The notes under the pieces were generated by a model. It saw only the letters and a list, made by a program, of their open reading frames with translations. It searched no databases and was not told the origin of the DNA. From NCBI GenBank assembly GCA_028279805.1, contig JANQMZ010000007.1, positions 450,001 to 482,000 of the forward strand: a DNA stretch of 32,000 nucleotides. The letters run 5' to 3'. The stretch comes from an archaeon. Its GTDB lineage: Archaea > Iainarchaeota > Iainarchaeia > Iainarchaeales > JANQMZ01. The translations under genes were made by a program, and so were the position numbers. Positions 1 to 32,000 of this stretch are shown piece after piece (within the stretch, counting starts at the first letter, position 1; every line of letters starts with the position of its first letter).

Positions 1-282
1 CAAATAAGGCAGGGTTCTGATGCAATTAATGCAACTGTATGTCCAGAAATCAACCAGTACAACTTTTCCTTTCAAATCTGCAATTTTAATGTCAGGTTCA
101 GTGTTAATATAATTGTGAATTTTTTGTAATTCAGGAGCTTTTTGCAAACCGTTTTTTGTTTCAATAGGCGTAATCTCATTAATATTAAAATTTTTTGTTG
201 ATTGCAATGCGAATATTGCTAAAATTATTATTAACAATATTCCTCCTACCAAAAAAGGATTGTTTGGCTTTAAAATTTTCAT
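1..282 (-). CDS. TlpA/ResA/DipZ-C-like thioredoxin-fold redoxin with N-terminal membrane anchor (5' part only; gene runs off the window start)
   Basis: Not in the ORF track because it is truncated by the window edge. The reverse-strand ATG is at 282-280, 2 nt after the ccdA stop. Translation MKILKPNNPFLVGGILLIIILAIFALQS...KIADLKGKVVLVDFWTYSCINCIRTLPYL shows one TM helix followed by the redoxin signature DFW-x3-CxxC. Confidence 0.75.
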   Translation of the reverse strand, partial: MKILKPNNPFLVGGILLIIILAIFALQSTKNFNINEITPIETKNGLQKAPELQKIHNYINTEPDIKIADLKGKVVLVDFWTYSCINCIRTLPYL

Positions 283-284
283 AA

Positions 285-1001
285 TTATCCCAACAACATT
301 TGGTTAACAAAACCTAAATTGGCAACCAAAACCAATGTGTTTGTAAAAACCAAAATTCCCAGAATTATTAAAATTATTCCGAACACGATGTTAAACCATT
401 TCAAATGTTTTGAAAATTTTTGAATAAAGCCTGATGCTTTTGAAGTGAATGCTCCTACCAAAAGAAACGGAATTCCCAGACCCAAAGAATAGGACAGCAT
501 TAAAGGGAATGCTGCTTCAGGCTGGGTTGCCGCTAAAGTTAAAACTGCTCCTAAAACCGGCCCTACACAGGGAGTCCAGCCCACCGCAAACGCCGCACCG
601 AATAAAAAGGAACTTAGGTACTGGAAGCGTGTTTTTTTAACTGTTAATTTTTTGTCGCCTTGCAGTTGCGGAATTTTAATTACTCCTAATAAAAATAAGC
701 CGAATAATATGATGATTATTCCGCCAATCTGGCTTAAAGTGTTTCTTAAATCAAAAGCAATGCTTGACAAAACGCTTTGCAGTAAAACTCCTAAAATTGA
801 AAAAACCAATGAAAAGCCTAAAACAAAAAACACTGAACTTAAAAAAATTGTAATTCTTACACGGGGAGCGTTTTCCTGCAATTCTTTTGTTGTTGTTCCG
901 GCTAAAAAAGTTAAATATGCGGGAATTAATGGAAGAATGCAGGGACTTAAAAAAGATGCGATTCCTGCAAAAAATGCAATTATAATTGTAAACTCAGTCA
1001 A
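285..1001 (-). CDS. ccdA: Cytochrome c biogenesis/thiol-disulfide transporter CcdA (DsbD-family membrane core)
   Basis: 238-aa polytopic membrane protein. It carries the two CcdA/DsbD signature cysteines in Pro-rich TM contexts (FLSPCILPLIPAYL and GWTPCVGPVLGAVL). Confidence 0.85.
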   Translation of the reverse strand: MTEFTIIIAFFAGIASFLSPCILPLIPAYLTFLAGTTTKELQENAPRVRITIFLSSVFFVLGFSLVFSILGVLLQSVLSSIAFDLRNTLSQIGGIIIILFGLFLLGVIKIPQLQGDKKLTVKKTRFQYLSSFLFGAAFAVGWTPCVGPVLGAVLTLAATQPEAAFPLMLSYSLGLGIPFLLVGAFTSKASGFIQKFSKHLKWFNIVFGIILIILGILVFTNTLVLVANLGFVNQMLLG

Positions 1002-1003
1002 TT

Positions 1004-1510
1004 TTATTCACCCAATTCGTCCCTTGCAAAACTAATTTTATCCAGGATAACAGCTTTATTCCACTGGCCGATTCCTCTGACCAGAACATTTTCTTCCGAA
1101 TCAATAATAATGTGAGTGTGTTGTAATGAAACTCCAAATTTTCTTGCCAAATCTTCTTCATCTGCATCGGTTCTGGCATCCTTATAATTAACTTCTATTC
1201 CTGCAACATCTGTCGGAATTTCCTTAAAAGTTTCAACCAAAACAGGTTTTTGAACAACGCATGTAGGACACCAGTCTGCATGGAATTCTAAAAAAATAAT
1301 TTTATTATTCTGCAAAGCTTGTTGATAAGTTGTTTTAGAAAATTCTTTGTATTGGTTTCCGGTTAAATTTAAATTTTCATTTTCTTTTTCATTGGAATTT
1401 GATGACGGATTTGAATTTGAATTGTTTTGTGAAAAATCTGTTTCACTGACTGCCTGCGTGCAGCCGAACACAAAAATTATTGAAAGCAAAAGTATTGGCA
1501 ATGTTTTCAT
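1004..1510 (-). CDS. Secreted thioredoxin-like lipoprotein (WCPTC active site)
   Basis: Signal peptide with a lipobox-like LSIIFVFGC, then a low-complexity N/S linker and a thioredoxin fold with FHADWCPTC. Its start lies 2 nt from the upstream gene's stop and its stop lies 2 nt from the ccdA start. Confidence 0.8.
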   Translation of the reverse strand: MKTLPILLLSIIFVFGCTQAVSETDFSQNNSNSNPSSNSNEKENENLNLTGNQYKEFSKTTYQQALQNNKIIFLEFHADWCPTCVVQKPVLVETFKEIPTDVAGIEVNYKDARTDADEEDLARKFGVSLQHTHIIIDSEENVLVRGIGQWNKAVILDKISFARDELGE

Positions 1511-1511
1511 T

Positions 1512-1790
1512 TTATTCTCTCCATGTTACCCAGGCTAATGCAAGCAAGCCGGCTGTCTGTGCTCCGCTTACTAAAATTGCGTGCTGCATTGCTTCGGCTG
1601 TATAAAAATCAAGTTGTACAAAATGAAAATATGCTGCAAAAATGTTTTGCAATAATAACAAAAATGCAAAAACAATTAAACCTGAACAAAAAGTGCTTTT
1701 CATTTGCCTGTAATTCTGAATATAAACACTTAATAGGAATAACAACAATGCTACATTGATTAATTCCAATATTACCGGAAATTCCATCAT
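1512..1790 (-). CDS. Small integral membrane protein (about 3 TM helices), unknown function
   Basis: 92-aa hydrophobic ORF placed between the ArsR-like gene and the thioredoxin gene with tight spacing. I recognise no motif. Confidence 0.55.
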   Translation of the reverse strand: MMEFPVILELINVALLLFLLSVYIQNYRQMKSTFCSGLIVFAFLLLLQNIFAAYFHFVQLDFYTAEAMQHAILVSGAQTAGLLALAWVTWRE

Positions 1791-1810
1791 ATACCTCCTT
1801 TTTTAGTTTT

Positions 1811-2110
1811 TTAAAGCTTTTTCCCAATTTTTGACCATATTTCCTCAAAAGCTTTTTTTTCTTCATCCGTAAAAGCCGGAAAAAACAATTCACCATATTT
1901 GTCCATGCTGCTTGTAATCCAGTTGTTTTTTTTCAAAACATCAACATGGTGTAAAATTGTTTTATAGTCAACACCTGCTTTTTTAGCCAGCTGGTTTTTG
2001 TTTAAAGGCCTGTCCATTAAACAATGCATTATTTTGGCACGCATTGGCCCGCCCCGGCTGGCGCCAAGCAAATACCAAACATTTTTTTTAAAAAGCCTTA
2101 AAGGATCCAT
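1811..2110 (-). CDS. ArsR-family winged-helix transcriptional regulator
   Basis: 99 aa. LLGASRGGPMRAKIMHCLMDRPLNKNQLAKKAGVDYKTILHHVDVLKKNNWI matches the ArsR/SmtB-type HTH layout. It is the first gene of the minus-strand redox operon. Confidence 0.7.
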   Translation of the reverse strand: MDPLRLFKKNVWYLLGASRGGPMRAKIMHCLMDRPLNKNQLAKKAGVDYKTILHHVDVLKKNNWITSSMDKYGELFFPAFTDEEKKAFEEIWSKIGKKL

Positions 2111-2237
2111 CTTTAAACCAATAGAACAGCTAAAATTAAAAAAGAATAGAACAAAAAATACGAAGCAAAATACTGCAATTGTCGAAAAAAGGCAATCTTT
2201 TTATTCTCTGAATCATTGATTATTAAGGTGGAGAAAA

Positions 2238-2369
2238 ATGCTGTTAAGAGAATCTGCAACATGCCCGGAATGCGCAAAAAGGGCTGAAGTGATTGTGACA
2301 GAGGAAGGTTTAATCTTAAACCATTTACAGCACAATGAAACTTGTTCAAAATTTATTGAACAAGAATAA
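2238..2369 (+). CDS. Putative 43-aa zinc-ribbon-like small protein (below the ORF-track length cutoff)
   Basis: ATG at 2238 is preceded by a strong SD (AAGGTGGA, 2225-2232). Translation: MLLRESATCPECAKRAEVIVTEEGLILNHLQHNETCSKFIEQE, with CPEC plus a distal H-x2-H-x3-C. It competes with the antisense 78-aa ORF 2113..2349, so it is uncertain. Confidence 0.4.
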   Translation: MLLRESATCPECAKRAEVIVTEEGLILNHLQHNETCSKFIEQE

Positions 2370-2456
2370 TGCTGTAAAAAAAATCCTTGTTTGAAAAAAC
2401 AAGCATCAGCATTGCCTTACAAATGATTTTAAGCTTTTTCTAATCTGATTTGTTAA

Positions 2457-3011
2457 ATGGTTTTAACATTTTCAAGCTATAAAGTTTTACAAAAAAATTC
2501 TTCCGCTCCCGACTTTACTTTGCCGGGTGCTGACGGAAAAAATTATTCTCTGGAAGATTTAAAAGGAAAAAAAGGTTTGCTCATAATTTTCATGTGCAAT
2601 CACTGCCCTTATGTTCAGCCTAAAATGAAATATTTTTCAGAATTAAGAAAAAATTATCCTGAATTGCAAATAGTTGGAATTAGTGCAAACGATGTTGAAC
2701 AATATCCTGAAGATAGTTTTGAAAAAATGAAAGAATATTCTCAAAAATATGATTTTGGTTTTCCTTACTTGTTTGATGAATCACAGGAAACAGCAAAAAA
2801 TTACGGGGCTGTTTGTACTCCGGATCCTTTTTTGTTTAACGAAAATTTAGAATTGGTTTATCATGGCAGGTTTGATGATTCTCCGCAGGGTTCACATGAA
2901 GAAGCTAATACAAGTGAAATGGAAGATGCAATAAAACAATTATTGGCAGGGGAAGAAATTACGGTTGAAACAAAACCATCACAGGGATGCAATATTAAAT
3001 GGAGTGAATGA
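2457..3011 (+). CDS. Thioredoxin-fold protein, AhpC/TSA 'PRX-like' family with CxxC
   Basis: 184 aa. APDFTLPGADGKNYSLEDLKGKKGLLIIFMCNHCPYV is the typical redoxin N-terminus with a CNHCPYV active-site motif. Confidence 0.8.
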   Translation: MVLTFSSYKVLQKNSSAPDFTLPGADGKNYSLEDLKGKKGLLIIFMCNHCPYVQPKMKYFSELRKNYPELQIVGISANDVEQYPEDSFEKMKEYSQKYDFGFPYLFDESQETAKNYGAVCTPDPFLFNENLELVYHGRFDDSPQGSHEEANTSEMEDAIKQLLAGEEITVETKPSQGCNIKWSE

Positions 3012-3012
3012 A

Positions 3013-3285
3013 ATGAAAAAAAGTACAGGGCAGGAGAATGTGTCAGTTGTTCCTGTTACCCGCCGTATAAACGCAAAAGCGTTTGAATTGCTTGAACAGC
3101 ATCCGGAGGGTTTAAGCTGGACGGAATTGCGTTCAAAAATTGAAGAATCAGATAGTAATTTTCATCCGAAAACGGTTAACGGGTGTGTCTGGAAACTTGT
3201 TGAAAAATTTCCTGACGAAATTTACAAACCGTCAAAAGGAATTTTTCGTTTGGTAAAATTTGAAGATAAAATTAAAGTGAGGTGA
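3013..3285 (+). CDS. Hypothetical protein, possible winged-helix domain
   Basis: I prefer ATG 3013 (SD GGAGTGA at 3001-3007, 1 nt after the upstream stop) over the track's 2965 start. The segment LLEQHPEGLSWTELRSKIE...GIFRLV resembles a wHTH, but the assignment is weak. Confidence 0.5.
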   Translation: MKKSTGQENVSVVPVTRRINAKAFELLEQHPEGLSWTELRSKIEESDSNFHPKTVNGCVWKLVEKFPDEIYKPSKGIFRLVKFEDKIKVR

Positions 3286-3289
3286 AAAA

Positions 3290-3694
3290 ATGAGAAAATT
3301 TTTGTTAGCAGGACTGTTGGGCGGACTGGCAATTTTTATTGTTTCAATGGCATTGTCATTTGTTGTCCAGGCAATTGCACCATATGATATTTTCAGCTTG
3401 GCTGGAATGCGTTCAATTGATGATCCTTTAATGATGTTTTTCTTTTTGGTTGGCTGGGTTTATGCTTTTCCAATGGCATACGCTTATTCACACTTTAAAG
3501 GAAGCATGCAGGGAACATTTGTTCAGAAAGGAATCAGATTTGGTTTTCTTGTATGGTTATTGACTGCTGTTCCGACAACTTTCATTATTTTTACAACAAT
3601 GACTTATCCGTTAGGTTTTCATTTGGACAGCATTGTTGGCGGACTAATCTGGTTAATGGCTGGATCAATAGTTATTGCAAAATTCATGGATTGA
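3290..3694 (+). CDS. Integral membrane protein (about 4 TM helices), unknown function
   Basis: 134-aa hydrophobic ORF. SD GTGAGGTGA lies just upstream and the start is 4 nt after the previous stop. Confidence 0.6.
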   Translation: MRKFLLAGLLGGLAIFIVSMALSFVVQAIAPYDIFSLAGMRSIDDPLMMFFFLVGWVYAFPMAYAYSHFKGSMQGTFVQKGIRFGFLVWLLTAVPTTFIIFTTMTYPLGFHLDSIVGGLIWLMAGSIVIAKFMD

Positions 3695-3699
3695 AAAGC

Positions 3700-3903
3700 T
3701 TAAGGCTTTTCAATTTCTTTTCTTTCATGAGTTTTTCCTTCATACATGTATAATTTGTCTGTTTCTTCAGTTTTTGTTTTTTGATGAGAACCATCACAAA
3801 ATGGTTGGTTTGCACTTAAACCACACATGCAATTCCATTTTCCGACATCTTCTTGTGTTATTTCTCTCGGACCATGAGCAACTCTTTCAACTAATCTTGG
3901 CAT
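3700..3903 (-). CDS. CDGSH-type iron-sulfur domain protein
   Basis: CMCGLSANQPFCDGSH matches the CDGSH signature C-x-C-x2-S-x3-P-x-C-D-G-S-H exactly. Confidence 0.85.
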   Translation of the reverse strand: MPRLVERVAHGPREITQEDVGKWNCMCGLSANQPFCDGSHQKTKTEETDKLYMYEGKTHERKEIEKP

Positions 3904-3965
3904 AATTATAACCTCCTTTTAAAATAAGAGTAATTGTTTGTTAAAAAGAGTTTTGCCAGATTTGT

Positions 3966-4943
3966 TTAAAGGGGAATAAAAGTCAGTTTTAAGTTTCCCT
4001 TAAATAATTCATTTGCATAACTTACTCCCATTTGAATTTTTTGATGCATTGTCAAATTTTCAGATTCCTTGGTTCTTAGAAATGCTTCTGAACCAAAATC
4101 AATATAGGGATTAATAAAAATAGGATTAACAATTTCTTCAAGTTCGGCGCCTGCCAAAAACTCGTATTTTATTACACCATGTTTTCCAACAACTCCAAAA
4201 GTATTCATTCCGTAGTCTCTAAAAAAGTGAAAACTAGTTCTAATATCATTTTCACTTGGAAACATTCCTCCAAAAGAATACAAAAATCCAATAAATTCTT
4301 CCCCGTAAGCTCTTGTTAATTCGATTTGTTTTTGTGCTTCTTTTATCCGTTTATTTAGAATGCGTTTTTTCCTTTCATTTTTTTCAACAGATAATTGTTT
4401 TTCCCTTCTTTGAATTTGTTGACGACGCAGTCTTATAAAACTTCCAGGTTTTTCATGAGAATATTCAAAATGTGTATGATAAAGACCAAGAAACCTGGGT
4501 TCTTTTACAATTATTTCAGACAAAATACCTATTCGATAATAATCCAAACCAACTCCAATTGCCCCCTGTTTATTCTTACCAACTTCATACCATTTCCCCT
4601 GATTTAAGTCGACAAACCACGCTTCTTCAACAAGATAAGGAAATTTTGGCAATTGTTCCCAGATTAATCTTTCACCGTCAGCAAGATTTGCTTTAAACAT
4701 ACGCATTCTTTCATCAGCAATATTAGGATTGAACTCTGGACCTGGTCTCTCTAAAAAGTGACTTTCTGAAAAATGTGAAATCATTTCTTGCTCCCTGAAA
4801 TGATGACTTGCTTTTCCGGTATAATAGCCCCCAAATATTCCTGCTAGTATGGAGCCAATCGCGATAGCCGTTCTTTTAGCATCTGATGAAACATTTGGTT
4901 GACTTTTTGGTTTTGCTCTTCTTTGGGCAGGTTTTTTTTCCAT
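3966..4943 (-). CDS. Membrane-anchored protein, paralog A; possible JAMM/MPN-like metalloprotease with a split motif
   Basis: 325 aa. It has a basic N-terminus plus one TM helix (TAIAIGSILAGIFGGYY). Conserved blocks are GERLIWEQL..VEEAWF..GKWYEVG, GLYHTHFE, a charged helical insert, PSENDI, and the C-terminal KLTFIPL. It aligns along its full length with 5362..6324. Confidence 0.6.
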   Translation of the reverse strand: MEKKPAQRRAKPKSQPNVSSDAKRTAIAIGSILAGIFGGYYTGKASHHFREQEMISHFSESHFLERPGPEFNPNIADERMRMFKANLADGERLIWEQLPKFPYLVEEAWFVDLNQGKWYEVGKNKQGAIGVGLDYYRIGILSEIIVKEPRFLGLYHTHFEYSHEKPGSFIRLRRQQIQRREKQLSVEKNERKKRILNKRIKEAQKQIELTRAYGEEFIGFLYSFGGMFPSENDIRTSFHFFRDYGMNTFGVVGKHGVIKYEFLAGAELEEIVNPIFINPYIDFGSEAFLRTKESENLTMHQKIQMGVSYANELFKGNLKLTFIPL

Positions 4944-4973
4944 AAAAAAAGAATTGTTTCAGAATATTTAATG
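4944..4973 (-). promoter_or_regulatory. Promoter of paralog A (TATA-like TTAAATATT about 24 nt upstream of the ATG; likely leaderless mRNA)
   Basis: Read on the minus strand: CATTAAATATTCTGAAACAATTCTTTTTTT-ATG. It is near-identical to the region upstream of paralog B. Confidence 0.5.
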
Positions 4974-5023
4974 TTTGTTATCAAAAGCAAAACTTTAATA
5001 TAAACAAAATAAGTAAGTGTTTG

Positions 5024-5350
5024 ATGCAATTAAGCCAAAAAAAATGTGTTGCCTGCGAGGGAGGAATTCCTCCAATGGAAAAAGAAAAAGCGGAAGACTT
5101 TTTGAAACAAGTTCAGGAATGGAGTTTGGCTGAAAATAATAAAAAAATCAGCAAAAATTTTGAATTTAGAAATTTTGAAGAAGCAATGGTTTTCATTAAC
5201 CTTGTTGCGGCTTTAGCAGAAGAGGAACAGCATCATCCGGACATATTTGTTTCATACAATAAAGTAAGAATTGATATCTGGACACATAAAATCAATGGCT
5301 TGCATGAAAATGATTTTATTTTAGCTGCAAAAATTGACGAATTACAATAA
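5024..5350 (+). CDS. Pterin-4-alpha-carbinolamine dehydratase (PCD/DCoH family)
   Basis: 108 aa from ATG 5024. It has C-x2-C near the N-terminus, F.NF.EAM.F.N.VA..AE...HHPD and a W.TH motif typical of PCD. A TATA-like CTTTAATATAAAC sits about 25 nt upstream, suggesting a leaderless mRNA. Confidence 0.85.
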   Translation: MQLSQKKCVACEGGIPPMEKEKAEDFLKQVQEWSLAENNKKISKNFEFRNFEEAMVFINLVAALAEEEQHHPDIFVSYNKVRIDIWTHKINGLHENDFILAAKIDELQ

Positions 5351-5361
5351 TGATTTAATTT

Positions 5362-6324
5362 TTATTTAAGCGGTATGAAAGTTAGCTTTATTTTTCCTTT
5401 TAATAATTTGTTAAAATACTTTATCGCGGCTGAGATTCTCTGACGGGGTGTTGCGTTTTGAATATGCGCAGATTGAAGAAATGATTCAGGGATTGAATTA
5501 AGATGAACAGTATCAACATATTCTTCTTTTGTAATTCCCTCTAAAACTTCAATTCTTGTAACACCATACTCGTTTATATTTCCAAAATGAGCGATTCCAA
5601 ATCTTTCATGAAACTCACCTGCGCTTACAATATCATTAGGGCTTGGGATTGCCACGGAGATAAAGCCAAAAAATTCAGCAAAAGATTCGCCATATGTTTT
5701 AGTTAATCTGAGCATTTCTTTTACCTCTTCCATTCTACGAATTAGTCCTTGCCTTTCAGTTTGACTAGTTACACTGGACAAATCAGTTTCATGTTTTCTA
5801 AAAATTTCATTAAGTTCTTTAGCCAGTTCACGCACAGTAGATGGTTCCTCAAAGCCTTTTGGATGTATATGATAAAGTCTTGCTTCATGTGATTCTTCCA
5901 ATATTAGCGAAGTTAATATGCTCATGTGAAGACTGGAATAATGAATGCGTCCTTTTTCTTCAGGCTCATTGTGACCCACCTCAAACCATTTTCCGGTTGC
6001 TGAGTCGAAAAACCATGCTTCTTCAACACCAAAAGGCATGTTTGACAATTCCTTCCAGATTAACCTTTCGCCTTTCAGAAGATCCGCATGAAAAATATGC
6101 CCGGTTGTATTATCAAAATTAACTCTGGGTCGTTCTTCAATAAAATATTCTCTTCCTCCAATATAATTGGAATGTTGAATCGAGGACTCAGATTTTATAA
6201 AAGGCCTTATTGAAAAAAAACCAGCAAGCAAGCCACCAACAACAATTGCTGTTTTTTTAACATTTTTTGAAAAATTTAATTGCCTTTTTGGTCTTATTCT
6301 TCTTCCGGTAGATTTTCTTGTCAT
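5362..6324 (-). CDS. Membrane-anchored protein, paralog B; possible JAMM/MPN-like metalloprotease with a split motif
   Basis: 320 aa with the same architecture as 3966..4943: basic N-terminus plus TM (TAIVVGGLLAGFF), GERLIWKEL..VEEAWF..GKWFEVG, RLYHIHPKG, a charged insert, PSPNDI, and C-terminal KLTFIPLK. Confidence 0.6.
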   Translation of the reverse strand: MTRKSTGRRIRPKRQLNFSKNVKKTAIVVGGLLAGFFSIRPFIKSESSIQHSNYIGGREYFIEERPRVNFDNTTGHIFHADLLKGERLIWKELSNMPFGVEEAWFFDSATGKWFEVGHNEPEEKGRIHYSSLHMSILTSLILEESHEARLYHIHPKGFEEPSTVRELAKELNEIFRKHETDLSSVTSQTERQGLIRRMEEVKEMLRLTKTYGESFAEFFGFISVAIPSPNDIVSAGEFHERFGIAHFGNINEYGVTRIEVLEGITKEEYVDTVHLNSIPESFLQSAHIQNATPRQRISAAIKYFNKLLKGKIKLTFIPLK

Positions 6325-6355
6325 AAAAAAAAGAATTATTTCAAAATATTTAAGG
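6325..6355 (-). promoter_or_regulatory. Promoter of paralog B (TATA-like TTAAATATT about 25 nt upstream of the ATG)
   Basis: Read on the minus strand: CCTTAAATATTTTGAAATAATTCTTTTTTTT-ATG. It differs from 4944-4973 by only 3 substitutions and a 1-nt A-run length change. Confidence 0.5.
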
Positions 6356-6372
6356 ATTATGATTTATTGTAA

Positions 6373-7305
6373 TTATAATAATGTTTTGACTTTTTCAGCC
6401 AAATGTTTTGCAGTGAAACCATATTTTTCAAACAATTCATCAGGTTTTCCGGATTCAGCAAAAGAATTATTCATGCCAATTCTTGCAAAATTAACATTTA
6501 AATTTTTTTCAGCTAAAACCTCAGCAACAGCAGAGCCAAGGCCTCCATTAATCTGATGGTCTTCAGCTGTCAAAATTGCTTTTGTTTCCTTTGAAGCATT
6601 AACAACTGTTTTTTTATCCAGAGGTTTGATTGTGTGCATGTTTATTACACGCAGGGAAATGTTTTCTTTTTTTAATAATTCGGCTGCTTCTAAAGCAATT
6701 GAAACCATTACGCCACAGGCAATAATTGTTGCATCATTGCCATTTTTTAACACATTGGCTTTTCCGAATTCAAATTTATAATTGTCAGAATGCAGAACAG
6801 GAACCTTGTTTCTGCCTGTTCTCAGATAACAAGGCTTGTCAAAATCCAGTAAAAATTCTGTTGCTTTTTCAGCTTCAACTGAATCACTTGCAACAATAAC
6901 ATTCATGTTTGGCAATGCCCTCATAATTGAAATGTCTTCAGTCATTTGTGCTGAAGGGCCGTCTTCACCAACATGAACACCTGAATGAGAGCCAACCAGT
7001 TTAACAGGAACATTTCCATAACAAATGCTTTGGCGAATTGGTTCAAATGCCCGTGATAAAAAAATTGCAAAAGTTGAAGCAAAAACTTTTTTTCCTGTTA
7101 AAGCTAAACCGACCGCTTCTCCTATCATTGCCTGTTCTGAAATGCCTGAATAAAAATGCCTTTCAGGGTCAACTTCTTTTGCCTTAATTGATTTGGTGCT
7201 CATAGCCAGGTCAGCATCCAAAAAAACAACATTTGGGTCTTTTTTTGCAATATTTATTACGCCTCTGCCATAACCTTCCCTGATTGCTTCCATTTTTGTT
7301 TCCAT
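6373..7305 (-). CDS. Transketolase, C-terminal (pyrimidine-binding) subunit
   Basis: 310 aa with transketolase Pyr and C-terminal domain motifs (ISEQAMIGEAVGLA, GSHSGVHVGEDGPSAQ, EDHQINGGLGS). It abuts the N-terminal subunit gene. Confidence 0.9.
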   Translation of the reverse strand: METKMEAIREGYGRGVINIAKKDPNVVFLDADLAMSTKSIKAKEVDPERHFYSGISEQAMIGEAVGLALTGKKVFASTFAIFLSRAFEPIRQSICYGNVPVKLVGSHSGVHVGEDGPSAQMTEDISIMRALPNMNVIVASDSVEAEKATEFLLDFDKPCYLRTGRNKVPVLHSDNYKFEFGKANVLKNGNDATIIACGVMVSIALEAAELLKKENISLRVINMHTIKPLDKKTVVNASKETKAILTAEDHQINGGLGSAVAEVLAEKNLNVNFARIGMNNSFAESGKPDELFEKYGFTAKHLAEKVKTLL

Positions 7306-8130
7306 TCATCCACCTAATTCTTTTAACGCTTTTTTTAATTGCTCTTCATCCAAGGCTTTTCCGTGCCACTGCGGGTCGTTTTCCATAAAGGAAACGCCTT
7401 TGCCTTTTATTGTGTTGGCAATAATTGCAAAAGGTTTATCGGAATTTGAAGCCTGTTCAAATGCTTCAAAAATTTCTTCAAAATTATGGCCGTCAATTTC
7501 AATAACATTCCAGTTAAATGATTTGATTTTTTCATCCAAGGGATCAATTTCCAATGTTTCCGCAACGTAACCATCATTCTGGCATTTGTTTCTGTCAATG
7601 ATTGCAATTAAATTGTTTAATTTTTTAAAACCGGCAAACATAAAAGATTCCCAAATCATTCCTTCCTGCATTTCTCCGTCACCCAGCATTACAAAAGTTT
7701 TGAATGATTTGTTGTCAAGTTTTGCCGATAAAGCCATTCCGCTTCCGATAGCCAAACCCTGGCCCAGAGAACCGAAAGACATTTCAATTCCTGGCGTTGT
7801 CCTGTGAACATGCCCTGAAAATCTTGAATTGGTTTGCCTGAACGAATTGATTAATTCTTCTTCGGGAAACAATCCCCGTTTTGATAAAACAGCGTACAAG
7901 CCCGGAGAACAATGTCCTTTGCTTAACAAAAACCTGTCCCTGTTTTCATCTTTTAAATTATCAGAATCCAAATTTAAAGTGTTAAAATATAGGGCTGTTA
8001 ATAATTCGGTTGCACTCATTGAGCCTCCGGGGTGCCCTGAACCAGCTTTAGAAGTCATTTTAAGTATCAAAATGCGTATTTGCCTTGCCAATTCTTTTAA
8101 TTCTTCGGCATTTTCAGTTTTGTGTTTCAC
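7306..8130 (-). CDS. Transketolase, N-terminal (TPP-binding) subunit
   Basis: 274 aa with SGHPGGSMS, LSKGHCSPGLYA and GDGEMQEG TPP-binding motifs. The split two-gene form is common in archaea. Confidence 0.9.
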   Translation of the reverse strand: MKHKTENAEELKELARQIRILILKMTSKAGSGHPGGSMSATELLTALYFNTLNLDSDNLKDENRDRFLLSKGHCSPGLYAVLSKRGLFPEEELINSFRQTNSRFSGHVHRTTPGIEMSFGSLGQGLAIGSGMALSAKLDNKSFKTFVMLGDGEMQEGMIWESFMFAGFKKLNNLIAIIDRNKCQNDGYVAETLEIDPLDEKIKSFNWNVIEIDGHNFEEIFEAFEQASNSDKPFAIIANTIKGKGVSFMENDPQWHGKALDEEQLKKALKELGG

Positions 8131-8256
8131 AAGAATAACCCCTGAAAAAAGAAATATTGAAACGTTTTAAAAGCGTTATCAGGTTTGAATTAACACAAAT
8201 TGTTGGACAAATTTGTTTCCAAAAAGAAAATAAAATGTTGCACTTGTTCTGTGATA

Positions 8257-8883
8257 ATGGTCAGAAAAAAAATTATTCAGAAATACAAAGAATTGTATGA
8301 GGAAGGAAAGGACAGGGAAAATTCTTTGGGACAATATAGTGATTTTTTTTCAAACTTTTTTGAAAACATTTCCTTAAGAGAATTAATTGGGTGGATGGTT
8401 AAAGAAAAAAGCAAAATAAAAGTTTTGGACGTTGGTTGCGGCGATGCAGGATTTTTAAATGATTTGAAAAAACAGTTTGGTGAAAAAGTTTTTACAAGCG
8501 GAATTGATTTGATTGATTTTACAGGAACAGATGAAAAAATAATTGGAGATGCATTAAATGCAGAATGGCCTAAAGAATTTGACTTGATTGTTTCTTTCAG
8601 GACATTACATGAAATTGGCAATTCTGAAAAAATTTTAACAAAAGCACTTGACTCTTTGAAAAAAAACGGAATGGCTGTGTTAAGCTTCAGAATGCAGGAA
8701 TTTGTAAACGGGCAGCTTGATTTTCTGGGTGAAATGAAGCAAGGGGATGCAAGGTTTTTGCAGCAGATTGGCGAAAGAGCTTATTTTAAAAAAGCACAGA
8801 TTGAAAGCGTTGAATCGTTCAAAAAAGAAAAAGGCATAAAATTTTTGAACGGAGTAACACTCATAATGGAAAAAACAGGTTAA
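8257..8883 (+). CDS. Class I SAM-dependent methyltransferase
   Basis: Motif I is VLDVGCGDAGF. I prefer the first in-frame ATG (8257) over the track's TTG at 8200. The substrate is unknown. Confidence 0.7.
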   Translation: MVRKKIIQKYKELYEEGKDRENSLGQYSDFFSNFFENISLRELIGWMVKEKSKIKVLDVGCGDAGFLNDLKKQFGEKVFTSGIDLIDFTGTDEKIIGDALNAEWPKEFDLIVSFRTLHEIGNSEKILTKALDSLKKNGMAVLSFRMQEFVNGQLDFLGEMKQGDARFLQQIGERAYFKKAQIESVESFKKEKGIKFLNGVTLIMEKTG

Positions 8884-8901
8884 AAACTCAAAGTAAACCT
8901 T

Positions 8902-8950
8902 TATATATCAGTTTGGATTCCATAGTATAAACTGATATATATCAGTTTAT
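8902..8950. promoter_or_regulatory. Candidate operator/promoter: 24-bp perfect palindrome plus an upstream direct repeat of its half-site
   Basis: ATAAACTGATATATATCAGTTTAT (8927-8950) is a perfect inverted repeat. TATATATCAGTTT occurs at both 8902-8914 and 8936-8948. The element lies about 60 nt upstream of the 9007 start. Confidence 0.45.
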
Positions 8951-9006
8951 CAATCTTGTAATCAGAGGCTTAAAAGCTTCGAATACTGTCGCAGGGGCGA
9001 TTTTTG

Positions 9007-9417
9007 ATGAGTTTGATTTCCTTAACATTCGGAACAGAACAATATCCTGGTTTGAACGCAAAAGGCTCAAATACAAGCGTTACAAAGCCAAATGAAGTTA
9101 ATTTTAAGGGAAAAAAAGGGGTTTTTGAGGTTAAAAAAGTTGACAAATTTTTCGGAACAAAGGAAATTTGCCTGATGGGCAAACTTGTTGAAGGGGTTGT
9201 CGGGCCCGGAATGCAGGCAGAAATTGGTGACAAAAAAATAAAAATTGAAACAGTTGAATCAAAGTATGGTGAAAGGCCTGTTCACAGGGAAGGAACAAAT
9301 GCTTTGATAATGGTTGGCGGGGCAGAACATTCGGATTTTGAAGGAAACGAAACAATTGAATTCAAAAAAGAGTACGCTGTAAAAATCAGAAAAAAAGGAA
9401 AAGTGATAATTTGCTGA
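9007..9417 (+). CDS. Hypothetical protein; the C-terminal part resembles an EF-Tu domain-II-type beta-barrel
   Basis: The pattern CLMGKLVEGVVGPGMQAEIGDKKIKIETVE....V.REGTNALIMVGG resembles translation-factor domain II. This is a by-eye resemblance only. ATG 9007 is preferred over TTG 9004. Confidence 0.4.
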   Translation: MSLISLTFGTEQYPGLNAKGSNTSVTKPNEVNFKGKKGVFEVKKVDKFFGTKEICLMGKLVEGVVGPGMQAEIGDKKIKIETVESKYGERPVHREGTNALIMVGGAEHSDFEGNETIEFKKEYAVKIRKKGKVIIC

Positions 9418-9466
9418 CTTTGATTCTGTTTAAAAATATTCACATTCTTATTTTACTAATCGATAT

Positions 9467-9784
9467 TTGGTTGGTGAAAAAATAGCGGAAATAGACAAGC
9501 TTACTGGTTTGCCGAAAGAATTGCTTGATGCGACAGAAATTTCAAAACAACAGGAAAAAATTAAAATTCGTGTTGTAAAAAGACGTTTTGGAAAACTTGT
9601 TACAACGGTTTCAGGTTTTGAATCAAAAGACGAAGCAAAAAGGCTTGGAAAAGAACTGAAAAGGAAATTAGCCTGCGGCGGAACATCAAAAGGAACGGAA
9701 ATTGAACTGCAGGGAGAACACGGTGAAGCGGTTAAAGCAACTCTTTTGAAAAATGGTTATACTGAAGAACAAATTGATTTATAA
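9467..9784 (+). CDS. Translation initiation factor aIF1 (SUI1/eIF1 family)
   Basis: QQEKIKIRVVKRRFGKLVTTVSGF....LKRKLACGGT.KG..IELQGEH is the SUI1 core. The ORF contains no in-frame ATG, so it must use a non-AUG start (TTG at 9467, 9509 or 9521). Confidence 0.8.
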   Translation: MVGEKIAEIDKLTGLPKELLDATEISKQQEKIKIRVVKRRFGKLVTTVSGFESKDEAKRLGKELKRKLACGGTSKGTEIELQGEHGEAVKATLLKNGYTEEQIDL

Positions 9785-10393
9785 TTTTTTGATTTGCATT
9801 TGTTTTACAGCATCATTAATTATTTTTTCATAATTTAATTTTTTTTCTTCATTTAACATTTCTTCATGTGAAGATTTTGTTGCAGGATGTTTTGGCCCTA
9901 AAAAATCACAAGTTTCAGGCCCTGTGGAAATTTGTAACGTGTTAATTTGTTGAGCCAGATTAACCGTTTCCATTTTATCAAAAGATAATAAAGGGCGGAT
10001 GATTGGAATTTTTACTGCCCGGGTAATTGTTGTTAAGTTTGACAAAGTCTGGCTTGACACTTGCCCCAAATTTTCTCCTGAAATTAAAAAAGAAAAATTT
10101 TGTTTTTGTGCAATTTTTTCTGCAACTCTGAACATTAAACGTTTTGTTAAAACAAAATAATATTTGTGTTCACATTTTTTTACAATTTCTTTAAAGCCTT
10201 GACTTAAATCAACCAGAAATAATTGTTTCAGATTAAGCTTTTTTGCCAGTTTTAACGCTTTTTCTTCTGATTGGGGGCCTAAAAATTTTACCGCCGAAAA
10301 ATGCAGTGCTGCAACAGGTGTTTGTTCTGCAGCAATATGCCCGGCGACAGGACTGTCAATGCCTCCCGATAATAACAATAAGCCTTTTTCCAT
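9779..10393 (-). CDS. thiI: ThiI-like PP-loop ATP pyrophosphatase (tRNA 4-thiouridine/thiamine sulfurtransferase catalytic domain only)
   Basis: LLLSGGIDSPVA is the PP-loop, and ETCDFLGPKHPATKS resembles the ThiI catalytic-Cys region. At 204 aa there is no THUMP or rhodanese domain, and no room for one upstream. Confidence 0.7.
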   Translation of the reverse strand: MEKGLLLLSGGIDSPVAGHIAAEQTPVAALHFSAVKFLGPQSEEKALKLAKKLNLKQLFLVDLSQGFKEIVKKCEHKYYFVLTKRLMFRVAEKIAQKQNFSFLISGENLGQVSSQTLSNLTTITRAVKIPIIRPLLSFDKMETVNLAQQINTLQISTGPETCDFLGPKHPATKSSHEEMLNEEKKLNYEKIINDAVKQMQIKKL

Positions 10394-10398
10394 AATCT

Positions 10399-11475
10399 TT
10401 ATTTTTCCAGATGAATTGTCTGGGTCGGATAAGCAAATTCTAATTTTGATTTTTCAAATTCTTTTTTAATTTCAAAATTAATCTCACTTATAACATCAAA
10501 CTTGTTATCCAGATCTGTCACATAATAAATAAAAGTGATGTCCAAAGATGAATCGCCAAAACCTGAAAAGCGCGCATAAGAATCATTATCAACGCCTTTA
10601 TGTTTTTTTGCAATGCTTTTTAAAATCTGCAAAGCTTTTTCCATTTGCTTTGTGCTTGTGGAATAAACCAAGCCTAGTTTTGTTTTGACTCTTTTTTCCG
10701 GTTCGGATGAAATGTTTTTAATTATGGCATTTGCCAGTTTTGAATTTGGAACAACAATTAATCTTTTGTCAAAATCCTTAATGCGCGTATAACGCAGGCC
10801 AATTTCCTTAACTGTTCCCATTACGCCGGCTGCTTCAATTATATCCCCAACAACAAAAGGTCTTGAAGTGAATAAGCTTAAACCGCCGAATGCATCAGCA
10901 ATGGTTTCTTTTGCCGCAAAAGCAAATGCCAAACCTCCAATACCAAGTCCTGCTATAACCGCGGTTAAATCATAACCGAATGAAGAAAAAATTACAACCA
11001 ATGCCAGTACAATTACAATTGCTTTTGAAACTTTTGTTAAAATTGGAATTAACTGGTCATCAAGTTTTGAATCAGTTTTTTCTGTTAAAGGAACAACAAA
11101 AGCTTTGATTAGTTTGTCAATTCCCGCGACCAATGAAAGTGTTATGACAACAATTAAAATAACATTTAAAAGATTTAAAAAAATTGAATCAATTTCAGGT
11201 GAAAATGTTAAAAACTGGTAACCAAAAAATGCAAAAATTAAAATAACAAGAACAGGAATAGGCTTTTCAACAATTTCCAGTAAAATATCATCAATTTCAG
11301 ATTTTGTTTTGGCTGTTAATCTTTTGAGAATGTTATCAATAATAAAAACAGCAACTTTTCCCAGAATAAAACCAATCGCAATGAAAACCAAAAACACAAA
11401 ATATTGTTCCAAAGTGTTTCCAAAATACAACTGATTAAAACCGGGAAAATCAGGCAAATCAAACATGTTAAACAA
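10399..11475 (-). CDS. Small-conductance mechanosensitive channel (MscS family)
   Basis: N-terminal TM helices are followed by the MscS beta domain (LFTSRPFVVGDIIEAAGVMGTVKEIGLRYTRIKDFDKRLIVVPNSKL). Confidence 0.85.
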   Translation of the reverse strand: MFNMFDLPDFPGFNQLYFGNTLEQYFVFLVFIAIGFILGKVAVFIIDNILKRLTAKTKSEIDDILLEIVEKPIPVLVILIFAFFGYQFLTFSPEIDSIFLNLLNVILIVVITLSLVAGIDKLIKAFVVPLTEKTDSKLDDQLIPILTKVSKAIVIVLALVVIFSSFGYDLTAVIAGLGIGGLAFAFAAKETIADAFGGLSLFTSRPFVVGDIIEAAGVMGTVKEIGLRYTRIKDFDKRLIVVPNSKLANAIIKNISSEPEKRVKTKLGLVYSTSTKQMEKALQILKSIAKKHKGVDNDSYARFSGFGDSSLDITFIYYVTDLDNKFDVISEINFEIKKEFEKSKLEFAYPTQTIHLEK

Positions 11476-11571
11476 ACTGACTTAAAAAAGTTTAAAAATA
11501 GAGTTATAACGAAAAAAATAAAAATAATAAGAACTAAATAATATTAAAAAGTTAAAACACGGGGGTTTTAA

Positions 11572-12225
11572 ATGAGGCAAAAAAGGGTTTTAGCGTTATT
11601 GGCATTAATTTTAATAAGTACGATTTTTCCAACAGGAACTGCATTAAATTTTTGGGAAAATGATATTCCTGAGAATCCGGGTTTGCCGGTGCCAATGAGT
11701 GTTGAAAACCATTATCCAGATAATCTGATTCCAGAAAACCCAGGACTGCCTGAATTGCTTAACTCTGACGTTGATCTTGAACATTGTGATGCGCTGGAAA
11801 GAGGAAGAGACAAGTTAATATGTCTAATAAGAGAAGAGGCGTGGAAAGAATATCACGAAAAAGTGGAAGAATGCAGTAAAATAGAGGATGAAGACGAAAA
11901 ACAAAATTGTTTGGATGATGCCAGAACAGATCTTCTTTACGGTCTTGGCATGGCGGCTTGTTTTGAAAAGTCTGGTGATGAAGGTCAAAAATGCAGAGAC
12001 CGGGTAGAAAAAGAATATCAGGCTGAAAAAAACTATAACAACGCAAAAGCGGGGTGCAGGGCAAAATATGAAAAAGGTTCAGAGGAAAGAAAACAATGCC
12101 TGTTGAAAGCAAGAAATGATTATGTCTATGCAAAAGCAATTATTGAATGTGAAGACAAATATTCTGAAAATCGGGAAAAATTAGAAGAATGTAAGGATGC
12201 TGCACGGGACAGATGGCTAAGTTAA
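11572..12225 (+). CDS. Secreted protein with 2x (D/N)(D/L)IPENPGLP motif and five Cys-pair helical repeats
   Basis: Signal peptide MRQKRVLALLALILISTIFPTGTA. The SD-like GGGGGT lies upstream. ENDIPENPGLP and DNLIPENPGLPELLN are followed by 5 repeats of C-x10-13-C-x2-3-[AV]-[RKE]-x-[DE]-[YLW]. It has 10 Cys in total. Confidence 0.75.
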   Translation: MRQKRVLALLALILISTIFPTGTALNFWENDIPENPGLPVPMSVENHYPDNLIPENPGLPELLNSDVDLEHCDALERGRDKLICLIREEAWKEYHEKVEECSKIEDEDEKQNCLDDARTDLLYGLGMAACFEKSGDEGQKCRDRVEKEYQAEKNYNNAKAGCRAKYEKGSEERKQCLLKARNDYVYAKAIIECEDKYSENREKLEECKDAARDRWLS

Positions 12226-12263
12226 TAATTTTAAAATTATATTAAAAAAAGGAGGAATTGTTA

Positions 12264-12758
12264 ATGAAACGAAAAGGAGTTTTGGCAGCATTTTTAATGC
12301 TTATTTTCATAAGCTCATTTTTTATAACAGGAAACGCGTCCTTAACTGTCGGAAAAACAAAAAACATTGACTTTGAAGACAATTTGATTCCGGAGAATCC
12401 CCAGTTACCACAACTGCTTAACACATCAAACGGCTTGGTAATAGACATTGAGGATAATTTAATTCCCGAAAATCCAGGGCAACCACAAGTGTTGGATCAG
12501 AATTATACTCCGTCACAACAAAAAATTCTTAATGAATATCTTAGAAAAAAAGCAGCTTGTAAAAAAATAAAAGACGAGGACAAAAGAGAAAGATGCATTT
12601 ATGAAGCAAATATGTGGTTCGCTTACAAGATGGAAGTAGACAGCTGCAAGGTAAGATTCAAACACGATGCTGAAAAAAGACAGCAATGCATTGACAAAGC
12701 AAAAAGAGACTATGAAAGATGCCTGGAAAGTCATAAAGGCTGTCCCTGGGCAGGATAA
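12264..12758 (+). CDS. Secreted protein, paralog of 11572..12225 (2x ID-x-EDNLIPENPxxPQ-x-L motif and Cys-pair repeats)
   Basis: ATG 12264 is preferred because the SD GGAGGA (12251-12256) sits 7 nt upstream. Signal peptide MKRKGVLAAFLMLIFISSFFITGNA. It has two 19-aa motif copies and two Cys-pair repeats plus a C-terminal CLESHKGC. Confidence 0.75.
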   Translation: MKRKGVLAAFLMLIFISSFFITGNASLTVGKTKNIDFEDNLIPENPQLPQLLNTSNGLVIDIEDNLIPENPGQPQVLDQNYTPSQQKILNEYLRKKAACKKIKDEDKRERCIYEANMWFAYKMEVDSCKVRFKHDAEKRQQCIDKAKRDYERCLESHKGCPWAG

Positions 12759-12801
12759 CAAAAAAATTTAATGAAAAGCAGCCGGTTTAAAAAAAAACTG
12801 G

Positions 12802-12842
12802 TTTTGCTTTTTTCTATTTTTTTTTATTTTTCTTATTTTTTT
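12802..12842 (+). terminator. Oligo-T tract, probable archaeal transcription terminator
   Basis: TTTTGCTTTTTTCTATTTTTTTTTATTTTTCTTATTTTTTT lies downstream of the 12758 stop, preceded by an imperfect hairpin (GCAGCCGGTTT...AAACTGGTTTTGC). Confidence 0.5.
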
Positions 12843-12935
12843 CCCTGATTTTAAAGAAAAAAGGCGTTTTAGCAAGCTTTAAATTACTTTTGTTTGAAAA
12901 TTATTAGGTTATACTCTTTTAGAGTGGGGTCTGTC

Positions 12936-12950
12936 GTTTTTATAATATTT
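12936..12950 (+). promoter_or_regulatory. Candidate TATA box for the rpoH-rpoB-rpoA operon
   Basis: TTTTTATAATATTT lies about 85 nt upstream of the rpoH GTG. An SD-like GAGGG (13021-13025) sits 7 nt before the GTG. Confidence 0.35.
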
Positions 12951-13032
12951 TTCAAGAGCAATGGCTGTAAAAAAGCTGAAAAATGACGATACAGACGCCT
13001 GTGGCTAAAATGGTCAGAATGAGGGTTGTATT

Positions 13033-13263
13033 GTGGCATTAAAAGTTGAAGAGCATTTTTTGGTTCCAAAGCACACTATTTTACATCAAGAGGATGCTGA
13101 AAAAATTCTTCAACAACTCGGCTCCAAATTAATTCATTTGCCAAAAATCAAAAAAAATGACCCTGCGATTAAAAGTTTTAAAGCTAAAAAAGGAAGCGTT
13201 GTAAGAATTGAAAGAATAAGTAAAACTGCCGGCGAGTCAACTTATTACAGGAGAGTGGTTTAA
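13033..13263 (+). CDS. rpoH: DNA-directed RNA polymerase subunit H (Rpo5)
   Basis: HFLVPKHTIL..EDAEKIL..........LPKIKKNDPAIK....KKGSVVRIERISKTAGESTYYRRVV is the RpoH/Rpb5 C-domain pattern. It uses a GTG start and is adjacent to rpoB. Confidence 0.9.
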   Translation: MALKVEEHFLVPKHTILHQEDAEKILQQLGSKLIHLPKIKKNDPAIKSFKAKKGSVVRIERISKTAGESTYYRRVV

Positions 13264-14727
13264 ATGGAAAAATGGCCATTAATTAAATCATATTTTGACC
13301 AGGCATCATTTGTTGACCAGGAAATAGCATCATTTAACCAGTTTGTTGATGAAAAATTACCGGAAATTGTTAAAGAAAATGATACAGTTATTCCAAAAAT
13401 TGAAGAAGTTAAAATTGAATTATCTGACATTGAAGTTTTAAAACCAAGAATTGTTGAGGCTGACGGTTCGCCAAGAACAGATTTTTATCCAATGGAAGCA
13501 CGAATAAGAAACAGAACTTATTCCGGGCCAATTTTTATTACAATGAAAATGTTAAGGCGAAATGTTGAACAGGATGTAAGGAGAGCATACATTGGTGAGT
13601 TACCAATCATGCTGAAAAGTAATCGTTGTTGGCTAAACGGAAAAAATGCTGAAGAATTAATTGAAATGGGAGAAGACCCGATGGATTTTGGCGGTTATTT
13701 TGTTGTAAACGGTTCTGAAAAAGCTTTGATGACACAGGAAGTTTTGTCTTCAGACAGAGTTTTAATTTCAACTTCAGCCACAGAAGATGTTATTTCGGAA
13801 GTTATCAGTACAAAAGGAGCTTTTAAGGGCAGAGTCAGAGTTATCAGAAAAAAAGATGGTTCCTTTGATGTAAAGTTTCCAAGCTCTCCCAGAAAGCTGA
13901 GCCTGTTTACATTGTTAAAAGCTTTGGGTTTGGAATCACAAAAACAAATAATGGATGCTTTTCCGGATGACAAAATTGTGAAAAACGATTTGTTACTGAA
14001 CTGGGAAGAACTGGATGTAAAAAAACAGGAAGAAGCTTTGGACAAAATTGGCAAAAGTGTTGCACCCGGCCAGATAATTGATTATCGATTAAAAAGAGCA
14101 CAGGAAGTAATTGACGGGTTTTTGTTGCCGCATATTGGCCAGGATAAAGAGGATAGAATTGCAAAAGCACATTATTTGGTGATGATGGCAACCAAAAGCA
14201 TTGAACAGGCATACGATTTGAGAGATGAAGATGACAAAGACCATTATGCAAACAAAAGACTGGAATTGTCAGGAAAATTAATGGAACATTTGTTCAGATA
14301 TGCATTCAAATATTTTGCAAAAGACTTAAAGTTTCAGATTGACAGAACAATTACAAGAAGAAGAAAACTGAATATTAGTACAGTAGTAAGGCCTGATGCC
14401 ATTACTGAAAGGATAAGGTTTGCAATGGCAACAGGAAACTGGATTGGAAGGGCAACAGGCGTATCAAAATTTATGGACAGGGTTAATTATTTAAGTCCTT
14501 TAACTGACATCAGAAAAGTTAAAAGTCCTTTAAACAAAAACCGTGAACTGTATGAAGCAAGAGATGTTCACGGAACACATTGGGGCAGGTTAGGACCAAT
14601 TGAAACTCCTGACGGACCGCAATGTGGCTTGGTTAAAAATTTGTCATTATTGGCAAAAGTTACAACAGATGCAAGTGAAAAAAATGTTGAAAAAATTTTG
14701 GAAAAACAGGGAGTAAAACTGGAGTGA
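13264..14727 (+). CDS. rpoB2: DNA-directed RNA polymerase subunit B'' (N-terminal part of split Rpo2)
   Basis: 487 aa with Rpb2 N-terminal protrusion/lobe/fork motifs (GYFVVNGSEKAL, RDVHGTHWGRLGPIETPDGPQCGLVKNL). The ATG abuts the rpoH stop. Confidence 0.95.
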   Translation: MEKWPLIKSYFDQASFVDQEIASFNQFVDEKLPEIVKENDTVIPKIEEVKIELSDIEVLKPRIVEADGSPRTDFYPMEARIRNRTYSGPIFITMKMLRRNVEQDVRRAYIGELPIMLKSNRCWLNGKNAEELIEMGEDPMDFGGYFVVNGSEKALMTQEVLSSDRVLISTSATEDVISEVISTKGAFKGRVRVIRKKDGSFDVKFPSSPRKLSLFTLLKALGLESQKQIMDAFPDDKIVKNDLLLNWEELDVKKQEEALDKIGKSVAPGQIIDYRLKRAQEVIDGFLLPHIGQDKEDRIAKAHYLVMMATKSIEQAYDLRDEDDKDHYANKRLELSGKLMEHLFRYAFKYFAKDLKFQIDRTITRRRKLNISTVVRPDAITERIRFAMATGNWIGRATGVSKFMDRVNYLSPLTDIRKVKSPLNKNRELYEARDVHGTHWGRLGPIETPDGPQCGLVKNLSLLAKVTTDASEKNVEKILEKQGVKLE

Positions 14728-14732
14728 GTTAA

Positions 14733-16547
14733 ATGAGTGTAAAATCAAAAGTTTATATTGATGGACGACTTGTCGGATTTCACCCAAATCCTGAAAAACT
14801 TTCAAAAGATTTGGTTAATTCCAGGCGTGAAAATAAAATTGACCCTCAGATTAATGTTGCTTTGAATGACAAAACAAAAGAGGTTTACATTAACACTGAT
14901 TCGGGCAGAGTTCAAAGGCCTTTGATTGTTGCAAAAAACGGAAAAACAACTTTAACTGAAGAAATTTTGCAAAAAATTGAAAAAAAAGAATTAAAATGGC
15001 AGGATTTGGTTGAAAAAGGAATAATTGAATACTTGGATGCAGAAGAAGAAGAAAATGCTTTGATTGCAGAAGAAGAAAAAGAGTTAACAGCCGGACACAC
15101 CCATATTGAAATAAATCCTTTAACAATGTTAAGTGTCATTTCTTCATTTATTCCGTATTTGAATCACAACATGGCAGGAAAAGCATTGCACGGAGCCAAA
15201 ATGTTTAAACAGGCAGCAGGCCTGGGGCAGATTAATTATAATTTGAGAACCGATACAGAGGGTTATTTGCTGCATTATCCTCAGAAAAGCCTGGTTAAAA
15301 CAAAAACAATGGATATGATTAACTTGGACAGGCGTCCTCAGATTCAAAATTTTGTCGTGGCAATAATGCCATATTATGGTTTTAATACGCTGGACGCGGT
15401 CATAATAAATGAAGCGGCTTTGCAGAGAAGCATGGGAAGAATGGCTTATTTTAGGACTTATGAAGCAAGCCAGAAAAGATATCCGGGCGGGCAAAAAGAT
15501 GCTTTTGAAATTCCGGATGAAGAAACAGTTGGCTTTTTAGGAGATGAAACTTATGCTGCTTTAGGCGAGGATGGTTTTGCTGAAATAGGAGCAAAAGTTA
15601 AAGAAAAAAGCGCGGTTATTGGAAGAACAAGCCCTCCGAGATTTTTGGAGGAGGTGTCAGATTTTGGAGTTGTGGATGAAAAGAAAAGAGATGCATCAGT
15701 TTCTGTCAGAAAAGAAAAAGGCGGATATGTTGACAGGGTTTTAATAACAGAAGATACAAACGGTTCAAAACTTGTAAAAGTAAAAATTCGTTCCGACATG
15801 AAGCCGGAAGTGGGTGACAAGTTTTCATCAAGGCACGGGCAAAAAGGAGTTGTAGGATTAATTGTTCCGGAAGAAGATATGCCTTTTACTTCACAGGGAG
15901 TAAAACCTGATTTGCTTTTGAACCCGCATTCAATTCCAAGCAGAATGACAATGGGGCATTTGCTTGAAATGCTTGCAGGAAAAGCAGCAAGCTTTAAAGG
16001 AGAACAAATTGATTCAACTCCTTTTAACAGCACTTCAATGGAAGAACTTGAAAAAATGCTGGAAAAAAGAAATGTGAACAAAACAGGCAGGGAAATTTTT
16101 TACGACGGAATTACAGGGGAAAAAATTCAGGGAGAAGTTTTTACAGGCGTTGTAGCTTACAGGCGTTTGTATCACATGGTTGCCCATAAAATGCAGGCCC
16201 GGTCAAGAGGCCCCGTGCAAATTTTAACAAGACAGCCGACTGAAGGAAAGGAAAAAGAAGGAGGCTTAAGATTCGGGGAAATGGAAGGAGAAACACTGGT
16301 AGGGCACGGAGCGGCAATGCTGTTGCAGGAAAAACTTGTTGAAGATTCTGACAAGTCAGTGCAGTTTGTTTCAGAAAAATCAGGATTAATTGCAATGAAT
16401 GACAGAATCAGGAACAGAAAATATTGCCCGGTCGGAGGCAGCGGAAAAATTTACCCGGTTGAAATGGGACACAGTTTCAAGTTATTGTTAGATGAATTAA
16501 AGGCTTTGGGAATTTATCCAAGGCTTGTGTTAAAAGATAAAGCGTGA
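14733..16547 (+). CDS. rpoB1: DNA-directed RNA polymerase subunit B' (C-terminal part of split Rpo2)
   Basis: 604 aa with Rpb2 hybrid-binding/wall/clamp motifs (GDKFSSRHGQKGV, NPHSIPSRMTMGHLLE, GGLRFGEMEGETL). The C-terminal zinc ribbon has degenerate ligands (see findings). Confidence 0.95.
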   Translation: MSVKSKVYIDGRLVGFHPNPEKLSKDLVNSRRENKIDPQINVALNDKTKEVYINTDSGRVQRPLIVAKNGKTTLTEEILQKIEKKELKWQDLVEKGIIEYLDAEEEENALIAEEEKELTAGHTHIEINPLTMLSVISSFIPYLNHNMAGKALHGAKMFKQAAGLGQINYNLRTDTEGYLLHYPQKSLVKTKTMDMINLDRRPQIQNFVVAIMPYYGFNTLDAVIINEAALQRSMGRMAYFRTYEASQKRYPGGQKDAFEIPDEETVGFLGDETYAALGEDGFAEIGAKVKEKSAVIGRTSPPRFLEEVSDFGVVDEKKRDASVSVRKEKGGYVDRVLITEDTNGSKLVKVKIRSDMKPEVGDKFSSRHGQKGVVGLIVPEEDMPFTSQGVKPDLLLNPHSIPSRMTMGHLLEMLAGKAASFKGEQIDSTPFNSTSMEELEKMLEKRNVNKTGREIFYDGITGEKIQGEVFTGVVAYRRLYHMVAHKMQARSRGPVQILTRQPTEGKEKEGGLRFGEMEGETLVGHGAAMLLQEKLVEDSDKSVQFVSEKSGLIAMNDRIRNRKYCPVGGSGKIYPVEMGHSFKLLLDELKALGIYPRLVLKDKA

Positions 16548-16551
16548 TAAA

Positions 16552-19152
16552 ATGCTGGAAAAAAAAATAAAGGAATTGGAATTCGGGTTAATGAGCCCTG
16601 AAATGATTAGAAAAATGTCAGTTGTTGAAATAAAAACACCTGAAACTTATGACAAGGATGGTTATCCTGTTGAAGAGGGTTTAATGGATTTGCACATGGG
16701 TGTAATTAGCCCCGGAATGCGGTGCAAAACTGACGGGCAGACAATGAAAAATTGCCCCGGATATTTTGGCCATTTGGAAATGGTTCGCCCTATTATTCAT
16801 CCAAAATTTTCAATCAATCTGGAAAAACTGTTAATGTCTACATGCAGAAAATGTGGAAAAATTTTGGTGCCCGCTGAAAAAATAAAAGCAATCCGTTCAA
16901 AACCGGGTTCTGAGGAAATGGCTAAAAAAATAAGGGATAAAGCAAAAACAATCAAAAAATGCCCACATTGTTCAAAAAAAGATGAAAAAATTTCATTAGA
17001 CAAGCCAACAAATTTTTATCTGGGAAAAGAAAGAATTTATCCGGCTGAAATAAGAGAATGGGTTGAAAGAGTTTCAGATGAAGATGCTTTGCTTTTAGGA
17101 TTTAAACCAGACATTTTAAGACCGGAATGGCTTATAATGACTGTTCTGCCCGTGCCTCCAATTACAATCAGGCCGAGCATTACACTTGAAACAGGAATGA
17201 AATCAGAAGATGATTTAACACACAAACTTGTTGACATTATAAGAATTAATACCCGGTTAAAGGATAATATTGATGCCGGTGCTCCCCAATTAATTATTGA
17301 AGATTTGTGGGATTTGTTACAGTATCATGTTACAACATATTTTGATAATCAGACAGCTGGTGTGCCGCCTGCAAAACACAGGAGTGGGCGGGCACTAAGA
17401 ACGCTTGTCCAAAGACTGAAAGGAAAGAAGGGCAGATTCAGATATAATTTGACAGGAAAAAGAGTTAATTTTGCGGCCCGTTCGACAATCAGTCCCGACC
17501 CGTTTATTTCAATTAATGAAATTGGTGTTCCTCAAAGAATTGCAGATGATTTAACTGTTCCTGAAAAAGTTTTGGACTGGAACAAAAAAGATTTGCAAAA
17601 ACTTATTAAGGAAACAGATAAAGCTGTTTCTGTTTTAAGAACAGACCAGAGAAGAAAAATTGTAACAGAAGAAACAAGAAAAGAAATTGCAAAAGAGCTT
17701 GACCTTGGTTTTATTGTTGAAAGAAAATTACAGGACGGAGACATTGTTTTGTTTAACAGGCAGCCGTCTTTGCACAGATTATCAATGCTTGCACATAAAG
17801 TCAGAATAATGGACGGAAAAACTTTCAGGTTAAACCCGGTTGTATGCAAGCCATATAACGCCGACTTTGACGGGGATGAAATGAACATGCATGTTCCACA
17901 AACACAGGAAGGCATTGCAGAAGCAAGAGAATTAATGTATGTCCAGGAACAGGTTATTAGCCCGAGGTACGGAGCGCCTGTAATTGTTTTAGATGAAGAT
18001 GGCATTACAGGAACATATATTCTGACAATGGATCAGACAGAGTTTTCAGAGAAAGAAGCATTTAAACTGTTTTACGAACTTGGTTTTGACAAGTTTCCAA
18101 AACCGGACCGGGGCAAAAACTATTCAGGAAAATTAATTTTTTCACAGTTGTTGCCAAAAGATTTGAATTTGTCTTACAAGTCAAAAACTTTTGAAGTTTT
18201 AGAAAAACTTGATTCAAAAGAAAAAACTTTAGGAGAAAAATCAAAACACTGGGTTCACATTAAAAACGGCAAACTGATTTCAGGAACAATTGATGAAAAT
18301 TCTTTGGGGGAGATCAGCGGGGTTTTGATTGACACGCTTGCAAGAGAATATCCTCATGACGTTATTTCAAATTTTTACAACAAGTTAAACAAAATTATTG
18401 GATGGGTTATCACAATCAAAGGTTTAACTGTCGGGCTTGATGAATATGAAATTAATGACAAAATAAAAAAATTAAGGGAAAAAGCGGTTAAAGAGGAACT
18501 GGATGAAGCTGAAAAACTTGTAAAAGAATATAAAAAAGGCAGCTTGCAGTTAATTCCGGGAAGAACTTTGGATGAAAGTTTTGAAACAAAAATGTTACAG
18601 TTAGGAGCAAAAGTCAAAGGAAAAGTTGAAAAAGAATTAATGAAAGAAAAACTTGAATCAGTTTTACAGGAAAATCCTGTTCTGAATACAAGCCTGATGA
18701 TTATAGCAGGTTCCAGGGGAAATGCTACAAATCTGATGAACATTGCAGGATTCTGGGGGCAGGCATCTGTAAGGGCAGGCAGGCCAAAAAGCGGTTTTTC
18801 AAACAGAATTCTGGCATTAAGCCAAAAAGGAGATGTCGGGGCTACAGCAGGAGGATTTATTGAACAAAGCCTGCTGGAAGGATTAAAAGGATCAGAATAT
18901 TTTTACCACTCAATTGGTGGAAGGCAGGGAGAAGTTGATACCGGTGTTTCAACAAAAGTTTCAGGTTATTTGTACAGAAGACTGGCAAATTCTCTGAAAG
19001 AATTAAGCGTTAAAAACGATGCAACTGTCAGGACAAGTGCAAACAAAATAGTGCAGTTAAAATACGGAGAAGACGGAGTTTTTCCGATGAAAACAAAAAA
19101 AGGAAAAGCAATAGATGTTGCAAAAGTTTTCAAAAAAATAAAACAAAAGTGA
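16552..19152 (+). CDS. rpoA1: DNA-directed RNA polymerase subunit A' (Rpo1N)
   Basis: 866 aa with the catalytic NADFDGDEMN motif, LFNRQPSLHRLSM and CPGYFGH. Confidence 0.95.
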   Translation: MLEKKIKELEFGLMSPEMIRKMSVVEIKTPETYDKDGYPVEEGLMDLHMGVISPGMRCKTDGQTMKNCPGYFGHLEMVRPIIHPKFSINLEKLLMSTCRKCGKILVPAEKIKAIRSKPGSEEMAKKIRDKAKTIKKCPHCSKKDEKISLDKPTNFYLGKERIYPAEIREWVERVSDEDALLLGFKPDILRPEWLIMTVLPVPPITIRPSITLETGMKSEDDLTHKLVDIIRINTRLKDNIDAGAPQLIIEDLWDLLQYHVTTYFDNQTAGVPPAKHRSGRALRTLVQRLKGKKGRFRYNLTGKRVNFAARSTISPDPFISINEIGVPQRIADDLTVPEKVLDWNKKDLQKLIKETDKAVSVLRTDQRRKIVTEETRKEIAKELDLGFIVERKLQDGDIVLFNRQPSLHRLSMLAHKVRIMDGKTFRLNPVVCKPYNADFDGDEMNMHVPQTQEGIAEARELMYVQEQVISPRYGAPVIVLDEDGITGTYILTMDQTEFSEKEAFKLFYELGFDKFPKPDRGKNYSGKLIFSQLLPKDLNLSYKSKTFEVLEKLDSKEKTLGEKSKHWVHIKNGKLISGTIDENSLGEISGVLIDTLAREYPHDVISNFYNKLNKIIGWVITIKGLTVGLDEYEINDKIKKLREKAVKEELDEAEKLVKEYKKGSLQLIPGRTLDESFETKMLQLGAKVKGKVEKELMKEKLESVLQENPVLNTSLMIIAGSRGNATNLMNIAGFWGQASVRAGRPKSGFSNRILALSQKGDVGATAGGFIEQSLLEGLKGSEYFYHSIGGRQGEVDTGVSTKVSGYLYRRLANSLKELSVKNDATVRTSANKIVQLKYGEDGVFPMKTKKGKAIDVAKVFKKIKQK

Positions 19153-19159
19153 TTAAAAA

Positions 19160-20437
19160 ATGCCTAAAAAGAAAACCGTTAAAACAAAAACTTTAAAGAA
19201 AAAAATAAAGGCTTCTGTGAAAAAAACAAAAAAGGCAAAAAAAACCGTTAAAAAAATTAAAAAAGCTGTTAAAAAGAAAAAAACTGTTAAAACAGTTGTA
19301 AAAAAAGAAAAACCGGTTAAAAAAGACTGGGAAGATTTTGGTTTGCCAAAACTTGTCTGGGATGAAACGCATTCTTTTGCAGCTGAAAACAATTTGTCTG
19401 ATGCGGAAAAACAAAAATTGCTGGATGAAATAAAATCAATGTATAACGCTTTACAGGTTGAAAACGGGGAAGCTGTTGGCATAGTGGCAGCGCAATCGTT
19501 GGGAGAACCGGGAACACAGCTTACTTTGAGAACAAAGCACTTTGCAGGTGCTGCAGAGGTTTCAGTGGGTTCAGGTATTCAGAGAGTTGAAGAAATTGTT
19601 GACGGGAGAAGCAAGGCAAGATATGCCACAATGACAATTTATCTGAATGAAGAATTAAGAAAAGATGAGCAAAAAGCTGATGCGTTTGCAAAATCTTTAA
19701 TTAATGTCAGAGCGCAGGACCTGGTTTCAATTAATGAAGATTTTGACAAGAGAACTGTTTCAATTGAAGTTAATGTAAAAAAAGCAAAAGAAAACCAAAT
19801 TGAAGCAGAAGAACTTGTTGAAAAATTAAAAAGCCAGATTGAAAACGGAAAAACTTCAAAAAGAAAAAATGTTTTAACAATAAATTATGATAAAAAACAT
19901 CCTTTGTTAAAAATAAGAAAAGAATTAATCAAGCTTTTGAAAAAAAGAGTCGGCGGGGTTGCAGGCATTGAAAAAACAATTTTGTTCCATGAAAACGGGG
20001 AATACATTATAAAAACAAGCGGAACAAATTTGAAATCTGTTTTAAGAAAAAAAGAAGTTGACCCTACAAGAACAATTACAAATGACATTGTTGAAATTTC
20101 AAAAGTGCTGGGAATTGAAGCTTCAAGAACAGCATTAATAGAGGAATTAAACAAAACACTTGAAGAAAACGGCATACTGGTTGACATCAGGCATATTATT
20201 CTGCTTGCAGACCTTGTTTCATTTTCAGGTGAAATAAAAGGAACAGTCAGAACAGGGGTAATGAGAGCAAAATCAAGCCCTTTTGCAAAAGCAGCTTTTG
20301 AGGAAACAACAAAACATTTACTGGCAGCAGCTTTCAAGGGAGAAAAAGAAAAACTGCAGGGAGTAATTGAAAACATTATCGTGGGACAGCCAATCAAACT
20401 TGGCACAGGCGTAGTAAAACTGATAATGAAGGAATGA
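19160..20437 (+). CDS. rpoA2: DNA-directed RNA polymerase subunit A'' (Rpo1C) with a ~55-aa Lys-rich N-terminal extension
   Basis: [28 protein letters not shown] is the trigger-loop region. The N-terminal 55 aa are K/V/T-rich (KKTVK-type repeats). Confidence 0.9.
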
Positions 20438-20739
20438 TTCAAATGGATGAAACAACTGAAATCAGAAGAGCTGTTGATACAGGAAAAGTTTTGCTTGGAT
20501 TAAGGGAAACTGAAAAAAATGTTCTCAAAGGAAACGGAAAACTTGTTGTTGTAAGCAACAATTTGAATGAAAAGGAAAGAGAAAAACTGGAACATGTGGC
20601 AAAACTTTCAGATATAAAAATTTATTTTTTTAAAGGAAATTCTATTCAGCTTGGCTCAGTTTGCGGAAAACCTTTTCCGGTTTCAGTTTTGTTAATTCAG
20701 AAAGAGGGAAAAAGCGACATTTTAACAATAACAAAATAA
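20434..20739 (+). CDS. rpl30e: Ribosomal protein L30e (eL30)
   Basis: [27 protein letters not shown] matches the L30e/L7Ae-fold pattern. It holds the conserved position after rpoA2, with an ATGA overlap. Confidence 0.85.
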
Positions 20740-20749
20740 CAGGGATACA

Positions 20750-21148
20750 ATGAAACTGTCAAAAGATGATATTTTTTTTATAAACGAGTTTCAGTCTGTG
20801 ACCGGAGTAACAGCAAAAGACTGTATTAATGACGGAAAAACTGTTTCTTTTCTTGTTGAAGATGAAAAAATGGGAAAAGCAATCGGAAAAAATGCAAATA
20901 ATATAAAACAACTTGCAAAAAAATTAAATAAAACAATTGAAATTATCGGTTTTTTTGAAAATGCTGAAACATTTTTACAAAAAGCTTTTAACAAATATGA
21001 TACAAAAATTGAAATTAAAAACGAAAAAGTGGTTATTCAGACTGATGCAGAAGCAAAAATGAACATTTTAAGGAACAAAAAACGATTTGAAAGGATTAAA
21101 AACTTTACAAACAGAAATTATAATATTGAGGAAATTAGGTTGAAGTAA
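20750..21148 (+). CDS. nusA: Archaeal NusA-like protein (KH domains)
   Basis: 132 aa with the KH-type [26 protein letters not shown] segment. It holds the conserved position between rpl30e and rps12. Confidence 0.8.
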
Positions 21149-21149
21149 T

Positions 21150-21578
21150 ATGGCAGTAGGAGAATTTGCAGCAAGACAGCTTGAAAAAAAAAGAAAGAAA
21201 TGGAGATGGAAAAAAGCGCATTACAAGCTTAAAATGAAAGGTTTAACACAAAAATATGACCTTTTAGAGGGAGCTCCTCAGGCTAAAGGAATTGTTATTG
21301 AAAAAAGAGGAGTTACGGCAAGACAGCCAAACTCAGGAATAAGAAAATGTGTCAGGATCCAGTTAATTAAAAACGGAAAACAGCTGACCGCGTTAGCCCC
21401 GAGGGATGGAGCAATAAAATTTATAGATGAACATGACGAGGTTACAATTGAAGGAATTGGCGGCAGTAAAAAAGGAGCAAAAGGAGATTTGTGGGGAGTA
21501 AAATACAAAGTTGTAAAAGTAAACAATCAAAGTCTGGAAATGTTAAGAACAGGCAAAAAAGAAAAAGTTAAAAGGTAA
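21150..21578 (+). CDS. rps12: Ribosomal protein S12 (uS12)
   Basis: [58 protein letters not shown] is a canonical uS12 core. Confidence 0.95.
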
Positions 21579-21583
21579 ATAAA

Positions 21584-22186
21584 ATGAGTTTAATTTTTGA
21601 CAGATGGTCAACGGAAGGCATTGTAATAAGGGATATCAGCCTGGCCAGATATATTAGCCTGGATACGCCTACAGTACCACATTCTTTCGGAAGAAAAAAC
21701 CAGAGAAGGTTTGAAAAAGCCACAATAAATGTTGTTGAAAGATTAATAAACAAGGTAATGCGTTCAGGCCAGGGCAAAAGAAAATTATCAGGAAAATATA
21801 TCCGGGGAAGAAATTCAACCGGTAAAAAAATTCAGGCAATAAATCTTGTTGAAAATGCTTTTGAAAAAATTGAACAAAAAACAAAAAAAAATCCTATTCA
21901 GATTTTAGTTGAAGCAATAGAAAATGCAGCTCCAAGAGAAGACATTACAAGAATAAAAAAAGGAGGCATTTCCTATTCACAGGCAGTTGACATTGCCCCA
22001 ATGAGAAGAATGGATGAAGCTTTAAAAAATTTGGCATTATCAGCTTTTTCAAGTTCTTTTAATAACAAAAGAAAAGCATCTGATTCTCTGGCGGAGGAAC
22101 TTATTCTGGCTTCACAAGGAGACATTAAAAGTTTTTCAGTTAAAAGAAGAGATGAAGTTGAAAGAATTGCAAAAAGCAGCAGATAA
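21584..22186 (+). CDS. rps7: Ribosomal protein S7 (uS7)
   Basis: The 200-aa ORF has uS7 motifs (VERLINKVMRSG, AVDIAPMRRMDEALKNL), and its position follows rps12. Confidence 0.9.
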   Translation: MSLIFDRWSTEGIVIRDISLARYISLDTPTVPHSFGRKNQRRFEKATINVVERLINKVMRSGQGKRKLSGKYIRGRNSTGKKIQAINLVENAFEKIEQKTKKNPIQILVEAIENAAPREDITRIKKGGISYSQAVDIAPMRRMDEALKNLALSAFSSSFNNKRKASDSLAEELILASQGDIKSFSVKRRDEVERIAKSSR

Positions 22187-22201
22187 TGAAAAGGTGTTAG
22201 T

Positions 22202-24397
22202 ATGGGCAGAAGAGAGGACATGGTAAAAGAAGCTGAAGATTTAATGGGCAATCTTAACAATATTAGAAATATCGGAATTGTTGCACATATTGACCATGGC
22301 AAAACAACAATGACTGATTCTTTAATTGCAGCAGCCGGACTAATATCAGAAGAATTAGCAGGAAAACAATTGTTCATGGATTCATACCATTTGGAACAGG
22401 AAAGAGGAATAACAATTAATGCTGCAAACATTTCAGTTGTATATCCTTATGAAAATGAAACTTTTTTGATTAATGTTATTGACACTCCGGGACACGTTGA
22501 TTTCGGCGGGGATGTTATCAGGGCAATGAGGGCTGTTGACGGCGTTGTTGTATTAATTGACGCTGTTGAAGGGCCGATGCCTCAGACTGAAACTGTTATA
22601 AGACAGGCTTTGAAAGAAAACTGCAAACCCACTTTGTTTATCAACAAAGTTGACAGGCTTATTAATGAACTGCAGGTTGATGAAAAAGAAATGCAGGAAA
22701 AATTTGTCAAAAATATTGCAAAAGTTAATGCGTTGATTGAAAAAAATGCTCCGGCACAGTTTGCAGATGAATGGAAAGTAAGTGTTGAAAACGGAACAGT
22801 GGTATTCGGTTCAGCTTTATACAAATGGGGAATATCCGTGCCTCAGATGAAAAAAACAGGAATAACTTTTAAGGACATTTATGAAAATTTGTCAAAAGAA
22901 GACGGGCAAAAAGAATTATCCAAAAAAATTCCTTTATACAAGTCAATAATGGAAATGGTTATAGAGCATTTGCCAGATCCTTCCCAGGCACAAAAATACA
23001 GAATTCCTGAAATATGGAAAGGGGAGTCAGAATCAGAAGCCGGAAAAGGAATGATTGAATGTTCAAAAGATTCTCCTCTTGCAATGATGATAACAAATGT
23101 AAGTGTTGACCCGCATGCAGGAGAAATTGCAACAGGCAGAATATATTCGGGTTCTGTTCAGAAAGGAATGAAATTAAAATTAATGAGCCAGAAAAAAGAT
23201 GTTTCAATTCAGCAAGTCGGAGTTTACATGGGGCCCAACAGAATTAATGTTGAAAAAATTCCGGCCGGAAATATTGCGGCTTTGGTGGGCGTGAGAGATG
23301 TTTATGTCGGTGAAACTGTTAGCACGCAGGAAATTGAACAGTTTGAAAGCTTTAAAACAGCAGCAGAACCGGTTATGACTATCAGTGTTGAAGCCAAGCA
23401 AACAAAAGATTTGCCAAAGCTTGTTGAAGTGTTAAGGGAAATAACAAAAGCAGATCCAAATATCAGGGCTTCAATTAACCAGGATACCGGGGAACACTTG
23501 TTAAGCGGAATGGGAGAACTGCATTTGGATGTAACTCAGACAAGAATAAGCGTTGACCATGGTATTCCCATAAATGTTTCAGAGCCGATTGTTGTTTACA
23601 GGGAAACAATCAGAAGCAAAAGCCAGGAATTAATGGGCAAAAGTCCAAACAAACACAACCAGTTAAAAATGACTGTTGAACCCATGAGTGAAGAAATGTT
23701 TGAAAAATTATCAGAATCCGGTTTGAACGGAAAAATTAAAAAAACTGATAAAGATGCTTTGAAAAAATTACAGGACGCAGGCTTTTCAACAGATGAATCA
23801 AAAAAAGTCTGGTGGCTGCACAACAACAATGTTTTGGTTAACAATACGCGGGGAATACAGGCTTTGCATGAAATTCAGGAGTTAGTTTGTGAAGCTTTTA
23901 TGAATGTAATGAATGAAGGGCCTTTGGCAATGGAAAAATGCACAAAATTAATTGTAAGACTGCATGATGCAAAATTACATGAAGATGCTATTCATCGTGG
24001 ACCAGCCCAGATTTTGCCTGTTGTCCAGAGAACAGTTTATGCCTGTATGCTTCAAGCCGGTGCCATAATTTTGGAACCAAAACAAAAACTGTATATTTCC
24101 GTGCCACAAGATTTTATGGGTGCGGCTTCAAAAGAATTGAATCAAAGGAGAGCTCAGATTAGTGAAATGAATACAGAAGGAGATTCAACTGTAATGCTTG
24201 CCATTGCCCCTGTAAAAGAATTAATAGGGTTTTCATCAGAAATAAGGAGCGTTACGCAGGGCAGGGCGATCTGGACAGCTGAATTTTCAGGTTATGACCC
24301 ATTACCGGAACAAATGCAAAAAGAAGTTATAAAGGAAGTCAGAACAAGAAAAGGCATGGAACCTGAACCCAAAAATTACGCTTATTTCCTTGAATAA
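22202..24397 (+). CDS. fusA: Elongation factor 2 (aEF-2)
   Basis: It has G1 AHIDHGKTT and G3 DTPGHVDF. The diphthamide loop HEDAIHRGPAQI is present. Length is 731 aa. Confidence 0.95.
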   Translation: MGRREDMVKEAEDLMGNLNNIRNIGIVAHIDHGKTTMTDSLIAAAGLISEELAGKQLFMDSYHLEQERGITINAANISVVYPYENETFLINVIDTPGHVDFGGDVIRAMRAVDGVVVLIDAVEGPMPQTETVIRQALKENCKPTLFINKVDRLINELQVDEKEMQEKFVKNIAKVNALIEKNAPAQFADEWKVSVENGTVVFGSALYKWGISVPQMKKTGITFKDIYENLSKEDGQKELSKKIPLYKSIMEMVIEHLPDPSQAQKYRIPEIWKGESESEAGKGMIECSKDSPLAMMITNVSVDPHAGEIATGRIYSGSVQKGMKLKLMSQKKDVSIQQVGVYMGPNRINVEKIPAGNIAALVGVRDVYVGETVSTQEIEQFESFKTAAEPVMTISVEAKQTKDLPKLVEVLREITKADPNIRASINQDTGEHLLSGMGELHLDVTQTRISVDHGIPINVSEPIVVYRETIRSKSQELMGKSPNKHNQLKMTVEPMSEEMFEKLSESGLNGKIKKTDKDALKKLQDAGFSTDESKKVWWLHNNNVLVNNTRGIQALHEIQELVCEAFMNVMNEGPLAMEKCTKLIVRLHDAKLHEDAIHRGPAQILPVVQRTVYACMLQAGAIILEPKQKLYISVPQDFMGAASKELNQRRAQISEMNTEGDSTVMLAIAPVKELIGFSSEIRSVTQGRAIWTAEFSGYDPLPEQMQKEVIKEVRTRKGMEPEPKNYAYFLE

Positions 24398-24511
24398 AGA
24401 GGTTTTTTAAAGCTAATGTATGAATAATATTAGTTGCATTGCACTTAGGTGTTGAATTAAAAGCATTAGGAAGCGTTTTTAAAAAAAAATAGTTTTTTAG
24501 GTGATGAAAGA

Positions 24512-25780
24512 ATGGCTGAAAAATCGCAAATCAATCTGGTCTTTATTGGCCACGTAGATCATGGTAAAAGTACCTTAGTTGGAAGATTATTATACGATTC
24601 AGGAGCTTTAAGCGAACAGGAATACAGAAAGCTTGAATCTGAAGCAAAAGAAGCAGGAAAAGGAACATTTGCATTTGCATATGCAATGGACCGATTAAAA
24701 GAGGAAAGGGAGAGAGGAGTTACAATCGATTTGGCTTATAAAAAATTTAATTCCCAGAAAAACAATTTTACAATAATTGATGCTCCGGGCCACAAAGATT
24801 TTGTTAAAAACATGATTACCGGAACAAGCCAGGCTGACGCAGCTGTTTTGGTTGTGGCAGTAAAAGAAGGAATCAAACCTCAGACAAAAGAACATGCATT
24901 TTTAGCACAGGTTATGGGAATTAAACAGTTGACAATTGCAGTTAACAAAATGGACGAAGCAAACTATGACGAAAAAGCTTTTAACGATGTAAAAGGAGAA
25001 ATTGAAAAACTTTTAACAGGCATCGGATTTAAAGCTGACACAGTTAATTTTGTACCTGTTTCCGCTTGGGAAGGGGACAATGTTGCAAAAAAAACAGAAA
25101 AAATGTCATGGTACAAAGGCGGTTCATTATTAGAAACATTAGACGGATTAACAGCACCGGAAGCACCAACAGACAAACCGTTAAGGTTGCCAATCCAGGA
25201 TGTTTACAGCATCAAAGGAGTTGGAGCTGTTCCAGTAGGCAGGGTTGAAACAGGAATCATAAAACCGGGTGACAAAATAACCGTTAATCCTCCAAAAGTT
25301 GATGGTGAAGTAAAAACAGTTGAAATGCACCATGAACAATTACCACAAGCTGGTCCGGGTGACAATATCGGATTTAATGTAAGAGGAATGGGAAAAGATG
25401 ACATTGCCCGTGGTGATGTTGTCGGACCAACAAGCAATCCTCCAAGCATTATAGATGAATTCACAGCACAAATTGTTGTGTTAAGCCATCCTACAGCAAT
25501 TCCACAGGGTTATACTCCTGTTTTTCACTTGCACACAGCACAATTAAGCTGTACTTTAACAGAATTGCAGAAAAAATTAGACCCAAAAACTGGTGATGTG
25601 AAAGAAGAAAATCCAAAGTTTTTGAAAACAGGTGACGCTGCAATTGTTAAAATAAAACCAACTCAGCCATTGTCAGCCGAGGAATACAAAAAGTTTCCGC
25701 AGCTTGGCAGGTTTGCAATCAGGGACATGGGACAAACAGTAGCAGCAGGAATGATTGTAAGCATTACTGAAAAAAAATAG
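24512..25780 (+). CDS. tuf: Elongation factor 1-alpha (aEF-1alpha)
   Basis: It has [17 protein letters not shown] and NKMD motifs. The SD AGGTGAT (24499-24505) lies upstream. Confidence 0.95.
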
Positions 25781-25790
25781 GTGGGTTGAA

Positions 25791-26102
25791 ATGGGTCAGA
25801 AAGCAAGAGTCAAACTTTCTGGCACAGACCACAACGAATTAGATGAAATTGCTGAAAAAATACTTGAAGTGGCTTCCAGAACAGGGGTAAAGCATTCAGG
25901 TGTTATAAGTTTACCGACAAAAAAACTGATTATTCCCACAAGAAAAAGTCCTTGTGGCGGCGGAACAGAAACATATGAACATTGGCAGTTAAGAGTTCAT
26001 AAAAGGCTTTTGGATATTGATGCAGATGAACGAACTTTAAGGCGAATAATGCGAGTAGAAATTCCTGAAAAAGTTCATGTTGAAATCGAATTAAAAGAAT
26101 AA
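25791..26102 (+). CDS. rps10: Ribosomal protein S10 (uS10)
   Basis: 103 aa. ARVKLSGTDHNELDEI and LPTKKLIIPTRKSPCGGGTETYEHWQLRVHKRLLDI match archaeal uS10. It follows tuf, as in other archaea. Confidence 0.9.
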   Translation: MGQKARVKLSGTDHNELDEIAEKILEVASRTGVKHSGVISLPTKKLIIPTRKSPCGGGTETYEHWQLRVHKRLLDIDADERTLRRIMRVEIPEKVHVEIELKE

Positions 26103-26153
26103 AATTTTAACCAAATTCTTTAATTACCTTTATGTGTAATTATACCGGTGTTT

Positions 26154-26591
26154 ATGAAATATTATTTTGGCTCGGATCACGCCGGCTTGGAGTTAAAAAA
26201 AGCTTTAATTGAACATTTAAAACAAAAAGGCCTGAAAACAGAAGACTTGGGAACGCATTCTCAGGACAGCTGTGATTATCCGGATTATGCAATTGCAGTT
26301 GCGGAAAAAGTTGCAAAAGAAAATGCTTTGGGAATTCTTGTATGCGGCACAGGCATAGGAATTTGCATGAGTGCAAACAAAGTTGATGGAATAAGAGCAG
26401 CAACAATTCATAATGAATTCACCGGGCAAATGGCAAAAGAACATAACAATGCAAACATTATTTGTTTAGGCGGGCGCGTGGTTGATGAACAAACTGCAAA
26501 AAAAGCTGTTGACGGCTGGCTTGAAGCAAAGTTTGGTGAAGGAAGGCATACTGGCAGGGTTAAAAAAATAATGGACATTGAAAAACACTGA
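26154..26591 (+). CDS. rpiB: Ribose-5-phosphate isomerase B (RpiB/LacAB family)
   Basis: GSDHAGLELK....L........DLG and LVCGTGIGICMSANKVDGIRAA motifs. ATG 26154 is preferred over the track's GTG at 26148. Confidence 0.85.
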   Translation: MKYYFGSDHAGLELKKALIEHLKQKGLKTEDLGTHSQDSCDYPDYAIAVAEKVAKENALGILVCGTGIGICMSANKVDGIRAATIHNEFTGQMAKEHNNANIICLGGRVVDEQTAKKAVDGWLEAKFGEGRHTGRVKKIMDIEKH

Positions 26592-26596
26592 TTTTA

Positions 26597-27010
26597 ATGT
26601 TTGAAATACTGGAACATAAAGGAGAAACTGCAATAAGAGCTTCCGGAAAAACAATTGAACAGGCTTTTGAAGAAGCGGGAAAAGCATTGTTTAGTGTAAT
26701 GGTTTCACTGGATTCAGTTGAAGAAAAAAAAGAAATAAATTTTGAAGTTAGTGGAACAAAATTAGATGAATTGTTTGTAAATTTTTTAAATGAATTAATT
26801 TTTCAGTCAGGAATAAATGAAATGTTTTTTTCTTCTTTTAAACTTGAAAAAATTGAAAAAAATGAAAATTTTTTTTTAAAAGGAAAAGCTTTTGGAGAAA
26901 AAATTAATGAGGAAAAGCATGATTTAGGTGTTGAAGTTAAGGCTGCAAGTTTGTCAGGCTTAAAAGTTGATGAAAAAGAAAATACTGTTCAGTGTGTTCT
27001 GGATGTGTAA
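26597..27010 (+). CDS. Archease (RtcB activator)
   Basis: MFEILEHKGETAIRASGKTIEQAFEEAGKALF and KAASLSGLKV fit the archease pattern. It lies immediately upstream of rtcB. Confidence 0.85.
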   Translation: MFEILEHKGETAIRASGKTIEQAFEEAGKALFSVMVSLDSVEEKKEINFEVSGTKLDELFVNFLNELIFQSGINEMFFSSFKLEKIEKNENFFLKGKAFGEKINEEKHDLGVEVKAASLSGLKVDEKENTVQCVLDV

Positions 27011-27012
27011 TT

Positions 27013-28455
27013 ATGGAATTGAATCAGATTGAAAAATTTTTATGGGAAATTCCTCAAGAAGGGGAAATGGTTGTTCCTGCAAGGGTTTACGCAAATGAAC
27101 AAATGGTTAAAGAACTGAAAGCAGAACTGGATTCAGGCTGGAGTTCCCTCGAACAATTACAAAATTTGACTTATTTGAAAGGCGTTCAAAAGTATGCTCT
27201 GGCTTTGGCTGACATTCATCCGGGTTATGGGTCTCCCATTGGGGGAGTTATAGCTGTTGACCCTGAAGACGGATGGATTACTTTTGGTTCAGTGGGATTT
27301 GACATTAACTGCGGCGTGCGCGTGCTAAAAACAAATTTGGAAAAAAAGGATTTGATTAAAAAACAGGAGCAAATTGCAAATCAATTGTTCAGAGATGTTC
27401 CCGCCGGATTGGGCAGGGGCGGGGAAATAAAACTGAATGAAAAGGAAGTTAATGAATTGTTGTTGAATGGCTCAGAATTTGCTTTGGAAAAAGGTTATGG
27501 AAATGAAAATGATTTGAAGTTTACTGAAATGAATGGCAAATCAGATTTGGCAAATGTTGATGCGGTGAGCAAAAAAGCAAAACAGAGAATGTTTAAACAG
27601 CTTGGAACAGTCGGTTCAGGAAATCATTATCTGGAGGTTCAGTTTGTTGAAAAAATTTTTGATGAAGAAAAAGCAAAAGATTTTGGCTTGTTTGAAAACC
27701 AGGTTTTGATTTCGATTCATTGCGGTTCACGTGGCTGCGGTCATCAGATTGGCACAGATTATTTACAGGTTTTATCTGATGCAACAAGAAAATACGGAAT
27801 AAAAGTTAAAGATAAGGAGCTTGTGTCAGCACCTTTTCATTCAGAGGAAGGGCAAAATTATTTTGGTGCTGTGAATGCCGGCATAAATGTTGCTTTTGCT
27901 AACAGACATGTGCTGGCTCATTTGGCCAGAAAATCTTTTGAAAAAGTTTTTAATTTGAATGAAGATGAAATGCCTTTGCTGTATGACGTGGGACATAATA
28001 CTGCAAAAATGGAAAGACATAAAATTAATGGTTCAACAAAAGAAGTTTTGGTTTTAAGGAAAGGTTCGACGCGTGGATTCGGCCCGGGGCATAAAGAAAT
28101 TCCGAAAGAGTTTCAGAAAGCAGGACAGCCGATTGCGGTCGGAGGGAGTATGGGAACAGCTTCCTATATTTTGGCGGGAACAAAAAAAGGAATGAACGAA
28201 ACGTTTGGTTCTGCTGTGCACGGGGCAGGCAGGTTGTTGAGTCGGGCTCAGGCAAAAAAACAGTTTGAGGGGAAAAAAATTATTCAGGATTTGAAACAAA
28301 AAGGAATTTTGATTAAGGCTCATTCTTTTAAAGGGGCGGCCGAAGAAGCTCCTTTGGCTTACAAGAACATTGAAAATGTTATTGATGTTATGCATGAATC
28401 CGGTGTTAATTTAAAGGTTGCAAGGGTTATGCCTTTGGCCAATGTGAAGGGCTGA
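27013..28455 (+). CDS. rtcB: RNA-splicing ligase RtcB
   Basis: Metal and GMP-site motifs are present: DINCGVR, GSGNHYLE, IHCGSRG, HNTA and HGAGR. ATG 27013, 2 nt after the archease stop, is preferred over the track's 26992. Confidence 0.95.
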   Translation: MELNQIEKFLWEIPQEGEMVVPARVYANEQMVKELKAELDSGWSSLEQLQNLTYLKGVQKYALALADIHPGYGSPIGGVIAVDPEDGWITFGSVGFDINCGVRVLKTNLEKKDLIKKQEQIANQLFRDVPAGLGRGGEIKLNEKEVNELLLNGSEFALEKGYGNENDLKFTEMNGKSDLANVDAVSKKAKQRMFKQLGTVGSGNHYLEVQFVEKIFDEEKAKDFGLFENQVLISIHCGSRGCGHQIGTDYLQVLSDATRKYGIKVKDKELVSAPFHSEEGQNYFGAVNAGINVAFANRHVLAHLARKSFEKVFNLNEDEMPLLYDVGHNTAKMERHKINGSTKEVLVLRKGSTRGFGPGHKEIPKEFQKAGQPIAVGGSMGTASYILAGTKKGMNETFGSAVHGAGRLLSRAQAKKQFEGKKIIQDLKQKGILIKAHSFKGAAEEAPLAYKNIENVIDVMHESGVNLKVARVMPLANVKG

Positions 28456-28467
28456 GATAGCTTTTTA
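28450..28467. repeat. Left copy of an 18-bp direct repeat (GGCTGAGATAGCTTTTTA) that spans the rtcB stop codon
   Basis: It is 17/18 identical to 30653-30670. It also contains a TATA-like CTTTTTA about 27 nt upstream of the 28494 ATG. Confidence 0.7.
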
Positions 28468-28493
28468 TGCCTTTTTTTGTTAAATAGTGTTAA

Positions 28494-29687
28494 ATGAAAA
28501 AAATTTTAATTTTTTTAATCATTGTGGCAGGAATTATGCCTTTTGTTCACGGGGAAACTATTGAAAAATCTTTAATTGATTCAAATTTTTTTATTCCTGA
28601 AAACCATATGGAAAAAAATCCTGACGGAACTTATGCCAAAGTAAAGCTTGTTATAGAGCAATATTTTTACCCGGATTTAAATGAATATTCGGAAGAACAA
28701 TGGATACAGTTTACTCCGGTTGAAGGGCATGTTTATGAAGCAAGCAGGGTTAAACCAATTAAAAGAACAAAAGCAGGTTCACCTTCATGCAACTGGTTTT
28801 ACAATGTTGAACTGCGTGACAAGGATCTGACTGTTGGAAGAATTGAATTTGTATCATTTAAAATAAAAGCAGCTTGCAAAGGACATGCAAACAATTTGTC
28901 TTTATGGGAACCATTGGAAACAGCTGACTGGTACTGGGAAAAAGAAGTTCAGAGTCCTGAGACAAAAATACTTTTGCCAAAAACAAGTACAACAATTCAG
29001 GTTGGAGAAACACTTTTATTCAGCGGAACAGCATCAGATGATGGTGAAATTGTTGAATACAACTGGGATTTTGACGGAGCATATCCTGATGTGAATTCAA
29101 AAACTCCGGGGGAAATAACTTTTGATAAAGCCGGAATTTATGATGTAAGATTTACAGCAACAGATGATGAAGGATTAACAACACAAAAACTTGTAAGAAT
29201 AACAGTAAAAGGACTGGATGAACCATTAGTTGATTTAAACGCTGAACCGGCATCCGGATCATTTCCTTTGACAGTTGTTTTTACAGGAAGCTGTGACGGG
29301 CAAGGCGGAACACTTGAAACATGCAAAATAGATTTTGGGGACGGGGAAACACAAACAATTCCAAGAAAACAGGTTGATTTAACCAAAATTTTGGGACAGG
29401 CAGAAGAAACACTTGATGATTCGAGGGATGTTAATGTAACACACACTTACAATTCAGCAGGAACTTTTACTGCAAAATTAACAGGATTGAATTCGTCGCA
29501 AAATGAATCATTTGTAGAATTACAAATAACAACATCGTTCGGACTGGCTTCACTTGCACAGCACAGCGACATTTTAATGTTAATAGGCGGGGCAATTGTT
29601 TTGCTTGTTCTGGGAGTAATAGGCGGATTTTTTGCATTTAAAAAATTCGGAGGCGGAAAAAAACATCCTTTAACATACAAAAAGTGA
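28494..29687 (+). CDS. Surface protein with two PKD-like domains and a C-terminal membrane anchor
   Basis: It has a signal peptide. PKD signatures are FSGTASDDGEIVEYNWDFDG...YDVRFTATDDEGL and VVFTGSCDG...IDFGDGE...HTYNSAGTFTAKL. The C-terminal TM is LIGGAIVLLVLGVIGGFFAF followed by a KK-rich tail. Confidence 0.8.
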   Translation: MKKILIFLIIVAGIMPFVHGETIEKSLIDSNFFIPENHMEKNPDGTYAKVKLVIEQYFYPDLNEYSEEQWIQFTPVEGHVYEASRVKPIKRTKAGSPSCNWFYNVELRDKDLTVGRIEFVSFKIKAACKGHANNLSLWEPLETADWYWEKEVQSPETKILLPKTSTTIQVGETLLFSGTASDDGEIVEYNWDFDGAYPDVNSKTPGEITFDKAGIYDVRFTATDDEGLTTQKLVRITVKGLDEPLVDLNAEPASGSFPLTVVFTGSCDGQGGTLETCKIDFGDGETQTIPRKQVDLTKILGQAEETLDDSRDVNVTHTYNSAGTFTAKLTGLNSSQNESFVELQITTSFGLASLAQHSDILMLIGGAIVLLVLGVIGGFFAFKKFGGGKKHPLTYKK

Positions 29688-29761
29688 AAAAAAAGGGCTT
29701 ATTAACTGGTTTACGTTAAAAAGGAAAGATATTTATATGGTTTTAGCAGCATATATATCAT

Positions 29762-30649
29762 ATGATGCGCAAAATTCTCATAATTTTTTTGTTGCTTGTT
29801 TTAACACTAAATGTTAATGCAAGCGGAACAAGAGCTGATTGTGAAAACATTTCCATTAACGTGAGCAATGCAAGGCTGGATGAAAAATCAAGCATGCTTA
29901 AAACTTTTTCAATTGAAAACAAGGATTCTGAAAGATTTTTCATTGAAAGAATTAATGCTTTTGATTACAATTCTTCAATAAAAGTTGAGGGAAAAGGCTG
30001 GGAAAGAATTGTTCTTCCCGGAGATGAAAGTTTTTTTAATGTGCAGATTAAAAGTTTTAATGTTAAAAAAGATCAGGAAATTGAAGGTTTTGTTGAGGTT
30101 AGAGGGCATTTTTTGAGCGGCACAAAATGTTCAATCGAGGATATTGGAACCCAAAATTTTAATGTTTTTGTGAAAAATGAGGATGAAGCTTTTGCAGAAG
30201 AAATTGAGTTAGAGCAGGAAAAAATTGAAGAATGTAAGGGATTTGAATTAATAATTCCTGAAAATGTTGAAAATGTAAACGAAATTCCTTTTACTGTTAA
30301 AAATATCACAAATGACAGAATTCAAGTAAGGCTTTCAGGAGCAAACCTGGGAATTGAAACAAAATATTTTTCAATTCCGGCTCAGACTACGGTTGAAAAA
30401 AGTGTTAATGTAATGCCTTTTGAACAAAAAACATGGCTTGTTTTTAACAGCAATGTTAACGGTTGTTTTGTTAAATCAAAAAATGTTCAGATTTTTACAG
30501 ATAATCCTTTTGAAAAACCTCAGACAGTGGCTGAACAGGCACCCGGTTTTCAGATAACTTCACAGCTTGGAAATGCCGTCGGATTAATAACACTGGGCGG
30601 ATTTAATGCCTGGAATTCTATTGCTAATTTTTTGGGTTTTTCAGGTTAA
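29762..30649 (+). CDS. Secreted hypothetical protein (signal peptide, two beta-rich modules, hydrophobic Gly-rich C-terminus)
   Basis: Signal peptide MMRKILIIFLLLVLTLNVNASG. I recognise no catalytic motif. A TATA-like ATATTTATAT sits about 35 nt upstream. Confidence 0.65.
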   Translation: MMRKILIIFLLLVLTLNVNASGTRADCENISINVSNARLDEKSSMLKTFSIENKDSERFFIERINAFDYNSSIKVEGKGWERIVLPGDESFFNVQIKSFNVKKDQEIEGFVEVRGHFLSGTKCSIEDIGTQNFNVFVKNEDEAFAEEIELEQEKIEECKGFELIIPENVENVNEIPFTVKNITNDRIQVRLSGANLGIETKYFSIPAQTTVEKSVNVMPFEQKTWLVFNSNVNGCFVKSKNVQIFTDNPFEKPQTVAEQAPGFQITSQLGNAVGLITLGGFNAWNSIANFLGFSG

Positions 30650-30652
30650 AAC

Positions 30653-30670
30653 GGCTTAGATAGCTTTTTA
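30653..30670. repeat. Right copy of the 18-bp direct repeat (GGCTTAGATAGCTTTTTA)
   Basis: It is 17/18 identical to 28450-28467 and lies 2203 bp downstream of it. It sits just after the 30649 stop and upstream of the rpl3 leader. Confidence 0.7.
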
Positions 30671-30695
30671 AACATTAATTTGGACTATTTATATT

Positions 30696-30754
30696 GTGCA
30701 AACTGCACAGCAGGAATTTTACAACTTTGCATCAGTCAAGATGCAAACCTGATG
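30696..30754 (+). promoter_or_regulatory. Putative structured 5' leader of the rpl3 operon (overlapping, mutually exclusive hairpins)
   Basis: GTGCA-AAC-TGCAC (30696-30708). TGCAAA (30697-30702) can pair with TTTGCA (30726-30731). TTGCATC-AGTCAA-GATGCAA forms a hairpin at 30727-30746. CATCAG (30730-30735) can pair with CTGATG (30749-30754). Confidence 0.3.
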
Positions 30755-30839
30755 TGTAAATGCCAATTTGGCTACTTTTGCATGCTTTTCGGCTAGAGCC
30801 ATCGCTGGATTTAAGCTGAAAAACAATGAGGAAAAAAAC

Positions 30840-31865
30840 ATGGGAAAAACACATAAGCCAAGAGCAGGTTCACTGGCTTTTCATCCGAGAAAAAAAGCCA
30901 AAACACAAAAAGCTGTTTTCAAAAGCTTTAACTCAGATGAAAGTGGAGTCAAGCCTTTGAATTTTTATGGCTATAAGGCAGGAATGCTTCACGTGTTCGG
31001 AACAAATCAAAGCAAAAACAGTTTAAGTGCAGGGCAGGAAATTATAATGCCTGTAACTGTTATTGAAACCCCTGCGTTAAAAGTTTTTGGAATAAAATAT
31101 TATAAAAAAACTCCGCGTGGCTTCAAAGTTTTGGCTGAAAAGAAAACGGAAAAACTTGGAAAAGAAATTAAAAAAATTTTAACATTACCCAAAAAACCGA
31201 AAGAACAGGTAGCCAGGGAAAAAAATAAACCAAAAGATTCAAAAGCAAAAACTTTTGATGAAACAATTGCGGAATGGCTTGAAAGAAAAAGAATTGATGC
31301 TGTAAGATTATTATGTGCCACCCAGCCAAAGTTAACAGGCATTGGCAAAAAAAAACCTGAAATTGTTGAGGTAAGATTGTCAGGAAAACCGGAAGAACAG
31401 GTAAAATTCGGGGAAGAAAAACTTGGAAAGGAAATAATCATAGAAGATGTTTTTGAAGAAAAAACTTTTCTTGATGTTAAAGCGGTTACAAAAGGAAAAG
31501 GTTTTGGGGGTCCTGTTAAAAGATTCGGAATTAAAATTCAGGGAAGAAAAGCAAAAAAACACAGAATTGTCGGTTCAATCGGGCCATGGCACCCTGCAAC
31601 TGTTCCATGGACAACCGCAAGAGCAGGACAAACGGGTTATCATACAAGAACAGAATACAATAAAAAAATGTTAAAAATTGTACAACCGGATGAAATAAAT
31701 CCAAAAAGCGGTTTTACAAATTATGGTCTGATTAAAAATGCTGCAATTTTGGTTCAGGGTTCTGTCGCGGGGCCAGTTAAAAGAATTGTTGCCATGAGAA
31801 AAGGCTTGAGAAAAAAAGAGAAAGAAAAAATTGTGCTTGAAGAGGTGAAAATAGTTGCACAGTAA
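30840..31865 (+). CDS. rpl3: Ribosomal protein L3 (uL3)
   Basis: MGKTHKPRAGSLAFHPRKKA is the canonical archaeal uL3 N-terminus, and WHPATVPWTTARAGQTGYHTRTEYNKK is also typical. SD GAGGA (30828-30832) lies upstream. The track's 30768 start adds 24 non-conserved residues. Confidence 0.9.
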   Translation: MGKTHKPRAGSLAFHPRKKAKTQKAVFKSFNSDESGVKPLNFYGYKAGMLHVFGTNQSKNSLSAGQEIIMPVTVIETPALKVFGIKYYKKTPRGFKVLAEKKTEKLGKEIKKILTLPKKPKEQVAREKNKPKDSKAKTFDETIAEWLERKRIDAVRLLCATQPKLTGIGKKKPEIVEVRLSGKPEEQVKFGEEKLGKEIIIEDVFEEKTFLDVKAVTKGKGFGGPVKRFGIKIQGRKAKKHRIVGSIGPWHPATVPWTTARAGQTGYHTRTEYNKKMLKIVQPDEINPKSGFTNYGLIKNAAILVQGSVAGPVKRIVAMRKGLRKKEKEKIVLEEVKIVAQ

Positions 31866-32000
31866 AAAAGAGGGAAATGTTTTAACTCTTTCAGGAAAAA
31901 GTTCAGGCAAAATAAAGCTGCCTGGCATATTTTTCACAGAATATGACCCTGAACTGATTAAAAGAGCGGTTTTAGCTATAGAATCCGCAGGATTTCAGCC
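31855..32000 (+). CDS. rpl4: Ribosomal protein L4 (uL4), 5' part (runs off the window end)
   Basis: Not in the ORF track. TTG at 31855 is the first start-type codon after the in-frame stop at 31852-31854, with SD GAGGTGA at 31842-31848. Translation MHSKKEGNVLTLSGKSSGKIKLPGIFFTEYDPELIKRAVLAIESAGFQ fits the archaeal uL4 N-terminus and the rpl3-rpl4 gene order. Confidence 0.75.
   Translation, partial: MHSKKEGNVLTLSGKSSGKIKLPGIFFTEYDPELIKRAVLAIESAGFQ

Follow-up and report, generated by a model that had tools for sequence, protein, structure and literature searches.

A paralogous gene pair in a tiny-genome archaeon encodes candidate exported, insert-bearing relatives of JAB/MPN+ metallohydrolases

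Results

Locus and paralog pair

The 32-kb stretch of DNA analyzed here (the window) comes from a tiny-genome (DPANN) archaeon, the source sample being that of run SRR20820740, and carries, as a preliminary description of it had reported, two minus-strand genes encoding proteins of 325 aa (P0001, paralog A) and 320 aa (P0002, paralog B; Table 1). The proposed paralogy of the pair is upheld over the full length: BLASTP aligned the two proteins end to end with 34% identity and 52% positives (E 4e-57), a similarity far above chance. The sequence blocks listed as shared (GERLIW, VEEAWF, GKW[YF]EVG, LYH[TI]H, YGE[ES]F, PSxNDI, FG....GV and KG..KLTFIPL) are all present in the alignment, but the C-terminal block begins with LKG in the 320-aa protein only and reads FKG in the 325-aa protein. 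Both proteins share one layout, in which a basic n-region, an H domain and a linker precede a JAB-like domain with an insert of 70 aa in A and 72 aa in B.

The pair flanks an opposite-strand gene whose assignment as a pterin-4a-carbinolamine dehydratase was supported by its Pfam match. The surroundings represent a core archaeal chromosome region, and there is no phage or defence-island context in the window. A functional tie to the pterin dehydratase, transketolase or CDGSH genes was considered and dropped, because the locus of the third homolog described below (P0003) has no gene content in common with the window; the pterin-4a-carbinolamine dehydratase itself is absent beside P0003. We could not identify any Ubl, E1-like or MoaD/ThiS genes among the Pfam-annotated genes of the window, nor beside P0003.

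Upstream of the two genes lies a shared element, which in paralog A includes, some 20 nt ahead of the start codon, a TATA-like TTAAATAT. The approximately 29 nt upstream of A and B are about 93% identical, compared to 54% for the coding sequences, and, when up to 3 mismatches are allowed, the element matches the window at just two places, where 0 are expected. From this near-identical, putative promoter element we infer that A and B are co-regulated.

Table 1. Positions of the genes, motifs and other features of the paralog pair within the window.
Feature	Position	Strand	Basis or remark
Paralog A gene (P0001, 325 aa)	3966..4943	(-)	ORF; paralogy by BLASTP; exact protein on 853-kb contig
Paralog A PSENDI (S230, D233), candidate SxxD	4242..4259	(-)	helix N-terminus (model); best C-half profile alignment on RadC PSxxD
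Paralog A insert, residues 159-228, 70 aa, 37% charged	4260..4469	(-)	three predicted helices
Paralog A YHTH (H156, H158), candidate metal ligands	4470..4481	(-)	core strand end (model); best N-half profile alignment on RadC HNH
Paralog A EExW (E106, E107), candidate general-base Glu	4617..4628	(-)	invariant 3/3; start of core strand beta2 (model); on RadC Glu in global hhalign
Paralog A H domain, residues 25-43, TAIAIGSILAGIFGGYYTG	4815..4871	(-)	24-aa n-region before it, net charge +6
Conserved upstream element, paralog A, ATTAAATATTCTGAAACAATTCTTTTTTT	4944..4972	(-)	directly before ATG
Pterin-4a-carbinolamine dehydratase gene	5021..5350	(+)	Pfam Pterin_4a, E 1.7e-33
Paralog B gene (P0002, 320 aa)	5362..6324	(-)	ORF; BLASTP; alignment
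Paralog B PSPNDI (S228, D231)	5629..5646	(-)	invariant 3/3
Paralog B insert, residues 155-226, 72 aa, 33% charged	5647..5862	(-)	
Paralog B YHIH (H152, H154)	5863..5874	(-)	invariant 3/3
Paralog B EExW (E101, E102)	6013..6024	(-)	invariant 3/3
Paralog B H domain, residues 25-39, TAIVVGGLLAGFFSI	6208..6252	(-)	24-aa n-region before it, net charge +10
Matching upstream element, paralog B, CTTAAATATTTTGAAATAATTCTTTTTTT	6326..6354	(-)	ends one T before ATG

Family size

An exhaustive HMMER search of 1.84 billion representatives identified one further relative, P0003, a 290-aa protein from a Nanoarchaeota (Nanobdellota) MAG that is 25% identical. Word-indexed searches with P0001, P0003 and a three-sequence profile returned just the three proteins themselves; scans of genome, metagenome and viral contig DNA recovered P0003's own contig or nothing, and tblastn against phage genomes gave no match. 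The family is nearly orphan, with three proteins in public data, in agreement with the earlier remark that the architecture matches no described family.

Motif residues and the insert

The ordered, JAMM-type set E ... HxH ... SxxD that had been recognized in the pair is also kept in the third homolog, which retains E-E-x-W, Y-H-x-H-P and P-S-x-x-D-I at 25% identity. The set is invariant in all three sequences and the HxH pair are the sole invariant histidines, a weak statistic given that it comes from three sequences. The likeness to JAMM extends beyond the four ligands to an aromatic residue before HxH, a Pro after HxH (two of three members), a Pro before the Ser and an Ile after the Asp (compare WYHSHP...SGVDI in PSMD14 and HNHPSGC..PSxxD in RadC); the distance from Glu to HxH is about 50 residues, as in RadC, and global hhalign sets Glu on Glu. 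The canonical H-x-H-x(7)-S-x-x-D spacing, which is a defining JAMM feature, is found in none of the three members: HxH and Ser are 71 (A), 73 (B) and 66 (P0003) residues apart, versus 7 in PSMD14 and in 16 RadC domains. Other candidates (M23 HxxxD/HxH, M15, HExxH zincins, amidohydrolase, metallophosphoesterase and cupin) were rejected, as just two His are invariant and neither the order nor the secondary structure agrees; we know of no other metalloenzyme motif that fits two invariant His with S, D and E in this order.

The segment that separates HxH from SxxD is charged and predicted to be helical, as initially described, and, counted to the Ser as above, is slightly longer than the 65-70 residues then given; up to the Pro of PSxxDI it has 70 and 72 residues. 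Charged residues make up 33-37% of the inserts versus 24-25% of the remainder of each protein. The insert of A is strongly basic (17 K/R versus 9 D/E), that of B has a net charge of -2 and that of P0003 of -1. In A, the insert is modelled as a long antiparallel helix pair together with a conserved YGExF..F helix.

N-termini and localization

A basic N-terminus followed by a single TM helix had been suggested for both proteins. The basic first 24 residues are indeed present (+6 in A, +10 in B), but the TM helix is less certain, as the uncharged stretch after the n-region spans 19 residues in A and only 15 in B and is closer to the H domain of a signal peptide. Archaeal signal peptides have a tripartite structure (PMC6098224). 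The H domains of A and B are short and Gly-rich, with near-neutral sequence after them, and the two N-termini resemble export signal peptides or signal anchors more closely than they do firm TM helices; P0003 combines a classical n-region, short and rich in Lys, with an H domain and a lipobox-like ILSC. Given the basic n-region and short H domain, together with the ILSC of the third homolog, the domain would sit on the outward-facing side of the membrane. The absence of a [KR][GA] cleavage motif led us to reject a class III (pilin-like) signal, and a Tat signal is unlikely, as the invariant RR lies some 15 residues away from the H domain. Our literature searches turned up no relevant report of JAMM enzymes that are secreted or membrane-bound, or of JAMM in DPANN.

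Profile searches and controls

The native sequences gave no meaningful match to Pfam, NCBIfam, PDB sequences, PHROG or PADLOC, and neither sequences nor profiles matched the JAB-clan profiles (Pfam JAB, Prok-JAB, RadC) at E<=10; membership in JAB/MPN/Prok-JAB, for which an HMM search had been proposed, is not borne out for the native sequences, which, like the native profiles, reached no family threshold and no significance against any PDB chain. The PDB matches of the unspliced profile were coiled coils only, for example NEMO (E 0.02); the NEMO matches were discarded as reflecting the coiled-coil composition of the insert, not homology.

Constructs were then considered from which the HxH-to-SxxD insert had been removed in silico, with the splice designed on the motif. 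For all three proteins, JAB-clan models were best or near-best in four libraries, in every case sub-threshold. In Pfam, the matches to Prok-JAB (E 0.028), JAB (0.042) and RadC (0.0078 and 0.01) stayed below the gathering scores (for RadC, 16.6 bits with a cut-off of 22.1), RadC being the best sub-threshold family for two of the three members. The PADLOC JAB profiles matched at E 0.009-0.05 and phrog_5556 (tail protein) at E 0.0067, 0.016 and 0.21, and in the PDB the Rpn11-like 6fjv was one of just two matches. Most of this sub-threshold signal can be traced to the motif on which the splice was designed, because decoys keeping only the 17-residue spliced motif still matched Prok-JAB in two of nine cases, at 11-12.6 bits versus 14-16.6 bits for the real constructs.

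The separate protein halves had no match in Pfam, and hhalign probabilities were 1-18% overall and 7-18% in the JAB-clan comparison, with RadC at only 18% even after splicing. A non-circular test is provided by separate profiles of the N-half and C-half, each of which aligned best, at a single place, with the corresponding half of the RadC motif, a placement that beats 95/100 and 97/100 column shuffles. The spliced profile scored 25.8, the maximum in 200 shuffle trials being 20.9.

Predicted structure and fold searches

The AlphaFold model of the fold, built from a three-sequence MSA and no templates, has a pLDDT of 65.5 and a pTM of 0.66, with just 45-70 pLDDT in the core strands. The modelled order of elements, b1-a1-b2-b3-a2-b4(HxH)-[3 helices]-a3(SxxD)-b5-b6-...-b7, is that of the JAB/deaminase-like fold, S1-H1-S2-H2-S3-H3-S4-S5 with an S4/S5 hairpin (PMC3239186); the fold is suggested, not proven. 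In the model, the strand of a beta-hairpin opens with the Glu, the next core strand closes with HxH, and the helix after it carries SxxD at its N-terminus and is itself followed by a beta-hairpin; a helical C-terminal extension of about 55 residues is predicted ahead of the last strand.

Foldseek found no significant match in the PDB (best E 0.26), where RadC (2qlc) appeared at ranks 7, 19 and 39, aligned across the insert with a TMt of 0.40. Among the top 22 matches in BFVD were five "RadC" proteins and one "MPN domain" protein, the best of them with E 0.015 and prob 0.75; the best BFVD matches overall (TM 0.3-0.4) were not JAMM enzymes but viral proteins without a name and "minor capsid proteins", all of unknown fold. 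Entries A0A3G5A0S4, A0A481YR62, G8DDC3, A0A8S5MAK6 and A0A8S5P082 are among these top viral neighbours. A replicate with a poorer first model gave the same unnamed viral top matches, with RadC down at rank 27. In the model, the residues of the set lie at JAMM-like places along the secondary structure, and RadC/MPN proteins recur among the weak Foldseek matches, none of them significantly.

Discussion

In textbooks, JAMM/MPN+ enzymes are isopeptidases of the cytoplasm whose HxH-x7-SxxD motif is rigid. We see about an even chance that the pair are exported, insert-bearing, highly divergent JAB/MPN+ (JAMM-type, deaminase-like fold) metallohydrolases and, if this reading holds, they would be a new variant of the JAB/MPN+ superfamily. 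The JAMM-like reading first put forward draws support from the residue set, its modelled context and the matches of the insert-deleted constructs, but it is held back by the lack of significance for the native sequences and by the motif-driven nature of the signal.

In such an enzyme, H156, H158 and D233 (paralog A) would hold Zn2+, E106 or E107, with which the neighbouring strand begins, would activate the zinc-bound water, and S230 would help to stabilize the tetrahedral intermediate. In all JAMM enzymes known to us, the strand with HxH and the helix with SxxD are joined by a 7-residue loop, which in the present pair would have grown into a helical hairpin of about 70 residues plus the conserved YGExF..F helix. 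The hairpin would have to leave the fold immediately next to the active-site cleft and could then serve as a lid or as an arm for substrate selection or dimerization, comparable to Ins-1 and Ins-2 at other positions in eukaryotic JAMM. The proteins would be exported, membrane-tethered or secreted, and the likeliest candidate substrate would be a stretch of extended peptide or isopeptide within a protein of the surface or the host envelope. Given that A and B both keep the full residue set and a near-identical promoter element, they may work together, possibly as a heterodimer.

A possible, if on balance unlikely, alternative is a lineage-specific DPANN surface protein of another fold (structural, adhesive or metal-binding), with a coincidental likeness to JAMM and a helical segment that serves as a coiled-coil stalk or interaction module. 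DPANN genomes encode many orphan surface proteins, and this alternative would accommodate the lack of a significant JAB profile or fold match, the unnamed viral and "minor capsid" top structural neighbours, a JAB signal that is largely motif-driven, the coiled coils as the only PDB matches of the unspliced profile (NEMO, E 0.02) and a conservation supported by three sequences only. It sits less well with the observation that the residues surviving at 25% identity are exactly a hydrolase-type polar set in a JAMM-like secondary-structure context, which no other metalloenzyme motif known to us fits; in addition, each motif half independently finds its RadC counterpart, and RadC/MPN proteins are far over-represented among the weak fold matches in two libraries.

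Improbable, in our estimate, is a JAB fold with RadC-type chemistry, namely an extracellular, membrane-tethered nuclease or nucleic-acid processor that supplies a nucleotide-auxotrophic DPANN cell with scavenged DNA or RNA. Two of three members have RadC as their best sub-threshold Pfam match, and it is the recurring named fold neighbour, with equal Glu-HxH spacing, but the RadC hallmarks are missing: HPRE before helix 2, HNHPSG, and the HhH or any other DNA-binding partner domain. The strongly basic insert (17 K/R versus 9 D/E), which would favour this alternative, is confined to paralog A (B net -2, P0003 net -1), and the nuclease role of RadC-type JAB domains is predicted, not proven (PMC3239186), RadC itself being without demonstrated nuclease activity. 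Very improbable is a cytoplasmic JAB protein at the inner membrane face (N-out/C-in), or a soluble one with a non-inserting hydrophobic stretch, acting on cytoplasmic Ubl-type or other conjugates: the characterized JAB enzymes are all intracellular or virion-associated (PMC3239186; PMC4822132) and the H domains, with 15-19 uncharged residues, are short and rich in Gly, but the basic n-regions (+6, +10) and the near-neutral sequence after the H domain fit an N-in/C-out or cleavable signal (PMC6098224), P0003 has its Lys-rich n-region, H domain and lipobox-like ILSC, and there are no Ubl or E1 genes nearby.

Returning to the exported JAB/MPN+ reading, a bolder version, which we consider decidedly tentative and rather unlikely, would make these the first JAMM/MPN+ enzymes outside the cytoplasm: two co-expressed MPN+ proteins on the DPANN surface whose catalytic motif is interrupted by a coiled-coil arm gating or targeting the active site, and which cut peptide or isopeptide links in the envelope of the symbiont itself or of its host. 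Host S-layer or pseudomurein-type isopeptide cross-links would be a purely speculative example; if true, envelope cleavage would aid attachment or nutrient access. Confirmation would mean that the loop inside the metal-binding motif tolerates a 70-residue helical module, a third insertion site beside Ins-1 and Ins-2, and that a JAB domain was recruited to the cell exterior; it would also provide a concrete surface-hydrolase candidate in DPANN archaea, whose interaction with the host envelope is poorly understood. The impact is limited by the three known members, the uninformative gene context and a key structural claim that is predicted.

Comparison with known systems

The prokaryotic stand-alone JAMM/MPN+ proteins (Prok-JAB PF14464 and JAB PF01398, including AfJAMM, HvJAMM1/PfJAMM1 and the Caldiarchaeum Rpn11-like 6fjv) have in common with the pair the residue order E ... 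[aromatic]-H-x-H-P ... S-x-x-D-[ILV], the predicted surrounding secondary structure and order of elements and, once the insert is removed, sub-threshold matches. They differ in having 7 residues between HxH and Ser versus 66-73 here, there is no significant sequence match, and the known members are cytoplasmic, whereas an N-terminal export signal is predicted here. The pair also lacks a Ubl, SAMP, MoaD or E1 context and has the predicted C-terminal helical extension of about 55 residues. The JAB peptidases known so far work in the cytoplasm, on Ubl tails (PMC3239186).

Phage tail-tip MPN proteins (phrog_5556 "tail protein") and the CBASS Cap3 JAB (PADLOC), to which the spliced constructs have sub-threshold matches, are examples of JAB domains at work outside the classical Ubl/proteasome setting; these matches are all below significance and motif-centred, and the window is core chromosome. 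The phage tail-tip MPN proteins include the lambda K-type MPN domain.

RadC-like JAB (PF04002; PDB 2qlc) is the most frequent named Foldseek neighbour, with about 50 residues from Glu to HxH in both families and a "PSxxD" half-motif that in one phage RadC reads PSENDIR, as in paralog A. Unlike RadC, the family of the pair has no HPRE before helix 2, no HNHPSG and no N-terminal HhH module (aligned to 16 RadC domains, it has no more than the HxH and PSxxD halves in common), and it is insert-bearing and predicted to be exported.

The eukaryotic JAMM deubiquitinases (AMSH, CSN5, Rpn11 and BRCC36; MEROPS M67) likewise combine a JAMM core with family-specific inserts near the catalytic cleft, and occur as paired MPN paralogs. 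Both paralogs here would be MPN+, in contrast to the MPN+/MPN- arrangement, no ubiquitin-like system was found in the window, and these proteins are predicted to be exported. In the eukaryotic enzymes, insertions near the catalytic cleft set substrate access (PMC4822132); Ins-1 and Ins-2 lie outside the HxH-x7-SxxD segment, whereas the insert described here splits the motif itself.

Conserved Residues and Family Size

The two ORFs flanking the Pterin_4a gene (E 1.7e-33) on the opposite strand encode proteins of 325 aa (paralog A) and 320 aa (paralog B), which align over their full length (BLASTP, 34% identity, 52% positives, E 4e-57), far past chance. The preliminary description had proposed this arrangement and whole-length paralogy, and all the shared blocks that it listed are found in the pairwise alignment. 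Word-indexed searches returned the two paralogs only, with the exact proteins on one contig of 853 kb, in keeping with a DPANN archaeon of small genome. Exhaustive HMMER searching of 1.84 billion cluster representatives with a two-sequence profile added a single distant member, P0003 (290 aa, E 2.4e-11; MBU2496963.1, “hypothetical protein [Nanoarchaeota archaeon]”), from an organism now classed as Nanobdellota, kingdom Nanobdellati; no further members came from P0003 as query, from a three-sequence profile, or from scanning translated genome, metagenome and viral contigs. The P0003 gene has a HAD hydrolase gene on one side and gyrA on the other, and no neighbor common to this locus and the window was found, so that gene context is uninformative. 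The nearby gyrB holds an intein, with an Intein_splicing domain inside GyrB.

The three-way alignment (25–36% identity) has 41 invariant columns, including, in paralog A numbering, E106-E107-x-W109, K117..E120-V-G122, Y155-H156-x-H158, which holds the only invariant histidines, and P229-S230-x-x-D233-I234; the E, HxH and SxxD residues first noticed in the two paralogs are therefore kept in P0003. Pro directly follows HxH in two of the three members. Judged by sequence, the match to the JAMM signature extends beyond the four ligands: the counterpart in PSMD14 reads “WYHSHP......SGVDI,” and that in 16 phage or prophage RadC domains “HNHPSGC..PSxxD,” one of them having PSENDIR like paralog A. The MPN domain sequence used for PSMD14 was confirmed against PDB chains at 404 bits. 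The distance from HxH to Ser is 7 in PSMD14 and all 16 RadC domains, whereas it is 66–73 in the three family members; the JAMM residue set is present and the canonical spacing absent. The long spacer of the preliminary description exists, but measures 71 and 73 residues in the paralogs rather than 65–70.

Profile Comparisons with the JAB Clan

Membership of Pfam JAB or Prok-JAB did not hold in profile searches: native proteins and native profiles matched no JAB model or JAMM chain (PHROGs, PADLOC and PDB included), and in the PDB the unspliced profile retrieved only coiled coils, NEMO among them, which aligned with the insert. In deliberately circular constructs the insert was deleted in silico to regain the x7 spacing, and for all three proteins JAB-clan families became the best or near-best matches, none reaching family thresholds: in Pfam, Prok-JAB (E 0.028) and JAB (0.042) for paralog A, and RadC for paralog B (0.0078) and P0003 (0.01); in PADLOC, JAB/Cap3-type models (E 0.009–0.05); in PHROGs, phrog_5556 “tail protein” (E 0.0067, 0.016, 0.21); and in the PDB, archaeal Rpn11-like 6fjv (E 1.3), one of two sequence matches. 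Two of nine decoys, in which the 17-residue spliced motif was kept and the flanks shuffled, matched Prok-JAB at 11.4–12.6 bits, against 14–16.6 bits for the real constructs, so most of the signal comes from the motif and the real flanks add few bits. Scores of this kind might also come from a surface protein outside the JAB superfamily whose motif is a coincidence, a reading that we consider unlikely though not far-fetched. Bearing on it from the other side is a non-circular control, in which N-half and C-half profiles were aligned separately to RadC: the single best local alignment placed YHxH on RadC HNH for the N-half (beating 95 of 100 shuffles) and PSxxD on RadC PSxxD for the C-half (97 of 100). 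Neither half alone matched Pfam.

The spliced profile scored 25.8 against the 16-sequence RadC alignment, compared with 11.4 ± 1.9 (maximum 20.9) in 200 trials with shuffled columns, and a global alignment free of large gaps sets the family EE on a conserved RadC Glu; even so, hhalign gives a probability of only 18%. That the proteins are RadC-like extracellular nucleases seems to us improbable.

Predicted Structure

AlphaFold2 gave a pLDDT of 53 with two sequences, and of 65.5 (pTM 0.66) for residues 45–325 with three. The order of elements in the model (see table) appears to be that of the deaminase-like/JAB fold, whose strand-helix order includes a strand-4/strand-5 hairpin (Iyer et al., PMC3239186). 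No PDB match in Foldseek was significant (best E 0.26); RadC 2qlc occurs three times in the top 39, its alignment spanning the insert (TMt 0.40), and the deaminase-fold protein 7c3t is also listed. Against BFVD, the top 22 include five “RadC” and one “MPN domain” (best E 0.015, prob 0.75), preceded by unnamed giant-virus and phage proteins and one “minor capsid protein” (E 5e-4 to 5e-3, TM 0.3–0.4 with the better model); the poorer model retrieved the same unnamed viral matches, with RadC at rank 27. The top viral neighbors with both models are A0A3G5A0S4 (Harvfovirus), A0A481YR62, G8DDC3, A0A8S5MAK6 and A0A8S5P082 (“minor capsid protein”), these five spanning E 5e-4 to 6e-2 and TM 0.3–0.4; depending on what it is, their fold could speak for the JAB assignment or against it.

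N-Termini and Upstream Region

Both paralogs begin with a 24-residue n-region (net charge +6 in A, +10 in B) followed by a Gly-rich uncharged stretch; the single membrane helix of the preliminary description would lie in this stretch, which is short, at 19 residues in A and only 15 in B. In P0003 the n-region is short and Lys-rich and the H domain has 19 residues; its ILSC fits the lipobox pattern, and the protein may be an archaeal lipoprotein held by a lipid anchor instead of a signal anchor. Such N-termini follow the tripartite charge/H-domain plan of export signals in archaea (PMC6098224), which argues for a globular part outside the cytoplasm, and the signal may be cleaved or kept as an anchor; the opposite, cytoplasmic orientation is very improbable. 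Within the long basic n-regions an invariant Arg-Arg pair, accompanied by P12 and K13, recalls a twin-arginine signal; it stands some 15 residues ahead of the H domain, too far for a canonical Tat motif.

A 29-nt element, CTTAAATATTYTGAAAYAATTCTTTTTTT, directly upstream of each ATG is nearly identical between the paralogs, compared with 54% nucleotide identity in the coding alignment. It occurs nowhere else in the window (0 matches expected by chance), is absent from P0003, and contains a TATA-like TTAAATAT ending about 20 nt before the ATG. By inference, the paralogs have separate promoters of a shared type and leaderless or near-leaderless mRNAs, and the two genes would then be co-regulated.

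Genomic Context

By its Pfam-annotated genes the window (G+C about 34%) belongs to the core of an archaeal chromosome, with SUI1, ThiI, MscS, an rpoH/B''/B'/A'/A'' block, L30e, a NusA-KH protein, S12, S7, EF-2, EF-1alpha, S10, archease, RtcB and L3; it shows no sign of a mobile element or defense island, and PADLOC gave no native matches. A redox gene cluster adjoins paralog A, its CcdA and thioredoxin genes suggesting an extracytoplasmic thiol-reduction pathway. On the same strand as paralog B, a split transketolase has its end 48 bp upstream of that gene; together with RpiB, 20 kb away, it belongs to the non-oxidative part of the pentose-phosphate pathway, in what is a reduced genome. The PKD/Ig-like protein, set among translation genes, is likely a surface protein. 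For six orphan ORFs (105–295 aa), Pfam matches at E ≤ 0.05 were absent or faint (WH_Rok 0.038, DUF5409 0.015); that of 134 aa has, by eye, the look of a multi-pass membrane protein.

Coordinates of the features discussed (window positions unless marked; model residue + 44 = paralog A residue)
Feature	Position	Strand	Remark
Redox cluster	285-3903		beside paralog A
CcdA/DsbD_TM	285-1001	-	redox cluster
Thioredoxin	1004-1510	-	redox cluster
AhpC/TSA peroxiredoxin	2457-3011	+	redox cluster
CDGSH iron-sulfur protein	3700-3903	-	67 aa; 62 bp downstream of paralog A, same strand
Paralog A	3966-4943	-	325 aa
R8-R9, A	4917-4922	-	codons 8-9
29-nt element, A	4944-4972	-
Pterin_4a	5021-5350	+	between paralogs
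Paralog B	5362-6324	-	320 aa
R8-R9, B	6298-6303	-	codons 8-9
29-nt element, B	6326-6354	-
Split transketolase	6373-8130	-	N- and C-terminal halves in separate genes
RpiB	26148-26591	+
PKD/Ig-like protein	28494-29687	+	397 aa; two domains, E 1.9e-18
Orphan ORFs	2965-3285, 3290-3694, 9004-9417, 11572-12225, 12258-12758, 29762-30649		134 aa at 3290-3694
P0003	L002 (P0003 locus) 1125-1997		N-terminal signal features at residues 14-24
gyrB with intein	L002 5120-8314		Nanoarchaeota MAG contig JAHJTU010000064.1
b1; a1	model 38-40; 43-56
b2; b3	model 63-68; 73-79		b2 begins at EE
a2; b4	model 94-103; 108-113		YHTH at end of b4
Insert helices	model 124-142, 146-169, 171-183
a3	model 187-200		begins at SENDI
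b5; b6	model 204-208; 212-218		hairpin
b7	model 274-280		after helices following b6

Proposed Function and Relation to Known JAMM Proteins

With moderate confidence, we read the pair as strongly diverged JAB/MPN+ metallohydrolases that are exported. The metal ligands would be His156, His158 and Asp233, with Glu106 or Glu107 as general base and Ser230 as oxyanion helper; the 7-residue motif loop would be replaced by a helical hairpin and a conserved YGExF..F helix beside the catalytic cleft. As paired, probably co-regulated and putative MPN paralogs, A and B may form a heterodimer. No paper on an exported JAMM, or on one whose motif is interrupted by an insert, was found in the partial library searched, in line with the earlier view that this is not a described family; those who work on JAMM proteins would not expect such an architecture, but the family is tiny, its gene context uninformative and its fold only predicted. 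As the spacing and significant profile similarity are absent, we do not file the proteins under Pfam JAB, Prok-JAB or RadC, and regard them as working like the JAB superfamily and as probable derivatives of it. Ins-1 and Ins-2, the specificity inserts of AMSH, CSN5 and Rpn11 (PMC4822132), offer an analogy by which the probable role of the insert is to control access of the substrate or oligomerization.

Follow-up and report, generated by a model that had tools for sequence, protein, structure and literature searches.

Three predicted secreted paralogs with a selected peptide motif in a disordered tail and a cysteine-paired helical body in an archaeon of the Iainarchaeota

The window analysed here, a 32,000-nucleotide stretch of DNA from an archaeon of the Iainarchaeota, contains two tandem genes which sequence comparison confirms as true paralogs of a three-member family. 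The family is new and private to one lineage, and no match to its predicted fold was found in PDB or BFVD. The proteins are very probably built of a signal peptide, a disordered tail carrying two or three copies of a motif, represented by the peptide form HYEDNLIPENPGLPEVM, and a helical body with paired cysteines. Comparison of the coding sequences confirms that the motif peptide is under selection at the level of the protein.

Genes and genome

Positions outside the window are given on the contig that carries it (G000:C9, or C9 below), on which the window corresponds to G000:C9:450001-482000. The host genome is 876 kb with 34 % G+C, and the paralogs are located on its 853-kb contig. RNA polymerase subunit B' of the host is 62-72 % identical to that of metagenome-assembled genomes mostly labelled Candidatus Iainarchaeum or Diapherotrites, which places the host among the Iainarchaeota of the DPANN archaea, and among the genomes compared the host is the sole member of its family and genus. 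The genes, and an element following the tandem pair, are:

11572-12225, + strand: paralog 1 gene, 217 amino acids, 10 Cys; open reading frame with a GGGGG Shine-Dalgarno-like run before the ATG
12264-12758, + strand: paralog 2 gene, 164 amino acids, 6 Cys; open reading frame from ATG 12264
G000:C9:202974-203672, minus strand: paralog 3 gene, 232 amino acids, 10 Cys, three motif copies; found in a six-frame genome scan for PENP
12776-12850, + strand: hairpin and long T-runs after paralog 2, read from the sequence

The first-pass annotation had described two adjacent genes, each encoding a signal peptide followed by two motif copies, and its coordinates, peptides and DNA strings were all found to be exact. 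Paralog 3, which is located 258 kb from the tandem pair in the same genome, was missing from it and raises the total to seven motif copies. In the alignment paralog 3 is 47 % and paralog 2 39 % identical to paralog 1. Ribosome-binding sites are present before all three genes. The start of paralog 2 is most likely ATG 12264 and not TTG 12258, since AGGAGG (GGAGG at 12251-12255) lies 8 nt before this ATG and the independent Logan gene call is also of 164 amino acids. The paralog 1 gene was likewise called in the independent Logan assembly. The hairpin and T-runs downstream would likely act as the transcription stop of the tandem pair.

A 2,654-bp stretch was identical in the independent Logan assembly (run SRR20820740). 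As the composition of the tandem-pair locus is normal for this genome, the contig is 853 kb long and the second assembly is identical, the genes are regarded as native. A foreign origin of the pair was considered and rejected on the basis of this native composition and the lack of viral matches (PHROGs, BFVD).

Signal peptides

Two of the signal peptides lie in the window:

11572-11643, + strand: Sec-type signal peptide of paralog 1, residues 1-24 (MRQKR, a hydrophobic core and G-T-A, then L); sequence inspection, heuristic
12264-12338, + strand: signal peptide of paralog 2, residues 1-25 (...ITGNA, then S); sequence reading and alignment

The criteria for a Sec/signal peptidase I secretory signal were a basic n-region, a hydrophobic stretch (h-region) 10-17 residues long and, at -3 and -1, small residues; they were judged by inspection. 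All three paralogs carry such a signal: n-regions MRQKR, MKRKG and MKRG are followed by 14-17 hydrophobic residues and by G-T-A, G-N-A and G-T-A, respectively, and G22 and A24 of the G-x-A site are invariant in the alignment of the three. No Cys, and thus no lipobox (L-x-x-C with Cys at +1), was present in any of the three signal peptides; lipoboxes are present in other exported proteins of the same genome. The conserved n-, h- and c-regions and the shared G-x-A site support the earlier suggestion that the paralogs are secreted, and we infer from the sequences that all three are exported via a cleavable Sec signal peptide.

The motif of the tail

The motif copies, each recovered by a motif profile, are:

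11650-11697, + strand: motif copy 1 of paralog 1, residues 27-42, FWENDIPENPGLPVPM, a variant with a one-residue deletion; E 1e-11 per genome
11713-11760, + strand: motif copy 2 of paralog 1, residues 48-63, YPDNLIPENPGLPELL
12372-12419, + strand: motif copy 1 of paralog 2, residues 37-52, FEDNLIPENPQLPQLL
12447-12494, + strand: motif copy 2 of paralog 2, residues 62-77, IEDNLIPENPGQPQVL
Paralog 3: three motif copies, DNLIPEEPGLP, DNLIPENPGLP and DNLIPENPGLS

The seven copies, of 16-17 residues, have the consensus [FYI]-x-D-N-L-I-P-E-N-P-G-L-P-x-[VL]-[LMV], in which N, I, P, E and P are invariant, and they follow each other in the tails with a period of 21-25 residues. Each copy was found by the profile at E 1e-8 to 1e-10 against 13,686 open reading frames of at least 30 amino acids (six-frame, whole genome), and the next-best match among all six-frame reading frames of the genome was a spurious one of 37 amino acids at E 0.2.

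The substitution pattern was determined by the Nei-Gojobori method among the paralogs of this one genome. Between motif copies pS was 0.81, i.e. saturated, when pooled over 21 copy pairs, and between the paralogs it was 0.75-0.77, also saturated. The pN was 0.11 in the 11-codon motif core compared to 0.34-0.39 over the whole proteins, so that the core has been about threefold slower to change than the rest. As synonymous sites are saturated while pN in the motif is low, the duplications are old and the peptide has been held by protein-level selection. The proposal that selection on the protein, and not recent duplication of the DNA, maintains the peptide is thus borne out.

The tail that contains the motifs comprises 47-67 residues after the signal peptide. 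It has 7-9 prolines and a net charge of -10, -7 and -18 in paralogs 1, 2 and 3, respectively, and Lys and Arg are absent from the tails of paralogs 1 and 3. In the AlphaFold2 models of these two proteins the tails had pLDDT values of 26-46 and are thus predicted to be disordered.

The helical cysteine domain

The tail is followed by a domain with C-x10-13-C units:

11785-12222, + strand: helical domain of paralog 1 with five C-x10-13-C units (Cys 72/84, 101/113, 130/141, 162/176 and 193/207); AlphaFold model and unit statistics
12519-12755, + strand: shortened helical Cys domain of paralog 2 (Cys 99/111, 128/142 and 153/160); alignment and units

Paralogs 1 and 3 were each modelled with AlphaFold2 from the alignment of the three sequences. 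Apart from the tails, both models form five consecutive antiparallel helices with identical topology, in paralog 1 at residues 79-102, 107-130, 135-165, 171-196 and 201-216 with pLDDT of about 90-96. In both models the first Cys of a pair is located 1-3 residues before the end of a helix and the second 6-7 residues into the next one, and because of these positions at the helix ends each C-x10-13-C loop would close one helix-helix turn. The helical domain has 46 % charged residues.

The alignment gives further, indirect support to pairing. The Cys counts are even (10, 6 and 10), and cysteines have been gained or lost among the paralogs two neighbours at a time: an additional N-terminal pair is present in paralog 1 at the place where paralogs 2 and 3 carry a further motif copy, a short C-terminal C-x6-7-C pair is common to paralogs 2 and 3 and absent from paralog 1, and paralog 2 is without two central units found in the other two. 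The earlier count of five repeat units in paralog 1 and two in paralog 2 stands in so far as the units are real and two are complete in paralog 2; the units are, however, diverged (best unit pairs z 4-5.5 compared to shuffles, others not significant), and paralog 2 has the additional short C-terminal C-x6-C pair. The prediction of a helical Cys region agrees well with the models, in which helices have pLDDT above 90 and each Cys pair brackets a helix-helix turn. A description of the domain as disulfide-stapled helical hairpins is consistent with all evidence, and from the models the disulfides would be expected to form within the Cys units.

Search for related proteins

No orthologs of the three paralogs were found in the databases and genomes searched. 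Pfam, NCBIfam and PHROGs gave only sub-threshold noise with the paralogs, such as Peptidase_C9 (E 0.05), a head scaffolding protein (E 0.19) and the LIC10421 family (E 0.68). The CHCH family (PF06747) was also rejected: it scored 11.8 bits (E 0.29), below its cut-off of 27.2, and the spacing in the paralogs is C-x10-13-C across a turn instead of twin CX9C. LprI/DUF1311 (PF07007) gave no match at E up to 10 in the paralogs and none genome-wide. A sequence profile search of the PDB returned one designed minibinder at E 0.4 and nothing meaningful, and in Foldseek searches, of the PDB with both models and of BFVD with the model of paralog 3, no match was below E 0.07 and TM did not exceed about 0.3.

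Larger collections were searched with the same outcome. A word-indexed search of 5.8 billion protein clusters, with the full protein and with the tail alone, returned only the paralogs, and an exhaustive profile search of 1.84 billion representative proteins returned exactly the three; judged from the scores per copy, a foreign protein with two motif copies would score about 60 bits in the latter and be reported. When 185,579 species genomes and the metagenome contigs were scanned with back-translated patterns, no match was obtained, and a search with the full protein in 60 genomes of the same order was also negative. Across 195 genomes of this order the motif profile had four hits, at E values per genome of 0.004-0.1; chance alone would give more. 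Nothing relevant was found in full-text literature searches with the motif strings and for secreted Cys-rich proteins of DPANN archaea or Iainarchaeota.

Genomic neighbourhood

The tandem pair occupies the junction (window 10399-13263) between an MscS channel gene (10399-11475, minus strand) and the rpoH-rpoB operon, which begins at 13033. In about 32 of 110 related loci MscS and rpoH are likewise adjacent and divergent, with gaps of 180-1090 bp. No diverged counterpart of the paralogs was found upstream of rpoH in the 110 related loci, the gaps being empty or containing an unrelated gene, e.g. for an HD-domain protein. Only in the host genome is the gap, here about 1.56 kb, filled by the tandem pair. 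As the junction is conserved in relatives which do not have the pair, the pair appears to have been inserted there in this lineage only. In one relative an unrelated Cys-rich lipoprotein is encoded at the MscS-rpoH junction.

Paralog 3 lies directly downstream of, and on the same strand as, a gene for an M50 site-2 protease (C9:203773-205176), near ftsZ, and is also flanked by a gene for a coiled-coil protein. The two loci have no neighbours in common, and this includes any common enzyme or protease.

Role of the tail motif

The findings suggest a protein that would be exported by a cleavable Sec signal peptide with its conserved G-x-A site. The mature protein would then have two parts, an acidic, proline-containing, intrinsically disordered N-terminal tail with 2-3 motif copies and an all-alpha domain, rich in charged residues and made up of three to five antiparallel helices, in which one disulfide (C-x10-13-C) may close each helix-helix turn. 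Such a disulfide-clamped helical body could serve as a stable extracellular scaffold, and the tail motifs might dock the protein onto a partner, be it the cell's own envelope or the surface of a host or neighbour cell. We tentatively propose that the repeated motifs act as multivalent docking peptides tethering the scaffold to this partner. When a conserved linear motif lies in a disordered region, docking is the role assumed by default, and multivalent docking would be the most economical mechanism. No partner for the motif was suggested by the gene neighbourhood at either locus.

That the reading frames are not genes at all, and represent chance open frames in AT-rich DNA or an assembly artefact, would agree with the lack of homologs anywhere searched. 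This is, however, effectively refuted by three paralogs conserved as proteins with saturated synonymous sites, and with ribosome-binding sites at all three genes, confident structure models and an identical second assembly we consider its probability negligible. A proteolytic maturation site or a repeated propeptide, at which an exported protease would free the helical domain or short peptides, would be compatible with the position of the motif in a disordered tail just after the signal peptide, with the regular period of 21-25 residues and with the site-2 protease gene directly upstream of paralog 3 on the same strand. The RxLR and PEXEL motifs of eukaryotic parasites are cleaved during export, and precursors of repeated-core peptides provide a further analogy. 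M50 proteases, however, cut within membranes and not in soluble tails, no protease is common to both loci, and in the alignment the segments between the motifs do not show the conservation expected of a peptide product, which makes processing unlikely. Legumain-type processing at Asn was also considered, and the candidate peptidase was rejected as it had no Pfam support. A structural function, either as a Ca2+-binding or polyproline-type spacer stiffening an acidic stalk and keeping the helical domain at a distance from the cell, or by folding back onto the helical domain, is doubtful to about the same degree as processing: the Asp, Asn and Glu side chains and the prolines, counted as invariant, and the strongly acidic tail speak for it, but neither AlphaFold model contained a confident intramolecular docking or an ordered tail, and a plain spacer needs no invariant hydrophobic Leu-Ile-Pro and Gly-Leu-Pro.

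The first-pass annotation had suggested that the motif would suit a tag for processing, sorting, attachment or receptor binding, and had proposed to look for it in further secreted proteins and for its co-occurrence with a particular enzyme. A tag of general use in sorting, attachment or processing was not supported, because the motif is private to one paralog family and no enzyme is shared by the loci: it was found in no protein of the genome or of the public libraries other than the three paralogs and only at chance level in the 195 genomes of the order, and no enzyme co-occurs with it at both loci. This is the outcome which the first-pass annotation itself had named as speaking against its proposal: the motif occurs nowhere else, and the paralog family of one genome that carries it has no orthologs to show its conservation. 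A general sorting signal would be found on several unrelated cargo families and be conserved across related genomes, and the motif has neither property. It is therefore very unlikely that a dedicated sortase, glycosyltransferase or lipid-attaching enzyme reads the motif as a new N-terminal signal for sorting, attachment or modification. The strong conservation of the motif, its place beside the signal peptide and an archaeosortase-like protein encoded in the genome would fit such a signal, but signals of this type mark many unrelated cargo proteins and not one paralog family, no candidate enzyme gene adjoins either locus, and the motif offers neither Ser, Thr or Cys nor an N-x-S/T sequon for modification. 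The archaeosortase cargo signal (PGF-CTERM) consists of a C-terminal motif, a transmembrane helix and a basic tail. The conserved motif of the paralogs is N-terminal, and their C-termini (...ARDRWLS, ...KGCPWAG and ...KGEACLL) have no hydrophobic helix, so the proteins do not resemble archaeosortase/exosortase cargo of the PGF-, PEF- or PEP-CTERM types. The finding does not establish a new sorting pathway. The exosortase/archaeosortase family open reading frame of the genome (169 amino acids, C9:518180-518572) scored 29.3 bits with PF09721, above the cut-off.

Comparison with known systems

Multivalent docking remains our preferred, tentative reading. In architecture the nearest parallel is provided by secreted effectors of eukaryotic parasites. 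The RxLR-dEER proteins of oomycetes with helical WY/LWY units and the PEXEL proteins of Plasmodium have the same order of a signal peptide, a disordered motif region and a fast-diverging helical repeat body; the motif is similarly located about 5-40 residues after the cleavage site, and these effectors also form paralog families. The likeness is in layout and not in ancestry. There is no relationship in sequence or fold, and the paralogs are archaeal, have the motif duplicated or triplicated, number three instead of forming a large repertoire, and would have helices clamped by disulfides. By analogy the motif could be a new N-terminal host-targeting or processing signal, steering disulfide-clamped effectors onto or into a partner cell as RxLR and PEXEL do, but we regard this as quite improbable. 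If true, these proteins would be the first secreted effectors to be defined by a motif in an archaeal symbiont.

The helical body was compared with several other groups. CHCH (PF06747) and alpha-hairpinin/CS-alpha-alpha proteins are also small helical hairpins with disulfides between neighbouring helices, but they have two disulfides per hairpin, with CX9C or CX3C within the helices, whereas the paralogs have a single C-x10-13-C pair per turn. LprI/DUF1311 has a loosely similar pattern, being an exported, periplasmic domain of helices in which two Cys spaced by about 12 residues precede an acidic and aromatic helix; its Pfam model, however, matches nothing in the paralogs. The best Foldseek neighbours were the designed helical repeats DHR18 and DHR79 and up-down bundles, which likewise consist of consecutive antiparallel helices, but at E 0.25-1 and TM 0.22-0.29 these hits are no real match.

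DPANN archaea are believed to live in dependence on other cells, and very few of their exported proteins that might mediate contact have been characterised. The family provides a small and clean test case, in which a selected linear peptide in a disordered tail is combined with a compact helical fold and both parts could be produced by recombinant or synthetic means. The family occurs in a single uncultivated genome and has neither orthologs nor a known host, so that a result obtained with it would not generalise for now.

Disulfide formation in the host

The paralogs had been suggested as clients of the CcdA/thioredoxin system encoded 10 kb away. The CcdA (DsbD_TM) and thioredoxin genes at 285-1510 of the window were confirmed by Pfam. 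Such a pair is classically a reducing or isomerising pathway, supplying reducing power to the outside. The genome also encodes a membrane-anchored DsbA-like protein (C9:171653-172408; Pfam Thioredoxin_4, E 6e-32) whose active site is CPFC. This protein is a candidate extracytoplasmic disulfide oxidase and would be a more natural oxidant for the paralogs than CcdA/thioredoxin. Neither VKOR nor DsbB was detected in the genome. With an outward-facing DsbA-like CPFC protein and several Cys-rich exported proteins encoded in the genome, the formation of extracytoplasmic disulfides in this host is plausible.

A small exported thioredoxin-like protein with a WCPHC (CPHC) site is encoded at C9:106027-106413, and presumably resembles the thioredoxin domain which is fused to VKOR in other organisms. 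Three further exported proteins, unrelated to the paralog family, are very rich in Cys in a genome with a Cys fraction of only 0.9 %: 13 Cys in 113 amino acids with a lipobox (C9:419223-419564), 16 in 176 (C9:429738-430268) and 39 in 536 with a lipobox (C9:645803-647413). A peroxiredoxin (AhpC/TSA) is encoded at 2457-3011 of the window.
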